The position numbers and the translations under genes are program-made. This document shows, piece after piece, positions 1 through 64,000 of a DNA stretch of 64,000 nucleotides. The notes beneath the pieces were generated by a model, which worked only from the letters and a program-made list of their open reading frames with translations, did no database searches and was not told the origin of the DNA. This stretch comes from Candidatus Saccharimonadales bacterium (GTDB taxonomy: Bacteria; Patescibacteriota; Saccharimonadia; Saccharimonadales; UBA4665). The DNA lies in assembly GCA_035510355.1 (NCBI GenBank), contig DATKHF010000001.1, positions 3,661 through 67,660 on the forward strand. The letters are read 5' to 3'. Within the stretch, counting starts at the first letter, position 1; each line of letters opens with the position of its first letter.

Positions 1-90
1 CATCGTATTTTTGGTCGTATAATAAATTCGCTCACCAGTTTCTTCACTGACGAGACCAATGATCTTTCGCTTATCACCTTTTTTTGCCAT
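1..90 (-). CDS. rpmG: 50S ribosomal protein L33, N-terminal part only (gene runs off left edge)
   Basis: Own translation of minus strand from ATG at 90-88: MAKKGDKRKIIGLVSEETGERIYYTTKNTM..., fits L33 core pattern G.R.Y.T.KN; absent from ORF track because truncated. Confidence 0.6.
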   Translation of the reverse strand, partial: MAKKGDKRKIIGLVSEETGERIYYTTKNTM

Positions 91-166
91 ATTGACGTTG
101 ATTGTATCAGATGTGGAGCAGTTTGTAAACTCATTAACAGGCTGTTGATACTAAAATAATGCTGCC

Positions 167-241
<75 letters not shown>

Positions 242-307
242 TTAAATTACTTGCCAATAGTAGCAAATACTCTCTGTTTTTGCTACACTTTAGAACTGTT
301 AGGCTAT

Positions 308-384
308 GCCGACGTAGCTCAGTTGGTCAGAGCGGCTGTTTTGTAAACAGCGGGCCGTGGGTTCGAATCCCTCCGTCGGCTCCA
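308..384 (+). tRNA. tRNA-Thr (anticodon UGU)
   Basis: GCCGACG-TA-GCTCAGTTGGTCAGAGC-G-GCTGT-TTTGTAA-ACAGC-GGGCC-GTGGGTTCGAATCCCTC-CGTCGGC-T-CCA; one U.U mismatch in T stem; encoded CCA. Confidence 0.85.
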
Positions 385-420
385 ACACATTAAATATAGA
401 TCTTTTAATGAAGTTAGCAT

Positions 421-505
421 GCAGGGATAGTGAAGTGGTTAAACACATCAGACTGTAAATCTGACGGCTCAGCCTTCGGGGGTTCGAATCCCTCTCCCTG
501 CACCA
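421..505 (+). tRNA. tRNA-Tyr (anticodon GUA), type II with long variable arm
   Basis: GCAGGGA-TA-GTGAAGTGGTTAAACAC-A-TCAGA-CTGTAAA-TCTGA-CGGCTCAGCCTTC-GGGGGTTCGAATCCCTC-TCCCTGC-A-CCA. Confidence 0.9.
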
Positions 506-568
506 CATATTTTACATCTGTTAAAATTGTTAGAGCATCCGGTACGTTAGAACTTTTAGGCTAGATCT

Positions 569-955
569 ATGATTTATATTGACTCAACGATACACCATGA
601 CTGGAATAGGAATTTTAATCCTAAACTATGCCAAGCTTTAGAAGACCTTGGTATTAGTTGCTATTTACCTCAGCGAGACACGAATCAGCAATCAGCACGA
701 CAGAGCATCTTCGATCAAAACCATAAAGCAATGGCAGAAGCGGATACTATATTGGCTGTTGCCGAAAATGAGTCTCCAAACTGGGGCGTAGAAATAGGTT
801 ATGCCAAGCCCTTCAAAAAACGAGTCATTATTTTAGCTCAAAAGGATCATCATATTCCAACTATGGCAGAGTTTCTTGCAGATGAGGTTTGTTTAGTCGA
901 CAATATTGAAAGCATTACAGACTATGCTAATAAACTTGCTGCAATGTTAAAATAG
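569..955 (+). CDS. Nucleoside 2-deoxyribosyltransferase-like protein (NDT/Rcl fold)
   Basis: 128 aa; ...AEADTILAVAENESPNWGVEIGYAKPFKKRVIIL... resembles the NDT-family D..(x)..E.G.A.. catalytic-Glu motif; family call from motif memory only. Confidence 0.5.
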   Translation: MIYIDSTIHHDWNRNFNPKLCQALEDLGISCYLPQRDTNQQSARQSIFDQNHKAMAEADTILAVAENESPNWGVEIGYAKPFKKRVIILAQKDHHIPTMAEFLADEVCLVDNIESITDYANKLAAMLK

Positions 956-986
956 TTCCGACTTTGTTAAGAACGCTGCACCAAAT
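955..986 (+). repeat. 32-nt cassette-end direct repeat, copy R1
   Basis: GTTCCGACTTTGTTAAGAACGCTGCACCAAAT; first base is last base of the upstream stop codon; 30/32 identical to R3. Confidence 0.85.
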
Positions 987-1100
987 TAGATAACAGAGAG
1001 GCTTCGGCAGATTGTAGAGCGCCAGTTGCGTTCAAGGACACGCCCACCTCTATACTTTTAGGTTCTAATCCTACAGCCTGTAAATTCTTGTATTCTACAG

Positions 1101-1129
1101 TTGACATAATTATTACTATTTGATATCCT
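1101..1129 (+). promoter_or_regulatory. Sigma70-like promoter for RelB/RelE-like pair
   Basis: TTGACA (1101-1106), 17 nt, TGaTATCCT (-10 at 1124-1129); only 6 nt before ATG 1136, suggesting a leaderless transcript. Confidence 0.5.
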
Positions 1130-1135
1130 TCATGT

Positions 1136-1438
1136 ATGAGTGATACATCTACCATACACGTACCATTAGAACCAACAATTCGTAAGAAGTTTACGACTAA
1201 GGCTAAAGAGCTGGGCTTTGATTCAGCACAAGCATACCTCCGGGTTATTATAAAAGCGGCGGTAGATGGTCGACGCATAGACCTTGATATTGATGAATGG
1301 GGACAACCTTCGCCCGAAGCAGCAGCTCGCTTGAATAAGTGGACGGCTGAGGCACTTAAAGCTTCTGAAGCTGGGGAACTACCTAGTTTTACTGACGCTA
1401 AGAGCATGATGGAATACCTCCAAAATGAAGCGCATTGA
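1136..1438 (+). CDS. Type II antitoxin (RelB/DinJ/ParD-like, putative)
   Basis: 100 aa; overlaps the downstream RelE-like toxin gene by 14 nt; small, N-terminal basic beta-strand/helix region typical of RHH antitoxins; assignment mainly by context. Confidence 0.55.
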   Translation: MSDTSTIHVPLEPTIRKKFTTKAKELGFDSAQAYLRVIIKAAVDGRRIDLDIDEWGQPSPEAAARLNKWTAEALKASEAGELPSFTDAKSMMEYLQNEAH

Positions 1439-1691
1439 GCTTCACCGCTCGTTTATCAAGAACTTCGCTAAACGCATAGCCAAAGATGAAAAGCTGGGTA
1501 TGCAATACGAGAAAAGAGTAGATATGTTCATAGGGGGACATCGTGATGCACCACTTTACGACCACTCTCTTACTGGCGATATGCTTGGTAGACGTGCTTT
1601 TTGGATCACAGGTGATATCCGAGTAATTTACATTGAGCTTGAAGATAAGATTCTCTTTATAGATGTAGGATCTCATAACCAGGTCTACTAA
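1425..1691 (+). CDS. Type II toxin, RelE/YafQ-family mRNA interferase
   Basis: 88 aa; ...DHSLTGDMLGRRAFWITGDIRVIYIELEDKILFIDVGSHNQVY matches the RelE/YafQ C-terminal pattern H.L.G...G.R...I..D.R.IY......G.H..VY. Confidence 0.7.
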   Translation: MKRIELHRSFIKNFAKRIAKDEKLGMQYEKRVDMFIGGHRDAPLYDHSLTGDMLGRRAFWITGDIRVIYIELEDKILFIDVGSHNQVY

Positions 1692-1888
1692 TATAAAAAA
1701 AGCTTTAGAACGTTGTTTCATCAAATAACCTTGATGTGAGCAGAGCATTAGTGGCATTATGTCGTCGATTGAGAAACCTAAACATTACTGTTCTCCTCAA
1801 CCCCTTTCACTGATACAATTCCATTGTTGTACGTAAACCCGAGCCTCTCTAATTTACTAGCCATAAGAAGTAAACAGGGGCAAAAGGT

Positions 1889-1920
1889 GTTCGAAGCCCG
1901 GGACACGCAACGCACCAAAT
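1889..1920 (+). repeat. 32-nt cassette-end direct repeat, divergent copy R2
   Basis: GTTCGAAGCCCGGGACACGCAACGCACCAAAT; same length, shares GTTC start and GCACCAAAT end with R1 (17/32 overall). Confidence 0.5.
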
Positions 1921-1963
1921 TGCTTATACTTGCATTTTATGTAATAACTGATTAAATGACTTG

Positions 1964-2236
1964 ATGAAACCTGAATTTGAAAAATACCGTGGTGAAAAAG
2001 GTGAAAAAAGACATCCAGTTAACGTGGCTGTGCCATTACCATTACGTGACTTGTTGGAGTTCGTTGCAACAGAAGAATCAGATTCATTTAGCGGTATCGT
2101 CATAGAGGGTCTTGGTCGGGTAATTGAGGATAGGCAAAGTGATCCTGAGTTTACTGTCCAATTCCTGGCTCATCTAGACGAACGGAGCCAAAGTATCGAA
2201 GAAGCTCGTCAAAGATTCTTAGGTACCGACCAATAA
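1964..2236 (+). CDS. Hypothetical protein (90 aa, acidic)
   Basis: ORF track 1961..2236 (TTG) but ATG at 1964 is preceded by TTGCAT(1930-1935)-17 nt-TAAATG(1953-1958)-5 nt; no recognisable domain. Confidence 0.5.
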   Translation: MKPEFEKYRGEKGEKRHPVNVAVPLPLRDLLEFVATEESDSFSGIVIEGLGRVIEDRQSDPEFTVQFLAHLDERSQSIEEARQRFLGTDQ

Positions 2237-2237
2237 A

Positions 2238-2269
2238 GTTCTGACTTTGTAAAGAACGCTGCACCAAAT
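2238..2269 (+). repeat. 32-nt cassette-end direct repeat, copy R3
   Basis: GTTCTGACTTTGTAAAGAACGCTGCACCAAAT; starts 2 nt after the stop codon at 2234-2236. Confidence 0.85.
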
Positions 2270-2273
2270 GCTG

Positions 2274-2302
2274 TTGAATTCGCACGCATATATTGCTACA
2301 AT
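2274..2302 (+). promoter_or_regulatory. Sigma70-like promoter for Phd/ParE pair
   Basis: TTGAAT (2274-2279), 17 nt, TACAAT (2297-2302); followed by GGAGGA Shine-Dalgarno before ATG 2324. Confidence 0.55.
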
Positions 2303-2323
2303 AGTTATTGGAGGAATATAATT

Positions 2324-2572
2324 ATGCCTAATATTTTACCTATCTCAGATTTACGTAACTATACGGAAGTCTTAAATAAAGTAGACGTAGATAAGCCGGT
2401 CTACCTCACGCGCAATGGTCGGGGTAGTTATGTAATCTCTAAGATAGACGACTATAATCATGAGAAAACAGTAGAAAACTTACTTAAAGAAATACAAAAA
2501 GGAGAGAAATCCCTAAAGGATAATGGCGTTCCTTTAGATCAGATCACAAAAAAATATAGTATAAGTTTATGA
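2324..2572 (+). CDS. Type II antitoxin, Phd/YefM family
   Basis: 82 aa; MPNILPISDLRNYTEVLNKVDVDKPVYLTRNGRGSYVISKIDDY... typical Phd/YefM N-terminus; 4-nt overlap with toxin gene. Confidence 0.8.
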   Translation: MPNILPISDLRNYTEVLNKVDVDKPVYLTRNGRGSYVISKIDDYNHEKTVENLLKEIQKGEKSLKDNGVPLDQITKKYSISL

Positions 2573-2874
2573 AAATTATATTTGCTCCTGTAGCAGAGCA
2601 AGATCTAGCCGATTTATTTAGCTATATTAGCAACGATTTAAGTAACCCAATTGCTGCACACAATATAGCCAATAAAATACTCCAGGTATCACAAAAGCTA
2701 TCAGACTTCCCAGGACTTGGTGCTGAGTTAAAAACGATAGACACTAGACTGGATAACTATAGGTATTTAATAGTAGATAACTACTTAATAATTTATAAGG
2801 TTATTGACCAGGAAGTTTATATACTGCGTATTCTATATGCTAGATCTGACTACGTTAAATTACTTGAAAAATGA
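2569..2874 (+). CDS. Type II toxin, ParE/RelE superfamily
   Basis: 101 aa; MKIIFAPVAEQDLADLFSYIS...YRYLIVDNYLIIYKVIDQEVYILRILYARSDY typical ParE layout; ATGA-coupled to Phd antitoxin. Confidence 0.75.
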   Translation: MKIIFAPVAEQDLADLFSYISNDLSNPIAAHNIANKILQVSQKLSDFPGLGAELKTIDTRLDNYRYLIVDNYLIIYKVIDQEVYILRILYARSDYVKLLEK

Positions 2875-2882
2875 CTAAACAG

Positions 2883-2914
2883 GTTCTGACTTTGTTAAGA
2901 ATGCTGCACCACAC
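2883..2914 (+). repeat. 32-nt cassette-end direct repeat, copy R4
   Basis: GTTCTGACTTTGTTAAGAATGCTGCACCACAC; its CTGCACCACA is identical to the 3' acceptor end plus flank of tRNA-Tyr (496-508 region). Confidence 0.85.
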
Positions 2915-2916
2915 TT

Positions 2917-3489
2917 ATGCTTAAAGTAATAATATTTGACTGTTTTGGGGTTATATATCCACAGGCTTCCGGAGTCTACCTTGATAAACGTAAAGAATTA
3001 TTCCAAAACCATACCGAAGAAATAGGCGAACTCAACTTGAGGATAGATTTAGGTGAGATAAGTCGGGCAGAGTATTTCGTTGGGCTAGAAAAGGTTACCG
3101 GTGTATCTGCGAAAGAAATTCAAGACGAAGTAGATAGGCAGCTTCGAGTAGACCAAGGCCTAATAGATGTAATCAAGAAACTTAAAGCAAAATATAAAAT
3201 AGGAATGCTGTCCAACGCTGGCAAAGAAGAGATTGATATTATATACCGCGATAAGATCGACAGCTTGTTCGATGCTTTAGCTGTATCTTATGAAGTTAAA
3301 TCGGTTAAACCGAACGCAGAAATATTTCTGGTCTGCTTAGATAGGCTGGGAGTTAAAGCCGAAGAAGCATTATTGGTTGATGACAGCATGGTGAATATAA
3401 AGGCAGCTCAAGATCTAGGTCTTCAAACTCTTTATTATCCTAAGTTTGGTAATATGCCAAAGGATCTAACTGAACTAGCGAGGTTCTAA
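2917..3489 (+). CDS. HAD-superfamily hydrolase
   Basis: 190 aa; N-terminal motif I VIIFDCFGVIY, later SNAGK and LVDDS (motif IV-like); second Asp of DxD replaced (D-C-F), as in some HAD subfamilies. Confidence 0.7.
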   Translation: MLKVIIFDCFGVIYPQASGVYLDKRKELFQNHTEEIGELNLRIDLGEISRAEYFVGLEKVTGVSAKEIQDEVDRQLRVDQGLIDVIKKLKAKYKIGMLSNAGKEEIDIIYRDKIDSLFDALAVSYEVKSVKPNAEIFLVCLDRLGVKAEEALLVDDSMVNIKAAQDLGLQTLYYPKFGNMPKDLTELARF

Positions 3490-3514
3490 CCATGTAGATT
3501 ACGCTGCCTAAGCA
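3483..3514 (+). repeat. 32-nt cassette-end direct repeat, degenerate copy R5 at MFS breakpoint
   Basis: GTTCTAACCATGTAGATTACGCTGCCTAAGCA; 20/32 to R3; overlaps HAD stop codon (3487-3489) and the first codons of the MFS remnant. Confidence 0.55.
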
Positions 3515-3752
3515 CTTTTCTGGTCTTGCGTCTGGTATTTTAAATACATCACAGCAAGTCGGGGGTGCAATCGGTCTTGCTGTACTATTGGTTGTTGCTT
3601 ATTCGACTATTAAATCTGACACTATTGCACATAGCCTCCCCGCAACCGCTCAAGTCCACGGTTATCAGAACGCCCTAGAAATTGGTGTTGGTCTAGCACT
3701 GGCTGGAGCTGTCGTTGTCGCATTAGTAGCAGGATATGTAGTACAATTCTAA
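3498..3752 (+). pseudogene. 3' remnant of an MFS (DHA2/EmrB-QacA-like) transporter gene
   Basis: Own translation, frame open from 3498 with no start: ITLPKHFSGLASGILNTSQQVGGAIGLAVLLVVAYS...VHGYQNALEIGVGLALAGAVVVALVAGYVVQF*; aligns to C-terminus of the MFS gene at 63362-64000 (HLSGLASGLINTAQQIGGSLGLAIL...VHGF). Confidence 0.7.
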
Positions 3753-3809
3753 TGAGCAAGTAACAGAGGCTTCACGATCAAAGATAAGATTAAAGCTAAA
3801 CTCCCTCTA

Positions 3810-4763
3810 ATGTGGACAGAGGCGCTGAGAGCGCTGCTTTGTATGGTACCGATGCTCTTTGCCAGCAGTATGAGCAAGACAACATATCTCGTAGCTCTTG
3901 GGCAAGGTGGTTTCTTTTATAGCGCATTATTTTTACCGAAAAAAATAAGCGCTCGGCTTGTCATGGGGATGTTAATACTAGGCCTCGGCTTAGGTTTTTA
4001 TCTCATAGGCGGGACAGTAGCACCAAATCCTTTATTAGCTGTATTCTTTACTTTTCTCGTGTGTCTCCTGCTCAGTTTTTTAAGTGGGTGGAAGATTGGT
4101 GGACCAATCGCCCTTACTCTCGTAATGATCTATACGGCTGGGCTCAATACTGGATCACCTGAAAGAGCATCAAAGAATTTTATAGTATTTGCTCTGGTTC
4201 TAACGTGGTGCGCTGCAATTTCTGTACTGCCTCTCTGGAAGCCTGTCCCGCCTCCGCCCGTAAATCCAGATATACCCAATGAGGAGCTCGCCGAACAAGG
4301 CTTTAGGCTAGGGATCGGTGCAGCTATCGCCTTAGCAATTTCCTATATTGCGGGATTTGCAAAACTTGGCTGGGCTCCCAGTGCCGTAGGCAACGTTGTA
4401 CGTTATGATGAGAAACTATCAAAGCTGAGAGCTTGGGCTCGATTTGCAGGCACTATTGGCGGTGCACTCTTAGCGTCCATCGCGCTAGCATTTATATCGA
4501 GCGTTACAGTAATTGTATGGATAGGTGCAATTTTTGCAATTATAAATGGATTATTTAAAAAGACTAAAGTCGGAATGATTCCTCTATTCTATACAGCAAC
4601 AATTTTATTACTATATAGTGCCAATGATATCTCAGCCGGAAAAACGAATATTATTCATCGGATATTCTATAACATTATCGGCATAACTGTTGGTATGTTA
4701 GTAGTTATCTATCCATTCCCACATATAATGAAAAAAATAAATCCCAAAGCAAGAGCAGCCTAG
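3810..4763 (+). CDS. Polytopic membrane protein (possibly FUSC/ArAE-type), function unknown
   Basis: 317 aa, many hydrophobic segments, PPPPV linker mid-protein; family guess is weak. Confidence 0.5.
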   Translation: MWTEALRALLCMVPMLFASSMSKTTYLVALGQGGFFYSALFLPKKISARLVMGMLILGLGLGFYLIGGTVAPNPLLAVFFTFLVCLLLSFLSGWKIGGPIALTLVMIYTAGLNTGSPERASKNFIVFALVLTWCAAISVLPLWKPVPPPPVNPDIPNEELAEQGFRLGIGAAIALAISYIAGFAKLGWAPSAVGNVVRYDEKLSKLRAWARFAGTIGGALLASIALAFISSVTVIVWIGAIFAIINGLFKKTKVGMIPLFYTATILLLYSANDISAGKTNIIHRIFYNIIGITVGMLVVIYPFPHIMKKINPKARAA

Positions 4764-4835
4764 CCAATTACATTGCATAACTGATAGCTTTGTGAGACAG
4801 TATGATCAATAAATTTATAAGGATCGGGGTAAGGT

Positions 4836-5066
4836 ATGTGGTATTTATTAGGAGTAATTCTTTGGGTAATCGTGGCGTTTTGGCCAGCTATGGTCGCAAA
4901 ACGTAAGGGACACAGTTTTGGTCTATTTTTCATTCTCAGTTTAATCTTTTTCTTCTTGTCACTGATCCTAGCCTATGTTGTTAGCGATCGGACTATGACA
5001 GCAAAGGATAAAGCTGACGATAGGGCTGCGGAAAAAGCGTTAGACCGAGAAGAGAATAGCATTTAA
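4836..5066 (+). CDS. Small membrane protein, unknown function
   Basis: 76 aa; two predicted TM segments then charged tail; GGGGTAAGG SD-like sequence upstream. Confidence 0.5.
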   Translation: MWYLLGVILWVIVAFWPAMVAKRKGHSFGLFFILSLIFFFLSLILAYVVSDRTMTAKDKADDRAAEKALDREENSI

Positions 5067-5387
5067 GCGGAGTGGTGAGAAGAGTAAAAGTTAGTATAAG
5101 CGCTAAAGTATCCATACTGTTGGATAGCGGAAAAGAATACATATAGGCTTACGTGGAGCATATTGCGTTGCTTAGCTTTGACCTAAGTTTTAATACCTAC
5201 TAATCTCTCATTCTTACGTTCCCGCTTCTATATATGGTTCATTGGTAATTACCTGCCGATCACTAGTCGGCCTAAACTCGCGGGCATAGCCTTGGTCGTA
5301 TCTGTTTTTTCTCGCTGTTTTAATGCTTAGTATGACCGAAGCCGTTTTCTCACTGACCCTGGAATGTTGTAAAGCAACAACCTAATC

Positions 5388-5411
5388 AAAAAACTACGAG
5401 CATCCTCGTCG
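5388..5411 (-). terminator. Intrinsic terminator after TPR gene (end of trpS-holB operon)
   Basis: Minus strand: ACGAG-GATG-CTCGT-AG-TTTTTT immediately after stop at 5416-5418. Confidence 0.5.
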
Positions 5412-5415
5412 TGCG

Positions 5416-6075
5416 TTAGACAATTACACGTTTGGGACGAAGAATACGTTTACGAGTGCCAGTTTTTTTGTCTGCAATCAATTTTTTCAGTTTGCTTTCA
5501 AGCACATCGGCATCGGCTGCCCTATCGTTATCTCGGTAGGCCTTAATTAGCAGTGTATACGTCTCTTTATTAGGCTCTAGCCTAAGTGCTTCCTCAAGTG
5601 ACTGGAACATCATCTTTTCATTGCCTAGCTTCTCCTGGACTTTAGCATAGGCCACATGACGTGCCGCTAAGTTATCCTCAAGCTTCAGAGCTTGCTCGAA
5701 AGCAATACCGGCTTTATCGTAGTTTTCGGTCTCGTAATAAATTAACCCGAGGTTATGTAAGCTGGAAGGCGTAGACTCAATACTACTCGCGATCTCAAAA
5801 CAATCAATTGCGTCTCGGTATTCCTTTTGCTTTGCATATAGGATGCCCAATCGATTATAGGCCGCTGCATTACGTTCATCAATTTTAAGAATGGTGAGTA
5901 ACGCTTTTTCAGCCCTAAAAAATCGGTTTTCGCGCATACCCTGATGAGCGATATCCCAGAGTTTACCAAGACGATCACTAAGTTTTCTTGGTACACCGGC
6001 GAATTCATCATCACGTAAAACTGTATGGTAATAGGTCAGCCCTGCGAAGCCGGCGATAATAAGTAGTTCGAACAC
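5416..6075 (-). CDS. TPR-repeat protein with N-terminal membrane anchor
   Basis: 219 aa; MFELLIIAGFAGLTYY hydrophobic N-terminus; repeated A..Y..LG..Y......A...F..AL TPR signatures. Confidence 0.7.
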   Translation of the reverse strand: MFELLIIAGFAGLTYYHTVLRDDEFAGVPRKLSDRLGKLWDIAHQGMRENRFFRAEKALLTILKIDERNAAAYNRLGILYAKQKEYRDAIDCFEIASSIESTPSSLHNLGLIYYETENYDKAGIAFEQALKLEDNLAARHVAYAKVQEKLGNEKMMFQSLEEALRLEPNKETYTLLIKAYRDNDRAADADVLESKLKKLIADKKTGTRKRILRPKRVIV

Positions 6076-6093
6076 GAATCTTATTATATCAGA

Positions 6094-6963
6094 CTATATG
6101 TGCAACAGTAGATTGAGTACCACTAATTTAGTCTGTGCGTTAACCAGCAGAGCATTTTGGGCATCATGGGCAGCAGTAAGGACTTTTTGCCAACGACGAA
6201 CAGTTTTATTATCGTGAGCTGCTGCAGCCCTCGCAATAGACACCTCCGCCATGCGCAGCAACGCCTGGGTGAGCTCAATAGCTTTCGTTCTGTCTTTAGC
6301 GAGACTATCAAGACGAGCTAGGCGGTCAAAGGTTGATAGTTGTAGCAGCTCACGAGCTTGATTAACGGCTTCGACTAAGGGATGGCTCTTTTCGTCATTA
6401 AGTAGCGCGTAAAGCAGCCCCGGTAAATTACCTCCCAGCACATATACCTGTTCAAAATTTTTGGGCTCAGCGTCGGCTAATTTCTCTAGCTGGGCTCGGC
6501 CGGGCGCCCGAATAGTTATTGTCTGTATACGCGATAAGATGGTCGGTAATAATTGCCGCGGGTTAGAAAACGTTAATATTATAACGGTGTCAGTCGGTGG
6601 TTCTTCTAAGCTCTTGAGTAAAGCATTCTGAGCTTCTAGAGTCATGGCGTCAGCATGTTCTATGATGACGAACCGTCGTAGCGTTGTAGTGCCAGTCGTT
6701 TTTAATTTTAAAAAATCGGTAAGTCCTCGAATTTGATCAATCGTAAGATTATTGCCCTCAGGTTCAATAAGCTTAAAATACGGATACTGCTCTAGCTTTG
6801 TAATTGGTTGTTGAGTGATTTCACTCACTAGCCATTTAGCAAGCGTCGTTTTACCGATACCGCCTGGACCAACCAACCCAAGAGCATGCGACGGGTTTTG
6901 GACAACAGATTCTAGCTCAAGACGGCCAACTTTATGCATTATTGGCTGATTCTGGACGCTCAC
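6094..6963 (-). CDS. holB: DNA polymerase III delta-prime subunit
   Basis: 289 aa; Walker-A-like GPGGIGKTTLA, FVIIEHAD, SRIQTITI (SRC-motif equivalent). Confidence 0.75.
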   Translation of the reverse strand: MSVQNQPIMHKVGRLELESVVQNPSHALGLVGPGGIGKTTLAKWLVSEITQQPITKLEQYPYFKLIEPEGNNLTIDQIRGLTDFLKLKTTGTTTLRRFVIIEHADAMTLEAQNALLKSLEEPPTDTVIILTFSNPRQLLPTILSRIQTITIRAPGRAQLEKLADAEPKNFEQVYVLGGNLPGLLYALLNDEKSHPLVEAVNQARELLQLSTFDRLARLDSLAKDRTKAIELTQALLRMAEVSIARAAAAHDNKTVRRWQKVLTAAHDAQNALLVNAQTKLVVLNLLLHI

Positions 6964-7832
6964 GACTGTTGACCTCTCATGAATTCACTAAAGGCTAGTG
7001 GAAGTGGTGCATAAAAGATCTTACGCTCTTTGTTTGGTAACGTTATCTCAAGGCTCATAGCATGTAGGTATAATCGCTTTGCCGACTTACCTTCATAAAA
7101 GGTGTCGCCAACTATTGGATGACCAATGTGTTTGAGGTGAACACGTAACTGATGAGTTCGGCCAGTCTGCGGACGTAGCTCTAGGAGGCTATGCACACCA
7201 TCTGACTCTAGAACCTTATAATGGGTCAGAGCGGGCTTGCCATTAGCACCAGTTCGAAACGTGGCTGGTGCTTTAGGATTACGTTCGATGGGCATATCAA
7301 TAATGGCTTCTGAGGGCTGTAGCTCGCCCTCGACGATTGCTGCATAGATTTTTTTAACCTTACGTTGGCTGAACTGTTTTTGGAGCCAGGCTAAGGTTGC
7401 CTGATTTTTCGCACCGATCATTACACCAGAAGTAGCTCGATCCAGTCGATGGACTATACCAGCACGCTCACCGTCTAGATCAGTTGTCCTACCGCTGAGC
7501 CAGGTCGCAACCGTGGCCTCAGGATTAAACGCGCCCTTGCTATGAGTCAGAAGGCCAAGCGGTTTATTAATAACCACGCAGTCGTCATCTTCATAAAGAA
7601 TTGGCAAGTCAATGTCAGGTATTTCTGTCAGTTCATTAACATCGTAATCAAGTGTTATTACTTCACCAACTTTTAATTTATAACTAGAACGGGCCGGTTT
7701 ACCGTTAACGAGAATTTTTTCTAGATCACACAGTTTCTGAACAGATGCTCGGCTGATTTCTGGAACCATTTGTGCCATACATACGTCTAAACGCGTTTTA
7801 GACCATTCTACCGTTATCTTAAATTGCTTCAT
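6960..7832 (-). CDS. rluD: RluA/RluD-family pseudouridine synthase with S4 domain
   Basis: 290 aa; catalytic HRLDRATSGV motif, KKIYAAIVEG, THQLRVHL. Confidence 0.8.
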   Translation of the reverse strand: MKQFKITVEWSKTRLDVCMAQMVPEISRASVQKLCDLEKILVNGKPARSSYKLKVGEVITLDYDVNELTEIPDIDLPILYEDDDCVVINKPLGLLTHSKGAFNPEATVATWLSGRTTDLDGERAGIVHRLDRATSGVMIGAKNQATLAWLQKQFSQRKVKKIYAAIVEGELQPSEAIIDMPIERNPKAPATFRTGANGKPALTHYKVLESDGVHSLLELRPQTGRTHQLRVHLKHIGHPIVGDTFYEGKSAKRLYLHAMSLEITLPNKERKIFYAPLPLAFSEFMRGQQS

Positions 7833-8869
7833 GCCGTTTTAGGGCGCAAGCCGACCGCTATTTGGACTTTTAGCAGTGTGGCATCAGCAATTTCATTCAT
7901 AGCTGCCTCATCCGACTCTAGTTTAGCCATCAATGCTTGTTCGTCAATGTGTGCTACGGCCGACTGGAATTCCGTTAAGAAGCTCTTTACGGCGTCTGCA
8001 ACGGCGCTTTTTAGCTCGTCATAACCTGTCTTACTTTCCCAGACCTTATTCACTTCGGTCTGAGGTGTCTGACTGAGGAGTGACAATATTTGTAATAAGT
8101 TGGTGATACCTGGCTGCTTCCCAAAATCAAAATGTATACTAGCCAGACTATCAGTGGTCGCGCTCATAATTTTTTTATCAGCTTCATCGGGATTATCGCC
8201 AAGAAAGATTATTCCTCGATCACTAGCATCGCTTTTACTCATTTTTTTGCTGGGATCAACGAGATCCTTAATGCGTAAACCCTGGTCTTTGCCAAAAAAT
8301 TCATGTTGTTGTTTGACTGGTTTTGGCACGGAAAGCAATTCGCCAAACTGATTATTGAGTCGCACAGCGATATCGCGGGTATATTCTAGGTGCTGTGTCT
8401 GATCATCACCAACCGGAACATACATGGCTCCGTATAAGAGAATGTCGGCTGCCATAAGGGCAGGATAGTTAAATAGCCCGACACTGATTCGGTCGTCACT
8501 AAGCTTCGCGGACTTGTCTTTAAACTGAGTCATCCGGCTCATCTCACCAAAACCCGTAAAACAATCAAGAATCCAAGCCAGTTCGCTATGGGCGCGGACA
8601 AAACTCTGTCGGTAAATATGAATATCTACCTGATCAAGCGGCAAACCTGCAGCTACAAATAGCTTGAGAGTATGAAGAGTTTGCTCATGCAGCTTAGAGT
8701 GGTCAGTCGGAGTCGTAAAGCTGTGTAGATCAGGGACAAAGAGGTTAATTTGATAGTCTCCGGCTCGGTGCATTGCCATATCTACAATGGGCAATAGCGC
8801 TCCAAAGAGATTGCCAATATGCAAATCATTATTGGCCCTGAGCCCCGTCAAGATTACTGGTTTAGCCAT
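7829..8869 (-). CDS. trpS: Tryptophan--tRNA ligase
   Basis: 346 aa; class I signatures LHIGNLFGA (HIGH) and KMSKS; GDDQTQHLE motif typical of TrpRS. Confidence 0.9.
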   Translation of the reverse strand: MAKPVILTGLRANNDLHIGNLFGALLPIVDMAMHRAGDYQINLFVPDLHSFTTPTDHSKLHEQTLHTLKLFVAAGLPLDQVDIHIYRQSFVRAHSELAWILDCFTGFGEMSRMTQFKDKSAKLSDDRISVGLFNYPALMAADILLYGAMYVPVGDDQTQHLEYTRDIAVRLNNQFGELLSVPKPVKQQHEFFGKDQGLRIKDLVDPSKKMSKSDASDRGIIFLGDNPDEADKKIMSATTDSLASIHFDFGKQPGITNLLQILSLLSQTPQTEVNKVWESKTGYDELKSAVADAVKSFLTEFQSAVAHIDEQALMAKLESDEAAMNEIADATLLKVQIAVGLRPKTA

Positions 8870-8880
8870 TACTACACATA

Positions 8881-9096
8881 TTATACATCAATATCCGGCA
8901 GTAACTCCGCACCCTCAACCGCAGTCGACCCTAACGGTCGACGATCTGCTACTCTGAGCTGAATATCACCTTCCGGGGGTACTGAGTGCCCCGTTTCAAG
9001 CAATTGTCGGGCTATTTCCTGAACCCCTCTCCATTCGTCGGGCCCTCGTTCAATGTGGAATGCTGCCAAAATAGCTTTTGCTTCCTTATCGTCCAC
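8881..9096 (-). CDS. Orphan 71-aa protein preceding trpS
   Basis: GTG start 5 nt after AAGGAGA; ends 11 nt before trpS ATG; no recognisable domain. Confidence 0.5.
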   Translation of the reverse strand: MDDKEAKAILAAFHIERGPDEWRGVQEIARQLLETGHSVPPEGDIQLRVADRRPLGSTAVEGAELLPDIDV

Positions 9097-9116
9097 GTAA
9101 TCTCCTTTAGTGTTTT

Positions 9117-9140
9117 AAAAACCGCCTGGTTTGGCGGTTT
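9117..9140 (-). terminator. Intrinsic terminator inside the trpS-operon leader
   Basis: Minus strand AAACCGCC-AAACCA-GGCGGTTT-TT (8-bp stem, 6-nt loop, 5 consecutive U). Confidence 0.6.
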
Positions 9141-9166
9141 AATCAATGCGTTCTTGGTTATGACAT

Positions 9167-9241
9167 TCATGAGCACACAGAACAAACCGCCAGGCTGGTG
9201 TCAATAAACCAATACTGATTGTTCTGTTGCGCTACGGTCAT
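9167..9241 (-). CDS. Candidate 24-codon leader peptide (MTVAQQNNQYWFIDTSLAVCSVCS)
   Basis: Own translation; ATG 7 nt after a -10 hexamer; single Trp codon at 9211-9209; overlaps the alternative RNA pairings of the leader. Confidence 0.35.
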   Translation of the reverse strand: MTVAQQNNQYWFIDTSLAVCSVCS

Positions 9242-9303
9242 ACCAAGAAATATACTTACCTTTTTAAGAAATGTCAATTAGATAAATTCACTTTTAACAG
9301 AGC

Positions 9304-9711
9304 TTAGCGTTTAGTAAACTGACGTTGCTTACGAGCACCTTTAAGGCCAAACTTCTTACGTTCTTTCTCACGTGAGTCACGACCGAGCAAATCAGCGCGA
9401 CGTAAGGTCGACTTGAAGTCCTCGTTCATTGCTACGAGCGCTTTAGCAATCCCAAGACGAATTGCCTCGGCTTGACCATCGTGGCCGCCCCCAGAAACCT
9501 TAACCGTAATTGCAAATTTGTTCTCCTGAGAAAGTGCTGTAAATGGTTGCTGGAGTTTACCGAGAAGGTATTTGCTATCAGCAAAATACGTTTCAGCAGG
9601 CTGATCATTAATCGTGATGCTGCCTTTGCCGTTCATGAGTCGCACGCGAGCCGTGGCGCTCTTACGACGTCCTAGACCATAAAAATAGTTCTTCGTAGTT
9701 GATGTTGCCAT
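9304..9711 (-). CDS. rpsI: 30S ribosomal protein S9
   Basis: 135 aa; YGLGRRKSATARV..., C-terminal ...RKQRQFTKR. Confidence 0.95.
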   Translation of the reverse strand: MATSTTKNYFYGLGRRKSATARVRLMNGKGSITINDQPAETYFADSKYLLGKLQQPFTALSQENKFAITVKVSGGGHDGQAEAIRLGIAKALVAMNEDFKSTLRRADLLGRDSREKERKKFGLKGARKQRQFTKR

Positions 9712-10151
9712 TATGCTTTATCCTTTACTGAAAGCTTTACAGGTTTCTGAGCTTCGTGCTGATGTTCTGTACCAGCATAGATCTTCAGCCGGGCAAGGCG
9801 GCCATCACGCAGTTTATTAGCCGGTAGCATGCCACGAATGGCATGGAGTAAGACCTCGGTTGAGTCGGTAGCAATTTTCTCAGACAACGTAGCAGATTTA
9901 AGGCCACTAGGGTAACCACTATAGCGGTAATAAATTTTCTTGTTTAGTTTGTCGCCTGTCGCGACTAAATTATCAGTATTAGTGATAATGACATAGTCCC
10001 CACAATCAATGTGGTGCGTAAACTGTGGTTTATCTTTACCGAGTAGTAAGCGGGCTGCCCTGGTGGCTACGCGACCAATTGGTGCTTCGGTGGCATCAAG
10101 AATGTACCAGCTACGAGTCACATCTGTTGGCTTAGCGCTAAACGTCTTCAT
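9711..10151 (-). CDS. rplM: 50S ribosomal protein L13
   Basis: 146 aa; W.ILDA....GR.A...A..L.GK.KP.FT.H.D.GD.VI..N signature. Confidence 0.95.
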   Translation of the reverse strand: MKTFSAKPTDVTRSWYILDATEAPIGRVATRAARLLLGKDKPQFTHHIDCGDYVIITNTDNLVATGDKLNKKIYYRYSGYPSGLKSATLSEKIATDSTEVLLHAIRGMLPANKLRDGRLARLKIYAGTEHQHEAQKPVKLSVKDKA

Positions 10152-10612
10152 TTCTTTTTCTCCTCAGCGGTTTTTACGGGTTTCTTTGCCGGAACCTTCT
10201 TGACAGTAGGAGCGGGCAGTTTCTCTACTGGTTTAGCAACTGGTGCAACCTTTAGATCATCCACAAAACTGACTCGAGCCAATTGGGCTAAATCGCCTCG
10301 GCGAACACGGGTCTTCTCAATACGTAGGTGTCCACTAGTTCGTCCTGCCATCTTTGGAGCGAGTTCGTCAACTAGCTTGTGAGCACTTTCCAAAGTTTGA
10401 AGTTGAGCAATAATCTGACGACGATTGTGTAAGCCCCCCTTCTTAGCCTTGGTAATTAGCTTTTCAACGTAGGGGACAACTTCTTTAGCCTTCGGTAGAG
10501 TAGTCTCTATAGATTCATACTTAACTAAAGAATCGGCAAGACTCTCAATCAGAGCATCGCGCTGATCGCGTTCACGGTGAAACTTTCGACCTTGATATCC
10601 GTGACGATGCAT
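10148..10612 (-). CDS. rplQ: 50S ribosomal protein L17 (Lys/Pro-rich C-terminal tail)
   Basis: 154 aa; MHRHGYQGRKFHRERDQRDAL...IETTLPKAKE. Confidence 0.95.
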   Translation of the reverse strand: MHRHGYQGRKFHRERDQRDALIESLADSLVKYESIETTLPKAKEVVPYVEKLITKAKKGGLHNRRQIIAQLQTLESAHKLVDELAPKMAGRTSGHLRIEKTRVRRGDLAQLARVSFVDDLKVAPVAKPVEKLPAPTVKKVPAKKPVKTAEEKKK

Positions 10613-10615
10613 AGT

Positions 10616-11557
10616 CTAGAGCTCCAACTCCGCCAGTTTCTCTTTAACTTCATCAAGCGCTTTACTGCCGAAGCCTTTTAGGTCTCGCAGTTCAGCATCA
10701 CTGAGGCTAAATAAGTCTTTTAGTGTATGAATGTCATTATTGACTAACGCATTTGTTGTGCGAGCCGACAAATTCAAATCGTCGATTGACGTCATTAGTT
10801 CATCAGATTCTTCGTTATCAAAATCTTCACTTTGAGCAGAAGACACTATTTTGTGCGGTGCCGACTCAACACGAGTCTGTCCGGCTAGTGCCGTGTACTG
10901 ATTGACTAATATAGCTGCCGCTTCTTCAAAAGCATCACGTGGGGTTATAGAACCGTCTGAATCAATAGTAATGAGTAGTCTATCAAGATCAGTAGCTTGA
11001 CCAACACGTGTGTTCTCTACCTTATAGCGGACACGTTGAACTGGGCTAAAAATAGCGTCCAGAGCGATCATGTCGCTGGCTTTACGTGCGGTTTCTTCTT
11101 CGATCGTACGATAGCCACGGCCTTTCTCAACAACAATGTCCATAACCAGCTTAGCCTTGCTATCATCAATGTTTGCAATAACGTGGCTAGGGTTAACAAC
11201 CTCAACGTCAGCATTAGTTTGAATATCTTTAGCGGTTATCACACCTTTACCATTCTTAATAATACGAAGGGTCTGTGGTTCATCACTGAAAACTCGAAAA
11301 CGAACACCCTTAAGTCGAAGCATGATATCAACGACATCTTCTTTCACGCCGTTTACTGTCGTGAACTCATGACTTGCACCTTCGATCTTAAAACTTGTAA
11401 TAGCCGCGCCAGCAATACTAGAGAGGAGTACACGTCGTAAGCTGTTGCCCAGAGTCATCCCGTAACCACTGTGCAAGGGCTCAACTGTAAACGTCGCACT
11501 CACGTCACTGTGATCGTCAATGTTTACGAGTCCGGGGGTATGAATAATATTTGGCAT
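10616..11557 (-). CDS. rpoA: DNA-directed RNA polymerase alpha subunit
   Basis: Start moved to MPNIIHTPG (ATG 11557) preceded by AAGGAGAA; ORF-track start 11590 would overlap rpsD; N- and C-terminal alpha domains recognisable. Confidence 0.9.
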   Translation of the reverse strand: MPNIIHTPGLVNIDDHSDVSATFTVEPLHSGYGMTLGNSLRRVLLSSIAGAAITSFKIEGASHEFTTVNGVKEDVVDIMLRLKGVRFRVFSDEPQTLRIIKNGKGVITAKDIQTNADVEVVNPSHVIANIDDSKAKLVMDIVVEKGRGYRTIEEETARKASDMIALDAIFSPVQRVRYKVENTRVGQATDLDRLLITIDSDGSITPRDAFEEAAAILVNQYTALAGQTRVESAPHKIVSSAQSEDFDNEESDELMTSIDDLNLSARTTNALVNNDIHTLKDLFSLSDAELRDLKGFGSKALDEVKEKLAELEL

Positions 11558-11570
11558 TCTGTTCTCCTTT

Positions 11571-12191
11571 TTAACGCGAGTAATACTCAACGATTAATTG
11601 CTCATTAATGTCTGGTTCCGCATCCTCGCGGGTCGGCAAACCAGTTACTTCGATTTCAAACTTCTTGCGATTGACTTTTAGCCAAGCCGGAATTTCTGCC
11701 GGTGCTGGGCTAACATCATCAATCTGGGTAAAGTACCCGGTTTTATGACTGTGTGGTCGAGCTACCAATGTATCACCGGCTGCCAAACGAATTGATGGGA
11801 TATCAACGCGTCGACCATTTAGCATAAAATGACCGTGGGTTACTAACTGACGAGCAGCTCGACGAGACGGGGCTAGACCTGCACGATAGACAACATTATC
11901 AGCTCGTTGCTCTAAGAGTCGTAGCAAGACTTCACCAGACTGGCCTTGAGATCGGGAAGCCTCTTTCATGAGGTTACTAAACTGCTTTTCAAGCAGCCCG
12001 TACAAACGTTTAACCTTCTGTTTTTCGCGGAGCTGTAAGCTGTACTGACTAGCTTTGTTACGGCTATTTCGACCATTGGTTTGCTGACCAGGGGGTGTCG
12101 TACGCTTTGCCAATGCCTTGTGAGCCTTTGGGTGCAGAGCATAGCCTTCGCGGCGGCTCATTTTTACAATAGATTGGGTATCTCGTGCCAC
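11571..12191 (-). CDS. rpsD: 30S ribosomal protein S4
   Basis: 206 aa; S4 N-terminal and S4 RNA-binding domain (RLD.VVYR.GLA.SR..ARQLV.HGH). Confidence 0.95.
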   Translation of the reverse strand: MARDTQSIVKMSRREGYALHPKAHKALAKRTTPPGQQTNGRNSRNKASQYSLQLREKQKVKRLYGLLEKQFSNLMKEASRSQGQSGEVLLRLLEQRADNVVYRAGLAPSRRAARQLVTHGHFMLNGRRVDIPSIRLAAGDTLVARPHSHKTGYFTQIDDVSPAPAEIPAWLKVNRKKFEIEVTGLPTREDAEPDINEQLIVEYYSR

Positions 12192-12194
12192 AAT

Positions 12195-12665
12195 CTATAC
12201 CCGACGAGCCTTCCGTGGGCGAACACCACCGTGTGGCACTCCCGTTACATCGCGAATACTCTCAACTTGAATACTTTGAGTCTGCAAGCTTCGAATCGCC
12301 GCATCACGACCCAATCCAATGCCTTTAACGAAGACATCAACCTTGCTTAGCCCGTATGTTTGTTTAGCAGCCTGAGCAGCTTTCTCAGCGGCAATTTGGG
12401 CAGCATAGGCAGTACCCTTCTTTGATCCACGGAAACCGCTAGCTCCAGCGCTACCTGTAGTTAGGGCACCGCCATTGTTGTCAGTAAAAGTAACGATTGT
12501 ATTATTAAAGGTAGCTAAAATGTGTATTTGACCACTTGGTACACTTCGCTTTACTTTTTTGCGACGAGGAGTAGCAACTGTGGCTGCGGTAGCTTCAGCT
12601 TGAGGCGCTTCTACGGGCGCATCATCTGTTGTGGTTGTAGTTTCTTTAATATCTTCTTCAGCCAT
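12195..12665 (-). CDS. rpsK: 30S ribosomal protein S11 (about 35-aa acidic/Thr-rich N-terminal extension)
   Basis: 156 aa; core G.IHI.ATFNNTIVT.TD..G....GSAGASGF.GS.K.T.YAAQ. Confidence 0.95.
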   Translation of the reverse strand: MAEEDIKETTTTTDDAPVEAPQAEATAATVATPRRKKVKRSVPSGQIHILATFNNTIVTFTDNNGGALTTGSAGASGFRGSKKGTAYAAQIAAEKAAQAAKQTYGLSKVDVFVKGIGLGRDAAIRSLQTQSIQVESIRDVTGVPHGGVRPRKARRV

Positions 12666-12674
12666 ATGGTTCCT

Positions 12675-13061
12675 CTACGTCTTTGATGCCACTTTCTTCG
12701 CTGTGCCACCGACAGTAACTTTCTTGCCGCGGCGGGTACGAGCGTTGGTCTTGGTACGTTGACCGCGAGACGGCAAGCTAGCTGTATGGCGAATGCCACG
12801 GTAAGACTTAATGTCCTTTAAGCGCTTAATGTTGCCGCTAACGATCCTTTGTAATTCACCTTCAACCGTATATTTATCGTTGATGAAATCCTGTATTTTA
12901 GCAATTTCAGAATCAGTCAAATTCTTCGTTCGCACTGTCGGATCAACTTTAGCGGCTGCTAAAATATCACGACTTGTCTTCGGACCAATCCCGTAGACGT
13001 ATGTCAAAGAAATCTGTACTTGCTTTTCACTTGGAATGGTAACACCAGAAATTCGAGCCAT
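12675..13061 (-). CDS. rpsM: 30S ribosomal protein S13
   Basis: 128 aa; MARISGV.IP..K.V.ISLTY.YGIG. Confidence 0.95.
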   Translation of the reverse strand: MARISGVTIPSEKQVQISLTYVYGIGPKTSRDILAAAKVDPTVRTKNLTDSEIAKIQDFINDKYTVEGELQRIVSGNIKRLKDIKSYRGIRHTASLPSRGQRTKTNARTRRGKKVTVGGTAKKVASKT

Positions 13062-13063
13062 AA

Positions 13064-13180
13064 CTATCCCTGCCTCTGCTTATGCTTTGGCTTAAACTTG
13101 TTAATGACATACACTCGACCTTTACGGCGAACGATTTTGTCATCTGGACTGATCTTCTTGACACTTGCACGCACTTTCAT
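13064..13180 (-). CDS. rpmJ: 50S ribosomal protein L36
   Basis: Own translation (below ORF-track size cut-off): [38 protein letters not shown], 38 aa. Confidence 0.9.
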
Positions 13181-13222
13181 GCGGATCATTGCTCCTTTGC
13201 TGCGAATGACTCACTGCTTAAT

Positions 13223-13444
13223 TTATGACTTGCGATAGGTGATTCTGCCCTTCGTGAGATCGTAAGGGGTCAACTCGACCGTAACGCTGTCACCTGGCAC
13301 TATACGAATGTAATGTTTACGCATTTTGCCGGCAACATGAGCTATAATTTGATGGCCATTTTCGAGCTCTACCCGAAACTGAGTCCCTGGAAGGGTCTCT
13401 ATAATAGTCCCGGTGAGTTCGATTACTTCTTTACTTGCCGCCAT
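13223..13444 (-). CDS. infA: Translation initiation factor IF-1
   Basis: Trimmed to [73 protein letters not shown] (73 aa); upstream part of the 128-aa ORF overlaps secY 3' end and is not IF-1-like. Confidence 0.9.
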
Positions 13445-13511
13445 AAATATATAACAAGATTTAAGTATACCAAGGTCACCGAAGTTTGTAAAGTGTTTTC
13501 CTCGATTAAAC

Positions 13512-15023
13512 TTACTTGTCTTTATCCTGGTCTTTATAAACTGGCTTACGGCGTCCAAATCGTAGGCGCCGAGCTCCAAGAGCTGCCTCTCCGGAGTTAC
13601 CAGCCTCATAGAAGAATTCTGGCTCAGAGTACTGATCGTAGGTGACCATTAATGCCCGAGATTCAATAGCTCGCAGCGTTTCGAGTGATACTGACACGAG
13701 AATCAAAATACTGGTGCCGCCAATACTAATACTGGCATTTATAAATATTTGAGCAATAATCGGCATGAGTGCCAGTAGTCCCAGGCTGGCAGCACCGAAG
13801 AGGGTAACACGATTAACTAACTTGCTGAGATATTTCTCTGTTTGTTTACCAGAGCGCACACCTTCAACAAAGCCACCTTGTTTTTGCAAGTTTTCAGCAA
13901 TATCTTTAGCATTAAAGGTCACGCTCGTGTAAAAGAAGGTGAAAACAAAAACCAACAAGAAGTATACAACTGGGTAAATATACGGCTGCAAACCACCTGT
14001 CGCAAACGTTGTTTGTGTAGGCTGCTGGAACCACGTTACGAGGCTCGATCCAATATGTTGTAAGTGGGTGCTATGCGAGCCACTCAGTAACTGCCCAAGA
14101 AAGCTCGGCACACTTAAAAATGCTACAGCAAAAATAATCGGAATAACACCAGCCGTTATGAGTTTAATTGGTAGTATGGTTGTGACACCACCATATGTTC
14201 GATTTCCTTGGACACGTTTAGCATAATGTATAGTTAAGCGCCGCGCGGCTTCGTTCAGCATCACCACCATCCATGTTATAATCACGATAACCCCGACCGT
14301 AATCACTGCATAGAAAAGAGTCTTTCCGCTGAATGGCAAAGTTCTGCCAAAAACAACTAACTTGTGACTTTTACCGGCTATAGCACTTACGATGCTACCG
14401 ATAGTACTTGGTAAGCGGCTGACAATACCGACCGTAATTAAAAGCGAGATACCATTACCAATACCTTTTTCTGTAATTAGCTCACCTAGCCACATCAGTA
14501 GCATTGAACCACCAGTTAGAGTAGCGATCATAAGTACCCACTGCATAATCGAGGTATTCGCCGTAATATCACCAATGCCACCGATGCTCTGAGCAGCTTC
14601 ACGTATCAAGTAAATCGACCCCACAGACTGAACAATAGCTAGTGGGAATGTCAACATACGGGTATACTGATTAATTTTTTTCTGACCTGATTCACCTTCT
14701 TTTTGTAGGGCTTCAAGTTTTGGTAAAGCCTTGGTGAGCAATTGCATAATAATCGAGGCATTAATGTATGGGCCAAGGCCAGCGAGCATAATCGAGAAGT
14801 TCGCCAGGGCACCTCCGGAAAGAACATTCATAAAACTCAAAAATTGCGGCGTATTTGCTGAGTTAAATAGGTTTGTAAGGATTTGCTTGAGGGTATCAGG
14901 GTTAGCCAGCGGCACCGGTATGTGGGCCAATATACGAAAAACGAGGAGCATACCAAGCACTGCCAATATGCGTTTTCGCATATCGCTGTGCTTTAGTGAA
15001 CGACCTATAATCCTCCAGTTCAT
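13512..15023 (-). CDS. secY: Preprotein translocase subunit SecY (C-terminal charged extension)
   Basis: 503 aa, 10 TM pattern, position between rplO and infA. Confidence 0.95.
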
Positions 15024-15085
15024 GCTGCTGCCCTCAAATGTATTTACCCGCTGTTAACTTGCTCTTCAGTATACACTATCACTGA

Positions 15086-15598
15086 TTAGCTGACTTTTGA
15101 TGATTTACTAATTTTATCACTGGTCTTGTTGACATTTTTCGTAGTGGTAATTGGTCGTCCGAGCCGAGCGGTTGCTTCAAAACTACCACCTGCTTTTTGA
15201 ACTGCAGCTATTGCTGTAGCACTTGCGCCAGATAACTTAACGGCTACTTTCTTGGTAAGCTCACCTTTAACAATCAGTTTAACGCGGACATACGGATTAG
15301 TTATAAAACCAGCTTCAGCAAGGGTTTCAGCAGTAATTGTTGTTGCACCAAGGCTGTCCAGTTGACCAGTATAAACTACTTCCGGTGGCACGGCGTGGGA
15401 GTGAAAACCACGCAGCTTTGGAAGACGCTGCATGAGGGGGTTCTGTCCACCTTCAAATCCGGGCTTCTTTGAGGAGCCCGTTCGAGCATTTTGGCCCTTA
15501 GTACCACGGCCAGCAGTTTTACCTTGGCCTGCCGCAATACCGCGGCCGACCCGGTTAGCGGCCTTAGGCTTGGTTACTTGGAGGTCATTATATTTCAT
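15086..15598 (-). CDS. rplO: 50S ribosomal protein L15
   Basis: 170 aa; RVGRGIAAGQGKTAGRGTKGQNAR. Confidence 0.95.
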   Translation of the reverse strand: MKYNDLQVTKPKAANRVGRGIAAGQGKTAGRGTKGQNARTGSSKKPGFEGGQNPLMQRLPKLRGFHSHAVPPEVVYTGQLDSLGATTITAETLAEAGFITNPYVRVKLIVKGELTKKVAVKLSGASATAIAAVQKAGGSFEATARLGRPITTTKNVNKTSDKISKSSKVS

Positions 15599-16203
15599 AC
15601 TTTTGCCTTACTAGCTTTGGCTGCTGGTTTCTTTGCTGGTTTAGGTGTTGCAGCCTTAGCTGAATCAACGGTAGGTTTGGCTGACGCTTTAGAAGCGGCT
15701 GACATAGTAGTCGTCCATTTACTTGCAGGCTCAATAGATTGTAGGGCTGCAATCGTAGCGTAGGCAATGTTAGTCTTGTTACTTGATCCAAGCGATTTAC
15801 TGAGCGCATTATTAACACCAGCAATCTCAAGAATTGTGCGAACTACTCCGCCAGCAATCAGACCCGTACCTGCACTTGCTGGTTTAATTAGAATGTGAGC
15901 GCCACTAACTTTAGCTTCAGCTTCGTGCGGCACTGTACCTTTGTATAGACTTATAGTGATGAGGCTCTTTTTGGCAACTTCTGTTGCTTTTGTAACAGCA
16001 GCAGTCACATCAGCACCTTTGGCGATGCCAACACCAATTCGGCCTTTGTGATCGCCGACTATAACAAGTGCACGGAAACGAAAGCGACGGCCGCCTTTTA
16101 CCACACGGGCTACACGGTCAATGTGAGCCACTCGCTCATCAAATTGTTTTTCCTCCGGCACCAAGTCGGGTCGGCGTATTCTACGAGTATCTTTATCAGG
16201 CAT
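15595..16203 (-). CDS. rpsE: 30S ribosomal protein S5 (Ala/Lys/Pro-rich C-terminal tail)
   Basis: 202 aa; V..I.RV..VVKGGRRFRF.ALV.VGD..G..G.G..KA; overlaps rplO start by 4 nt so no rpmD between them. Confidence 0.95.
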   Translation of the reverse strand: MPDKDTRRIRRPDLVPEEKQFDERVAHIDRVARVVKGGRRFRFRALVIVGDHKGRIGVGIAKGADVTAAVTKATEVAKKSLITISLYKGTVPHEAEAKVSGAHILIKPASAGTGLIAGGVVRTILEIAGVNNALSKSLGSSNKTNIAYATIAALQSIEPASKWTTTMSAASKASAKPTVDSAKAATPKPAKKPAAKASKAKV

Positions 16204-16559
16204 TAAAACTCCAATCCTTGTTTACGAGCAGCGTCAGCCAGAGCTTTTACGCGACCGTGGTACAACTTACCGCCTCTATCAAATACAACACGGTTAATTT
16301 TTGCAGCTTTAGCCAGCTTTCCAAGTTCATCTCCGACCCAGCTAGCCTGTTCCGTCAATGTACCAGTAGCGGTCTTCTTGCCAATGGTCGATGCGTAAAC
16401 AAGCGTCTTACTAGTCGTATCATCAATAATTTGAGCTATCACATGGTAATTACTTATATACACACTCAAACGAGGGCGTTCGGAAGTACCGGTTATACGA
16501 CCGCGAACACGCGACTTACGTAACCGTTGCTTCAATGATTTATGTGCCAATCTATCCAT
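16203..16559 (-). CDS. rplR: 50S ribosomal protein L18
   Basis: 118 aa; R.RVR..I.GT.ERPRLSVY.SN.H..AQ.IDD. Confidence 0.95.
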   Translation of the reverse strand: MDRLAHKSLKQRLRKSRVRGRITGTSERPRLSVYISNYHVIAQIIDDTTSKTLVYASTIGKKTATGTLTEQASWVGDELGKLAKAAKINRVVFDRGGKLYHGRVKALADAARKQGLEF

Positions 16560-16560
16560 C

Positions 16561-17100
16561 TTACTTTTCCTTACCAGACTTACCAGATTTACGAATAATA
16601 CGCTCGCCGACGTACTTGATGCCTTTGCCCTTATACGGTTCAGGTTTTTTGAGAGCGCGGATTTCGGCAGCTACTTGGCCGACTTGTTGCTTGTCAATAC
16701 CACTTATAGTGATAATGTTCTGTTCAACGGCTGCCGTCACGCCAGTGGGGATATTGTACGTAACATCATGTGAAAAACCAAGGTTAAGCCGCAAATTGGA
16801 ACCAGCGAGTGCAACACGGTAACCAACACCATTCAATTCTAATTTCTTTTCGAAGCCATGGCTGACTCCCACTACCATATTATTAACCAGTGAACGCATG
16901 AGTCCGTGTCGAGCTCGAATTTTCGGTAGATCACTACTACGAGTCACGAGGAACTCAGTATCAGCTTGAGTAAAGGTTAGATCTGGCAGCGTAAACTGTT
17001 TGAGCGTACCTTTTGACCCAGCAACGGTTATTTCATCGTTGCTGACAGTAATTGTCACGCCGGCTGGGATAGTGATCGGCTGTTTTCCTATTCGACTCAT
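16561..17100 (-). CDS. rplF: 50S ribosomal protein L6
   Basis: 179 aa; MSRIGKQPITIPAGV. Confidence 0.95.
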   Translation of the reverse strand: MSRIGKQPITIPAGVTITVSNDEITVAGSKGTLKQFTLPDLTFTQADTEFLVTRSSDLPKIRARHGLMRSLVNNMVVGVSHGFEKKLELNGVGYRVALAGSNLRLNLGFSHDVTYNIPTGVTAAVEQNIITISGIDKQQVGQVAAEIRALKKPEPYKGKGIKYVGERIIRKSGKSGKEK

Positions 17101-17112
17101 CTCGTTCCTTCC

Positions 17113-17514
17113 TTAATAAACCTTACAAATTAGTTCCCCACCAACGCCTTGCTGTTTGGCTTGGTCGCCAGTCATCATGCCTTTGGAGGTGGAGATTATA
17201 ACAATACCTCGTCCACGTTTAACGGTAGGGATATCTTTAGCGCCGGCATAGTGGCGTCGTCCCGGCTTACTCAGACGAACAATTTCTGTAATATGAGCGT
17301 TGCCATCCTTGTTACTGACTGAAAGTCGCAACGTTTTACCTACTGGAGCGTCGCTTACCGAAACATCATCAATAAAACCGTTTTGTTTTAGTAAATGTGC
17401 CACAGCCTCTTTGGCTTTGGAGTGCGGTAAATTAACTTGCGTTTTACGAACAGCAATAGCGTTGCGGATTCTGGTCAGCATGTCTGCGATAGGGTCTGTA
17501 GATACTTGTGTCAT
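17113..17514 (-). CDS. rpsH: 30S ribosomal protein S8
   Basis: Start moved to MTQVSTDPIADMLTRIRNA (ATG 17514, GGAGA upstream); ORF-track start 17532 would overlap rpsN. Confidence 0.9.
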   Translation of the reverse strand: MTQVSTDPIADMLTRIRNAIAVRKTQVNLPHSKAKEAVAHLLKQNGFIDDVSVSDAPVGKTLRLSVSNKDGNAHITEIVRLSKPGRRHYAGAKDIPTVKRGRGIVIISTSKGMMTGDQAKQQGVGGELICKVY

Positions 17515-17525
17515 AGGCTTTCTCC

Positions 17526-17795
17526 TTACCAACTCGATTTCGTTATGCCAGGTATTTCACCCTTGTTGGCGTGTTCTCTAAAACTGATACGACTAAGACC
17601 AAACTGACGCATGTAGGCCCGTGGACGACCGGTTTCAATACAACGGTTCTTCCAACGGGTTGGGCTAGAATTACGCGGCAACCTAGCTAGACCTTCAAGG
17701 TCACCAAGCTCTTTAAGCTCAGCTCGCTTGGCAGCATACTGTTGTATCATCTTCTGACGTTTTAAATCTCGTGCAATGATTGACTTCTTAGCCAT
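17526..17795 (-). CDS. rpsN: 30S ribosomal protein S14 (long form)
   Basis: 89 aa; MAKKS.IAR...R......Y...R..LK, ends ...GITKSSW. Confidence 0.95.
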
Positions 17796-18376
17796 TACTT
17801 ATTCTCCTTCTCAAACGGCATGCCAAGCTTCGTCAATAAAGCTCGACTGTGGGCTGGTTCGACCGCTTTAATTACAAACACAACTTGTAGCCCGTGAGCT
17901 GTCGTCGTTTCTTCAAAACTTAACTCAGGGAAAACTGATTGATCAACCAAGCCCAAGCTATAATTACCGGACATATCAAAAGCTTTGAGACTAACACCGT
18001 GAAAATCGCGGAGGCGTGGCAAAACAACATTAATTAAACGATCAAGGAACTCATACATGCGCTGGCCACGGAGTGTTACTTTTAGCCCGATCTTGTTACC
18101 TTCACGTAATTTAAAACCAGCGATGGAGTTCTTGGCGGCCGTCTGGATCGGCTGTTGTCCAGTAATCTTACGTAGCGTATTGGTGGCAGTTTCCATCATT
18201 TTTTTGTCATCTTTTGCTCGACCGAGTCCCACGTTAAGAACAATCTTTTCAAGTCGTGGCACTTGGTAGGGATTCTTGAGCCCTAGCTCTTTTTGCAAGT
18301 TCCGAACGTCTTTGTTGTACTTGGTTTGTAATCGAGCGACCGTTGAAACTACTTTAGTCGGTGTTGTAGTAGCCAT
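17795..18376 (-). CDS. rplE: 50S ribosomal protein L5
   Basis: 193 aa; [18 protein letters not shown]. Confidence 0.95.
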
Positions 18377-18708
18377 TACTTAATCTCCTTGCCACTTGAT
18401 TTGTACACGCGAGTCTTACCACCATCGCCATCAAGTTTATAACCGATACGAGCTGGTCGTTTAGTCTCAGGATCTATAATACCGACTTTACTGACGTCGA
18501 TCGGACGCGTAAGTTCAACGATGGCTCCTTGCGGATGAGCACGGTTGGGTTTGACGTGTTTTTTGGCGATATTAATCCCCTCGACAGTTACTTTGTTCAG
18601 TCTTGGGTGCGTGGTTAAAATTTTGCCAGTTTGGCCCTTATACTTACCAGCACGAACCATAACACGGTCGTCCTTCTTTAATCTGATCTTATATATCTTG
18701 GCGTTCAT
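18376..18708 (-). CDS. rplX: 50S ribosomal protein L24
   Basis: 110 aa; KOW motif KKDDRVMVRAGKYKGQTGKI. Confidence 0.95.
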   Translation of the reverse strand: MNAKIYKIRLKKDDRVMVRAGKYKGQTGKILTTHPRLNKVTVEGINIAKKHVKPNRAHPQGAIVELTRPIDVSKVGIIDPETKRPARIGYKLDGDGGKTRVYKSSGKEIK

Positions 18709-19076
18709 TACAGAACCTCCGGTGCTAAGCTAATAATCTTGGCATACCCACGGTCACGTAGCTCACGAGGAACTGGGCCAAAAATACGTGTGGCTCTCGG
18801 CAGCTTATCATCGCCAATGATAACTGCAGCATTATCGTCAAAACGAATAGTCGAACCGTCTTTACGGCGAACCTGGTCCCGAGTGCGGACGACAACAGCT
18901 CGAACGACAGTCTTCTTTTTGACGGTACCGTTTGGGTTAGCGTCTTTAACCGTGGCCACAATGACGTCACCAACGCGGGCGTATCGCCGACGGGTACCAC
19001 CAAGTACGCGGATGCAAAGGATTTCTTTTGCGCCCGAGTTGTCACAGACAATTAGTCGTGATTCTTGTTGAATCAT
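18708..19076 (-). CDS. rplN: 50S ribosomal protein L14
   Basis: 122 aa; [23 protein letters not shown]. Confidence 0.95.
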
Positions 19077-19363
19077 ACCGAAGCCTCCGTATCAGTTACG
19101 GCTTTAACATCATCGTCATTTAAAGTTGGCCGCTCGATAATCTTTTCCAGCTTAAACCGTTTAGTAGCACTGATCGGTCGGGTTTCAACAATCATCACTC
19201 GGTCACCCTTAGCAGCTTCGTTTTTTTCGTCGTGCGCAGCGAAGTGCTTACTGACAGCATATTGCTTGCGATAAATCGGGTGGGTTTTACGGGTTTGGAC
19301 AGTCACAATGATAGTCTTATTAGGCTTATCAGACGTAACAATACCAATAAGTGATTTCGACAT
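19073..19363 (-). CDS. rpsQ: 30S ribosomal protein S17
   Basis: 96 aa; G.VTSDK..KTI.V.V......HP.Y.K. Confidence 0.95.
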
Positions 19364-19563
19364 TACAGGTTCTCCTTTGTGAGTTGTTCGCCCAGGACAG
19401 TTAGCATACGGGCTAGATCTTTGCGTTTATTACGAATTATCCGTACATTTTGAACTTCACCAAGATGAATACGACGCCGCAGATCCGTGATTTCTTCACG
19501 AAGCGTAGTGCAATCGGTAGCCAGCTGCTTGGTTGATAATTTACGGATTTCAGCGACCTTCAT
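19363..19563 (-). CDS. rpmC: 50S ribosomal protein L29
   Basis: 66 aa; position and helical L29 pattern. Confidence 0.9.
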   Translation of the reverse strand: MKVAEIRKLSTKQLATDCTTLREEITDLRRRIHLGEVQNVRIIRNKRKDLARMLTVLGEQLTKENL

Positions 19564-19564
19564 C

Positions 19565-19978
19565 CTATGCGTCCTCTCTCACCAAAAACTTAGTCTTAAT
19601 AGGCAACTTATGAGCTGCTAAACGCATTGCTTCACGCGCTACAGCTTCACTCACGCCTTGCATTTCAAATAAAATTGTACCGGGTTTAACTTTAGCTACG
19701 AAAAATTCTGGGTTACCTTTACCGCTGCCCATTTTTACATCAAGTGGCTTCTTCGTAACTGGTGTATGAGGAAATATCCGAATCCAAATTTTACCACCGC
19801 GTTTAATGTAGCGAGTCATCGCCTGGCGGGCGGCCTCAATTTGTCGAGACGTAATTCGTTCGTGGCCTTGGGCTTGAAGCGCAAACTCACCAAACGCTAT
19901 GTAATTGCCACTCGTAGCAACACCTGTGATTCGGCCTTTGCGAACCTTGCGGTACTTAGTGCGTTTTGGGAGTAACAT
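19565..19978 (-). CDS. rplP: 50S ribosomal protein L16
   Basis: 137 aa; [15 protein letters not shown]. Confidence 0.95.
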
Positions 19979-19979
19979 G

Positions 19980-20612
19980 CTAGGCTACCTCTCCTTTATA
20001 TATCCAAACTTTAACACCGATGATACCGGCTGGAGTGCGAGCTGGTACGCCAGCATAATCGATATCAGCGCGTAGTGTATGCAGTGGGACAGATCCAGAA
20101 ATCTCTTTCTCGCGGCGTGACATTTCTGCACCATTTAAACGGCCCGCTACTTCAATCCGAATACCTTGAGCGCCGGCCCGCATGGTAGCAGCACTGGCGG
20201 ACTTGATAGCACGACGGAAACTCATACGTCGCTCCAACTGATGAGCAATATTTTCAGCAACCAGCTTAGCGTAGAGATCTGGCTTCTTGACTTCTTCGAT
20301 GTTGACTCTGGTTGGAACATTATAGATCTTCTCAATAGCGTCCTTTAATTCTTGAGCCCCTTGACCACCACGGCCAATTACAACACCAGCCTTTGCAGTA
20401 TTAATCGTAACCGTTGCGAGGTTAGGTGAACGCTCGATATCAACTTTATTAATAGCGGCCCGCGAACCCAGCTTATTTTGGATGAGCTTTCGTACTTTTA
20501 AGTCGTCACTCAAATACTTAGCGTAGTCCCGTTTCTTGCCCACGAACCACTTGCTACGCCAGTCTTTGTTGACTTGTAAGCGCATGCTTATTGGATTAAC
20601 TTTTTGTCCCAT
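19980..20612 (-). CDS. rpsC: 30S ribosomal protein S3
   Basis: 210 aa; MGQKVNP...RL....W.S.WF, KH domain. Confidence 0.95.
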
Positions 20613-21016
20613 TACTTCTTCTCCTCGGTCTTAGTTGAGCTTTTCGTTTCTGATTTCGCTACTGTTGGTTTCTTGGGTTGGCGTTTTTCACCATCAACAA
20701 CAACTCGAATATGGCTAGACTTTAGCTGATATGGTAATGCTCGGCCGCGAGCTGCTGGTCGGTAACGTTTTTGACGTGGACCAGGCATTACACTGATCTC
20801 AATAATGCTTAGGGTGTCAGGCTTATAATTATGATTATAATCGGCATTGGCTCGGGCACTTTCAATTGCTTTACGAACTGGTATAGCCGAACGACGAGGT
20901 GTGTGTTCAAGAATAGCCAGAGCATCCGCTACAGTGCGTCCACGTACTAGTGAAGCTACCACGCTAACTTTGCGTGGGCTCATTCGAACGCCTTTTGCTA
21001 TTGCTTGAACTGCCAT
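20612..21016 (-). CDS. rplV: 50S ribosomal protein L22 (basic C-terminal tail)
   Basis: 134 aa; RMSPRKV..VA.LVRG..V..AL.IL. Confidence 0.95.
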   Translation of the reverse strand: MAVQAIAKGVRMSPRKVSVVASLVRGRTVADALAILEHTPRRSAIPVRKAIESARANADYNHNYKPDTLSIIEISVMPGPRQKRYRPAARGRALPYQLKSSHIRVVVDGEKRQPKKPTVAKSETKSSTKTEEKK

Positions 21017-21021
21017 AATTC

Positions 21022-21294
21022 CTACTTACCTTTCGCTAACTTGCCACCATGATTGCGGAATTTACGAGTCGGGGAAAATTCACCTAGTTTGTGACCAACC
21101 ATATTCTCACTAATAAACACCGGTACATGAACCTTACCGTTGTGAACCGCAATAGTTTTACCGACAAATTCTGGTGTGATGGTTGATGAACGAGCCCAGG
21201 TCTTAATAATCGTGCGGTCTTCATTGCCAATAGCATTTACTTTCTTAGCAAGTTTGAAATCTACAAATGGTCCTTTTTTCAGTGATCTAGACAC
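21022..21294 (-). CDS. rpsS: 30S ribosomal protein S19
   Basis: 90 aa; [12 protein letters not shown]. Confidence 0.95.
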
Positions 21295-21296
21295 GG

Positions 21297-22151
21297 TTAT
21301 CTCCTCTTCGCCTGATGGCGAGTCCTTACAATAAACTTGGTAGTACTCTTACGACGTCGAGTCTTATAACCAAGTGTCTTCTGACCCCACGGTGTCTTTG
21401 GAGCTGAACCATGATTCTTACCACCACCAATACCGTGACGTCCACCATCACCACCACCGTGTGGGTGATCGGCCGCGTTCATGACAACTCCGCGGACGCC
21501 CGGGCGAATACCTTTATGCCGATTACGCCCAGCCTTACCGATCTTAATGTTCTGATGCTGTTCGTTACCAACTACGCCTAAACTCGCCGAACAATTGACG
21601 TTAATAAGGCGAACTTCACCACTTGGCAAACGCACCTGTGCATAATCTTCTTCTTTGGCAACTAGCTGGGCACTGTTACCGGCACTACGTGCTAATTGAG
21701 CACCACGGCCCGGCTGCAGTTCTACTGCATGAATAGTGCTACCAAGAGGAATATTTTTAAGTGGTAAGCGATTTCCAACTTCAATAGGTGCTTCTTCGTC
21801 ACTCATGATCTTTTGGCCAACTTTCATGCCTTGGGCTGCCAAAATGTAATGATACGATCCGTCAGTTTCTTTAAGACGTGCGATCCGAGCTGAACGGTTT
21901 GGATCATATTCAATTTGCTCAATAGTGGCGGTTGTTCCGGGTTGAAGCTTGAAATTCATAATACGGTAAAACTTACGAGCACCACCACCTTTATGCCGTG
22001 TTGTAATCCGGCCTTGGTTATTGCGACCATTACCGCGGTTCTTGACAGCTAGAAGAGAACGTACAGGTTTATTGGTAGTAATGCTGTCAAAGTCCTGCGT
22101 GGTCATGCCACGCTGACCAGGAGTAGTTGGCTTGTATGTCTTTATAGCCAT
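21297..22151 (-). CDS. rplB: 50S ribosomal protein L2
   Basis: 284 aa; [16 protein letters not shown]....YR, MN..DHPHGGG. Confidence 0.95.
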
Positions 22152-22588
22152 TACTTGTCTTCCGTCTTTTTATGAGGCAAATGTAAGCCGCGACGGCCAG
22201 GCTTAGATTTCTTTTCAGCTTTCTCGGCCTGCTTTTCCATCGCTTTGCTAACTTTTTCTTGAGTAGCTTGCTGTTTTTCCTCGGCTTGTTCAACAGCTTC
22301 GAAGAACGGTAAACTGTCGCCCTCTTTCAGGGTAATATACGCCTTCTTTACGCTACTATCAGAGCCACGGTTAATACGACGGCCCTTTTGACTAACTGTT
22401 CGTTTTGCCTTGCCCTTGATGTTGGTAATGTTAACTTTAATAACTGTGACATCAAATTGGGCGGCAACTGCGCTGGCTACAGTATGACGATTAAGTGATG
22501 CTGGTATATCCAGAACGTAGACACCATTTTGGCTCATAGCGTAGGCCTTTTCACTCATACGTGGCTTCAAATACACTTGTTTGTCCAT
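22151..22588 (-). CDS. rplW: 50S ribosomal protein L23 (long Lys/Glu-rich C-terminal tail)
   Basis: Start moved to [16 protein letters not shown] (ATG 22588-22586 overlapping rplD stop as TAATG); ORF-track start 22609 overlaps rplD. Confidence 0.9.
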
Positions 22589-23226
22589 TATTTTGCACTC
22601 CCAAGCCACTCATGAACTACGGTCAAAGCCTTTTGATTAATAAGAATTGTATCGGCGTTCATAATGTCAAAAACATTAAGATACTTGGCTTCAACTGATT
22701 TAACATTTGGCAGGTTATTGGTAGCTCGCTCAACAAGATTGTCTTTTACACTTACGGCGACAAGCACCTTACCTGAAGCCTCAACTTTTTTGAGCAGTTT
22801 ATGGGTTTGGCTAACCTTACCGTCCTTGCATTCAAACGTTTCAATAACTTTAATTCGGCCCTCATCGGCTGCCATGCTGAGGGCTTGACGAATTGCTTGG
22901 CGCTTTTGGACGAGTGGCAGTTTATGTGAATAATTCTCGAGGCCTGTTGGGCCAAATATAATACCACCACCACGCCAAATCGGGTTTCGAGACGATCCAG
23001 AACGAGCCCGACCCGTGCCTTTTTGCGGATGAGGTTTTTTACCACCACCACTTACAAGACCACGGGTCTTCGTGACAGCTAAGTTCTGGCGGCCATTGGC
23101 TAAGTAGGCGACATACGCTGCTTTTAGTAATTCATGGTTCTTGGGCATTACACCAAAAACTGATTTATCAAGCTTAGCTTCTGTGGCAGCTTTCGTACCA
23201 GCCTTTGTATAGGTTGCAATGGCCAT
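22588..23226 (-). CDS. rplD: 50S ribosomal protein L4
   Basis: 212 aa; G.GKKP..QKGTGRAR.GS.R.P.WRGGG..FGP. Confidence 0.95.
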   Translation of the reverse strand: MAIATYTKAGTKAATEAKLDKSVFGVMPKNHELLKAAYVAYLANGRQNLAVTKTRGLVSGGGKKPHPQKGTGRARSGSSRNPIWRGGGIIFGPTGLENYSHKLPLVQKRQAIRQALSMAADEGRIKVIETFECKDGKVSQTHKLLKKVEASGKVLVAVSVKDNLVERATNNLPNVKSVEAKYLNVFDIMNADTILINQKALTVVHEWLGSAK

Positions 23227-23837
23227 TACATAGCTCCCTTCAAGATAACAATACCTTTACGGGGGCCAGGAACAGCGCCAGTTATACCAATCACACTAAG
23301 TTCCATGTCAATGAGTGCAACTGTAAGATTCTTGACGGTTACTTGCTCGTAACCCATCTGCCCAGCCATTCGCTTACCCTTGAGGATATGCTGCGGGTAC
23401 ATAGAACCGATTGAACCAGGTTTTCGAGTGTTACCTTTACCACCGTGAGTTTTGCGCTGACGATGAAAATTGTGTCGTTTAATTGTTCCTGCCCAACCTT
23501 TACCTTTAGAGGTAGCGGTGACGCTCACCTGATCGCCGACTTCAAATGTGTCAACATTCAGCTGCTCGCCAACCTTTAGGTCTTCGCTGATTTCATCAAT
23601 CCGAAATTCACGTACGACCTTTGGGGTGGTCTTGCTGGCCTTAAAATGACCGGTTTGAGACTTGCCAAGCTTGGCCTTCTCAGTGCCCACCTGAACGGCC
23701 ATATAGCCGTCGCGTTCCTGGTCTTTTAGCTGAGTTATTACATTAGGATCCGCTGAAAGTAGGGTAATAGCCTGCACCACGCCATCTTCAGCGATGGCGC
23801 TCGTCATACCGACTTTACGGGTGATGAGTGCTTTCAT
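23226..23837 (-). CDS. rplC: 50S ribosomal protein L3
   Basis: 203 aa; M.A.I.RKVGMT, TSKGKG.AG..KRH.F. Confidence 0.95.
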   Translation of the reverse strand: MKALITRKVGMTSAIAEDGVVQAITLLSADPNVITQLKDQERDGYMAVQVGTEKAKLGKSQTGHFKASKTTPKVVREFRIDEISEDLKVGEQLNVDTFEVGDQVSVTATSKGKGWAGTIKRHNFHRQRKTHGGKGNTRKPGSIGSMYPQHILKGKRMAGQMGYEQVTVKNLTVALIDMELSVIGITGAVPGPRKGIVILKGAM

Positions 23838-23975
23838 TGATTCTTTCCCTACTTAGTTATGGCCGATACTGATCAAAGATTCGACATTAAAATACTTGGC
23901 CAAATGCGGTTTCTGCCTCTGTTGAGAGCAGACCTACGCTTGTACCAAGCTTATTAATTAAGAAAGTACCATAAC

Positions 23976-24005
23976 AGATTACCATGTCAGCATTACTTCT
24001 GTCAA
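23976..24005 (-). promoter_or_regulatory. Sigma70-like promoter for rplC...rpsI operon
   Basis: Minus strand TTGACA (24005-24000), 18 nt, TGgTAATCT (-10 at 23981-23976); about 135-nt 5' UTR containing hairpin CTGC-T-CTC/GAG-GCAG. Confidence 0.45.
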
Positions 24006-24018
24006 TTCGTTGCAAATT

Positions 24019-24492
24019 CTACAAGATGTTGAGAGCCTGAAGCGCCCGAATTCCATTCATGCTTTGCGAATGGAGCGGGCTCGGCAGTTTATCGATTTCA
24101 AACCAACCAATTTCATCAATCTTATAGGGTTCATTGTTTTTGGCTTGCTTCGGATCAACTTCTGCGGCATGCATAATACACACCCAATGGGTTGGCGTTC
24201 CGTCATCTAATGTACGGTGCACATCTAAATAGCCAGCGAACTGCAGTCGTTTGATGTCAGCGCCATACTCTTCCTTCACTTCGCGTCTGACCGCCTTTTC
24301 GAGTGATTCGCCGTACTCAAGGGCACCGGCACCATTGTCCCAATGTCCTTGTTCGTCTCGACAATTCGAACTTCGTTTGTGCATGAGGATCCGTCCCTTG
24401 CCGTCATGGCAGATAAATGCACAGCTTACTCCTATAAAATCAATACCTCGTCGCAAATCATTCTTACCATTAGGAAATCCTTTGCTCTTCAT
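24019..24492 (-). CDS. NUDIX hydrolase
   Basis: 157 aa; perfect Nudix box G-ALEYG-E-SLEKAVR-REVKEEYGA (GX5EX7REUXEEXGU); TATAAT (24504-24499) 6 nt before ATG. Confidence 0.85.
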   Translation of the reverse strand: MKSKGFPNGKNDLRRGIDFIGVSCAFICHDGKGRILMHKRSSNCRDEQGHWDNGAGALEYGESLEKAVRREVKEEYGADIKRLQFAGYLDVHRTLDDGTPTHWVCIMHAAEVDPKQAKNNEPYKIDEIGWFEIDKLPSPLHSQSMNGIRALQALNIL

Positions 24493-24563
24493 ATACCAAT
24501 TATATCAAGTCGACCAGTTGATATTAAATAACTGCTGAGTAACCCCAAATTATCTTCAAAGTG

Positions 24564-25340
24564 TTACGTGACAACTTTACGAACAGTGGCATACGGTTCT
24601 AATACGCCACCCCAATACGAGAATTCCGCTGATGAGGCTCGCCTAGTTTTGTATCCTTCCTCGGCTAAATCAACGGCGGACTGACGTCCGTGAAGAACCC
24701 GATAGAGTAATGACGTGTGATATCTAGCACTCGCCAGTACGGTTGATTCCTTGCTGGCAAGCTGACGGCCATTTCCGCCAGCGTTAACAATTGTTTCCGC
24801 AAGTAATCTATCTTCACCTGGCCAGACATGAGGCAATGCGAGCACTGACTCCAAGACTTTTTCATCAGAAAGCCTAATTGCCATATTATACCCAACCGGC
24901 ATCATTTCATCTGTACTAGCGGTTTCATGAGCTACTTGGCGAAGGCGGAAGTTCCGTACAAAGGTTACTAAAGGATGCGCATCAATTATCCCCGATCGAC
25001 CTGCGACAACTGACGCACCTTCTGGATCGAGCGCAGCCACCATAACATTAGGCCAGAGATGCGGGTAACGAGGAACGGAATCAGCATCTGTAAGTAATAT
25101 TGGGTCGAGTGCCCTCCTGCCTATATATCTCAGCCCCTCTTGAATAGCGGGGAGTTTGCCTGCTTCGGGAAGCACTAAAGGCGTTAACCCGTAGCTTCGA
25201 ACTACTGGTTCAGTGGCGTCACTAGACCCATTAACGACCACAAGAGGCTCGACTAAATCTTTATCGAGCGATGCCAGGGTACGTCCGATACTATTCGCTT
25301 CATTCAACGCAGGAATAATACAAAGGATTTGTTCGGACAT
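24564..25340 (-). CDS. Family 2 glycosyltransferase-like protein
   Basis: 258 aa; N-terminal ILCIIPALNEANSIGRTLASL and LLTDADSV (DXD) typical of GT-A/GT2 fold. Confidence 0.65.
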   Translation of the reverse strand: MSEQILCIIPALNEANSIGRTLASLDKDLVEPLVVVNGSSDATEPVVRSYGLTPLVLPEAGKLPAIQEGLRYIGRRALDPILLTDADSVPRYPHLWPNVMVAALDPEGASVVAGRSGIIDAHPLVTFVRNFRLRQVAHETASTDEMMPVGYNMAIRLSDEKVLESVLALPHVWPGEDRLLAETIVNAGGNGRQLASKESTVLASARYHTSLLYRVLHGRQSAVDLAEEGYKTRRASSAEFSYWGGVLEPYATVRKVVT

Positions 25341-25349
25341 AACGTCCTA

Positions 25350-25378
25350 TTAATACACTATTAAAAATGAATAGTAAA
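25350..25378 (-). promoter_or_regulatory. Candidate promoter for GT2 gene
   Basis: Minus strand TTTACT (25378-25373), 17 nt, TATTAA (25355-25350); AGGA SD before ATG 25340. Confidence 0.4.
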
Positions 25379-25429
25379 CAGTTTGCGCCACATGCGGCGA
25401 CATTAGGAGTTGAAATGTAAATCTACCAT

Positions 25430-25849
25430 CTACCTTGCGCTGAATGGGTCTGAGATCAACGGCAATAATACTTCATTGGCTTGGCCAGCCTTAACAATAG
25501 CTTTATTAAACCAGCTTAATTCAATCCCAGCTTGGTGTGCAAGAATAACCTTTTTGTTAAGCCCCAGCGCGTAACCAATTTCGGTCTGAACACCACTTGA
25601 AACATTTTCCTCTAAGAGTGCAATTAAACCGTCCGAGGATTGTAGACGCTTGACATCCAACCGAAAAGCTTCTCCCGGGCTGGCATCGTTAATACGATAT
25701 TCGTCTGCACGTAAAGCACAGAATACAGTATGGCCAAAGCTCTCAAGTTTAGTTATGTTTACTTCGAGCCATGCCTTGTATTCAGGGTTGACAATACCTG
25801 TGTGAGAATTAACATATGATGAGTAAGATGCTGCAACAAAAATATTCAT
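25430..25849 (-). CDS. Nucleoside 2-deoxyribosyltransferase-like protein (second NDT/Rcl-fold paralog)
   Basis: 139 aa; MNIFVAASYS..., ...SSDGLIALLEENVSSGVQTEIGYALGLNKKVILA resembles NDT-family catalytic-Glu region. Confidence 0.5.
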   Translation of the reverse strand: MNIFVAASYSSYVNSHTGIVNPEYKAWLEVNITKLESFGHTVFCALRADEYRINDASPGEAFRLDVKRLQSSDGLIALLEENVSSGVQTEIGYALGLNKKVILAHQAGIELSWFNKAIVKAGQANEVLLPLISDPFSAR

Positions 25850-25885
25850 ACAGGCTCAACAAATCATCTATACAAAATTTTCGTC

Positions 25886-26236
25886 TTACATCTTAATTTC
25901 GACGTCGCACCCTGCAGGTAAACTGAGGTTCATTAGCGAGTCAATTGTCTTCGGTGTTGGTTCAAATACATCAATAAGGCGTTTGTGAACACGCATTTCG
26001 AACTGTTCGCGGCCTTTTTTGTACACATGAGGACTTTTAACGACAGTGAAGCTATTGCGCTCTGTAGGTAGTGGAATTGGTCCAGCCAACGTGGCCCCAT
26101 TACGTAACGCCGTATCAATAATCTGCTTGGCAGCTTGATCAATCACTTTATGATCATAGGCTTTTAAGCGAATTCGTATTCGCTGTTTAGCGTCGGTAGT
26201 TGGTTTCTTTGGTGCGGGAGTTGTTGTTTCTGGCAT
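25886..26236 (-). CDS. rpsJ: 30S ribosomal protein S10
   Basis: 116 aa; [14 protein letters not shown].....I..TA...GA...GPIPLPT. Confidence 0.95.
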
Positions 26237-26283
26237 AGAGTTCTATTTCGCTTCTAGGATCGCTGTTTTAAAAGCGGCTATAG

Positions 26284-27468
26284 TTATTTAACAACTTTCG
26301 TTACAACGCCGGCACCCACAGTACGGCCACCTTCGCGAATAGCGAAGCGAAGACCTTGATCCATAGCAATTGGCTGCAGTAGTTTAACTTTGAATGTTAT
26401 TGTGTCACCCGGCATAACCATTTCCTTATCAGCCGGTAGTTCAACTTCACCAGTTACGTCTGTAGTTCGGAAGTAGAACTGTGGTTTGTAGCCCTTAAAG
26501 AATGGTGTGTGACGACCACCCTCTTCCTTAGTAAGGATATAGACTTCACTATCAAACTCGGTGTGCGGTGTAATAGTACCTGGCTTACAGAGCACTTGGC
26601 CACGTTCAATGTCATCGCGCTCGATACCACGGAGTAGAATACCAACGTTGTCACCGGCTTGACCCTGATCAAGATTTTTCTTAAACATTTCAACACCAGT
26701 AACGACTGATTTTCTCGTCGGGCGGATACCAACAATTTCAACTTCTTCGTTAACCTTAACAACACCTTGTTCAACACGACCAGTTGCTACGGTTCCACGG
26801 CCTTTGATGCTAAAGATATCTTCAATAGGCATGAGAAAGGGCTTATCAAGTTCACGCTTTGGTTCTGGAATAAAGTCGTCCATAGCCTTAACAAGCTCCA
26901 TGACTTTATCTTCATTCTCAGCGTCGCCTTCTAGGGCTTTTGTAGCAGAGCCACGAATGATCGGGCAGTCACGGTCGAAGCCGTTCTTTTCGAGCAAGTC
27001 ACGGATCTCTTCCTCGACAAGGTCAACTAGTTCGGGATCAGCGAGATCCATTTTGTTCATAAAAACAAGGATGCTTGGTACGCCGACCTGACGGGCTAGG
27101 AGTACATGTTCACGAGTCTGAGGCATCGGGCCATCAGCAGCTGAAACAACGAGAATGGCACCATCAATTTGAGCAGCGCCAGTAATCATATTTTTGACAT
27201 AGTCAGCGTGGCCGGGCATATCGACATGAGCATAGTGACGCTTTTCGCTTTCGTATTCCTGGTGGGAGGTAGCAATAGTAATACCGCGCTGTTTTTCTTC
27301 AGGAGCGTTGTCAATCTCATCATATTTAACGGGTTTATTGATGCTACTGGGTAGCTTCTTAGCGAGCACAGACGTAATTGCTGCGGTTAATGTCGTTTTA
27401 CCGTGGTCGACGTGGCCCATAGTGCCTACGTTTACATGCGGTTTGCTGCGGTCAAATTGATCTGCCAT
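26284..27468 (-). CDS. tuf: Elongation factor Tu
   Basis: 394 aa; [22 protein letters not shown] GTPase motifs. Confidence 0.98.
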
Positions 27469-27535
27469 TTAGAGAACTCCTATTAATTACAATTATTTAG
27501 CACGAGTATAGCTAACTCATGCGAGTTACCGATGT

Positions 27536-27564
27536 AGTATAGCCAACTTTACTAAGTTTGTAAA
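27536..27564 (-). promoter_or_regulatory. Sigma70-like promoter for tuf
   Basis: Minus strand TTTACA (27564-27559), 17 nt, TATACT (27541-27536). Confidence 0.5.
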
Positions 27565-27613
27565 GTGTATGACATGCCTGAGCGACAAGTGGCTGACACC
27601 TAATTACCGGTAT

Positions 27614-27892
27614 CTAGTCAGTTCGTTGTCCTTCTCTGAGAACCTGTGCTTGTCTTAAATAATGCTCGCCTGCGATTTCGTAAGTATCTGCTGAATTGGT
27701 GGCAGATTTCAGGGAATCGGACGAAACTTTCCCTTCCCAAATAGCCATTCTCAACATAGCTAATTTTATGTTGAAGGCGCGCGCAAGACCCAATGTCTCC
27801 TCGTAGGTTTGTGGCGTCGGGACTAGATTTTGATCTGGATCAAAAACGTACATTGAAGTTTCTTCAGATTCTGGTTGACTAGAAGGGTTCAT
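27614..27892 (-). CDS. Orphan 92-aa protein between fusA and tuf
   Basis: Fills the fusA-tuf gap; no SD seen; no recognisable domain. Confidence 0.4.
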   Translation of the reverse strand: MNPSSQPESEETSMYVFDPDQNLVPTPQTYEETLGLARAFNIKLAMLRMAIWEGKVSSDSLKSATNSADTYEIAGEHYLRQAQVLREGQRTD

Positions 27893-27908
27893 GGGTTATA
27901 TTGTGCCG

Positions 27909-29996
27909 CTATTTTGCATTTTTAGCAATAATCGCTTCAGCGACATTGCTCGGAACATCGGCGTAGTGATCAAGTTCCATGCTGGAACTAGCTCGACCTT
28001 GCGTCATGCTACGCAAGTTTGTAGTGTAGCCAAACATCTCACCAAGAGGTACAAAACCAGTAATTTCCTTAATACCTGGCGTGAGATCTTCCATACTCTC
28101 AATACGACCACGCTTAGAATTTAAGTCGCCAATAACGTCCCCCATAAAACTTTCGGGTGTCACGACGACAACTTTCATAACGGGTTCAAGCAAGACAGGA
28201 TTGGCTTTTTTAACACCTTCTTGGAGGGCCATTGAACCGGCGATACTAAATGCCATCTCTGATGAGTCAACATCGTGATAACTACCATCATAAAGTTCAG
28301 CTTTGATATCAACGACGGGGTAGCCCGCCAGCACACCATTACTCATAGCTTCTTCGATACCTTTACGAACAGGTGTTATGTATTCACTTGGTATCACACC
28401 ACCTTTAATGGAGTTAATGAACTCGAAGCCAGCGCCAGCTTCGTTTTGACTTAAACGTAGCCAAACATCACCATACTGACCTCGGCCACCAGATTGCCGA
28501 ATAAATTTCCCTTGAACTTCCACGGCATCTTTACGGATAGTTTCACGGTAGGCCACTTGCGGCTGACCAATGTTAGCTTCGACAGTAAACTCACGCTTCA
28601 TGCGATCTACCAAAATTTCCAAATGTAGCTCACCCATACCGCTAATGATGGTTTGACCAGTTTCATCGTCAACACGAATACGGAAGGTGGGGTCTTCTTC
28701 AGCCAGACGCTGCAAGGCTAGGCTCATCTTTTCCTGGTCGGCTTTAGTTTTGGGTTCAATAGCAATGCTAACTGGGGGGTCGGGGAAGGTAATGCTTTCT
28801 AGAACAATTGGTTTAGCCTGATCACAGAGTGTATTGCCAGTGGTGGTCCCTTTTAGCCCAACAATCGCAGCTATATCACCAGCGCTAACAGAATCAACAT
28901 CCTCACGTTTATCGGCTTGCATTCGCACAATCCGGCCGACGCGCTCTTTTTCGCCGGTAGAGCTATTTAAGATATAGCTCCCTGATTTCAATGTACCAGA
29001 GTAAACACGGAAGTAAGCAAGTTTACCGACGAATGGATCGGTAGCAATCTTGAAAGCCAATCCCGAAAACGGTTCGCTGTCAGATGGCTTCCGTTCAATT
29101 TCATCTCCAGTCTTCGGCTGGGTCCCCCATGTGCTACCGCGCTCAAGGGGGCTCGGTAGTAAGTCAGTTACCGCATCAAGCACTTTTTCGACAATTACGC
29201 CGCGGCCGTCACCACCAGTTACAGCAAAGAATTTACCAGTTAATACAGCAGCTCGAATAGCCTGCTTAATCTCATCTTCGGACAGCCCTTCTTCACCAAC
29301 TTCGAAATACTTCTCGAGCATGGTTTCGTCCTCGGCTACAGCATTCTCAACCAAGAGGCTACGGTACTTTTTTACTTGATCCATCATGTCGGCAGGGATT
29401 TCACCTTCAACCAGTTCATGGTCAGTAAACTCTTTGTAGGTATATGCCTTCATAGCAACGAGATCAACGATGCCATTTATGGATTGTTCAAAACCAATAG
29501 GTAAATGGATCGGAAAGGCTCGCTTACTTAAACGGTGATGTATGGAATCAAGTGATTTATAAAAATCGCCACCAGTTTGATTGATTTTATTAATAAAGCA
29601 AATGCGTGGTACGCCGTACTTGTCGGCCTGGCGCCACACGGTCTCAGACTGGCTTTCGACACCCATCTTACCGTCAAACACTACACAGGCACCATCAAGT
29701 ACGCGTAAACTTCGTTCCACCTCAACGGTAAAATCAATATGTCCTGGCGTATCAATAATGTTGATTTGGTGATCTTTCCAGTAACACGTAACTGCGGCGC
29801 TCACAATCGTAATACCACGTTCGCGCTCTTGAGCCATCCAGTCAGTGGTTGTTCCACCTTCATGTACTGCACCAATTTTGTGCTTAAGACCGGTTCGATA
29901 CAAAATGCCTTCAGTTGTCGTTGTCTTACCTGCGTCAATATGAGCAATAATGCCAATGTTACGTAATTTCTCTAGTGGATATTTCTTTGCTACCAT
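27909..29996 (-). CDS. fusA: Elongation factor G
   Basis: 695 aa; [25 protein letters not shown] motifs. Confidence 0.98.
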
Positions 29997-30000
29997 TATT

Positions 30001-30333
30001 CTACTCTCTGTTAACTAATGATCTAACGACCCGAAACAGGCTGGGTGATGGCATTCTAGTTACTGTTGGTTTCATTGGGCACTTACCATCAACCATACCA
30101 CGACAGCCTTCTCTTTCTGCTGCCGCATCGCGCGTTCCGAGCAGTCTTTGAAACAACTCCGGATCTCCGAGATATCGTTCACCGTCGATTGCATCTAAAG
30201 TTGCCACTACACGAGGATCAACTTCCGATGGGTAGTTTCTCACCAGCTCTTCGCCATAGATACACACATCGCCGCTCGATGGACATAACGCTTGAGTAGC
30301 CATCGATGCTGGACCTTCTTGATTGTTCGTCAT
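30001..30333 (-). CDS. Orphan 110-aa four-Cys protein immediately upstream of fusA
   Basis: GAGGA SD 3 nt before ATG; stop 4 nt before fusA ATG; Cys17/Cys24 and Cys77/Cys85 (CX6C...CX7C); no recognisable domain. Confidence 0.55.
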
Positions 30334-30375
30334 TAATCCTCTTGAACTACTTAGATTTTAAAATTCGCTCTGTTA

Positions 30376-30404
30376 ACCATACGTGAAAACACACTATAAG
30401 TCAA
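30376..30404 (-). promoter_or_regulatory. Candidate internal promoter for orphan ORF + fusA
   Basis: Minus strand TTGACT (30404-30399), 17 nt, TATGGT (30381-30376). Confidence 0.4.
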
Positions 30405-30405
30405 T

Positions 30406-30771
30406 CTACTGCCGACTATTTGGGACATTGATCACACTATAAGCTTCAGCGATTACATCAAAGATGAAAGCATTATAAGCAGCCCTCTTCGCGCTCTCGT
30501 GTACTCGTTCAACTTGTTTTCTACCATTAGATTGTGACTCGGCAGGAACACACCCAACCGCCCATGGAGTTGGGATAAGGTACTCATAACTCCTATTAGC
30601 CTCTTGTTCACGACGAGCAGCTCCGCTTTTAAGCGCCCGTGCCATACGCTCCAGCTCCAGTGCTTTCTGCCATGAGTTAAACGCTGCTGTGCCATATTGC
30701 AGCTCCTCGACTAGGGGATCAATAGTGCCGTCCTTGATCAAATCTAGCTCTGGATCAATCTCGATCGCCAT
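30406..30771 (-). CDS. Orphan 121-aa protein downstream of rpsG
   Basis: Starts 11 nt after rpsG stop; helical, charged; no recognisable domain. Confidence 0.45.
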   Translation of the reverse strand: MAIEIDPELDLIKDGTIDPLVEELQYGTAAFNSWQKALELERMARALKSGAARREQEANRSYEYLIPTPWAVGCVPAESQSNGRKQVERVHESAKRAAYNAFIFDVIAEAYSVINVPNSRQ

Positions 30772-30782
30772 TTTATATCTAC

Positions 30783-31262
30783 CTAGAATCGTGCAAAGTG
30801 AGCAAAGGCACGGTTGGCATCAGCCATTTTGTGCGTGTCTTCACGCTTCCTTACTGCTGAACCCTGGGAGTTATATGCATCTACAAGTTCTAGCGCAATA
30901 CGATCAGCCATGCTCATGCCACTACGGGCTCGGGCGGCTGCCACAAACCACATCATTGTTAGGTGTTGTTGACGTTGACCTTTGACTTCGAAGGGAATCT
31001 GATAGTTAGCGCCACCAACTCGGCGAGAACGCGTTTCCATGTGAGGTTGAACGTTCTTCATAGCCTGTTCAAAAACTTCCAAGGGATTCTGGACTTTTAG
31101 CTTGTCAGCCGCTTTTTGCATACCAGTATAGACCAGCTTCTCGGCCATCTGTTTCTTACCATCGAGCATGACACGGTTTATGAGGCGTTGAACAGCAACA
31201 GAATTATAGAGTCGGTCTGGTTGAATATCTCGAACGAGTGATTTAGTCTTCTTACGAGGCAC
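30783..31262 (-). CDS. rpsG: 30S ribosomal protein S7
   Basis: 159 aa; MPRK......R.I.PD..Y.S.....LIN..M.DGKK..AE. Confidence 0.95.
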   Translation of the reverse strand: MPRKKTKSLVRDIQPDRLYNSVAVQRLINRVMLDGKKQMAEKLVYTGMQKAADKLKVQNPLEVFEQAMKNVQPHMETRSRRVGGANYQIPFEVKGQRQQHLTMMWFVAAARARSGMSMADRIALELVDAYNSQGSAVRKREDTHKMADANRAFAHFARF

Positions 31263-31675
31263 TACTTGCTCGCTTTCTTGGTGCCATACTTACTACGACC
31301 TTGCTTACGATCAGCGACACCCTGAAGGTCAAGACTACCTCGAACAATGTGATAGCGGACACCTGGAAGGTCTTTTACGCGGCCACCACGGACAAGTACG
31401 ACAGCGTGTTCTTGGAGGTTGTGTCCCTCACCACCAATATAGGCCCAAACTTCGTGACCATTAGTTAGGCGCACACGAGCGACCTTACGTAAAGCTGAGT
31501 TTGGTTTCTTCGGAGTCTTTGTCGTGACTTTTACACATACACCACGTTTAAATGGAGATGGCTTTTCATAGTTACGCGTCTTAAGGTTGTTGGTAACTCG
31601 AAGTAAAGCTGGCGATTTGGTTTTGCCAACGACCTTGGTGCGGGGCTTGCGAACAAGTTGGTTAATTGTGGGCAT
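31262..31675 (-). CDS. rpsL: 30S ribosomal protein S12
   Basis: 137 aa; [26 protein letters not shown]. Confidence 0.97.
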
Positions 31676-31696
31676 ATCTAATAGATCCTAACACCT

Positions 31697-34600
31697 TTAA
31701 GCTTCTGCGTCAACGCTGTTAACAGCGGGTTCATCATTTAAGTGATGTGATGCGTAACCAGTGCCAACAGGGATTTTGCGCCCTAAGATAACGTTCTCTT
31801 TAAGGCCAAATAGATGGTCAACTTTACCACTAGTAGCAGCACCGATAAGAACGCGGGTTGTATCTTGGAAACTAGCGGCACTTAGGAATGAATCGGTAGA
31901 AAGGCTAGCCTTTGTTATGCCGAGTAATAACTGCGTAAATTGAGAAGACTGCTTCTTGTCTTTCGCCAAGTTCTCATTAGCTTCAACTGCCGCGAGCTTA
32001 CTGACTACATCGCCAGTTACGAAGTCGCTATCGCCCGGATCTTCAATCAGGACGCGGCTGAACATTTGACGAATGATAATTTCCAAGTGTTTGTCAGCAA
32101 TGTTTTGCCCCTGGTTCGCGAAAATCTGAAGAATCTGGTTCATGATGTAGCGCTGTGTCGACTCAATACCTTGCAGGCGCATAAGATCATGTAAATTGAT
32201 GGAACCATTTGTCAACCGCTGACCAGCAACAACTTTATCTTCATCCTTGATCAGAAGGTTCTTAAAGCCAGGAATCTCGTAGCGAAGGATGCTTTGCGCG
32301 CTTGGTGTAATGATGACAGACTTCTTCGTCACTTCAGCCTTACCAGTTATTGGTGCGACAAGTGGGCCAGCTTCATCTTCTTGCGCGGCCAAAACGTCAC
32401 CGATTGTAACGTCAGAGCCTGTAGCAATCTGCGGCGTGCGACCCTGGAGTGGCAGCTCAAAGCTTTTCTGTTTCTTAGTTGTAATTTGAACGACGTAGTG
32501 GTCGCCGTCTTCCCAAGTCTTAGCGGTACCGTCAATGTCTGCCAAGTAAGCCTGCCCCTTTGGAGCTCTAACTTCGAATAACTCCTCGATACGGTTTAGC
32601 CCCTCTGCCGTATCATCGGCAACCAAGGCGCCTGAACGGTGCTTAGAGTCAAGACTCAGCTGCGTACCAGGCTCACCAATACTTTGAGCCGCAATCACGC
32701 CAATAGGGTGATGAGTATCAACAATATCCCCTGTTGCAGGATCAAGACCATATGACTTCTGCGGTACACCGCGAACGGCGTTGGCGCTCAGGACACTCAT
32801 GATTTTAACACCATCAAGTTTGGTATCTGCATCGATTTGCTCAGCGATATCGGGAGTTATGAGTTGGCCGCGCTTCACGAATTTGCCAATGGTCTCAGCC
32901 GCAAAACGGCCGACTAAGCGTGATCCATACGTGACACCAATGACAGCAGCATCTTCGCGCATCATGGCAAATCCTTGATCCACAGCAGATTCGTCAATTG
33001 TAAATACATCTTGCGCGACGTCAACGAGGCGACGTGTTAGATAGCCGGCATCAGCTGTTTTAAGGGCGATGTCAATAACAGCTTTTCGAGTACCACGGGT
33101 AGCGGTAAAGTATTCCAACTGTGTAAGACCCTGCGTGTAGCTAGACTTGACCGGCAACTCGATAGCCCGACTGGCCGCATCCTGCATAACCCCAAGCATA
33201 CCCACACACATTTTCATCTGTGAAAGGTTACCACGAGCACCAGACGTCATCGCAATAGCCGTTGATATATCTTGACCAGCTAACTGCTTAGCCAATAATT
33301 CCTGGACTCGTGCTTCAATCTTTTGCCAGTTATCAACCGTTAGGCGATACCGTTCATCTTCTGTAATGAAACCTTGTTCATACTGATCGCTAATGGCCGC
33401 AGCGCGATCTTCGCCATCATTAATAGCGTCAGCACCACCGCTCACTTCTTGGAAATCACCCATTCCCATAGACAAACCCGATATGGTTGCATATCGGAAA
33501 CCGAGATCTTTCAAGTCATCAGCAATTTCCGCAGCGCGGAGCTGACCATACGCTTGATAGACCTGCGCCATAACTTGCTGCAGGCGTTTCTTGGTCATTG
33601 CCTCGTCATAGAAAGGAAAATCTTCAGGGAAGAGTTCATTGAACAGTAAACGGCCCAGCGTTGTCGTGCGTAATTCTCCGCGGAAAGGAACACGAACACG
33701 GCTTTGTAACTGCACGGCGCCAATGTCATAAGCCATAATGGCTTCCGATAAGTCGGCAAAAGCCTTAAGCTTATCTTTATTCGTAAACGGTCGTTCATAT
33801 GTTAAATAGTAACAACCCAGAACGATGTCTTGCTCAATATGTAAGATTGGTGAACCATCGGCTGGCTTTAGTAAGTTGCGGTTGGCAGCCATAATGTCAC
33901 GGGCTTCTATTTGAGCAGCATCACTAAGCGGTAAGTGAACAGCCATTTGGTCTCCATCGAAGTCAGCATTAAAGCCTTTACAAACTAATGGGTGTAACTG
34001 AATGGCTCGACCCTCAATGAGTACTGGCTGGAACGCTTGGATACTGAGGCGGTGCAAACTTGGTGCCCGGTTCAGTAGAACGTACTTTCCTTTAATGACT
34101 TCATCGAGTGCATCCCAAACTTCAACCTCATTGGTTTCAATCATCCGAGTAGCACTACGAATGTTATGAGCTTGCTCGCGGGCAATTAATTCACCGATCA
34201 CGAAGGGCTTAAAGAGTTCAAGGGCCATCATCTTCGGTAGACCACACTCATTAATCTTTAGTTCTGGACCGGCAACAATAACTGAACGACCAGAATAGTC
34301 CACTCGTTTACCGAGAAGATTCTGTCGGAAACGGCCCTGCTTACCTTTGAGCATATCGCTCAAAGATTTTAGTCGGCGGCGCTGGCCAGTGGCGGCAACA
34401 GCTCGGCCACCACGGGCATTATTGTTATCAATTAATGCGTCGACCGCTTCCTGAAGCATACGCTGTTCGTTGCGTCGAATAACTTCAGGTGCGTTAAGCT
34501 CAATCAATTTCTTCAAACGATTATTACGGTTAATCACTCGTCGATAAAGATCATTTAAGTCGGAGGTAGCAAATCGGCCACCAGTTAGCTGAACCATGGG

Positions 34601-35518
34601 TCGCAGGTCTGGGGGTATAACCGGCAAGACGCTGATACACATGGAGCTTGGTTCAATCCCAGCTCGCTGCATACCTTCAAGTAGACGAAGTCGCTTCATG
34701 ATCTTCTTTTTGCGTTGACCTTTGGCAGCTTCAGCTTCAAGATTCAACTCGTCAATTAGCTTCACTAAATCAATTTCCTCAAGCAGATCTCTTAGGGCTG
34801 CACCACCCATGCCGACATGCACGAGATCGCGTAGTTCATCTGGTAGTGATCGGAATTCACCTTCATTGATTAGGTTAAACTTCTCAAGTCCAACTAACTG
34901 ATCGCGAACTTGTTCGTGGGCAGCAGTTAGTTCTTCGAGTTCCTTGGTCTGTGCCTCTGCTAGAGCTTTAACGTTTGCATCCTTGGCCTGGGCTTCTTTT
35001 TCATAGCGCAGTTTGATAGCTTGCTTACCGGCTTCAAATTCTGCTTCACGATCCGCCAAAAGCTGATCACGCTTTGGCGTATCTACGCTTTTGATAATGT
35101 AGCTTGCAAAATATGCGATTCGTTCGAGGTTTTTAACGGTCATCCCCAGTAACAAGCCAACAGCTGAAGGTGTGCCACGTAAAAACCATATATGTGCGAC
35201 TGGCACGGCTAGTTGGATGTGCCCCATTCGTTCACGACGTACAATACTGCGGGTTACAAGCTCACCCTTTTTATCAACGGCAGCTTCACGACTTCGAACA
35301 CCCTTGTACTTGGTATCATGAGGATTAATATCCTTGACTGGGCCAAAAATGCGTTCACAGAACAGTCCATCACGCTCTGGTTTTTGAGTACGATAATTAA
35401 TCGTTTCAGGTTTTGTAACTTCGCCATAGCTCCAATCGAGAATATCGCTTGGGCTAGCCACTGCTAAACGTACAGCGTCAAAATCAGCTATATCTGTTCC
35501 GTATGAGTAATTTCGCAT
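31697..35518 (-). CDS. rpoC: DNA-directed RNA polymerase beta-prime subunit
   Basis: 1273 aa; catalytic [12 protein letters not shown]. Confidence 0.98.
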
Positions 35519-35522
35519 ACTT

Positions 35523-38500
35523 TTAGCCCTCCTCTTCCTTTACTTCAATAGGCACCGCCGGATCGGCAGCATCATCTGTAATATCACTGTCACTGGTGGT
35601 TATCGTAAAACCTTCATCCATAGCCAGATCAATGTCAGCAAATTCATCAACGCTTGTTGCATCTTCAGTCACATCGATATCTGATACTGTTGGCGCTGGG
35701 ACCTCAACTTCTGCTATATGAGAAGCCTCATCTTTAATGTTGTCCGCGAGTACAGCTTCGGCGTCAACCAGCTGGTCAGAACTGACAAGATCAACCTTTA
35801 GGCCAAGCCCTTGCAGCTCTTTCACGAGCACATTAAAGCTTTCTGGTACCTTCGGTCCAACAATTTCGGTTCGTTTTATGATAGCTTCATACGCTTTACT
35901 GCGGCCGTAGACATCATCAGATTTGATCGTCAACATCTCCTGCAACGTGCTGGCTGCGCCATACGCTTCGAGTGCCCAGACTTCCATTTCACCAAAACGC
36001 TGGCCACCGTTCTGAGCTTTTCCGCCAAGGGGCTGCTGCGTAACCATTGTGTATGGCCCCGTGCTGCGTGCATGAATCTTATCAGCAATCATGTGATTAA
36101 GCTTAATCATGTACATACTGCCGACAGTCGTTCGCTCTTTGAAGGCTTCACCATTACGGCCATCGTACAACTGTTGTTTACCATCATCTGGTAAACCAGC
36201 CTCACTCAGCAATGATTGAATTTTATCAACAGAGACACCATTAAATGCCGGGCTAGCAACTTTCATTCCAAGCGCCCGAGCCGCCATACCAAGGTGCGTC
36301 TCGAACAACTGGCCGACATTCATACGACTCGGTACACCAAGTGGGTTCAAAATAATATCCACTGGAGTGCCATCTTCCATGAATGGCATATCTTCAATCG
36401 GTAGAATACGGGCGATAACGCCTTTGTTACCGTGCCGTCCACCAAGCTTATCGCCTACTGCAATCTTGCGCATTTGGGCAACGAAAATTTGAATTTGTTC
36501 AAGTACACCAGCCTTTAATTCATGGCCATTCTCTTTATTAAATCGTTTAATACCAACGACTTTACCGTGCTTGCCATTACTCATGCGCTGTGATGTGTCT
36601 CGGACTTCTTTGGCTTTTTCGCCAAAAATAGCTCGGAGTAAGCGCTCCTCACTACTAAGCTCCTGCTCCCCCTTAGGTGTAATTTTACCAACGAGAATAT
36701 CTCCAGGGTGAACTTCAGCACCGATGTGAACAACACCGCTATCATCGAGATGCCGTAGACTCTCTTCGCTGACGTTTGGAATGTCACGAGTAACAATTTC
36801 AGGGCCTAGTTTCGTCTCGCGAACTTCGAGCATAAAGTCAACGATATTGATAGAGGTCAGTGTATCATCCTGTACAAGCCGGCGCGAAATGATAATTGCG
36901 TCTTCAAAGTTATAGCCTGCCCATGGCATAAAGGCCACGACAAGGTCTTTGCCAAGTGCTAACTCGCCATTTTCAATACTCATTCCTTCTATTAATGTCT
37001 CGCCAGTTTTAACTTTATCGCCAGCACTGACCACAACCTTTTGGTTAATGCTCGTTCCTTCGTTACTGCGGACAAAATGTTGCGGCTGATAGGTCTTGGT
37101 ACCTTGCTGGTATTTCACGACTACTTCATCAGCTGTGGCTTTAGTGACTTCACCATTTGCTTCGGCGGTTATGAGCTGGCCAGTATTTGTGGCTGAAGCA
37201 TGTTCAGTACCGGTTCCAACAATCGGAGCCTCAGGCATAATAAGCGGCACAGCTTGCCGCTGCTGGTTACTACCCATAAGCGCACGGTATACGTAATCTT
37301 TCTCAACGAAAGGAATAAGTCCAGCCGAGGAGCCAATAATTTGATTGCGTGCCGCATCCATATGCGTAACCTCGTTGGCATCAACTTCACCTGACTGCAA
37401 ATAACGTCGAGCACTGACACGTTCAGTATTAAAATGGCCATCAGCATCAAGATCTTCACCGGCACTGGCGATGACAGCTGATTCTTCGGCCGCTGCATCA
37501 AGATAGATAATATCGGTAGTCGCCAAGGCTTTGACAGGCCAGGTTACTTGATCTTTCACAGCTGCGAGGCTTTTGGCGTCACTAGCTGAAATCTTATGAC
37601 CAGCCTTAACAATAACTTTACCTTTAGCATCAACGAGATCAATTCCGGCGATATGTCCGACAGCATCTTTAGCTGTTACCGCATTAATCACTTTACGATA
37701 GGGTGTCTCAATGAAGCCGTACTCATTAATACGCGCATAATTAGCTAAGTTCAACACGAGACCAACATTAGCGCCTTCTGGTGTTTCAACAGCACAAATT
37801 CGACCATAGTGAGTAGCATGAGCGTCGCGAACCTCGAAACCAGCGCGCTCACGACTTAGACCGCCAGGACCCATAGAACTTAAACGGCGTTTGTGAGCTA
37901 GCTCAGATAACGGATTAATCTGATCCATGAATTGGCTAAGCTGAGAGCTAGCAAAAAACTCGCGGACAGCAGCGACTACTGGACGAGCATTAATAAGCTG
38001 GCCAGGTGAAACCGTCTCAATTTCACTCATACTCATACGGTCTTTGGTGTTACGCTCCATGCGCAGCAAACCAATTCGGAACTGACGTTGCACGAGCTCG
38101 CCAACCAGTTTAACTCGGCGGTTCGCTAGTGAGTCAATGTCATCAGCTGGTTCTTGCGTATTATTCAGTCGAATAATCTCGGCTATGATGGCAGTAAGAT
38201 CTTCAAGTCGCATCGCGCGATTAGCCATAGTGTTCGGTACATTAAGATCTAGGCGCTTATTAATTTTGTAGCGACCAACGCGGCTGAAGTCGAAACGCTT
38301 AAAGTTATAAAACATGTTTTCAATCAAACTACGAGCATTCTCGACAGTCGCAAGATCGCCAGGTCGAAGACGACGATAGACTTCAATCAGAGCTTCATTC
38401 TGGCCCCGAGCTGGATCTTTGTCGAGAGTCGCGTTGATATAGTTATGCTTGCCTTGGTCAACGTGTTGGAAAGCGCTACGAATTTGAGCTTCGGGCATGC

Positions 38501-39116
38501 CGAGAGCACGTAGCAGCGTTGTAACAGGAATTTTTCGTTTGCGGTCAATCTTTACATACAGCACACCAGCAGCAGCGGTTTCAAACTCCAGCCACGCACC
38601 ACGACCGGGGATAACTTTGGCACCGTATAAATTAGTCGTGCCATGCTGATCAGATGTGAAGAATACGCCACTGCTGCGGATTAGTTGACTAACGACCACC
38701 CGTTCAGCACCATTAATAACAAATGTACCGCGATCAGTCATCCACGGATAATCACCAAGATAAATCTCTTGTTCTTTAACTTCGCCAGTTACTTTATTAG
38801 TCAGTACGACAGTTGCTTTCAATGGGGCTTCATAACTGACATTGTTCTCATGGGCTTCTGCCTCAGTTAACTTGGGAGCCTCAAAACGGGGGTCCTTCAA
38901 GCTCAAGCTGAGCTTCGTGCCAGTGTAGTCCTCAATCGGACTAATTTCTTCGAGAAGTTCGTGTAAACCCTCACTAATAAACCATTCGAACGATTTATTC
39001 TGATGGTTGACTAGATTTGGTAGATCTATTACTCCAGCAGCATCCGTGAAATAGGTGCGCCCTGATTTGCTAGTAGTTGTAGTATTTGTCTTCGACGTAG
39101 TGGTGCTCTTTGCCAT
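35523..39116 (-). CDS. rpoB: DNA-directed RNA polymerase beta subunit (Thr-rich N-terminus, acidic C-terminal tail)
   Basis: 1197 aa; conserved beta motifs (e.g. GEMEVWALEAYGA, NMQRQAVPL-like SNQQRQAVPL). Confidence 0.98.
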   Translation of the reverse strand: MAKSTTTSKTNTTTTSKSGRTYFTDAAGVIDLPNLVNHQNKSFEWFISEGLHELLEEISPIEDYTGTKLSLSLKDPRFEAPKLTEAEAHENNVSYEAPLKATVVLTNKVTGEVKEQEIYLGDYPWMTDRGTFVINGAERVVVSQLIRSSGVFFTSDQHGTTNLYGAKVIPGRGAWLEFETAAAGVLYVKIDRKRKIPVTTLLRALGMPEAQIRSAFQHVDQGKHNYINATLDKDPARGQNEALIEVYRRLRPGDLATVENARSLIENMFYNFKRFDFSRVGRYKINKRLDLNVPNTMANRAMRLEDLTAIIAEIIRLNNTQEPADDIDSLANRRVKLVGELVQRQFRIGLLRMERNTKDRMSMSEIETVSPGQLINARPVVAAVREFFASSQLSQFMDQINPLSELAHKRRLSSMGPGGLSRERAGFEVRDAHATHYGRICAVETPEGANVGLVLNLANYARINEYGFIETPYRKVINAVTAKDAVGHIAGIDLVDAKGKVIVKAGHKISASDAKSLAAVKDQVTWPVKALATTDIIYLDAAAEESAVIASAGEDLDADGHFNTERVSARRYLQSGEVDANEVTHMDAARNQIIGSSAGLIPFVEKDYVYRALMGSNQQRQAVPLIMPEAPIVGTGTEHASATNTGQLITAEANGEVTKATADEVVVKYQQGTKTYQPQHFVRSNEGTSINQKVVVSAGDKVKTGETLIEGMSIENGELALGKDLVVAFMPWAGYNFEDAIIISRRLVQDDTLTSINIVDFMLEVRETKLGPEIVTRDIPNVSEESLRHLDDSGVVHIGAEVHPGDILVGKITPKGEQELSSEERLLRAIFGEKAKEVRDTSQRMSNGKHGKVVGIKRFNKENGHELKAGVLEQIQIFVAQMRKIAVGDKLGGRHGNKGVIARILPIEDMPFMEDGTPVDIILNPLGVPSRMNVGQLFETHLGMAARALGMKVASPAFNGVSVDKIQSLLSEAGLPDDGKQQLYDGRNGEAFKERTTVGSMYMIKLNHMIADKIHARSTGPYTMVTQQPLGGKAQNGGQRFGEMEVWALEAYGAASTLQEMLTIKSDDVYGRSKAYEAIIKRTEIVGPKVPESFNVLVKELQGLGLKVDLVSSDQLVDAEAVLADNIKDEASHIAEVEVPAPTVSDIDVTEDATSVDEFADIDLAMDEGFTITTSDSDITDDAADPAVPIEVKEEEG

Positions 39117-39346
39117 ATTTAGCAGTATTCCCCCTGTTAAATTATAAGGCTTCGTAGCGTAGTTAAATACGACAGCCTTATATAATAATCGTTAATAATG
39201 GTTGTTGTGTTATTTGCGCGCGAAGGATACTAAGTGGCCGTTTTGGGTGCAATTTTGATACAAACATAGCACTGCCCGACTTATACTACTTCTTGTATTC
39301 TAGTCTGAACGCCCAAACCTAAATTGTCAAGTTTTTTAGTCGAAAC

Positions 39347-40099
39347 TTAGGCTGGCATATTTTTATGCGCTGTTTCTAGTGCTTCGCGCAGCCCAGGCAA
39401 TGTCCATATATTCATTCTCATTTGCAACACGGGTGCTGTCCAGGTTTCTTCTTCTGCAAGCCTTGCATCTGGCCCAAATGTTGCTTTTTCCTCTATCTCA
39501 ATCTCTCCACGAAGGTGTAGATTGGGATGATCGGCACTATAACGATTAGGTTGCATACTCCACCTTCCGAGATGATTTCGAAGTGCCTTCTCTTCAACAT
39601 AAGGGCGCCATGAAGCTGTACGGCCTGCTTTAACACCCTCAAGCATTAAAGCAACAAGAACCGGAATAACATATCCATTCTCCTTATCGTGGATATATTC
39701 GCTGAAAGCCAGATAGTCTTTGGACAGAAATGGTTGGACCGGAAGTTTCAGTTTAGCCGTACGTTCTGCTTCTCCTAACACCCCAGGCAACGTGCTTGAT
39801 ACTTCGTCATAGCCATGCACTAAAGCAACAATTCTACTGGTGTCTTGGTTCACAGCAACTGCAACCCGCGGGTTAACACGGAGGGTTCCGTGTCGAGCCA
39901 CAGTATCGGGGCGAGACCAGGAACTTACAGTTAAACGTCCAACGAAATATTCAACTTCCTCCGGTGTTCGATCCAATTCCTCAGCATAGAAATCAGCGCG
40001 GAGCGGTTGAATCTCACCAGTAAATCGGGCAGCAATAGCGGTAGGCTCTGTGAGCCAAAACCGAAGTCCTTCAACATTAATATCAGCCGCCTCAGCCAT
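39347..40099 (-). CDS. Orphan 250-aa protein downstream of clpP (where clpX is usually found)
   Basis: AGGAGAA SD 8 nt before ATG; no ATPase or other recognisable motif. Confidence 0.55.
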   Translation of the reverse strand: MAEAADINVEGLRFWLTEPTAIAARFTGEIQPLRADFYAEELDRTPEEVEYFVGRLTVSSWSRPDTVARHGTLRVNPRVAVAVNQDTSRIVALVHGYDEVSSTLPGVLGEAERTAKLKLPVQPFLSKDYLAFSEYIHDKENGYVIPVLVALMLEGVKAGRTASWRPYVEEKALRNHLGRWSMQPNRYSADHPNLHLRGEIEIEEKATFGPDARLAEEETWTAPVLQMRMNIWTLPGLREALETAHKNMPA

Positions 40100-40149
40100 A
40101 GAAAACTTCTCCTGTTTTATTATATTATACTAGTACTTTGCAAGTTTAG

Positions 40150-40764
40150 CTACTTTGTCGCTTTTGGCAGATTGTTGATAACATCGTCCACGAGACCATA
40201 TTTTTTAGCCTCATCGGCAGTCATCCACTTATCACGTTCCATGTCCTGCTGGATCTTCTCAACTTTTTGACCTGTATTTTTGGCCATAATCTCATTTAAA
40301 CGACGCTTTACACGTAGTGATTCTTTAAGATCAATCTCCATGTCCGTCACTTTTCCACGAGTGCCACTCGATGGCTGGTGAATCATGGCAGTGGCGTTCG
40401 GCAGGATATAACGTTTGCCTTTGGCGCCTGAGCTCAGTAAGAAAGCAGCTGCTGATGCCTGTATGCCAATGCCGACAGTCTGAACGTCATTACTGACAAA
40501 CTGCATAGTGTCATAGATTGCTAGCGCATCATACACGCTACCGCCTGGACTGTTGATATAGAGAAAAATATCTTTTTTTGGATCTTCCGACTGTAAAAAT
40601 AAGAGCTGAGCAACAATAAGATTAGCAGTGGTCTCATTTACGTCGGTTCCAAGGAAAATAATGCGATCTTTTAGTAAACGGCTATATATATCGTAGGCCC
40701 GTTCAAAACGTCCTTCGCTTTCAATAACTGTTGGTATTAAAACTTGAGATGTTGGATTATTCAT
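40150..40764 (-). CDS. clpP: ATP-dependent Clp protease proteolytic subunit
   Basis: Start moved to [15 protein letters not shown] (ATG 40764) because a -35/-10 pair lies inside the longer ORF; ClpP motifs [15 protein letters not shown]. Confidence 0.9.
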
Positions 40765-40771
40765 ACCATGG

Positions 40772-40800
40772 AGTATACGCACCAAATTGGCACTCGTCAA
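40772..40800 (-). promoter_or_regulatory. Sigma70-like promoter for clpP (leaderless geometry)
   Basis: Minus strand TTGACG (40800-40795), 17 nt, TATACT (40777-40772), 7 nt, ATG 40764. Confidence 0.5.
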
Positions 40801-40809
40801 GCCTGAGTG

Positions 40810-41295
40810 CTAATTCAGGCTTTCTTCACCAATACCAAAAAATTGTAACTCTTGTAAATGCTGCACAGGCAGCCACATACGATTCATTTCTTCCATAACA
40901 TATGAGCCCTCAGCTTTTCTTTTCACTACCAGCTCAAGGTACAAATCAGGTAAAGCTCCATATCGTGCAACGCCGTTACTGGTAACAATCTCATTCATAA
41001 TTAATACGCCGTTCAGTTCACCGTACCCTTTAGTGGACACAATAGGTGACGTTGAATTAGGTCTTTCTTGGCCGGGCCTCTCAATGACAGCATAGTGCGT
41101 ACGATATCCGACTAGCGTATCGGCCCAATCACTTAAGTGCTCGTTAATAAAACTCCACATAATATCCTGGCTTCTATAATCAGTGTTAAACTCTGCCATA
41201 GTCACCGTACGTAGCACGTCAGCCAACGTGTTACATTGGGATGGTGAGGGCACCGCAACGAGTTTAGCTGTTTTTTCTAGGTTAAGCTCCGACAT
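40810..41295 (-). CDS. Orphan 161-aa protein between tig and clpP
   Basis: Overlaps tig 3' end by 14 nt in another frame; no SD seen; no recognisable domain. Confidence 0.45.
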   Translation of the reverse strand: MSELNLEKTAKLVAVPSPSQCNTLADVLRTVTMAEFNTDYRSQDIMWSFINEHLSDWADTLVGYRTHYAVIERPGQERPNSTSPIVSTKGYGELNGVLIMNEIVTSNGVARYGALPDLYLELVVKRKAEGSYVMEEMNRMWLPVQHLQELQFFGIGEESLN

Positions 41296-42565
41296 AGGAC
41301 ACGAGTTTAGCTAAGGTCTTCTCAGTCAATAGACGACTCATAATGTCACGACGGTTTTCGGGCTTACTGAGCTCTCCCTGCATCTTTACGTCTTGGTACT
41401 GGCCTTTAAGAATTTGGAGGCGGATTTCAAGCTCTTCGGGAGTAACGATAATACCTTCCTTGTCCGCAATTTCACTGAGCACCAAACCACCCTTAACACG
41501 CTGCTCAGCTTGTCCACGATTACGCTCACGATGCTGTTCCTCGGTAATGCCTTCCACTTTGAGATGCTCTTGCCAAGTCTGGCCACGGTAAGTGAGATTT
41601 TGTCGCTCTTCTTGCTCCATCGATTCAAGCTGCTCATCAACCAAAACTTTCGGGATACTAACAGTAGCTTTCAAGGTGATCATGTTCACGAGCTCGTTTT
41701 CAAACGCTGATTCAGATTCTCGCTCTCGTTCGGCTGTCAATTGTTTTTTTATATCAGCCTTAAGCTCAGTTAAGGTTTTGAATGGCCCGACCTTAGCGGC
41801 GAATGCATCATCAACTTTGGGTTCAGTTGCCTCATTAACTTGTTTAGCGGTGACCGTAAAGCTAACTTTGCGGTTTTGAAGTGAGGTTACGTTGTAATCA
41901 TTTGGAAACGTAATGGTAAAGGTTTTTTTATCGCCGGTTTTTAAGCCAACTACTTCTGGTTCAAACCCTGGGATAAATGTATTGCTACCAAGCAATAACG
42001 GGTAATCTTTGCCATCTGCCCCAGCAATAGGCTCTTTGGTTTTATTATCAACCCCAATAAAGTCTATCGTGACTTCATCGCCATCTTTAGCCACACGTTT
42101 GACTTCTTTTTTCTCCGCTTCTCGAACTTTTAGACGGTCGATAACTTCGTTTATGTCTTTGGCGGTGATGGTTACTGACTTCTTATCAAGCTTGATATGT
42201 TTGTAGTCAGGAAGCGTAACTTCGCCAACCGTACCCATTTCGGCCGTAAACTCAAGGGTCGTAAATGGTACAAACTTGCTAATTTCAACTTGAGGTTGTT
42301 CAACTGGTCGGATTTTTGTCTGGTTTGCTGCCTCAACATACAACATATTAATTGCTTCATCGAGAAATTCAGACTGTAAGCGTGAGGGCTCAAGACTTTT
42401 CTCAACCAAACCTGCTGGCGCCTTACCGGCACGAAAACCTTGGAGCTTTACATCTTTAGATAATTTACCAACTACTTGTTGCTTTATTCGATCCAGCTCA
42501 GCTGAACTGGCAGTGATTGAAAGCTTCACTCTGGTATCGGCTAGATTTTTTTTCGTAACTTGCAT
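41282..42565 (-). CDS. tig: Trigger factor
   Basis: About 427 aa from ATG 42565 (MQVTKKNL; ORF track starts 2 codons earlier at GTG 42571); N-terminal ribosome-binding GFRAGKAP motif, FKBP-like middle domain. Confidence 0.9.
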   Translation of the reverse strand: MQVTKKNLADTRVKLSITASSAELDRIKQQVVGKLSKDVKLQGFRAGKAPAGLVEKSLEPSRLQSEFLDEAINMLYVEAANQTKIRPVEQPQVEISKFVPFTTLEFTAEMGTVGEVTLPDYKHIKLDKKSVTITAKDINEVIDRLKVREAEKKEVKRVAKDGDEVTIDFIGVDNKTKEPIAGADGKDYPLLLGSNTFIPGFEPEVVGLKTGDKKTFTITFPNDYNVTSLQNRKVSFTVTAKQVNEATEPKVDDAFAAKVGPFKTLTELKADIKKQLTAERERESESAFENELVNMITLKATVSIPKVLVDEQLESMEQEERQNLTYRGQTWQEHLKVEGITEEQHRERNRGQAEQRVKGGLVLSEIADKEGIIVTPEELEIRLQILKGQYQDVKMQGELSKPENRRDIMSRLLTEKTLAKLVSYVGA

Positions 42566-42605
42566 GAGCACCCACTGTAACAGATTAGATATCTAAGCGC
42601 AAACC

Positions 42606-43064
42606 CTAAACTTTGAGAACCTTAACAAGAATTGTAATAGCCGCGATAGCCCACAGGCCTTCCACGATTAGACCAGACGGATGCTCAAACCATTGAATTT
42701 TCCTATGGAAACGAGCGAGCCAATATTTAGACTGCTTGACGGTATTGCCAGATTGCGCAGCAAAAAACTTTTTAGCCCACATCAAATCAGGCGAAGTGGC
42801 CACGAACGCACAAATCGAACCAAGCAGCCAATGGCTTGGTTGCTGAGTCGCTAAAGCTATGACTAATAGGATGCATAGTAGCGCATCAGCAGTAAGCCAG
42901 TTGCGAAAGAACTTAGAGCCCGGGTCAGAAATTTGGCCACCACCTAAGTGTGGTATTCCGTCAAGTACGAAATGCGAAGCAAATGCTAACGGTATAGCAA
43001 GTAAGGGATTACCAATAGATAGCCCAATAACAGCGCCCGTCAGGGCATGATTAGTAGCCGTCAT
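42606..43064 (-). CDS. Membrane protein, YdjM/DUF457-like (putative metal-dependent hydrolase)
   Basis: 152 aa; N-terminal HALTGAVIG...SHFVLDGIPH pattern; weak family guess. Confidence 0.4.
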   Translation of the reverse strand: MTATNHALTGAVIGLSIGNPLLAIPLAFASHFVLDGIPHLGGGQISDPGSKFFRNWLTADALLCILLVIALATQQPSHWLLGSICAFVATSPDLMWAKKFFAAQSGNTVKQSKYWLARFHRKIQWFEHPSGLIVEGLWAIAAITILVKVLKV

Positions 43065-44353
43065 TGCTGGCGAGAATCTTTTAAAATAGTTGCAATACTT
43101 TTCAGGTCGGTCTTTTCTTCTTTACCGGTTTCTAAGTTTTTAAGCGTGAACTGCTCATCGGCTAGCTCCTTAGCACCAATAAATATCACGTAGTTAATAC
43201 CTTTTTTTACAGCCGTCTTGATCTGCTTATCAATACTCCGACCGCTCAAATCGACAGCAACATTCAGGGACATTTTCCGGAGATCAGATGCAGCTTTTTG
43301 AACACCTGGAGACAGCCCATCAACTAGAGCTATATATGCGTCTGTTTCTGATCGGGATGCTGGCAATAAGCTATGAACATCCAAAAAATCCTGCAAGGTG
43401 ACATCACCCATGCCAAAACCAACGCTAGCAACTGACTCAGCCCCAAATAGCCCAACAAGTCCATCATACCGGCCGCCACCGAACATCGATCGATTGTTCT
43501 CCGGATTAGTGTCAAATACTTCAAATACGATGTCAGTGTAATAATCAAAACCACGCATTAAGCTTAAATCGTCGACGATATTCGTAACTCCTCCGACAGC
43601 TAACAATTTTTTTAACTCCATTAATTCCTGCACCGAGGCGTGCTTGCCGTACTTTTCAGGCAGATCGTCAAAAGATTGCACTGACAGTAATTCATGAAGT
43701 TCTTTGGCCTTCTCGGAGTCTACTAACTTGCTGAGCGCTGCAAAAAACTCATCATGTGGCATTTTAGCCTTATGATCTATCAAACGTATAACAGGCAATA
43801 CCTTATCAACGTCTTCGCTTACATAATCATGCAGTATTGCGTTAATAAGTTTGCGGCTATTAAGCCGAATTGCATACATGTCAGGAGTTGCGCCATAGGC
43901 CTTCATAATGGCGTCAGCTACGAAGATAATTTCCATTTCGGCCGTAAGTGCTTCAACGCCAAAAATATCGACGTTAAGCTGCCAGTGCTCCCGCAGACGA
44001 CCGCGCTGAGGTCGTTCATAGCGCCAGAGGTTAGGAATGCTGTACCATCGTAGTGGATATGCCAACTCTTGGCGCTTGGCGGCAACCATACGACTGACCG
44101 TAGGTGTCATCTCGGGACGAATTGTAACTTTACGCCCTCCACGATCCTCAAAACTGTACGTTTGTTCAGTAACTATCTCTTCGCTACTTTTGCTTAAATA
44201 TAGTTCTAATGGCTCAATGATTGGTGCATCGTATTCTTCATAGCCATACCGCTCAACTACTGACCGCATCGTATTAAACATGTATTTTTGCGCGCGTTTG
44301 TCAGCAGGGTAAAAGTCTCGCGCGCCTTTATATGGTTGAGTCGGTAAAGCCAT
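43061..44353 (-). CDS. hisS: Histidine--tRNA ligase
   Basis: 430 aa; class II motifs, RPEMTPTVSRMVA, GGGRYDGL. Confidence 0.92.
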   Translation of the reverse strand: MALPTQPYKGARDFYPADKRAQKYMFNTMRSVVERYGYEEYDAPIIEPLELYLSKSSEEIVTEQTYSFEDRGGRKVTIRPEMTPTVSRMVAAKRQELAYPLRWYSIPNLWRYERPQRGRLREHWQLNVDIFGVEALTAEMEIIFVADAIMKAYGATPDMYAIRLNSRKLINAILHDYVSEDVDKVLPVIRLIDHKAKMPHDEFFAALSKLVDSEKAKELHELLSVQSFDDLPEKYGKHASVQELMELKKLLAVGGVTNIVDDLSLMRGFDYYTDIVFEVFDTNPENNRSMFGGGRYDGLVGLFGAESVASVGFGMGDVTLQDFLDVHSLLPASRSETDAYIALVDGLSPGVQKAASDLRKMSLNVAVDLSGRSIDKQIKTAVKKGINYVIFIGAKELADEQFTLKNLETGKEEKTDLKSIATILKDSRQQ

Positions 44354-44431
44354 AGAATGTTCCCATCATACAATATTTTGCTAATCGGATTGGTGGTTAA
44401 TGTAATGTGTGCCGTTTTGGAGTACTAATTA

Positions 44432-44508
44432 TGGTGGGTGATGAGGGATTCGAACCCCCGACCCCCTGAGTGTAAATCAGGTGCTCTAGCCAGCTGAGCT
44501 AATCACCC
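44432..44508 (-). tRNA. tRNA-Val (anticodon UAC)
   Basis: Minus strand GGGTGAT-TA-GCTCAGCTGGCTAGAGC-A-CCTGA-TTTACAC-TCAGG-GGGTC-GGGGGTTCGAATCCCTC-ATCACCC-A-CCA. Confidence 0.9.
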
Positions 44509-44560
44509 ATAAATATCGCTACCGTCCTATAAGCCTCGTAGATTATATCATGATACGTCA

Positions 44561-44589
44561 TTGATTTTCTGAAGCACGACCCGTATCCT
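44561..44589 (+). promoter_or_regulatory. Candidate promoter for tRNA-Leu(GAG)
   Basis: TTGATT (44561-44566), 17 nt, TATCCT (44584-44589), 15 nt before tRNA 5' end. Confidence 0.45.
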
Positions 44590-44604
44590 ATGAGGGAGTT
44601 AGAT

Positions 44605-44688
44605 GCGCGAGTGGTGGAACGGTAGACACACTTGTCTGAGGGGCAAGCGCCGCAAGGCTTGGAGGTTCAAATCCTCTCTCGCGCACCA
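44605..44688 (+). tRNA. tRNA-Leu (anticodon GAG), type II
   Basis: GCGCGAG-T-GGTGGAACGGTAGACAC-A-CTTGT-CTGAGGG-GCAAG-long variable arm-GGAGGTTCAAATCCTCT-CTCGCGC-A-CCA. Confidence 0.9.
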
Positions 44689-44690
44689 AA

Positions 44691-46349
44691 TTACCCACGC
44701 GGCATGTGATCATACCAAGAACCAAGAGAATAATCTCGTCTGAGAAGTGGCTTGAGGTCATCTAATGTAGCATTTACTTTGACGCCAGGGTTAAGTGTTC
44801 CGTAGGGGTCGAATATCTGCTTAAGCTTCTGGAAGAGGCCATATGCAGTCTCACCATACAGTTTATGTAGGTACGGTGTGCGTAGACGACCATCACCATG
44901 TCCACCGCTTGTGCTGCCACCTAAATCATTAATGAGTTCACTATATTCATCAAGTAGACGGAAAAGTAATTGACGGTCACCAACTTGGTTGAGGTCAAGG
45001 TAAGGCATAATGTGCAGGTTTGCATCGCCAGCGTGACCCCAAATTGCTGATTTGATATGGTTCCGCTCTAACATTTGATACGTACCATCAAGATATTCGG
45101 CTAATTTTTCAGGCGGCACAATTCCGTCTTCGATAAACGGTAGTGCATGCTTCTTGCCTTTGTTGTGAGCTAGAACGGTTGCAACGCTATGTCGTAATTT
45201 CTGTAACTGTCGCTGCTCTTCCTCTTCTGTAGCAAGTCGTTGAGATATTGCATGTTTCTCAAATATCTTTTCGGCTTTTTTGGCAGCATGTTTCTGGGTT
45301 CGCTCATTGGCGTCGTCAAATTCTACAATAATAATAACCTTTGGAAATGGTTTGACTATGATCTCTTTTAATTGACTAGGGTTTATCTCGTTCACTAGAT
45401 CTAGCAGACCTTCATCGAGCATTTCAATCGATGACGGCAAATCTGAAAGTCTCCGTAGCGCACTAACGGCTTGAGCAGCTAAATTGACGTCATCAAACAT
45501 TCCTACAAGTAAAGTAGTTGTTGGAGTATGCGGCAACGTATCGAGCGTGATTTCAGTAATTATACCGAGGGTACCCTCAGAGCCAACGAATAGTGGCGAG
45601 AGATCAAAACCGTTCTTAGTTTTAATATCGAGTAAATCATAACCGGCTGTATTTTTCGTAACACCCCGGCGCATTCCTTCAATTGTCTCACGGTTTTCTT
45701 CAAGTAAGGCATCCATCGCACGATAAATTTCTCCTTCAAATGTGGCTAAACCGAGCTTTTTATTCAGTTCGCGCTTGCCAAGTGGCTGGGTATCAATCAC
45801 TTCACCATTAGCCAAGACAACCCGCAAACTCTGGACAAATGTACGTGTATCGCCATACTTAAAGGACTTATCACCACTTGAGTTCTTAGCTACAGCCCCG
45901 CCAACAGTGGAATACTCTAGCGTACTCGGTGCGGCCGGCAAGAACAAACCGTGCGTGATCAACGTTTGCTGCAATTTACCATAGTTAATGCCAGGCTCAA
46001 CAACAACCTGGCCACTTTTACTATCAATCTCAATAATGCGGTTCATATGAGCCGGAAAGGCCATGATAACTCCAGAGCCTAGTGCTGCACCAGTTTGATC
46101 GGTTCCACTACCTCGTGCGGTAATCGGGATAATACGGCCGCGTTCGGCCAATTGCCAAGTAAAACGGGCTGTCTTACGTACATCGCCTTCGCTCCGTGGA
46201 TAGACAACCGTCGTAGGTAATAAAGTAAAGATGCTGGCGTCGGTAGAGAAGTATTCACGAGCATCACTGGAGTCCATTACTTCGCCAGTTAAATGCTCTT
46301 GTAAATACTGTGTGACCTTACTCATAGATCCGTATGTAACCCTCCACAT
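44691..46349 (-). CDS. FAD-linked oxidase (GlcD / D-lactate dehydrogenase-like)
   Basis: 552 aa; N-terminal FAD_binding_4-like region (ARGSGTDQTGAALG) and C-terminal FAD-oxidase domain (GDANLH, GHGDG); true start may be MSKVTQ at 46325. Confidence 0.8.
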   Translation of the reverse strand: MWRVTYGSMSKVTQYLQEHLTGEVMDSSDAREYFSTDASIFTLLPTTVVYPRSEGDVRKTARFTWQLAERGRIIPITARGSGTDQTGAALGSGVIMAFPAHMNRIIEIDSKSGQVVVEPGINYGKLQQTLITHGLFLPAAPSTLEYSTVGGAVAKNSSGDKSFKYGDTRTFVQSLRVVLANGEVIDTQPLGKRELNKKLGLATFEGEIYRAMDALLEENRETIEGMRRGVTKNTAGYDLLDIKTKNGFDLSPLFVGSEGTLGIITEITLDTLPHTPTTTLLVGMFDDVNLAAQAVSALRRLSDLPSSIEMLDEGLLDLVNEINPSQLKEIIVKPFPKVIIIVEFDDANERTQKHAAKKAEKIFEKHAISQRLATEEEEQRQLQKLRHSVATVLAHNKGKKHALPFIEDGIVPPEKLAEYLDGTYQMLERNHIKSAIWGHAGDANLHIMPYLDLNQVGDRQLLFRLLDEYSELINDLGGSTSGGHGDGRLRTPYLHKLYGETAYGLFQKLKQIFDPYGTLNPGVKVNATLDDLKPLLRRDYSLGSWYDHMPRG

Positions 46350-46474
46350 TTTGATTGTTGGTTTCCTACAAGCTATAATAGCATAAACTTTACGGCTGGT
46401 AATTCATTAGCAGGATACTTACTTTTCCATAGAAGTTGGCTGATGTATAAATGCCTTAAACTGTAAGGGCGAAA

Positions 46475-46909
46475 CTATCCATCAATAAAGGCTGCAACTT
46501 CGGACCCACCAGGCTGGGCCGAGATAGGCAGTTCTGCTCCAGCCCTATCGGCCACAGCTGATGCTGCAGCGTCACTAAACATAACACCATCTTGCTCCGC
46601 GTTTGATATACCATATGCAAACCTCGCAGTAAGTAACCCAGCCAGTACTAGTCGCTTACCGGTGGCTTCTGGCAAGATAGGCCTACCACCCCGACGCGTG
46701 ACTGCTAGTCCAGCAGCAACCACGGCCGTGGCTGCAAAGCTAAAATTTCCTATACGTCGATAGAGATCGGCTCTATTCACATGTCTTGCACGAACTGATT
46801 CTATCGTGTCCATAACACCGAGTTCAGCCGGAAGCATTCTCGTCGGTTTAGAACCTACATCATCTTCAGGTGCTTGCGGGTCTCGTTCGGTCATGTCACT
46901 AGTATCCAT
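46475..46909 (-). CDS. Hypothetical membrane-anchored protein (GC-richer than surroundings by eye)
   Basis: 144 aa; acidic N-terminus then two hydrophobic segments; no recognisable domain. Confidence 0.45.
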   Translation of the reverse strand: MDTSDMTERDPQAPEDDVGSKPTRMLPAELGVMDTIESVRARHVNRADLYRRIGNFSFAATAVVAAGLAVTRRGGRPILPEATGKRLVLAGLLTARFAYGISNAEQDGVMFSDAAASAVADRAGAELPISAQPGGSEVAAFIDG

Positions 46910-47110
46910 TACTTACACATATTCTCAAAGCATGAGCGTGTAAGCGTCGATTGATAAAAATGGTGGACTTGAAGCACTTTCTTTCGAACACCTTTTAGGC
47001 TGGTTAGACTGTTTATTGAAATTTTTATATATAATATAAGTGGCAGATTACGTGGATGAGCCAAGTTGCTCATCGAGTCCAAAGTTTCTGCCTTTTTTAT
47101 ACTATGACAC

Positions 47111-47140
47111 TTGACTAGTTACACTATTGTAGTGTACACT
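47111..47140 (+). promoter_or_regulatory. Promoter with palindromic operator for VapBC-like pair
   Basis: TTGACT (47111-47116); perfect inverted repeat TACACTA-TTG-TAGTGTA at 47120-47136 overlapping the -10 region (TACACT 47135-47140). Confidence 0.45.
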
Positions 47141-47371
47141 ATGAACATTATGAAGAATATAACACTATCTGCCCCTGAAGAACTAATTGAAAAAGCTCGG
47201 AAAGAGGCGTATGCAAATGGTACTACTCTGAACCAGGAATTTCGTGAGTGGTTAGAGTCAAGAAACATGAGCGGCGAAGAACATGTGGCTCAATATAGAC
47301 AACTATTAAAAAAACTATCACATGTCAATGCAGGACGTAAGTTTACTCGTGATGAAATGAACGAACGATAA
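47141..47371 (+). CDS. Type II antitoxin (RHH/VapB-like, putative)
   Basis: About 76 aa from ATG 47141 (or 47150); ORF-track TTG start at 47111 coincides with the -35 box; precedes PIN toxin by 4 nt. Confidence 0.55.
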   Translation: MNIMKNITLSAPEELIEKARKEAYANGTTLNQEFREWLESRNMSGEEHVAQYRQLLKKLSHVNAGRKFTRDEMNER

Positions 47372-47375
47372 AGTT

Positions 47376-47804
47376 ATGACAAAACAGGATAAGGTTTTCT
47401 TTGATACTAACGTACTTGTTTATCAGTTTGATAAAACAGCACCAAGAAAGCAGCAACAAGCTATAGAACTGATCGAAAAATATATAGCAAACAAGCAGGC
47501 TGTCATAAGCTCACAAGTATTACAAGAGTTTATGAATGTCTCATTAAAGAAATTCGATACTAAATTATCGATAGATCAGTTAGAACTAGTCATGGATGAT
47601 CTACTAATACCGATGTGTCATCACTTTCCGGTTTTCGATTATTACAAGCGTGCACTTAGATTTTATTCATCAAATAGCATAAGTTTTTATGATGCTTTGA
47701 TCATACAAGCTGCTTTAGATTTAAATTGTAGAGTTCTTTATAGTGAAGATTTTCAGGATGGTCAGAAATTCGATGGACTGACTATAAAGAATCCTTTCTC
47801 GTGA
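47376..47804 (+). CDS. vapC: PIN-domain toxin (VapC family)
   Basis: 142 aa; N-terminal VFFDTNVLVY acidic PIN motif, later YDALI and SED acidic residues. Confidence 0.75.
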   Translation: MTKQDKVFFDTNVLVYQFDKTAPRKQQQAIELIEKYIANKQAVISSQVLQEFMNVSLKKFDTKLSIDQLELVMDDLLIPMCHHFPVFDYYKRALRFYSSNSISFYDALIIQAALDLNCRVLYSEDFQDGQKFDGLTIKNPFS

Positions 47805-47820
47805 TAATTAAAGTCCGTTC

Positions 47821-47905
47821 TGGTGGGGATGAAAGGACTTGAACCTTCACGCCTTGCGGCACATGCTCCTAAGGCATGCGTGTCTACCAATTCCACCACA
47901 TCCCC
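47821..47905 (-). tRNA. tRNA-Leu (anticodon UAG), type II
   Basis: Minus strand GGGGATG-T-GGTGGAATTGGTAGACAC-G-CATGC-CTTAGGA-GCATG-long variable arm-GAAGGTTCAAGTCCTTT-CATCCCC-A-CCA. Confidence 0.9.
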
Positions 47906-48002
47906 ATCTTCTCGTTCATTATATGATACCGCACTGCTAGTTGACAAATTGGTAACACTGCGTGATAGTTTAGTCTATAACAACGTATTAAAGGAAAAAC
48001 CT

Positions 48003-48641
48003 ATGAGCACAACAGAAAAAGCATCTACTCCAGCAACATTTCCTGGAGCGTTTTCGCTACTTATGCCAAGCTGGGAAGGTGTAAAGCTTAATATTATTAC
48101 ATTTATTGAACTAGCCTTTATACCGGTTCTATTTAGTTTACTGGGATCAATAGTCAATCATGGTTCCTCAACAACTACCGGCACGATACTGCAGATCACG
48201 GCTGATATAGTGTCAGCTATTTTTGCACCTGCACTTATCGTTACCCAGCTAAAGAGTGCCCGGCGACAGACAATAGATTTTTCGGAAGCTCTTAAAACTG
48301 GTCTGCGGTTTTTGTGGCGGCTTATCGGCTTAACTATCTGTTTAGCCGTGATCATTGGAATTGGGTTTGTATTGTTTATTGTGCCCGGCTTTTTTATGTT
48401 GCGCCGCTATTTCCTGGCACCGTATTACTTAGTTGACCGCGATATGAAAGTTTTTGATGCTATGAAGACCTGTGCAGCTGATTCTAAGCGATTTAGCTCG
48501 GCGGTATGGGGTCTTATTGGCGTTGAAATCTTGTTTGTTCTCTTGTCGTTCGTGTTTATTGGTATTATTTTTATCTTTATGTACTACTGCGCTTCAGCTA
48601 TTCGTTATAACGAAATCAAATCAGCCGCTAAGCGCACCTAG
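48003..48641 (+). CDS. Polytopic membrane protein, unknown function
   Basis: Start moved to MSTTEKAS (ATG 48003, AAGGA SD; TTGACA at 47941-47946 upstream); the ORF-track N-terminus (47823-48002) overlaps tRNA-Leu. Confidence 0.55.
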   Translation: MSTTEKASTPATFPGAFSLLMPSWEGVKLNIITFIELAFIPVLFSLLGSIVNHGSSTTTGTILQITADIVSAIFAPALIVTQLKSARRQTIDFSEALKTGLRFLWRLIGLTICLAVIIGIGFVLFIVPGFFMLRRYFLAPYYLVDRDMKVFDAMKTCAADSKRFSSAVWGLIGVEILFVLLSFVFIGIIFIFMYYCASAIRYNEIKSAAKRT

Positions 48642-48646
48642 ACTAT

Positions 48647-49174
48647 CTAGCGCTTATAGAAAATTAGCTGAGCATCTCCATACCGACGTTGAGCGACTTC
48701 GTAAAAATTCTCAAATGCTGGGACTGCCTGAGCGCCTGGCCAATCAAGCACCAACAGTCCATCTGGCCCCACATGACGAGCCAGTTTCTCTACAAGCTGA
48801 AATTGAAGGTCATCATACGGTGGCGCAGCAATAACAATATCGAACGTTTGATCGGGGTTATTGTCCGACCATCCACTAGCATTGGCGCGCGTTATTTTTA
48901 TCTGATGATTAAGGCCTAAGCTGCTGGCGTTTTTCTTTATGGTGTCATGAGCCTTCTTGTCGATATCAATAGCAATTGCACTCTGTGCACCGCGGCTGAG
49001 AGCCTCAAAGCTCAACGCTCCACTCCCCGCAAATGCATCGAGTACCGTTAAGCCATTAATATCACCAAGACTATTAAATAAGCCGCCACGAACTCGGTCA
49101 CTCATAGGGTGAGTTCGATGTCCATGCGGTGAATCGAACGAACGACCGCCAAGCCGCCCAGCGATAATTCTCAT
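48647..49174 (-). CDS. rsmD: 16S rRNA (guanine966-N2)-methyltransferase RsmD
   Basis: 175 aa; MRIIAGRLGGR...P..R.T.DRVR..LFN.L, DAFAGSGALSFEALSRGA, PPY. Confidence 0.85.
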   Translation of the reverse strand: MRIIAGRLGGRSFDSPHGHRTHPMSDRVRGGLFNSLGDINGLTVLDAFAGSGALSFEALSRGAQSAIAIDIDKKAHDTIKKNASSLGLNHQIKITRANASGWSDNNPDQTFDIVIAAPPYDDLQFQLVEKLARHVGPDGLLVLDWPGAQAVPAFENFYEVAQRRYGDAQLIFYKR

Positions 49175-49974
49175 GATTTATCAGCTACCGGCGGCACAGT
49201 GAGTAGCCCAGCTTCTACGAAGGCAGCATACCAACTAAGCGTTACGATTCGGACCATCCGGGGTGCCAGCTTTAAGCGTACGTCGCGAGCCAAGAAGGGG
49301 GTCCAGCCTTTTTTATAAAATCGCTCATACATTTTTAACTGCTCAATGTCATGCACATAGTGACGAAATATTTCAACAGAAGAGTTCTCAGCGAGTTGCT
49401 GCAAGTCGGCAGCTGTTGGTCGGGCTGTCGCCAGCGCTAGCGGCAAAATAACCATCCCAGCTCCAGCTTCAAAGGAAGTATGGGTTGTCAGCAGACCTTT
49501 TGGCCCGATGAGACGGAAACTGCGCCGAACAGTATCTGTCGCATTGTCACCTTTGACAAGAAAATGACTGCCAACCGTCTCACGATCACTCTTTTCTTGC
49601 CGGTATAATGTTCTGAGTTCTGATTCATAGGGAAAATGATGAGCCGGTGTCAAACCATCAACCAGCGCGTGAGCCAACCACGACGCCTCGAACGCTGACC
49701 GCGTTGGATCACCAGCCTTCAGTTCGCGGACAAGCCCCTGATAATGATGGCGTAAGGTATCAAGAAACTCCTTGTTATTACCCGATGGATTATAAAAATG
49801 CCAGGGCGGCTCGCTAGCCCCCTTCTTCAACCTTGTAGCATCAGGTCCATTATTGCCTTCAAAGTGAAGGATATCTGACAAGATTAGATGTGGCTGAGGG
49901 TACAGTAGTTCACTCAGGTGTTTATAGGCGACCGTGTCGATCTTTTGGTGTGTCTTTATAAAAAACGACCACAT
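49171..49974 (-). CDS. Zinc-dependent phospholipase C / P1-nuclease-fold protein (putative)
   Basis: 267 aa; N-terminal Trp2, WHFYNP (cf. SHFYDP), WLAHALVDGLTPAHH (cf. LHYLGDVNQPMH), THTSFEAG (cf. FHSKYENF), resembling the Zn ligand set of bacterial PLC. Confidence 0.45.
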   Translation of the reverse strand: MWSFFIKTHQKIDTVAYKHLSELLYPQPHLILSDILHFEGNNGPDATRLKKGASEPPWHFYNPSGNNKEFLDTLRHHYQGLVRELKAGDPTRSAFEASWLAHALVDGLTPAHHFPYESELRTLYRQEKSDRETVGSHFLVKGDNATDTVRRSFRLIGPKGLLTTHTSFEAGAGMVILPLALATARPTAADLQQLAENSSVEIFRHYVHDIEQLKMYERFYKKGWTPFLARDVRLKLAPRMVRIVTLSWYAAFVEAGLLTVPPVADKS

Positions 49975-50025
49975 ATTTTATTCTTGATTCCTAGGCGCTC
50001 TGCCCAAGTTTTATGCGTTTCCTGT

Positions 50026-52062
50026 TTAATTTAAGTTCGTTACAGCCTGCAGTTCACCGACATGCATAGCTAGTGTCTTATATTGCCTGAGATTATCCTT
50101 TTTATCAATAAATAGCTGAGCGCTACTTCGAGCGGCAGCTATCAGCTTCACATCAGATAATTTAGCAATTCGTAAATCAAGAAGGCCGTGCTGGGCTTGC
50201 CCATAAATAGCGCCTGGGCCACGAAGTTCGAGGTCAAGCTCAGCCAACTTGAAGCCATCATTGGTTTTTTCAAGTGCCCGCAAACGAGGCGTTGGTTTGG
50301 AGTTATCACTAAGCATTAAATAACAATACCCTTGGCTGCTCCCACGGCCAACACGACCTCGTAGTTGGTGCATTTGCGCTAAACCAAAGCGATCAGCAGC
50401 CTCGATTAACATCACACTGGCACCGGGCACATCGACACCAACTTCAATCACCGTTGTCGCAACTAAAATATCTAATTCATGGCTGACAAACTTTTCCATT
50501 ATGGCGTTCTTGTCATCAGCTTTCATCTTGCCGTGGAGCAAGCCAACCCGAAAGTCTTTGAAGTCGCTTTCACTAAACTGTTCATAAATTTTTTCAGCTG
50601 AGTTGGCAGTACTGGTTAGAGAATCTGTAATCAATGGACACACAACAAACATTTGTCGTCCAGCCAAAAGTTCCGGTTTTATCTTTTCATATAGTTGAGG
50701 CCGCGAGTTTGGTGTCTCAATTTGGGTGATGATCGGTTTACGGTCAGCCGGTTTAGTGTCAAGTATAGATATATCAAGCTCGCCATAGAGAGTTAAAGCC
50801 AGTGTTCGGGGAATCGGTGTAGCGGTTAGACTTAAGACATGTGGCATATGTCCAGCTTTAGCCATAAGTGTCTTGCGCTGTTCGACACCAAAACGGTGCT
50901 GTTCATCAATAATAATTAGCGCCAGACCATGCATATCAACCTTATCCTGAATAAGCGCATGGGTACCGATAATGAATTTGGTCTTACCCTGTTTGATAGC
51001 TTGATGGGCTTTGGTTTTTTCAGCCGCTTTCATGCTCCCAACTAGTAAACTGACCGTAGCTTGCATGCCAAGCGGCTCAAGTAACTTATAAATGGTTTCG
51101 GCATGTTGACGAGCTAATAATTCAGTGGGGGCCATAAACGCTACTTGATGACCTTGTTCAATTGCCATCAGAGCAGCCATCGTTGCAACTACAGTTTTAC
51201 CAGAACCGACATCGCCTTCCACCATTCGGTTCATTGGTTCAGGCTCAGCTAAGTTTTTGTATATCTGCCAGACAACCTTACGTTGAGCGTCCGTTAGTTT
51301 AAAAGGCAAGTATTTTACGAAAGCTTTAGCTATTTGCTCACTGAATGGGATTCGCGGTGCTACTTCACGCTGGTTCTCTTGTTTATTCAGTAAACTGGCC
51401 AGGCTGAGTTCAAAGACCTCTTCAAAACCAAGACGTCGACGGGCTAGTTCCAAAGCTTCGCTATTTTTTGGGAAGTGAATAGCTTCAACAGCTACAACAC
51501 GACTCATAAGATGCTGATCGTCAATGAGCCACGCTGGTAAAGTTTCAGCTAATCCCCGGATCAGCGGCAATAGTTCACGGATGGCCCGTCGAACTTGCTT
51601 ACTGGTTAGCCCTTTGGTTTCACGGTAAACTGGTACAATCCGAGCTGTATTTACTGGGAATTCGCTTACCAGCTCAACACTAGGGTTCATAATGCTCAGT
51701 CGTTGATGTCGAAGCTCAAATTGCCCAGAGATATAATACTCAACGCCAAATTTCAGACTCGCCTCACGATATGGCTGATTGAACCAAATGAGTCGTACGC
51801 TCCCTGTTTCGTCTGAGGCAACGGCCTCAGTAATGTGCATCCCCCGACGACCATAGCGACCTTTAGCTTGTTTCATGACAGCCTTGATTGTAACTGGCCC
51901 CGGTTTAATGCGATTTGTGGGCGTAACTGACGAGTAATCCTCATAACGCCGTGGATAATGTACGATTAGCTCACCGACAGTCTCAATTCCAATAATCTTA
52001 AATTTCTTGGCTAACTCCTCGCCCACGCCTTTTATTTCAGTCAATGAACCGTTAAGTGTCAT
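50026..52062 (-). CDS. recG: ATP-dependent DNA helicase RecG
   Basis: 678 aa; wedge domain then helicase motifs GDVGSGKT, DEQHRFG, TATPIPRT, QLRGRVGRG. Confidence 0.95.
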   Translation of the reverse strand: MTLNGSLTEIKGVGEELAKKFKIIGIETVGELIVHYPRRYEDYSSVTPTNRIKPGPVTIKAVMKQAKGRYGRRGMHITEAVASDETGSVRLIWFNQPYREASLKFGVEYYISGQFELRHQRLSIMNPSVELVSEFPVNTARIVPVYRETKGLTSKQVRRAIRELLPLIRGLAETLPAWLIDDQHLMSRVVAVEAIHFPKNSEALELARRRLGFEEVFELSLASLLNKQENQREVAPRIPFSEQIAKAFVKYLPFKLTDAQRKVVWQIYKNLAEPEPMNRMVEGDVGSGKTVVATMAALMAIEQGHQVAFMAPTELLARQHAETIYKLLEPLGMQATVSLLVGSMKAAEKTKAHQAIKQGKTKFIIGTHALIQDKVDMHGLALIIIDEQHRFGVEQRKTLMAKAGHMPHVLSLTATPIPRTLALTLYGELDISILDTKPADRKPIITQIETPNSRPQLYEKIKPELLAGRQMFVVCPLITDSLTSTANSAEKIYEQFSESDFKDFRVGLLHGKMKADDKNAIMEKFVSHELDILVATTVIEVGVDVPGASVMLIEAADRFGLAQMHQLRGRVGRGSSQGYCYLMLSDNSKPTPRLRALEKTNDGFKLAELDLELRGPGAIYGQAQHGLLDLRIAKLSDVKLIAAARSSAQLFIDKKDNLRQYKTLAMHVGELQAVTNLN

Positions 52063-52069
52063 GGTAGGT

Positions 52070-52099
52070 AGTATACCTAGCTCTATGTCACATTAATAA
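52070..52099 (-). promoter_or_regulatory. Candidate recG promoter (leaderless geometry)
   Basis: Minus strand TTATTA (52099-52094), 18 nt, TATACT (52075-52070), 7 nt, ATG 52062. Confidence 0.4.
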
Positions 52100-52171
52100 C
52101 GCCACTCAACGCAGCATTGTTTTATCTTTAAGTTTTGTGATGAAGTTAACCGCTAAATTGTCACATAAAAG

Positions 52172-52230
52172 CATTCAGCTTGCTAACTTCCGCTACTAGA
52201 TCCATGTAGCGAATGTCACCAAGCTGAATG
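52172..52230. repeat. Nested perfect inverted repeat in recG/crp-like intergenic region
   Basis: Outer arms CATTCAGCTTG (52172-52182) / CAAGCTGAATG (52220-52230), inner arms CGCTAC (52191-52196) / GTAGCG (52206-52211), symmetric 8x8 internal loop. Confidence 0.8.
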
Positions 52231-52478
52231 TTTCGATCTTAATTATCTGCCAACTTGTAGGTAAGCATTTAGGTCATTGTTAGTCTCCTGATAATTAATG
52301 AATTTGTACGATCTAGTGGCAGTTGGGATGAAGCGCTAAATATGCTTTGTTCTTATCCTCGTAGCGTTCGATCGTAGCCATATAATAACCAAAAGATACA
52401 CATCGTTCTGTAAAGATCGCCCCATCATCGAAATGATTATAGCCTAGTAATATATGTGGATTGTATTACAATAAAAGT

Positions 52479-53123
52479 ATGAGAAATCTCACAGTTGAAT
52501 CAGTTAAAGGACTCTTTCCACGATCTACCGTTCGCAGATATGATAAAAATCAAATCATTTGTTATCATGGCGATAAACCGCAGCATATCTTCTTTGTGCT
52601 CAAAGGCCATGTCCGGTACTACGATATCGACGAACAAGGGAATGAAAAAATCTTGCACATCAATGGCCCCCAGAACATTTTTCCGATGCTTTATGCCTTT
52701 GATGTTACTGATGAGGTGAATGGCTTTTACTGCAGCATCGACAATGTTGAGGTTCTGTCTATCCCTCTAAAAGATTTTCACGAAGTTATTAAAACTAACA
52801 TTGAGTTCTCGAATAACCTCGTACTCTGGTTTTTGAATGAGATAGAACAACTAGTCTACCGGTTGAATAGTCTCGAGAAAACCGACTCTAGAGTAAAAAT
52901 TCTATATGCTCTAAAAAGTCTGGCGCTTAATCACGGACAAGCTACGGACGAGTGGCACAAGATTGGTTTTCCAATAACCCAACAATTTATAGCTGATTTT
53001 ACGGGTTTGGCACGCGAAACGGTAAGCTCAACAATGCATGAACTCGAGAAAGATAAAATTGTTCGTACAGGTAAGTTACGATCCTTAGAGGTTAAGCGTA
53101 AAGAGCTCGACAAGCTCTCGTAA
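52479..53123 (+). CDS. Crp/Fnr-family transcriptional regulator
   Basis: About 214 aa from ATG 52479; cNMP-binding-like N-domain and C-terminal HTH (FADFTGLARETVSSTMHELEKDKIV); TACAAT (52467-52472) 6 nt before ATG. Confidence 0.75.
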   Translation: MRNLTVESVKGLFPRSTVRRYDKNQIICYHGDKPQHIFFVLKGHVRYYDIDEQGNEKILHINGPQNIFPMLYAFDVTDEVNGFYCSIDNVEVLSIPLKDFHEVIKTNIEFSNNLVLWFLNEIEQLVYRLNSLEKTDSRVKILYALKSLALNHGQATDEWHKIGFPITQQFIADFTGLARETVSSTMHELEKDKIVRTGKLRSLEVKRKELDKLS

Positions 53124-53128
53124 TCTCT

Positions 53129-54145
53129 CTATTCCTTATATAAGCTACCAGTGGCGTACACGCCAAGGAGTCGGAAAGCCATAAAGCTCTTATAGCTAGA
53201 ATCATTATTGAAGACATCAAATAATATGCGCGGCGGTCCTGTAAATTCAACAAGGTAATCACCGTCTCCTCCAACCTGCTCTCTTTGACTATTTCTTCGG
53301 CCCATTTGGACTGAATGGACTTTCATGTCACGCATGTGTTCCATGGCTTTCTGATAGCCATCGTCCATAGCAGGCTTTTTAGGCGATACAATACCAGCGA
53401 CTTTCGCTAGCTCGTCGTCACCGAGTTGACCACCTCTTGGCAAAAGATCACCATCAGGCCTGTGACGACCCTCTCGTGACTGAACAATTAAAAAACGAGT
53501 TTGATTATGAGGGTCGTCATGGACATTTTCCGCAAGAACGGTAAGACCATAATGCTTTGCTGCATGTCGGCTACATAGTGCCGCCGCCGTTGCACCCATA
53601 GACGACACTAGCTGAGCGGCTCGTGACGTACTATCAACTTCTTCTTGTCTAAATCGATGGTCCGTCAAAAATCTACGGGCTTGCCCGAAAGGCTTAGATT
53701 GGGAATAAACTGTTTTTACCTCATCAATTGTCTTGCCATTACCAGCTAATTGAATTTCAACCAGCAGACTGCCTTCGCCCAAGATATAATAATCTCCAGT
53801 GAGCAAAGCATCCGTTACTGTCTGTATGGTGCTTGTCTGACTATTCTCGACAGGCAAAATACCAACCGTCAAACTATTTCCCTGATCATGGTAGACAGCT
53901 TCGGTGACTTGTGAAAAATTTTCGTGAGGAATGTAATGAGGAGCCCTCCAGCCACCACGGCGTTGCGGCACTTCAAAATCCGTTCCGAGCATGACTGTAG
54001 CCATAATCTCTGAGTAGGAGTCTTGAGGGCCGAGATACCTAACAACACTAGGCTCAATTCTAGATATGAAATCATCTTGGATGCCCGACGTTAACGGATC
54101 ATCACTCAGGGATACTTCTTGGGACGCCATAAATTGTAAAATCAC
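53129..54145 (-). CDS. pheA: Prephenate dehydratase-domain protein
   Basis: 338 aa; PDT signatures YLGPQDSYSE, LPVENSQTSTI, TVYSQSKPFGQ, STSRAA, NQTRFLIV; start may be MASQEV (54130). Confidence 0.65.
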   Translation of the reverse strand: MILQFMASQEVSLSDDPLTSGIQDDFISRIEPSVVRYLGPQDSYSEIMATVMLGTDFEVPQRRGGWRAPHYIPHENFSQVTEAVYHDQGNSLTVGILPVENSQTSTIQTVTDALLTGDYYILGEGSLLVEIQLAGNGKTIDEVKTVYSQSKPFGQARRFLTDHRFRQEEVDSTSRAAQLVSSMGATAAALCSRHAAKHYGLTVLAENVHDDPHNQTRFLIVQSREGRHRPDGDLLPRGGQLGDDELAKVAGIVSPKKPAMDDGYQKAMEHMRDMKVHSVQMGRRNSQREQVGGDGDYLVEFTGPPRILFDVFNNDSSYKSFMAFRLLGVYATGSLYKE

Positions 54146-54224
54146 TCACACATTGTTAATATATCGCTTTATAATAATACAGATTTTGCCCGTTGTCAAA
54201 CTGTTGGTAACGCTATGTAAGATG

Positions 54225-54998
54225 TTATTTGGCTTTTTTGGCAAAAAAGAAGACGCTCGGTCCGAAGAACGTCTTGGCTAGTATTGGCTGTAAAAAGTCT
54301 TCAATGGAAAGCATTACCCTCTTAGGCATAACTTTCTTGATGCTCTGACTACGAAGGTTAGACACTGACAACATGCGTTCAATGGACAGACCGGCGTCAG
54401 CCAATTGTTTGATAACCGTGTGTGGATTGTGATTAACGAAGGCGATTTCGTCTTTGCCACGATGTTCAGGAGAACGAATATCAACCGGCTCCGTTGGCAT
54501 CTTTTTACCTTTTAGCAGGTGCTTGAGCCGATTCTCGGCATGAGCATAGTTGGCAACTTCAATAATGGCATAGCCATCTGGTGAGAGTACACGGCTAATT
54601 TCAGCAAATTCGGCGCTTGGGTCAGGTAAGTGGTGCAAGACACGTATCATCGCCAATAGATTCACTTCGCCATCTTTGAACTGAAGGTTGTCGGCCTGCA
54701 TAAGCCTACGCTTAATGCTAGGAGAGTCTTTCAGGAAATCTTTAGCGATATCGAGTTGCTGCTGACTTGGTTCCGCTAATGTAACTTCATCGGAGAATTC
54801 TGCAAGAAGCGGATCAAGACGACCATAACCGCCGCCTACATCTACAGTAACTTTGAAATGCCTACCTTTTAATAACCGCTTGATCGCCAGGACTTCGGCG
54901 TCGTTCTCATAATCACGCCCGTTCCAGTACTTTAAATAGTTATGACTTGGGTCGTTATATTGATCAGCTTTTTTGGCGGATTGAGAAGCAGTGGACAT
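54225..54998 (-). CDS. Class I SAM-dependent methyltransferase
   Basis: 257 aa; motif I VDVGGGYGR, later acidic loop and LSPDGYAIIEV. Confidence 0.75.
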   Translation of the reverse strand: MSTASQSAKKADQYNDPSHNYLKYWNGRDYENDAEVLAIKRLLKGRHFKVTVDVGGGYGRLDPLLAEFSDEVTLAEPSQQQLDIAKDFLKDSPSIKRRLMQADNLQFKDGEVNLLAMIRVLHHLPDPSAEFAEISRVLSPDGYAIIEVANYAHAENRLKHLLKGKKMPTEPVDIRSPEHRGKDEIAFVNHNPHTVIKQLADAGLSIERMLSVSNLRSQSIKKVMPKRVMLSIEDFLQPILAKTFFGPSVFFFAKKAK

Positions 54999-55016
54999 AT
55001 TGCGGTTTAGTATAAC

Positions 55017-56255
55017 TTACTTTGATTTTTCAACCACAGCAAAATTATTTTTGCCACGTTTTAGTAAATTATCTCCGTCTTGAAATGAAGCTCCAGAATC
55101 GGGTTCTGCCTTTTGGCCGTTTATATAGATTGCCCCAGAAACAATAAAGCCCGTAGCTTCGGTGTTTGAACTAGCCAAACCGGCTCTGACGATTGTGTGG
55201 CTCAGAAGATCATCAGATGTTGCGGTGATTACCGGCAATTCCGTTTTCAGCACAGCGACATCGTCAGAACCGAGATCCGCAAAATTTCGCTCACCAAACA
55301 GGACTTCACTAGCCTGTCTAGCTGAATTGGCAGCTTTTTCAGTATGGACTAGCTTGGTTACGGTGAACGCTAATGTTTTCTGGGCCAAGCGACTTTCCCT
55401 TTTATCAGTAAACTTCTGCATAGTCTCGTCGATCGTTGACTTATCAAGTTCCGTAAATATTTTCAAATAACTCTCAACACTATCGTCATCAACGTTTAAC
55501 CAAAACTGATAGAATTTGAATGGACTAGTCTTTTTAGGGTCAAGCCAAATTGTATCGTCTTCAGTTTTCCCATATTTTTTGCCTGTCGTTTTATTAGTAA
55601 TAAGTGGTACTGAATAGACATTTGCCTCACCTCCGGCGATCCGGCGAACAAGCTCAACGCCTGCAATACTGTTTCCCCACTGGTCAGAGCCACATACCTG
55701 CAGCGTAACATTATGATTCTTATATAGATGCAGGAAATCATAGGCCTGAATAAGTACGTAGCTAAACTCGGCGTAGCTAATACCACTGCCGTCATCACCG
55801 AGACGCGTCTGGATAAAGTCTCGAGCCAACATTTGGCGAATTGGTACATGTTTACCGATGTCGCGTAAAAAATCCAAATATTTTATATCTTTGAACCACT
55901 CGTAATTATCTACCAGCTTAAATTTGTCGCCACCAAATATTTGACGATACTGAGTAGCTATTGCTTCCTTATTGTGAGTAATTTCATCTATTGACTTTAG
56001 TATGCGTTCATCACTTTTACCATCAGGATCACCAATCATACCAGTCGCGCCGCCGATAAGTAGAATAGGCCTGTGGTCATATTTCATAAAGCACTTAACC
56101 ATCATAGCTGCAGCTAAGTTACCGATCGTCATTGAGTCAGCGCTAGGATCAACACCCCAATAGAATGTAATCGGTTCATCATCAAGAACGGTCAAATCTT
56201 TATACGTCGTTTGGTTAATAAGACCACGCCAACGGAGTTCTTCGCTTAAAGTCAT
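55017..56255 (-). CDS. tyrS: Tyrosine--tRNA ligase
   Basis: Start moved to MTLSEELRWRGL (ATG 56255) since TATACT (56267-56262) lies 6 nt upstream inside the longer ORF; class I motifs, KKYGKT (KMSKS-like), C-terminal S4 domain. Confidence 0.9.
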   Translation of the reverse strand: MTLSEELRWRGLINQTTYKDLTVLDDEPITFYWGVDPSADSMTIGNLAAAMMVKCFMKYDHRPILLIGGATGMIGDPDGKSDERILKSIDEITHNKEAIATQYRQIFGGDKFKLVDNYEWFKDIKYLDFLRDIGKHVPIRQMLARDFIQTRLGDDGSGISYAEFSYVLIQAYDFLHLYKNHNVTLQVCGSDQWGNSIAGVELVRRIAGGEANVYSVPLITNKTTGKKYGKTEDDTIWLDPKKTSPFKFYQFWLNVDDDSVESYLKIFTELDKSTIDETMQKFTDKRESRLAQKTLAFTVTKLVHTEKAANSARQASEVLFGERNFADLGSDDVAVLKTELPVITATSDDLLSHTIVRAGLASSNTEATGFIVSGAIYINGQKAEPDSGASFQDGDNLLKRGKNNFAVVEKSK

Positions 56256-56320
56256 GTCCAAAGTATAACGCACTCTGGAGATCTGCTGAAGCGGAACTGC
56301 AAAAAATTACATAAAGACAT

Positions 56321-56349
56321 GTTGGTTGTGGCTAAAACTTTGCTATAAT
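56321..56349 (+). promoter_or_regulatory. Promoter for PBP gene
   Basis: GTTGGT (56321-56326), 17 nt, extended -10 TGcTATAAT (TATAAT 56344-56349). Confidence 0.5.
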
Positions 56350-56384
56350 GTGCCTAAACAGCGAAACGGAGAAAACGATATAAC

Positions 56385-59306
56385 ATGAGCAAGACTGGAA
56401 GAAGAGGTGGGCGTCGTAGCCGAGCCAGCCGAAATTCTTTTGTGACCCGTAGCGGTAATACTATTAAGATTAACCGCTCACTCAGCGACAGACTAAAGGC
56501 TCGCAAGGACATGTTTGCACGCTCGCGGGCAGCCCGTTTGGCCACGTTGCCTAAGTCGCGAGTTAAGCGTTTCTTTTATCGTTTCCGGCCAAAGCATCTT
56601 ATGGCGTATTGGTTTAGCCGAGAAGGCGCTATCATGGCGCTTAAAGTCGTTGGTATTGGTATTGTCGTTATGTTTATTGTATTGGTTGGGCTATTTGCCT
56701 ACTTTCGCAAAGACTTACCGAAACTTAATGATATCTCCGGCGGCAACCTTGGTGGCAGTATTACCTATTACGACCGAACCGGTACAGTAGTACTGTGGCA
56801 AGATTATGACGCCGTTAAGCGAATACCAGTGCCCGGCAATCAAATTTCAAATTATGTTAAAGAAGCGACGGTTGCTATCGAAGATAAGAATTTTTATCAC
56901 GAGGGCGCGTTTAGCGTAACTGGTATTATCAGGGCCAGCTTGCACGATGCCATTAGTAGTGGGAGTGTTCAGGGTGGTTCGACCATTACGCAGCAGGTTG
57001 TGAAGCTTAATGAGGACTGGACTGATAATCGTACGATTGCCCGCAAGGTTAAAGAACTCATCCTGGCGGTTGACCTCGAACGAGAATATTCCAAAAATGA
57101 CATTCTAACAGGGTATCTTAACGTCGCTCCTTATGGCGGTGTTGATTATGGCGTTCAGGCTGCTTCCGAAGATTATTTTAACGAAGACGCAAGCCAGCTG
57201 ACGTTAGCCCAGTCCGCCATGCTAGCTGCCATACCACAGTCGCCAAGTTATTATTCCCCCTACAGTAGCCCACAGTACAACCCCTCGGTAAGTGAGAACG
57301 AGTTTGGCAGGCAAGCTCTGATAGACCGAAAAGACTACATCTTGGCGCAGATGGTTAAACAGCATTACATCACCCAGACTCAGGCGACTGCCGCTCAACA
57401 GGTTCATGTGCTAGCCGAAGTCCATACCCAACAGACTAAATATGCCGGCATTAAGGCTCCTTACTTTGTACTTGCGGCTAAGCAGGAACTCGAAAACAAG
57501 TATGGAGCAGCAACAGTAAATCGAGGTGGCTGGAAAGTTACTACAACCCTTAATATGACTTTACAGGGTGATGCTGAGCAAGCAATAGCTAACAATGCCG
57601 AGAACGCTGATGTTCATGGTGCAGATGAAGAAGCCACGGTCGAAGAAGACGTACAAACTGGTCAAATTATGGCGCTCGTTGGAGGCGTTAATTTCAACAA
57701 CCCGGATTATGGCCAGAATAATTACGCGGCTGGCGTTCTCATACCACCGGGTTCGAGTTTCAAACCGTATGATTACTCGACGTTAATTAACAACAATAAT
57801 AACGTTGGAGCAGGCTCAGTACTGTACGATTCTCAAGGACCATTGCCAGGTTATCCGTGCACCAACACAGGTCTACCACCTCCTACCGGAGACGGCAACT
57901 GCCTAGAAGACTATGACTTTATTTATCCCGGGCCGGAGCCAATCCGTTATGCCCTTGGTGGCTCGCGAAACGTACCAGCCGTTAAAGCCATGCTTGAGGC
58001 CGTACCGAACGATACGAGTCCTGACCACGTCGACTCCATTAATAAAGTCATAAGCACCGCTGACGCGATGATTGATAACCCTTACCAACACAATGCTTAT
58101 AACTGCTACTCGAATGTTGAACTGACCCAAACCACCCAGTGTTATAGTTCGTCTGCCATTGGTGATGGCGCTTATCTGACATTAGATGATCATGTCAACG
58201 GTCTGTCCACCATAGCTCGTGGCGGTGTCGCTATACCACGCACCTTTATACTGAGTATTACTGACTCCAGCGGCAAAACCATCAGTAAATTTACCCAGCC
58301 CAAGGGCACTCAAGTACTTAAGCCGGATACCGCCTACATCATGAACAATATGTTGAGTGATCCTAACGCCAGTTATCTGCCGGGCAGCTGTTCAGCTATT
58401 ACCTGTAGTCAACTGAGTGACGGAGGCTTTAAGTTCCAACGTTACAATGGTTGGGATATTGCTATTAAAACAGGAACCACAAACTACGGGTATGATGGAC
58501 TTATGACCGCCTGGACCACCAAATACGCAGTGGTCTCGTGGATCGGCAATCATACCCGTAACGTACCGATATCGGAGTCAGCAGAATACGTCACTGAACC
58601 CGTGACTCGCGACCTAATCCAAGCATCACTAAACGGCCTAAAGCCTGTCAACTGGGTACAACCATCAGACATTAAAGTCTTGCCGGCCTATGTGCTACGG
58701 AAACACATTCACTATGGTGACATTGAGCCCAGCCCGAGCACTGATTTGTACCCATCGTGGTATATCCAAAAAGCGGTTAGTAGCGCATCAGAGACGGTTG
58801 ATAAAGTCTCTGGCTTGTTAGCCAATAGTTGTACGCCACCGCTCGCTAAAGAAACTGAAGGCGGTGCGGATGTGAATGACTTTTCGATTGATATTTTCTA
58901 CCCGCCAGGTGGTACTGGTTCAACAACGGTGCCCAACGCTACGACCAGCGATAACGTTCATAGCTGTAGTGACACAATGCCTTCAGTAACGTTAACTGCA
59001 AATGAATGTGCCGATCTCACTCAGTGTCAGTTTACAGTTACGGCAACCCAGGGAACGCACCCATTAGCTGGTGGTGCCTACACCACAGCTCCAGCAGGTA
59101 CTATCTCGATTCTCGTAGATGGCAAGACAGTTCAAACGATTCAAATCCCCAGTGGCGTTAGCCCGTATAGTCCGACGGTGACCCTGCCGGTTAATGCCGG
59201 CGATACCGTTACTGCTCAGGTAATCGATAGCGTACTCTACAGTGCCAACGGTAATACTTTGACCGTTCAAGCGGCGCCAACGCCACCGACGACGCCAAGT
59301 CCATAA
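56385..59306 (+). CDS. Class A penicillin-binding protein (glycosyltransferase + transpeptidase) with about 200-aa C-terminal extension
   Basis: 973 aa; N-terminal basic tail + TM; GT51 motif IEDKNFYHEGAFS and GGSTITQQ; transpeptidase SSFKP (SxxK), KTGT; Thr/Pro-rich beta-rich C-terminus. Confidence 0.9.
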   Translation: MSKTGRRGGRRSRASRNSFVTRSGNTIKINRSLSDRLKARKDMFARSRAARLATLPKSRVKRFFYRFRPKHLMAYWFSREGAIMALKVVGIGIVVMFIVLVGLFAYFRKDLPKLNDISGGNLGGSITYYDRTGTVVLWQDYDAVKRIPVPGNQISNYVKEATVAIEDKNFYHEGAFSVTGIIRASLHDAISSGSVQGGSTITQQVVKLNEDWTDNRTIARKVKELILAVDLEREYSKNDILTGYLNVAPYGGVDYGVQAASEDYFNEDASQLTLAQSAMLAAIPQSPSYYSPYSSPQYNPSVSENEFGRQALIDRKDYILAQMVKQHYITQTQATAAQQVHVLAEVHTQQTKYAGIKAPYFVLAAKQELENKYGAATVNRGGWKVTTTLNMTLQGDAEQAIANNAENADVHGADEEATVEEDVQTGQIMALVGGVNFNNPDYGQNNYAAGVLIPPGSSFKPYDYSTLINNNNNVGAGSVLYDSQGPLPGYPCTNTGLPPPTGDGNCLEDYDFIYPGPEPIRYALGGSRNVPAVKAMLEAVPNDTSPDHVDSINKVISTADAMIDNPYQHNAYNCYSNVELTQTTQCYSSSAIGDGAYLTLDDHVNGLSTIARGGVAIPRTFILSITDSSGKTISKFTQPKGTQVLKPDTAYIMNNMLSDPNASYLPGSCSAITCSQLSDGGFKFQRYNGWDIAIKTGTTNYGYDGLMTAWTTKYAVVSWIGNHTRNVPISESAEYVTEPVTRDLIQASLNGLKPVNWVQPSDIKVLPAYVLRKHIHYGDIEPSPSTDLYPSWYIQKAVSSASETVDKVSGLLANSCTPPLAKETEGGADVNDFSIDIFYPPGGTGSTTVPNATTSDNVHSCSDTMPSVTLTANECADLTQCQFTVTATQGTHPLAGGAYTTAPAGTISILVDGKTVQTIQIPSGVSPYSPTVTLPVNAGDTVTAQVIDSVLYSANGNTLTVQAAPTPPTTPSP

Positions 59307-59319
59307 GAGCTATTTACTA

Positions 59320-60669
59320 TTAATCTTTTTCGAGGAACTCGTTTAAAGCCGTGCGCACATCTGGCACACTTTTAAGCATAGGAAGTCTTGGGCCACTCCG
59401 TTGGAGGGGACCAATAGCGGCCGTAAAACCGAGTTTTTTGGCTTCGGCCAATCGCTTTTCAATAAGAGGTACGTGACGAATTTCGCCTGAGAGGCCGACT
59501 TCGCCAAAGACCACCGCATTGGCTTTTAACTGTAAGCCTTTGGCCGCCGAACCAATCGCCATGCATACAGCTAAATCTGCAGCCGGTTCGCTGAGCCGGA
59601 TACCGCCAACGATATTAATGTAAATGTCTTGGTCAGCCAATTTCAATTTTGTACGCCGCTCCAGCATGGCCACTAAAAGATTAATGCGGTTTAAGTCTAT
59701 GCCGCTTGCCGCTCGCTTGGGATAGCCATAGCTGGTCGGGTTAACTAGCGCTTGCACTTCAACTAGTAATGGGCGCGTCCCTTCAAGCGTAGCTAGGACA
59801 ATTGAGCCATCACTGGCTTGACGTTCTGCCAGCAGTGCCGCCGAAGGATTGTCGACGATTCGTAGGCCACCTTCGGTCATTTCAAAGATGCCGGCTTCAT
59901 TAGTTGAACCAAAGCGATTCTTGCTTGCTCGTAATATTTTAAAACCGCCATAGACATCACCTTCCAGCTGCAGTACGACATCAACGACATGCTCAAGTAC
60001 CTTCGGACCTGCAATTGATCCCTCCTTAGTGACGTGACCAACAATAATAACTGCCGTACCAGTTTGTTTGGCAGCCGCCATAATGAGTTGGGTGCTACCA
60101 GAAATTTGCGTAAGTGTGCCAGCTGATGAATTAAGAGTGCTGCATGTCAATGTTTGGATAGAATCAACGATAACCAGTTTATACTCGCCACTGGCAATAC
60201 TCGTTGCAACATCGTCGGCGAGTGTGCTGGTGGCCAGCTGTAATTTACTCTGTGCGACGTGAAGACGCTCTGCTCGTAGCGCTATTTGATGAGCCGATTC
60301 TTCGCCACTAACATACAGAACCGTTTGCTTCACAGCAACGTTATCCGCGAATTGCAACAACAGAGTACTTTTACCAATACCGGGCTGCCCAGCAATTAAT
60401 GTCATGCTACCAGGGACCAGTCCGCCTCCTAGAATAGTGTCAACATCACCCATACCAGTTTTAATTCGTACATTGTCTTTTTTTGCTACTTTGTTAATAG
60501 CGGTGGTTTGTAACTTCGTACCATCGGGTCTACCTTTGGGCACTTCATTAAGAGAGACTTCTTCCACGAGCGTGTTCCACTCACCGCAATTAGAGCAGCG
60601 CCCGGCCCACGCCACGCTGACCGCTCCACAATTGCTACATACATATCGTATGGTTGGTCTTTTTGCCAT
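59320..60669 (-). CDS. radA: DNA repair protein RadA/Sms
   Basis: 449 aa; N-terminal C4 zinc finger CSNCG...CSNCGEW, Walker A GQPGIGKST, KNRFG, Lon-like C-domain. Confidence 0.95.
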   Translation of the reverse strand: MAKRPTIRYVCSNCGAVSVAWAGRCSNCGEWNTLVEEVSLNEVPKGRPDGTKLQTTAINKVAKKDNVRIKTGMGDVDTILGGGLVPGSMTLIAGQPGIGKSTLLLQFADNVAVKQTVLYVSGEESAHQIALRAERLHVAQSKLQLATSTLADDVATSIASGEYKLVIVDSIQTLTCSTLNSSAGTLTQISGSTQLIMAAAKQTGTAVIIVGHVTKEGSIAGPKVLEHVVDVVLQLEGDVYGGFKILRASKNRFGSTNEAGIFEMTEGGLRIVDNPSAALLAERQASDGSIVLATLEGTRPLLVEVQALVNPTSYGYPKRAASGIDLNRINLLVAMLERRTKLKLADQDIYINIVGGIRLSEPAADLAVCMAIGSAAKGLQLKANAVVFGEVGLSGEIRHVPLIEKRLAEAKKLGFTAAIGPLQRSGPRLPMLKSVPDVRTALNEFLEKD

Positions 60670-60735
60670 CTAGTCCCAGTGTATCACAAGGGTCTGAGGT
60701 TCATTTATTCAACCTGACCCGTAACGTTGATAGTC

Positions 60736-63228
60736 CTATTCGTTGGTGGTCGCGTAGGCTAATTCACCACGCTTGGTTGAGATGTGGAGAATATCGCCCT
60801 TAGCATATTTACTGCCGAGTAATTCCAAAGCTACATGGTCTTCAATAGTATCTTGAATGAGTCGACGCAGTGGTCGAACCCCATTTGGAGCATCATAACC
60901 GTTCTCAAGAAGATACTGCTTGGCGGCAGGAGTAAGTTCAATACTAATGCCATGCTTAAGTAGCCGACTACGCAGCTCATCAGCTTGTAAATCGATAATC
61001 TTATAGATGTCTTGTTTGGTGAGCGCTCGGAAGACAATAACTTTATCGATGCGGTTAAGTAGTTCTGGACGCATTGCTTTTTTTAGCTCAGAGAGCACCT
61101 TATCGCGATTAGCGTCATGTAACTCTAGAAGATTCTTCATGTCATTAGCATTGGTAGCGTGAAAGCCAAAATTAGCTTCTTTTTGGAGTTTTTCGGCGCC
61201 AATATTACTCGTCATGATAACGATCGTATTAGTGAAATCAATGCGCCGTCCTTTAGCATCAGTTAAATACCCATCCTCGAGAACCTGTAACAACATATTA
61301 AAAACATCGGGGTGAGCCTTCTCGATTTCATCAAAAAGCACAAGGCTGTACGGTTGCCGGCGGATCTTATCAGTTAATTGGCCACCATCATCATAGCCGA
61401 CATACCCAGCTGGAGCACCAACTAAACGTGATACATTGTGGTGCTCACTAAATTCACTCATGTCGATCTTTACGAGAGCTGACTCGCTCCCAAAGAACTC
61501 CCGGGCTAAAACTCGAGCTAGTTCAGTTTTACCGACTCCAGTTGGCCCAAGAAAGACAAATGAACCAATTGGACGATTAGCGGCACCTACACCTACACGG
61601 TTACGGCGAATTGCTCGAGAAACAGCCTCAACTGCTTCGCTCTGGCCAATAACATGTTTACTGAGTTTTTTCTCTAGATTTATTAAATATTTAGCTTCGG
61701 CTCGAATAACTTTTGTCACGGGCACACCAGTGATTCGAGCTACGACAGCCGCCACATCTTCGTTAGACATAGTAAGACGTTTTGAATTTTTAGTCGTTTG
61801 GGACAGCTTTTCAAGTTCTTTAGCAATTTGACTTGCGCGGGTTTTATATTCAGCCGCTTTAGCATACTCTTCAGTATCGCTGGCCTCATCTTTGCGCGTA
61901 TTAACAAGTTTTAGTTCTTTTTGGAGGCGTCGCACCTCTGGCGAAGTCTTGCCCTTATTAACGCGTAAATGAGCAGCTGTTTCGTCTAGTAAGTCTATGG
62001 CTTTATCTGGCATAAAACGATCGTTTATATAACGCTTTGCTAGATTAACAATATCTATTAGCACTGCGTCGTTGATACTTACGCCATGAAACGCTTCGTA
62101 ATGTTTGCGCAGACCCTTTAAGATCGCAACCGTCTCAGGTACTGTTGCTTCAGGTACTTGAATCGGCTGGAAACGCCGCTCGAGGGCCATGTCTTTTTCA
62201 ATATGCTTCGTATACTCAACGGTAGTCGTGGCACCAATAACTTGAATCTTACCACGAGCTAAAGCTGGTTTTAGAATATTACCAGCATCCATAGCTCCTT
62301 CGGCAGCTCCTGCGCCAACAATCAAATGGAGTTCATCGATAAATACGATTGTCTTATTATCACTTTCAAGCTCACTGAGAACTTTTTTCAAACGTTCCTC
62401 AAATTCGCCTCGATACTTAGTCCCGGCAATCATGCCAGCTAGGTCAAGTACGACGATTCGCTTATCAAGCAAACTGTCCGGCACATCTTCGCTGATAATT
62501 CGTTGCGCAAGCCCCTCGACAATCGCCGTCTTCCCAACGCCCGGTTCGCCAATTAATACTGGGTTATTTTTGGTTCGACGGTTCAAAATTGTAATAACGC
62601 GCTTTAGCTGATCTTCACGGCCAACAACAGGATCCAGTTTGCCCTCTTTAGCTTCGGCGGTAAGGTCGTTACCATAAAAATCAAGAGCTGTTTTTCGTGC
62701 TTTACGAGCTCCTCTACGCCGAGAGCCAGAACCGACGTTGCCAGTGCCGTCGTTGTCCTCATATTGTTGACGATTCAAGAATTGCTCAAGTTCATTCAAT
62801 AGGGCATCTACATCAACGTTCATATCACGCAGTAGTACCGTCGCACGAGCATTCTTTTGGGTGAGAATACTGTACAGAATGTGCTCAGTACCACAAAAAT
62901 CTTGATTATAATCTTGGGCAACATCGTAAGCCATCTTTAGCGTCAATTTAGCCGTCTCGCTGAGACCTTTGGCGCCCATATTAATAACAACTGTTTTCGG
63001 TGTTAAGTTCAGCGCTAGGCGTGCCCGATCAAGAGTGACTCCGGCGCCTTCTAGAACTTTTGACCCCATGCTTGTGTCCTGAGCAAGTAATCCAAGCAGT
63101 AGATGTTCAGTGCCGATGTAGGCACTGCTAAAACTGCGCGCGATAGCGTCAGCGTGTTTTAGGCTGCTCAGCGCATTATTGGTTAAATGATTCAAGAACT
63201 CTTGAAAATCAGGACTTTGTGGCATCAT
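60736..63228 (-). CDS. clpC: ATP-dependent Clp protease ATP-binding subunit ClpC
   Basis: 830 aa; duplicated Clp_N, two AAA+ modules ([16 protein letters not shown]), UVR-like linker; clpC-radA synteny. Confidence 0.9.
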
Positions 63229-63277
63229 AGATTTATTCTCTCACTTTCAACGATGATTTGAAATGATCGTTACTACT

Positions 63278-63306
63278 ATGATATCGTTTTGGCACTCATG
63301 AGTCAA
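63278..63306 (-). promoter_or_regulatory. clpC promoter
   Basis: Minus strand TTGACT (63306-63301), 17 nt, TATCAT (63283-63278). Confidence 0.5.
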
Positions 63307-63315
63307 GAGTGCTAA
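63289..63315. promoter_or_regulatory. CIRCE-type inverted repeat (HrcA operator consensus) over the clpC -35 box
   Basis: TTGGCACTC-ATGAGTCAA-GAGTGCTAA versus consensus TTAGCACTC-N9-GAGTGCTAA (17/18 arm positions). Confidence 0.7.
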
Positions 63316-63361
63316 CCATAAAAATGATCCCCTCTTAAAAATCCTACTTTTTCACTTGAGT

Positions 63362-64000
63362 TTACAGAACAGTTGTTTCTGGAGGATGCTCAGCACCAGG
63401 ACTTTTTTGCTTGATAATTATCATGGCCAGTAAACTGGCGGTTATGGCAAAGCCAGTAGCAATATAGAAACCAACACGGAAGCCATGGACAGTTGCCGTT
63501 GCTACGACAGCTGGAGAATTAGAGTGCACGTGCTGCAGGTACCGAACCGTACTTGAGGCTACGAGACCAGTTAGAATTGCTAGACCAAGTGACCCACCTA
63601 TTTGCTGAGCGGTATTAATTAACCCTGAAGCTAAGCCGGATAAGTGGGCAGCTACACCACTGGTAGCGGCTACAAGTACGCTTACAAACGTGAAGCCAAG
63701 TCCAAAACCCATAACAATCATGCCGGGCATAATGTGCAAAAGATAACCACCTGACACCGAGATATGGCTTAGCATATACAAACCAATAGCGGTGAGTAAA
63801 GGTGCGAAGACCAGCAGCGGCTTATAGCCTAGACGCTTAATTAAACGCGGGGCATTCGTGGCAGCGATAGCAATTGCAATTGGGACGACTAAAAAACTGA
63901 GTCCTGTGCGCACTGGTGAATAGCCCAAAACATCTTGGAGGTATAACGAGCTAAAGAAAAACACCGAGAATAAGCTGGCGGCATTAAGTAGCTGAATAAC
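63362..64000 (-). CDS. MFS transporter (DHA2/EmrB-QacA-like), C-terminal part; gene continues past right edge
   Basis: Frame stays open to position 64000; TM-rich; LYLQDVLGYSPVRTGL motif; paralogous to remnant at 3498-3752. Confidence 0.8.
   Translation of the reverse strand, partial: VIQLLNAASLFSVFFFSSLYLQDVLGYSPVRTGLSFLVVPIAIAIAATNAPRLIKRLGYKPLLVFAPLLTAIGLYMLSHISVSGGYLLHIMPGMIVMGFGLGFTFVSVLVAATSGVAAHLSGLASGLINTAQQIGGSLGLAILTGLVASSTVRYLQHVHSNSPAVVATATVHGFRVGFYIATGFAITASLLAMIIIKQKSPGAEHPPETTVL

Follow-up and report, generated by a model that had tools for sequence, protein, structure and literature searches.

Among the closest described systems are the SCC elements of staphylococci and enterococci (Firmicutes), which insert at the 3' end of rlmH by means of the large serine recombinases CcrAB. 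They form tandem composite arrays split by direct repeats, in which recombinase-less units, presumed to be moved in trans, lie beside autonomous ones; the units span kilobases to tens of kilobases and have inverted repeats at both ends. Canonical serine integrases require both half-sites and, to our knowledge, recombine attP with attB only; as far as we know, tRNA genes are rarely the attB of the phage enzymes. In the sites of serine integrases, the zinc-ribbon-domain motif is placed 5 bp further inward in attB than in attP (PMC3783163). The tycheposons and tRNA-linked islands of Prochlorococcus integrate at tRNAs, successive insertions pushing older elements inward, and leave behind att repeats that are partial tRNA copies as well as degenerate, integrase-less remnants (Hackl et al., bioRxiv 10.1101/2020.12.28.424599). 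Autonomous tycheposons combine integration and replication modules (primases) with cargo; tyrosine recombinases were found in 910 of 937, and a minority has a large serine recombinase (bioRxiv 10.1101/2020.12.28.424599).

In this Saccharibacteria genome, small accessory genes are kept behind tRNA-Tyr as separate repeat-closed cassettes, an integron-like layout that recurs with other contents among relatives; we found no report of an integron-like gene store of this kind in the literature. What are the repeats, and which enzyme acts on them? We give a probability of roughly 70% to the reading that they are attachment-site halves from serial insertion at tRNA-Tyr, most likely by a family of large serine recombinases (LSRs).

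The window (the whole 64-kb stretch of DNA that was analysed) contains tRNA-Thr(TGT) (308-384) followed by tRNA-Tyr(GTA) (421-505, plus strand; ARAGORN, Rfam), which ends in CTGCACCA (498-505). Behind it come the cassettes, all on the plus strand. Cassette 1 (506-983) opens with a conserved leader of about 50 nt (506-560), carries a nucleoside 2-deoxyribosyltransferase-like (NDT-like) ORF (569-955) and closes with repeat R1 (955-983), the extended consensus of which starts at 949. Cassette 2a (984-1917) has a promoter-like site (1101-1129), a candidate RelB-like antitoxin without Pfam match (1136-1438), a YafQ/RelE toxin (1425-1691) and R2, of the form GTTC...CCA (1889-1917), with conserved sequence of a second repeat family (family 2) beginning at about 1869. 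Cassette 2b (1918-2266) starts with AATTGCTTATAC, typical for cassette starts, and bears an orphan 91-aa ORF (1961-2236) and R3 (2238-2266). Cassette 3 (2267-2911) consists of a promoter found by scan (TTGAAT-17-TACAAT, 2274-2302), a Phd antitoxin (2324-2572), a ParE toxin (2569-2874) and R4 (2883-2911). In cassette 4 (2912-3511), a HAD hydrolase ORF (2917-3489) begins 5 nt past R4 without a promoter of its own and is followed by the degenerate R5 (3483-3511). The tail of R5 runs into the C-terminal fragment of an MFS transporter (3498-3752, plus strand), whose translation reads ...ITLPKHFSGLASGILNTSQQVGG... from about 3498; the junction, ACGCTGC followed by CTAAG, is the distal limit of the recognisable array, and the original prediction had correctly placed the last copy where MFS homology starts. 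The fragment has no Pfam match; by eye, it resembles an MFS-like paralogue at 63362-63964. Pfam returned the gene identities named from the letters alone (NDT-like, YafQ/RelE, Phd, ParE, HAD), and the cassette ORFs do lie on the plus strand, opposite to the flanking core genes on the minus strand.

The 29-nt consensus GTTCYGACTTTGTWAAGAAYGCTGCACCA occurs without mismatch in R1, R3 and R4, which are its only matches at up to three mismatches on both strands of the 64 kb (0 in 100 shuffles), and a profile scan of the whole window confines strong main-family copies to 947-2917. The five copies had been presented as a single element. This holds for R1, R3 and R4, whose pairwise identity is indeed 28-30/32, and in weak form for R5 (3474-3507; 10.3 bits, E=0.03, nhmmer with the repeat-family profile), which has the reported 20/32 identity to R3 and, as a degenerate copy, is joined to the MFS fragment. 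It fails for R2, which the main-family profile does not detect and which is a genuine member of the second, longer family, with relatives at L015 728 and 1120, at L029 10559 and in the window at 46989-46961; the 197-nt gap ahead of it (1692-1888) is real, and R2 is of a different family rather than a decayed copy. Stop codons sit where described: TAG (953-955) overlaps R1, TAA (2234-2236) is 1 nt ahead of R3, TGA (2872-2874) is 8 nt ahead of R4 and TAA (3487-3489) falls within R5. The window has a second site with a single cassette (46961-47905, minus strand), reaching from tRNA-Leu(TAG) (47905-47821, minus strand), which ends in CCCCACCA, to the family-2 repeat GTTCGAAAG...GTCCACCA (46989-46961, minus strand). 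Between them lie a VapB-like gene (47111-47371) and a PIN/VapC-like gene (47376-47804), both on the plus strand and assigned by eye, and L025 has the identical arrangement behind tRNA-Leu(TAG). Copies in the window follow only tRNA-Tyr, apart from this one behind tRNA-Leu, which is not the pattern of a generic genome-wide motif.

An exact-pattern scan found the repeat in 45 Saccharibacteria contigs (4 genomes and 41 metagenome contigs). In every case that includes upstream sequence, it lies downstream of a tRNA and shares its orientation; across 47 sequences none lies upstream of the tRNA or opposite to it in orientation. In 24 of the 47, the tRNA-Thr/tRNA-Tyr pair is followed by an array of 1-12 co-oriented copies; in a few loci the arrays stand behind tRNA-Gly or tRNA-Leu instead. 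The complete array of L002 runs through 12 repeats from tRNA-Tyr to a conserved TPR gene. Altogether there are 62 distinct complete cassettes, which measure 248-5313 bp (median 460 bp) and for the most part contain a single co-oriented ORF; in 57 of them the longest ORF has this orientation. The last stop codon is usually found in the stretch from 25 nt ahead of the repeat to 7 nt into it. The non-redundant proteins encoded in the cassettes number 72 and represent 63 families, among them ParE, Phd, YafQ, GNAT, LMW phosphatase, Fic and SDR, and toxin-antitoxin pairs are present. Some cassettes have promoters of their own, according to the promoter scan, and some open with terminators.

Where does a cassette begin and end? 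One of them adjoins tRNA-Tyr in L033, follows other cassettes in L043 and L024 and is also found in L012, and its right-hand neighbour differs in all four; similarity begins just past ...CTGCACCA and stops at its own ...GCACCA. All 645 bp of window cassette 3 recur in L003 at 90.7% identity between different neighbours, with the same boundary behaviour. An empty and an occupied site can also be compared, with TTGTAGACTT following tRNA-Gly in L042 and a repeat in L038. Gene content at the locus is highly variable among genomes, and the breakpoints fall exactly at the repeat end ...GCACCA; this recurrence and precision support the original idea of a cassette-accreting system with att-like sites at the 3' end of tRNA-Tyr. 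The same 3' end, CTGCACCA, is probably the insertion point of the cassettes, serving as a chromosomal attB-type arm plus core.

Such architecture is integron-like, and the repeats could be oddly folded, single-stranded attC sites served by an IntI- or Xer-like tyrosine recombinase encoded elsewhere, with the tRNA end as attI. Over 74 repeats, pairing reaches 83% in an imperfect 8-bp hairpin whose bulged A is invariant, a level matched by 0 of 500 shuffles, with some covariation. But there is no covariation in the extended stem, neither strand of the window repeats folds (-1.1 to -2.4 kcal/mol; z-scores from -0.7 to +1.3), and the family is conserved by sequence, not structure, and lacks RYYYAAC/GTTRRRY boxes. 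The repeats are not attC sites, as had been anticipated for the canonical type. Nor was a tyrosine recombinase found among the scanned proteins (part of the ORFs of 57 loci) or the Pfam-annotated genes of L047-L057. An LSR gene, on the other hand, abuts the sites in 13 loci, and C-terminal remnants of it lie at the junctions in L034, L036 and L037, which makes the tyrosine-recombinase reading highly improbable; the enzyme is likely a serine recombinase.

The LSR has 565 aa with Resolvase, Recombinase and Zn_ribbon_recom domains and is homologous to the A118 integrase. It adjoins the junction in L038 and L042, and in 11 of 11 further contexts fetched via homologues its gene converges on the 3' end of a tRNA (Tyr, Gly-TCC, Gly-CCC or an intron-containing tRNA). 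Its elements measure 7-11 kb, carry replication genes (a primase in L048) and, where the far end is in range, extend from the tRNA 3' end to a repeat of the same family. The window has no recombinase gene (tblastn; ORFs by eye), in keeping with the prediction that the enzyme lies outside it or has been lost. The repeat tails TCCGCACCA, CCCGCACCA, GCCCCACCA and (C)CTGCACCA each equal the 3' end of the targeted tRNA; only 6-12 nt of a repeat match the tRNA, and the remainder is a conserved, element-specific arm. Could the repeats instead act as RNA, or be generic, as terminators, REP-like sequences or tRNA-like 3' ends for processing or reverse-transcriptase capture at CCA? All units close with a tRNA-like ...ACCA, junctions lie exactly past CCA, and many cassettes leave no space for a promoter and might be transcribed from that of the tRNA. 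Against this, the tail changes together with the tRNA that is the DNA target, the junction encodes a DNA recombinase, the window repeats have no stable hairpin, T-run or Rfam match and are not dispersed in the window profile scan, and none of the loci showed a reverse transcriptase; we regard an RNA-level or generic role as very unlikely.

The geometry of the sites is informative about the LSR. Reconstructed attP sites have inverted arms, matching at 8/8 positions in L053 (CGTCTAAA-N12-TTTAGACG) and 11/13 in L042. Counted back from the CCA end, the motif GTTC(N)GA begins at 29 nt in repeats but at 24 nt in tRNAs, where it belongs to the T-loop. Its distance to the core is thereby 5 bp larger on the repeat side, which is the difference that serine integrases show between attP and attB. 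It is plausible that the GTTC common to both is a binding motif with a 5-bp shift between the attP and attB arms. The crossover dinucleotide would be the GC or the CA of TGCACCA. The symmetry centre is on GC, which is palindromic and would not set orientation; a CA centre gives worse arm symmetry but fits the half-site numbering of the A118 integrase better (Rutherford et al., PMC3783163).

How would an array grow? Small DNA units would be inserted site-specifically, again and again, at the tRNA-Tyr 3' end, with the T-loop and acceptor 3' strand of the tRNA as attB arm. Each would enter at ...GCACCA with its own gene or genes and its own right-end site of about 35 bp, and the repeat would be the element-side half, an attP-derived arm plus the shared core. 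Each new unit would push older ones away from the tRNA, giving the order tRNA, unit 1-repeat, unit 2-repeat. The autonomous 7-11 kb elements of related Saccharibacteria, which encode the LSRs, use exactly these sites. The recombinase-less one- or two-gene cassettes of the window would be non-autonomous passengers: they may be miniature versions that an enzyme acting in trans mobilises, or elements that decayed and were spread by recombination afterwards. We infer that the LSR moves the small cassettes; since the complete L002 array has no LSR inside, action in trans must be assumed. Insertion beside an occupied tRNA site and excision between two attR-like sites are non-standard for serine integrases.

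Might the small cassettes be mere decay products of full LSR elements, never moved by a recombinase themselves? Deletions would have removed the recombinase and most genes after insertion at the tRNA, and array diversity would come from homologous recombination after natural DNA uptake, with conserved tRNA genes, repeats or shared cassettes as flanks. L037 appears caught mid-decay: only LSR residues 378-564 are left beside tRNA-Tyr, and the unit still closes with a repeat. About seven small cassettes, including window cassette 1 and those at L002 564, L002 3071, L015 1755, L031 461, L041 1970 and L043 886, open with a leader similar to the left end of LSR elements past its terminator (TTTTTGTATCTGTT); this holds for 6/94 starts against 1/128 control windows. 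Differences in order are explicable by tRNA insertion plus deletion between direct repeats. The mirror-image second half-site (P') is absent from small cassettes, whose starts score no better than control positions; given the canonical need for both halves, this also counts against the LSR reading. But most cassettes are very compact, their single intact ORF beginning 6-60 nt past the junction and reaching to the repeat, a regularity unlikely to result from random deletions. LSR-free units such as L043 cassette 1 (338 bp), between tRNA-Tyr and a shared cassette, have a left boundary exactly at ...GCACCA, and a tRNA-Gly(CCC) array (L054) holds a cassette with the tRNA-Tyr-type tail GCTGCACCA, unexplained by homologous exchange at one locus. 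Decay alone seems to us unlikely, and serial insertion by the LSR family is preferred. The original choice between an integron-like system and serial islets comes out divided, the mechanism fitting serial tRNA-targeted integration and the architecture an integron. We propose that the array is a variable accessory-gene store, stabilised by its toxin-antitoxin cassettes.

The Saccharibacteria arrays share with SCC an LSR, insertion where a conserved gene ends (3'), tandem composite arrays with direct repeats and units presumed to move in trans; SCC targets rlmH rather than a tRNA, and its units are not single-gene cassettes. With the phage serine integrases (A118/LI, phiC31, Bxb1) they have in common the Resolvase, Recombinase and zinc ribbon domains, A118 homology, an attP that is an imperfect inverted repeat and an outer motif 5 bp nearer the core in attB than in attP (PMC3783163), whereas the phage enzymes make one integration per site, require both half-sites and build no arrays. 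Tycheposons are alike in tRNA sites, stacked insertions, leftover att repeats, integrase-less remnants and autonomous members with replication genes, and a minority of them likewise uses an LSR. They differ in that here the tRNA match is short and joined to an element-specific arm, the enzyme is an LSR, the host belongs to the CPR, and the cassettes are mostly co-oriented, single-ORF units of 250-1000 bp, against kb-scale tycheposons. Integrons are matched in the arrays of compact, mostly single-ORF, co-oriented cassettes, the closing recombination site at or across the stop codon, the platform-proximal entry of new units and the very diverse contents, with many unknown proteins, GNATs and toxin-antitoxin pairs. 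Unlike integrons, these arrays have no IntI and no folded attC; their sites are conserved in sequence, some cassettes bring their own promoters or start with terminators, the 3' end of a tRNA serves as platform site, and a serine recombinase is the candidate enzyme.

The window derives from a Candidatus Saccharimonadales metagenome-assembled genome (MAG) contig, and starts with rpmG and tRNA-Thr(GGT), both on the minus strand. These are followed on the plus strand by tRNA-Thr(TGT) and tRNA-Tyr(GTA) (421–505), with the cassette array directly 3' of the latter. The sequence GTTCYGACTTTGTWAAGAAYGCTGCACCA occurs three times in this array, at 955–983, 2238–2266 and 2883–2911 (copies R1, R3 and R4). 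A search of both strands of the 64 kb with up to 3 mismatches returned these 3 matches only and none in 100 shuffles, which bears out the three main-family copies of the original prediction. With the family profile, R1, R3 and R4 score 41–46 bits and the degenerate R5 (3474–3507) 10 bits (E=0.03), and a profile scan of the window gave no convincing match beyond R1, R3, R4 and this weak copy; R2 is a member of a second, longer repeat family. The identities proposed for the ORFs (NDT-like, YafQ/RelE toxin, Phd, ParE and HAD), the stop codons lying near the repeats, the 197-nt gap and the C-terminal MFS fragment were all recovered as well. The GC content of the array is 0.34–0.43, compared with 0.44–0.48 for core genes further along.

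How does the array end? R5 runs into the MFS fragment at the junction ACGCTGC/CTAAG, where the MFS frame (ITLPKHFSGLASG...) overlaps the final bases of the repeat. This 7-nt overlap, ACGCTGC, suggests a secondary-site or microhomology event, and the join looks like the outcome of a deletion or secondary-site event that brought the last repeat up against an internal position of an MFS gene. A fuller MFS-like paralogue of the fragment (3498–3752) is located at the opposite end of the window (63362–63964), where it runs off the sequence. A second, independent assembly of this locus (L001, Logan contig SRR8676597_1415; L numbers denote fetched contigs carrying the repeat or a homologous recombinase) breaks inside the ParE cassette just 5' of R4 (window 2811 onwards). 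Short-read assemblies are probably fragmented here by the repeats or by strain variation, and as a consequence such arrays are likely under-represented in MAGs.

The repeat is present in other genomes. When one genome per species was scanned for the exact pattern, four Saccharibacteria MAGs matched. A looser pattern matched 41 metagenome contigs and no viral contig, and the viral collection thus offers no sign of an attP carried by phages. The profile scan revealed co-oriented arrays of 1–12 repeats each, with 12 repeats packed into 5.6 kb in L002. Of the 47 sequences, 24 have the array downstream of tRNA-Thr(TGT)–tRNA-Tyr and co-oriented with these tRNAs; the remaining sequences are contig fragments without upstream DNA, except for arrays placed after tRNA-Gly(TCC) (L036, L042 and L038) and tRNA-Leu(TAG) (L025), whose 3' ends are CCCGCACCA and GCGCACCA, respectively. 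The extended main-family consensus reads A(-6) R N A(-3) N N GTTCYGACTTYGTNNANAACNCTGCACCA, and the variant ATTCTAACCTCGTTCATCACCCTGCACCA is also present. No genome-wide, REP-like spread was seen, the repeats being confined to tRNA-linked arrays. Literature searches pairing Saccharibacteria, Patescibacteria or CPR bacteria with integrons, cassettes, genomic islands or serine recombinases brought up no account of such arrays, and they are not treated in an inovirus survey paper.

The second repeat family has the consensus AGTAAACnAGG...AAGGTGTTCSAAG...GACACG..CGCACCA, and its members are R2 of the window, two copies in L015 (728 and 1120), one in L029 (10559) and one at 46989–46961 of the window. 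The last of these belongs to a second tRNA-linked cassette on the minus strand (46961–47905). There, tRNA-Leu(TAG), with the 3' end CCCCACCA, is followed on the opposite strand by a VapB/VapC (PIN) pair, and a family-2 repeat, AAGGTGTTCGAAAG...GTCCACCA, closes the unit, ending 860 bp past the tRNA. The same layout is found after tRNA-Leu(TAG) in L025, and the VapBC cassette itself has no homologue among the fetched loci. An IS3-like transposase (rve, HTH_21) sits at 2210–3163 of L015, at the far end of an array in which repeats of both families occur; it was rejected as the cassette enzyme, being an IS3-like insertion.

What kind of site is the repeat? For R1, R3 and R4, the predicted folding energies of either strand are only -1.1 to -2.4 kcal/mol (z-scores -0.7 to +1.3), in agreement with the original view that these are not canonical attC sites. 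The attC class is ruled out because the repeats barely fold, are conserved in sequence and have an outer stem without covariation; with no IntI-type gene among the ORFs scanned either, and tRNA-Thr and tRNA-Tyr at the head of the array, membership of the integrons was rejected. A tRNA-like minihelix (10-bp stem plus ACCA) looks good in a few copies, but across 74 copies its pairing (66.6%) equals that of shuffles. There is modest support for a short, imperfect hairpin in which a bulged A is invariant (83% paired, some covariation). What is conserved is mainly the sequence, to at least 86% at 20 of the 29 repeat positions. Terminators were ruled out as there is no hairpin and no T-run at the repeats, and Rfam returned only tRNAs for positions 1–6000. 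A classical tyrosine-integrase tRNA island was also rejected, since the tRNA 3' end is identical to the repeat over only 6–12 nt and no tyrosine recombinase was matched in the ORFs scanned, which were part of those of the loci.

Cutting the arrays after each ...CCA delimits 62 distinct complete cassettes of 248–5313 bp (median 460 bp), 57 of which have a longest ORF that runs in the same direction as the tRNA. ORFs typically start 6–60 nt past the junction, and their stop codons typically fall from 7 nt inside the repeat to 25 nt before it. The arrays thus resemble those of integrons in that the cassettes are compact and co-oriented, with each cassette ending in a recombination-site-like repeat. 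The 72 non-redundant proteins form 63 families, which include ParE, Phd, YafQ, TrpR-like, GNAT, LMW phosphatase/ArsC-like, SDR, VanX-like, Fic, CsbD and cupin proteins; the majority have no Pfam match, and known defence genes are few. Most cassettes were found in a single array. The exceptions include a cassette of ~461 bp, which directly follows tRNA-Tyr in L033, comes second in L043 and L024, is also present in L012, and has four different right neighbours; similarity starts directly past CTGCACCA, whether of the tRNA or of the preceding repeat, and stops at the cassette's own ...GCACCA. The Phd/ParE cassette of the window (2267–2911, 645 bp) recurs at full length twice in L003, at 90.7% identity and with other neighbours. 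These two copies (5501–6145 and 6497–7140 of the oriented contig), each ~90% identical to that of the window, share one array and are set apart by a unit with a degenerate repeat. Furthermore, L042 (tRNA-Gly...GCACCA/TTGTAGACTT...) and L038 (repeat...GCACCA/TTGTAGACTT...) form an empty-versus-occupied pair. The boundary matches at ...GCACCA across arrays therefore define discrete units with the repeat at their 3' end and an exchange point within the shared ...GCACCA. A cassette with a tRNA-Tyr-type tail (GATGCTGCACCA) and a YafQ toxin-antitoxin pair is found inside the tRNA-Gly(CCC) array of L054 (9642–9684 of the reverse complement), so cassettes appear to move between tRNA sites.

Which enzyme could be responsible? 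No recombinase gene was found in the window, nor in the scanned small cassettes, long cassettes or upstream flanks. The long cassettes of L034, L005 and L037 hold Fic, VanX-like, DapF-like and TrpR-like genes instead, and the upstream flanks encode housekeeping proteins (rpmG, RpoA, SecY, TrpS, RluD, HolB or a TPR protein). In L038 and L042, a protein of 547–565 aa with Resolvase, Recombinase and Zn_ribbon_recom domains is encoded at the junction and transcribed towards it. This large serine recombinase (LSR; L038:1645-3339, PF00239, PF07508 and PF13408) matches the A118 integrase at E=4e-5, with homology over the RD-ZD region. Its gene adjoins the junction in L038, L042 and L047–L057, and the window has no copy; the defining features of an LSR element, a recombinase with the three domains at the element edge beside an att site, are thus found only in relatives. 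L042 holds a complete unit of 8.6 kb, in which tRNA-Gly...CCCGCACCA is followed by the LSR gene on the minus strand, three more genes and GTTCTGACTTCGTCTAAAACGGTGCACCA. Its cargo (5090–8477) is an AAA ATPase (phrog_3757) and a 753-aa protein (phrog_3964), a pair conserved in phage collections.

The LSR has 2660 homologues at E<=1e-20, and in all 11 contexts fetched through them the gene converges on a tRNA 3' end. The targets are tRNA-Tyr (L048 and L057), tRNA-Gly(TCC) (L052), tRNA-Gly(CCC) (L053–L056) and a tRNA with a group I intron (L047 and L049–L051). In L047 this intron lies at 11633–11823 on the minus strand (Rfam RF00028, 73.6 bits), in a tRNA gene missed by ARAGORN; the 3' exon of the split tRNA, in L049–L051 as well, ends in GCCCCACCA, the same as the repeats of that array. 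Where the far end of the element is within the fetched DNA, it is 7–11 kb off and carries the same repeat family at 20–31 bits (weaker in L051, 10 bits), with a tail equal to the 3' end of the targeted tRNA, namely TCCGCACCA, CCCGCACCA or GCCCCACCA. A big element is followed by small cassettes in L047 and L054. L048 carries a primase, and the autonomous elements thus resemble integrative elements encoding their own replication genes. In L038 (1182–1260, oriented), L042 (117–170), L048 and L057, the LSR ORF has no stop codon ahead of the att core, and its frame continues across the core onto the complementary strand of the repeat or tRNA (tail ...SLQWCTVLDEVRT); integrated and circular forms would thus encode different C-termini.

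The small cassettes may have arisen in two ways. Either an LSR moves them in trans as mini-units, or they are decay products of the big elements, which homologous recombination has spread by way of conserved tRNA genes and shared cassettes. Decay does take place, as in L037 only LSR residues 378–564 are left beside tRNA-Tyr, the mark of a decaying element; the compactness and exact left boundaries of the LSR-free units, on the other hand, favour movement as units. Both processes may be at work.

The geometry of the sites would be compatible with that of serine-integrase att sites. The attP sites reconstructed for the autonomous elements are imperfect palindromes: that of L053, CGTCTAAA-ACTCCGCACCAC-TTTAGACG, has arms matching at 8/8 positions around ACTCCGCACCAC, and that of L042 has arms matching at 11/13. 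No mirror-image second half-site was found at the left ends of small cassettes. The GTTC noted earlier in both the repeat and the tRNA T-loop extends, by sequence inspection, to GTTC(N)GA in both, and the distance from its start to the CCA end is 29 nt in every repeat versus 24 nt in the T-loop of any tRNA. In serine integrases, the zinc-ribbon-domain motif is 5 bp nearer the centre in attB than in attP (PMC3783163), and the difference in spacing would correspond exactly to this inward shift, with the repeat as a putative attP-type arm and the tRNA as the attB-type arm. By the numbering of that study, the crossover dinucleotide would be the CA of TG-CA-CCA; the symmetry of the arms points to GC.

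The left ends of the cassettes have features of their own. A leader of ~50 nt (..TTTTnnATCTGTT...TAGAGCATYAGGTACGTTAGAAC) opens about seven otherwise unrelated small cassettes, including cassette 1 of the window (506–560), two in L002 (564–620 and 3071–3120) and those starting at 1755 in L015, 461 in L031, 1970 in L041 and 886 in L043. Its first part resembles the left end of LSR elements past their terminator, and a related 20-mer, ACTTTAGAACTGTTAGGCTA, lies just upstream of tRNA-Thr(TGT) (287–306). The leader may act in recombination, as a left-end module, or as a promoter. A relic of LSR 3' coding sequence at 506–560 was rejected, the homology being weak and only the TTTTTGTATCTGTT-like part convincing. 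The 8-mer TTATGCTT, or its complement AAGCATAA, is 5–10-fold enriched at cassette starts in either orientation and appears within the first 20 nt at many loci, for example at 1918–1935 and 2912–2930 of the window (as AACCATAAGCA or CCTTATGCTTAA). How are the cassettes expressed? A promoter scan places promoters inside some of them (1101–1129 and 2274–2302 in the window) and terminators are present at 11 of 94 cassette starts; many are too tight for either, such as that of the HAD ORF, which starts 5 nt past R4. Expression is therefore predicted to be mixed.

The genomes of Saccharibacteria and other CPR bacteria are very reduced, and to our knowledge little has been reported on how they gain and lose genes. 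From sequence comparison, we tentatively propose, at a probability of roughly 0.35, that the arrays are a serine-recombinase counterpart of the integron, in which the tRNA would serve as the capture site and possibly the promoter, and an LSR acting in trans would take in and excise mini-circles, each of a single gene and bearing only one conserved attP-type half-site. If so, an independently evolved gene-cassette platform would operate in the very small genomes of Saccharibacteria, with a serine integrase working on half-site substrates and re-using an occupied site. Swappable single-gene cassettes anchored at tRNAs, if widespread, would be one of the main routes by which accessory genes enter and leave the genomes of Saccharibacteria and other CPR bacteria, and the array would offer a defined locus for following strain-level variation in metagenomes. 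The model points to integrases for which the T-arm and acceptor end of a tRNA are an acceptable attB, and the second half-site may vary. Saccharibacteria can now be cultured and transformed, and these enzymes and sites may serve their genetics as well as integrase engineering. The idea of the cassette array, hitherto tied to the tyrosine recombinases of integrons, would extend to LSRs. The likeness to integrons is one of architecture, that of compact, co-oriented cassettes each closed by a site, with no IntI matched in the scanned ORFs and no attC; in mechanism, the arrays resemble tycheposons, through serial integration targeted to tRNAs, and the SCC elements, cassette chromosomes moved by LSRs.

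Follow-up and report, generated by a model that had tools for sequence, protein, structure and literature searches.

A putative leaderless trp-type attenuator upstream of trpS in Saccharibacteria, with sensing codons that vary with the downstream gene

How is the tryptophanyl-tRNA synthetase gene (trpS) controlled in a member of the Saccharibacteria? Members of this group are episymbionts of ultra-small size whose genomes are reduced; they are largely uncultured, and to our knowledge, little is known of how they regulate their genes. We analyzed a 64,000-nt stretch of DNA from a Candidatus Saccharimonadales contig (the window), in which trpS follows rpsI on the minus strand. An initial annotation of this DNA proposed that the spacer between these two genes encodes a short leader peptide with one Trp codon, followed by segments that could pair as an antiterminator or as a terminator. 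We believe that this element is a ribosome-mediated (leader-peptide) transcription attenuator, with a probability of roughly 80%. It would set read-through into trpS, and into a small gene before it (orf71), by the supply of charged tRNA-Trp. The relevant features, in the direction of transcription, are:

9272..9277, minus strand: -35 hexamer TTGACA of the leader promoter (jointly with the -10 box, an 11/12 match to the sigma-70 consensus)
9249..9254, minus strand: -10 hexamer TATATT, with a 17-nt spacer from TTGACA and with 7 nt between the box and the ATG
9167..9241, minus strand: leader ORF encoding MTVAQQNNQYWFIDTSLAVCSVCS, 24 codons plus UGA (ATG at 9241-9239, UGA at 9169-9167)
9219..9227, minus strand: seg1, ACAGAACAA, the 5' strand of the anti-antiterminator and the partner of seg2b, 8-16 nt 5' of the UGG
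9206..9214, minus strand: aromatic sensing codons UAU-UGG-UUU (Y10-W11-F12), with UGG at 9211-9209 as the proposed stall codon
9177..9192, minus strand: seg2 (seg2a plus seg2b), the strand common to the 1:2 helix and the antiterminator
9192-9184, minus strand: seg2a, UGGCGGUUU, an exact copy of the terminator 3' arm
9185-9177, minus strand: seg2b, UUGUUCUGU, which pairs with seg1
9132..9192, minus strand: predicted antiterminator, the full span of the extended 2:3 helix in the constrained minimum-free-energy (MFE) fold with a ribosome held at UGG
9140-9132, minus strand: seg3, AAACCGCCA, the region of the terminator 5' arm, complementary to seg2a
9126-9119, minus strand: seg4, GGCGGUUU, followed by UU
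9117..9140, minus strand: predicted intrinsic terminator, AAACCGCC, an AAACCA loop, GGCGGUUU, and UU, with 5 consecutive U
9101..9107, minus strand: Shine-Dalgarno sequence AAGGAGA of the first downstream gene, starting 10 nt past the U-run
8881..9096, minus strand: orf71, an orphan acidic protein of 71 amino acids (GTG at 9096), proposed to be the first regulated gene
7829..8869, minus strand: trpS (Pfam tRNA-synt_1b, E = 4.6e-54), the proposed cognate regulated gene

We re-read these features base for base on the minus strand. The promoter, the 24-codon ORF, and its UGG and UGA were exactly as the initial annotation had described them. So were the four segments, with seg2a as a copy of the terminator 3' arm, and the order of AAGGAGA, the GTG of the 71-aa ORF, and trpS.

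The leader promoter matches the consensus at 11 of 12 positions, which is the top match within the 4.5 kb that we scanned. Because the -10 box ends just 7 nt before the ATG, the leader ORF appears to be leaderless or nearly so. Downstream of the element, orf71 has a codon-usage score of 0.25, which is inside the range for in-frame genes (0.34 ± 0.11). It has no Pfam match, no tblastn match in relatives, and no homolog among the 5.8 billion proteins searched. An ORF of 50-130 amino acids is present at the equivalent position in 39 relatives; these sequences are conserved solely between close relatives, and neither blastp nor jackhmmer links them to orf71. On the 3' side of trpS, and joined by 4-nt overlaps, are a pseudouridine synthase (rluD-like) and then the delta' subunit of DNA polymerase III (holB-like), which are probably under the control of the attenuator as well.

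Can the leader RNA fold as proposed? We computed an energy of -52.5 kcal/mol for a 151-nt RNA that spans the element, as compared to -32.3 ± 3.7 kcal/mol for dinucleotide shuffles (z = -5.45), and none of 200 shuffles was as stable. The MFE structure combines the 1:2 helix, the outer helix, and the 3:4 hairpin, as predicted. The outer helix was said to close the whole leader. It does form in this structure, but some of its bases lie upstream of the likely transcription start, and in a transcript from the promoter, AUGAC:GUCAU alone can form. The terminator stem has 8 base pairs, 5 of them G-C, and its loop is 6 nt. The hairpin and the UU are present exactly as annotated, but the U-run is short (3 of its 5 U are inside the stem and 2 are beyond it), and a simple terminator scan of the region did not list this hairpin.

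We then constrained the folds by the position of a ribosome. The free RNA is predicted to form the 1:2 helix and the terminator (-41.1 kcal/mol). With a ribosome at UGG, the antiterminator (9192-9132) forms as a continuous helix without a bulge, and the terminator is absent. With a ribosome at UGA, the terminator forms. So, constrained folding of the window's element reproduces the 1:2 / 2:3 / 3:4 switch that had been proposed for it. The complementarity of seg1 to seg2 in the window is slightly stronger than in shuffled sequences (z = -0.79).

These folds are consistent with the following mechanism. Transcription would start about 7 nt past TATATT, which puts the 5' end of the RNA on or beside the AUG, and a ribosome would load on this leaderless end. 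If Trp-tRNA is scarce, the ribosome would stall with UGG (codon 11) in its A site. Its footprint, from about -15 to +12 nt, would cover seg1 (ACAGAACAA, which lies within this range in the window's element) and would end about 7 nt short of seg2a. UGGCGGUUU and its 3' extension, left unoccupied, could then pair with the emerging AAACCGCCA, and this extended antiterminator would withhold the 5' arm of the terminator, so that RNA polymerase reads on. If Trp-tRNA is plentiful, the ribosome would pass through seg2 to the UGA and would occupy seg2b and the antiterminator extension. The AAACCGCC/GGCGGUUU hairpin and the U-run would form and the transcript would end after about 125 nt. The initial annotation had the ribosome at UGA masking seg2; seg2b would indeed be covered, but seg2a would be covered by its last 1-2 nt only.

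If the leader is not translated, seg1:seg2 would form, and so would the terminator. Transcripts that read through from rpsI would be an example of this, as the AUG would be internal and has no Shine-Dalgarno sequence, so the element would also terminate the ribosomal-protein operon.

To see how widely these features are shared, we collected homologous elements with 67 distinct leader ORFs. Our alignment of 63 sequences was derived from a metagenome search whose pattern fixed the bases of the core helices. Because of this bias, we added a motif-independent sample, namely, the upstream regions of trpS genes that we reached via TrpS homologs. The close homologs of TrpS number roughly 7,800. Among the 10 close relatives of TrpS that were looked up independently of the motif, 8 have the element upstream of trpS. 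In contrast, 13 more distant trpS loci from Saccharibacteria (L002-L016, minus L007 and the truncated L015) had nothing comparable when we scanned them for two features: a terminator whose 3' arm is copied upstream, and a short ORF in which W is beside an aromatic residue. The locus of the cultivated Nanosynbacter (L008) is one that does not have the element. This suggests that the family is specific to one clade.

A leader ORF of 21-28 codons (mode 24) is conserved in all 67 distinct relatives. Promoters that score at least 9/12 were found in 33 of the 63 sequences, and in 32 of these 33, an ATG or GTG lies 5-11 nt past the -10 box. Where the promoter is strong, the distance from this box to the start codon of the leader ORF is 6-10 nt (mode 7). 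None of the 63 has an SD-like motif before the leader ORF, while 60 of the 63 have one within 45 nt past the terminator. Because the promoter adjoins the start and there is no Shine-Dalgarno sequence, the leader ORFs of this family are probably leaderless. The first W is at codon 10-13 in all 61 of the W-type leaders, mostly in a YWF motif. If the start is set solely by its position after a strong promoter, then all 31 of the cases examined have UGG in frame, and the ORF runs into seg2 in 32 of 32. The spacing is conserved as well: in 53 of 61 leaders, there are 19-20 nt from the first base of the W codon to the start of seg2a (UGGCGGUUU), and all members have their stop codon 12-38 nt past that start (64/67 at 19-29 nt). 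A terminator, with a GC-rich hairpin and a U-run (usually 6 U), is present in all members of the family.

Family members read the consensus of seg2, TGGCGGTTTGTTCTGTG, in three different frames (49, 16, and 2 members), so that the peptides end in LAVCSVRS, GGLFRVFA, or WRFTLYCK. Similarly, members differ in the frame in which UGGCGGUUUGUUCUGUG is read, and all three frames occur, with the W codon always in frame. This implies that seg2 is conserved at the RNA level.

The antiterminator helix is 93.8% paired across the 63 sequences, versus 39-59% in slid controls, with the core bases fixed by the search pattern; for the same reason, covariation in the core helices is weakly informative. The A after ACCGCC is in the terminator loop, yet it pairs with the U of UGGCGG in 56/63 sequences. 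In L205, from the unbiased sample, GGUUA in seg2a pairs with UAACC in seg3, which is compensatory for the antiterminator and leaves a U-U mismatch in the terminator; seg2b and its partner strand were replaced together in this sequence. In the local hairpin described below, the closing pair shows 11 double changes (CG 27, AU 5, GC 5, UA 1). On the other hand, three other variants from the unbiased sample (L206, L209, and L210) have uncompensated mismatches in seg2a, and in L206 and L209, the terminator remains the MFE structure even with a stalled ribosome. Covariation in the core helices is weak.

The first segment varies among members. Across the family, complementarity of seg1 to seg2 moderately exceeds that of shuffled sequences (mean z = -1.26). 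The seg1 motif CAGAACAA is found in about 10 relatives, and other solutions are CAAACCG, GAACAAAC, or a local hairpin with ACCGRCAC. Most relatives have a small hairpin (ACCGRCAC : GUGGCGGU) immediately 3' to the W-F codons, within the footprint of the stalled ribosome, and in these relatives it would replace seg1:seg2 as the anti-antiterminator.

When we applied constrained folding to the 63 sequences, the antiterminator was predicted in 20 with free RNA, in 37 with a stalled ribosome, and in 6 with a ribosome at the stop codon. The corresponding numbers for the terminator were 43, 26, and 57. However, thermodynamic folds of the nascent RNA have the antiterminator in 56/63 even without a ribosome, so a default-off state is clear for the window but not family-wide.

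If the ribosome senses the aromatic codons, then these codons should suit the regulated gene. Leaders with W precede trpS (42 cases) or DAHP synthase (6 cases), and never pheS. The five leaders that have F-F or F-F-F and no W precede an AlaX-like gene, and in four of the five, pheS is next. This association of codon type with gene (P = 1.9e-6, Fisher's exact test) supports the view that the putative sensed codon tracks the regulated gene. It also answers a concern of the initial annotation, that a single Trp codon is weak evidence of specificity. One exception is L112, whose leader has YYF and no W, yet it is upstream of trpS. Also, the Y and F codons beside W are conserved, which raises the possibility that the element responds to aromatic amino acids generally and not to Trp alone. 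Overall, the comparative sequence data and the constrained folds back the trp-type attenuation reading.

A transcript from the strong promoter to the terminator would be about 125 nt long, and we considered whether this is just a stand-alone gene for a small protein or small RNA, or whether the locus combines the terminator of the rpsI operon with a promoter for trpS, without any regulation of the downstream genes. The sequence from rpsI to the element has no terminator, which makes it probable that transcripts of the ribosomal-protein operon end at the hairpin, and a terminated leader RNA could function in trans. However, there is no evident second promoter between the terminator and orf71 or trpS, and the Shine-Dalgarno sequence of orf71 is just 10 nt past the U-run. 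The aromatic codons aside, the peptide sequence is not conserved, and a plain gene would have no use for an exact upstream copy of the terminator's 3' arm that keeps a fixed spacing to the W codon. Furthermore, the element travels with trpS, DAHP synthase, or pheS regardless of the upstream gene (rpsI in the window, an ilvE-like gene in L007, and others elsewhere), and its codon type matches the downstream gene. We give the stand-alone explanation a slim chance.

Alternatively, the RNA itself might be the sensor, whether of uncharged tRNA, of a protein, or of a small ligand, as in a T-box or a riboswitch, with the ORF being incidental and with UGG or UUC acting as a specifier triplet. The T-boxes of Firmicutes regulate the same genes (trpS and pheS); they too switch between a terminator and an antiterminator, and they have a triplet that corresponds to the amino acid. 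A T-box specifier would likewise be UGG for trpS and UUC for pheS. The codon-usage score of the window's leader ORF is poor (-0.18), and UGGC in seg2a is faintly like the UGGN in the bulges of T-box antiterminators. Nevertheless, we consider direct sensing to be very unlikely. Unlike in T-boxes, we see no Stem I, specifier loop, or T-box sequence, and the triplet is in a conserved ORF at the 5' end. There are only about 30 nt from the transcription start to the triplet, which is too short for Stem I, and the continuous antiterminator helix lacks the T-box bulge. Also, the promoter-proximal ORF, the in-frame triplet (31/31), and a stop codon past seg2 have been kept despite frame-shifting indels, and an untranslated RNA would have no reason to preserve them.

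Rfam also argues against a T-box or another known RNA. We ran cmscan on the region (E ≤ 10) and, with gathering thresholds, on the whole window as well as 10 relatives. Nothing but tRNAs scored above the gathering threshold, so we rejected membership in the known families. Within the region, there was no match at E ≤ 10 to the T-box or to any other family, except for a score of 15.3 bits for Phe_leader (E = 9.6), which is far below its gathering score of 55; Trp_leader had no match at E ≤ 10. Thus, there was no confident match to a family with a different mechanism, which the initial annotation had listed as a way that its proposal could fail.

Least credible of all is an arrest peptide, similar to TnaC, that would sense free tryptophan in the exit tunnel and would stall at high Trp instead of at low Trp-tRNA. 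The TnaC of E. coli has 24 residues and includes W12-F13-N14-I15-D16; the window's peptide is superficially similar, with 24 residues and a W-F-x-D motif (WFID), and Y-W-F-T-[DG] is the best-conserved part of the peptide across the family. We consider this explanation very unlikely because the residues after W-F vary freely in leaders without the ACCGRCAC hairpin (IDT, KNP, TQA, TPT, or PVR), the C-terminal half changes wholly with the reading frame, the distance from W to the stop is variable, there is no conserved C-terminal proline, the output is an intrinsic terminator with no Rho site used, F-F replaces W exactly where the gene is pheS (which points to the sensing of codons or tRNAs), and inducing trpS at high free tryptophan has no obvious logic.

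Returning to ribosome-mediated attenuation, the closest parallels are the leaders of Proteobacteria, such as E. coli trpL and pheM of pheST. These likewise have a short ORF with cognate codons, mutually exclusive 1:2 / 2:3 / 3:4 pairings, and an intrinsic terminator. They differ in that classical leaders have two or more Trp codons, while the window's leader has one, and neither sequence nor covariance models relate the two. Also, the window's leader ORF is probably leaderless and lacks a Shine-Dalgarno sequence, its seg2 is within the coding region (5' of the stop codon), and in most members of the family, seg1 is just 3' of the sensed codon. Attenuation of an operon for an aminoacyl-tRNA synthetase has precedent in pheST (mentioned in PMC1262725), and attenuators of trpS and leuS in Streptomyces were predicted by comparative genomics (Seliverstov et al. 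2005, PMC1262725). The trpS attenuators of Streptomyces involve the same gene and the same proposed mechanism, in Actinobacteria rather than in Saccharibacteria or other members of the candidate phyla radiation (CPR). Unlike the Streptomyces set, the family here has a branch with Phe codons on the AlaX-like/pheS operon, as well as the members on DAHP synthase.

In mycobacteria, operons that begin with a leaderless polycysteine short ORF use it to sense an amino acid via ribosome stalling, and several loci share this one design, a "ribulon" (Canestrari et al., bioRxiv 10.1101/834739). The probable leaderless start of the family here is a feature in common. However, the mycobacterial short ORFs have a run of cognate codons and control access to a downstream ribosome-binding site, whereas the window has a single W (or, in the family, F-F), an intrinsic terminator as the output, and a Shine-Dalgarno sequence (9107-9101) outside of the hairpin. 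So, we do not place the element in the mycobacterial class.

A leader that binds TRAP, as for the trp leaders of Bacillus, would have 9-11 (G/U)AG triplets spaced by 2-3 nt; there is no GAG and just one UAG in 9241-9132. We also considered a repeat or mobile element, but comparing the element to the window with blastn and nhmmer found no second copy. The sole other TGGCGGTTT in the window, at 59950, is inside a large ORF and is a chance match.

As judged from sequence comparisons, the family suggests that Saccharibacteria monitor tRNA charging and adjust the levels of synthetases with a compact device that does not require a protein regulator. In some lineages, this device is also found on DAHP synthase. 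We lean slightly towards a broader view: that the Saccharibacteria of soil and rhizosphere have their own, lineage-specific ribulon of leaderless attenuators, built on one RNA chassis (UGGCGGUUUGUUCUGUG ... AAACCGCCA ... GGCGGUUU) and re-tuned by swapping the sensing codon. The swaps would be UGG for trpS and DAHP synthase, UUC-UUU for the AlaX-like/pheS operon, and possibly others (there is a non-aromatic copy on L095), with the anti-antiterminator in the 3' half of the stalled footprint. As far as Rfam and the literature that we searched go, the CPR would thereby gain its first described family of cis-regulatory RNAs; we found nothing relevant on attenuators or leader peptides in Saccharibacteria or CPR in the open-access papers and preprints that we searched. 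If this view is correct, the family is a natural case of modular re-targeting of an attenuator.

Because a single chassis carries W or F-F depending on the downstream gene, codon swaps should re-target the switch. With a leaderless start and a single sensing codon, at about 125 nt, this would be among the smallest attenuator designs, which could be useful for synthetic biology. The element also matters for genome annotation: in thousands of metagenome-assembled genomes of Saccharibacteria, this spacer is shown as blank or as an orphan ORF only.

The 434-nt spacer between rpsI and trpS in the window holds a candidate leader-peptide attenuator. Every spacer feature in the initial annotation (promoter, ORF, hairpin, AAGGAGA, and GTG ORF) is present, with exact coordinates.

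Features of the element and its neighborhood (all on the minus strand).
Gene order: rpoA, rplQ (L17), rplM (L13), rpsI (S9), spacer, trpS
9711-9304: rpsI (S9)
Promoter: TTGACA, 17-nt gap, TATATT, 7 nt, ATG
Leader ORF: 24 codons, MTVAQQNNQYWFIDTSLAVCSVCS and a stop codon, with UGG at 9211-9209
Terminator hairpin: AAACCGCC-AAACCA-GGCGGUUU, then UU
Downstream: AAGGAGA, then the GTG of a 71-aa ORF (orf71, 8881-9096), which ends 11 nt from trpS
8869-7829: trpS
6094-8869: trpS, pseudouridine synthase (RluD-like), and DNA polymerase III delta', with 4-nt overlaps each (ATGA / GTGA)

The leader promoter matches the consensus at 11 of 12 positions and was the top match in the 4.5 kb that we scanned. 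When we folded the 151-nt RNA, the predicted structure comprised the proposed anti-antiterminator helix (segments 1:2), outer helix, and terminator hairpin (segments 3:4). This fold has -52.5 kcal/mol and z = -5.45 versus dinucleotide shuffles; 0 of 200 shuffles were equally stable.

The first homologous elements, found with blastn and nhmmer, are at L001 and L007, two of the GTDB representative loci. Each includes a 24-codon ORF whose start lies 7 nt downstream of a -10 box and whose codon 11 encodes W. A metagenome scan with the pattern TGGCGGTTT-N35-55-ACCGCC-N4-8-GGCGGTTT matched at least 120 loci; about half of the matches listed are true homologues, and the remainder are unrelated terminator pairs. 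Because a pattern search risks circularity, we also examined the contigs that encode 10 close homologues of TrpS, chosen independently of the motif. The element lies upstream of trpS in 8 of the 10, and 4 of those 8 miss the exact pattern. It was absent from thirteen more distant Saccharibacteria trpS loci.

The unrelated matches (many of L082-L200, e.g., L096, L102, L106, L119, and L123) consist of paired or arrayed AAACCGCC-loop-GGCGGTTT hairpins on GC-rich contigs, and they look like REP-type or bidirectional-terminator repeats. The window's TrpS shares 59-77% identity with proteins from Saccharibacteria (TM7, CPR). One TrpS homologue (P0015, locus L203, GCA_035526505.1) is labelled Nevskiaceae (Gammaproteobacteria) by NCBI; as it is 73% identical to the window's protein and has a Saccharibacteria-type context (rpoA-rplM-rpsI-attenuator-trpS), the MAG has probably been assigned to the wrong taxon. 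Some close TrpS relatives (P0006, P0007, P0012, P0032, and P0038) have a C-terminal tRNA_bind (PF01588) or YbaK-type editing (PF04073) fusion; at the single fused-TrpS locus examined, L201 (P0006), the attenuator is absent.

The short ORF, usually with a Trp codon, and the terminator and antiterminator pairings of the initial annotation recur in relatives, with differing 1:2 strands. We found at least 67 distinct leader ORFs, and among the members listed they have 21-28 codons (mode 24), with the first W at codon 10-13, usually as Y-W-F. The antiterminator is 93.8% paired, versus 39-59% in slid controls, with the core-helix bases preset by the search pattern, so covariation in the core helix is uninformative.

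For a test that does not depend on ORF calls, we identified the highest-scoring sigma-70 promoter of every sequence and retained the 33 sequences at 9/12 or above. An ATG or GTG lies 5-11 nt past the -10 box in 32 of these 33. In 31/31 cases the promoter-defined start and the conserved UGG share a reading frame (chance expectation, one in three), and the promoter-defined ORF extends into seg2 in 32/32. SD-like motifs were found 5' of the leader ORF in 0/63 sequences but within 45 nt 3' of the terminator in 60/63, which suggests that the leader ORF is most likely leaderless.

The sensing codon follows the downstream gene.

Leader type and downstream gene among the members listed.
W-containing; TrpS: 42
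W-containing; DAHP synthase, followed by TrpS if the contig is long enough: 6
W-containing; no gene assigned (short contig or unrecognized gene): 13
W-containing; PheS: 0
W-less, F-F or F-F-F; AlaX-like editing protein, with PheS after in 4/5: 5
W-less, YYF (L112); TrpS: 1

PheS was assigned from its match to Pfam tRNA-synt_2d (E = 2e-73). The association has p = 1.9e-6 by Fisher's exact test, with phylogenetically non-independent loci. This is the pattern expected if a ribosome reads the codon, and it removes the annotation's caveat that a single Trp codon gives weak specificity. The leader has one W codon only and the flanking Y and F codons are also conserved, so the signal could be aromatic amino acids generally; the members with DAHP synthase would be consistent with this.

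The Phe-codon leaders (L086, L090, L159, L195, and L198; e.g., MNALHTFFTDTYVAVCSVR) precede an operon in which a small ORF (missing from L159) comes first, followed by a protein with an AlaX-like editing domain (the C-terminal region of tRNA-synt_2c and tRNA_SAD) and then PheS; the L198 contig stops inside the AlaX-like gene. DAHP synthase (Pfam DAHP_synth_1) lies between attenuator and trpS at L092, L101, L111, L131, L139, L143, L179, L206, and L208, and by eye, prephenate-dehydratase-like and aminotransferase-like ORFs lie upstream at L007. Saccharibacteria are generally thought to lack amino-acid biosynthesis, so these genes are unexpected. L095 has a tandem second copy of the layout at 5523-5613 (minus strand), ~330 nt upstream of its W-type element (5093-5191). 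The second copy has a 24-codon leader without any aromatic codon (MRMQRMNKQTCVSHISVAACSVHL), an altered terminator 3' arm (GGAGGUGGUUU), and another small ORF downstream.

We represented the ribosome by barring positions -15 to +12 nt, relative to the A-site codon, from pairing. Constrained folding of the window's RNA gave the 1:2 helix plus terminator when free, an extended antiterminator (9192-9132) and no terminator with the ribosome at UGG, and the terminator with the ribosome at UGA. The switch proposed in the initial annotation, with a stall at Trp favoring the antiterminator, is thus reproduced in this model.

Predicted folds of 63 family sequences.
Free: antiterminator 20, terminator 43
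Stalled at sensing codon: antiterminator 37, terminator 26
At stop codon: antiterminator 6, terminator 57

In the nascent RNA of most members, the antiterminator is predicted even without a ribosome. It reaches past UGGCGGUUU:AAACCGCCA into UUC:GAA and GUG:CAU, which would explain the conserved CAUUGAAG ahead of the terminator. The A that follows ACCGCC sits unpaired in the loop of the terminator and is complementary to the U of UGGCGG in 56/63. Most members have a small hairpin, ACCGRCAC:GUGGCGGU, directly 3' of the W-F codons (closing pair CG 27, AU 5, GC 5, UA 1), which would explain the conserved T-D/G-T codons. The window instead uses seg1 ACAGAACAA, 8-16 nt 5' of UGG; other members' equivalents are CAAACCG or GAACAAAC. 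Each variant of this strand would lie at least partly beneath a ribosome that stalls at the W codon. Seg1:seg2 pairing is only moderately better than in shuffles (mean z = -1.26; window -0.79). At L205, from the motif-independent sample, seg2a is GGUUA with seg3 UAACC, which keeps the antiterminator and gives the terminator a U-U mismatch, and seg2b and its partner strand are replaced together. In L206, L209, and L210, seg2a carries mismatches without compensation.

The seg2 consensus, UGGCGGUUUGUUCUGUG, is read in three frames (49, 16, and 2 cases), with peptides ending in ...LAVCSVRS, ...GGLFRVFA, or ...WRFTLYCK; this is evidence that seg2 acts as an RNA element. In 53/61 members, seg2a starts 19-20 nt downstream of the W codon's first base, ~7 nt past the 3' edge of the modelled ribosome with UGG in the A site, and the stop codon lies 12-38 nt past the first base of seg2a in every member.

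The stretch from the rpsI stop codon to the leader promoter (9278-9303, minus strand) contains no terminator, so rpoA-rplQ-rplM-rpsI transcripts should continue into the attenuator. There, the leader AUG would be internal and without an SD, and the hairpin probably also ends these transcripts. Neither a plain terminator nor a plain small gene explains the copy of the terminator arm at a fixed distance or the codon-gene link. A TnaC-like arrest peptide does not fit, as the peptide is unconserved, its C-terminus depends on the frame, and W is swapped for F. Nor does a T-box-like or ligand-binding RNA fit, given a 5' portion of just 30 nt, a preserved ORF, and zero Rfam matches.

The element lies outside every curated RNA family, and we saw no confident match to a family with another mechanism. 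In its region, cmscan against Rfam 15 gave only a chance-level Phe_leader hit (15.3 bits versus a gathering threshold of 55, E = 9.6); scans of the whole window and ten related loci gave tRNAs only.

Judging from these sequence comparisons, the mechanism appears to be classical attenuation. Synthetase genes are known to be under attenuation control (pheST in E. coli) or predicted to be (trpS and leuS in Streptomyces; PMC1262725). Leaderless sensory short ORFs are known from mycobacteria, where the output is ribosome-binding-site access instead of a terminator (10.1101/834739). A full-text search of open-access papers and preprints for Saccharibacteria or CPR found no description of such an element. 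Its unusual features appear to be the leaderless start, the single sensing codon, and the re-targeting of a common RNA layout from Trp to Phe.

The order of trpS, pseudouridine synthase, and DNA polymerase III delta' is the same in relatives. Given this and the overlaps, the attenuator may control all three genes.

In 39 related loci listed (including L001, L095, and L163), the terminator is followed after ~20-35 nt by an ORF that encodes a protein of 50-130 aa, in most cases acidic. These ORFs have no detectable similarity except between close relatives, and a search for homologues of orf71 among 5.8 billion proteins found none; the slot seems to be conserved and its sequence hypervariable. 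The codon usage of orf71 is coding-like. By eye, a loose helix-G-[VI]-E-helix pattern may be common to a subset of these ORFs.
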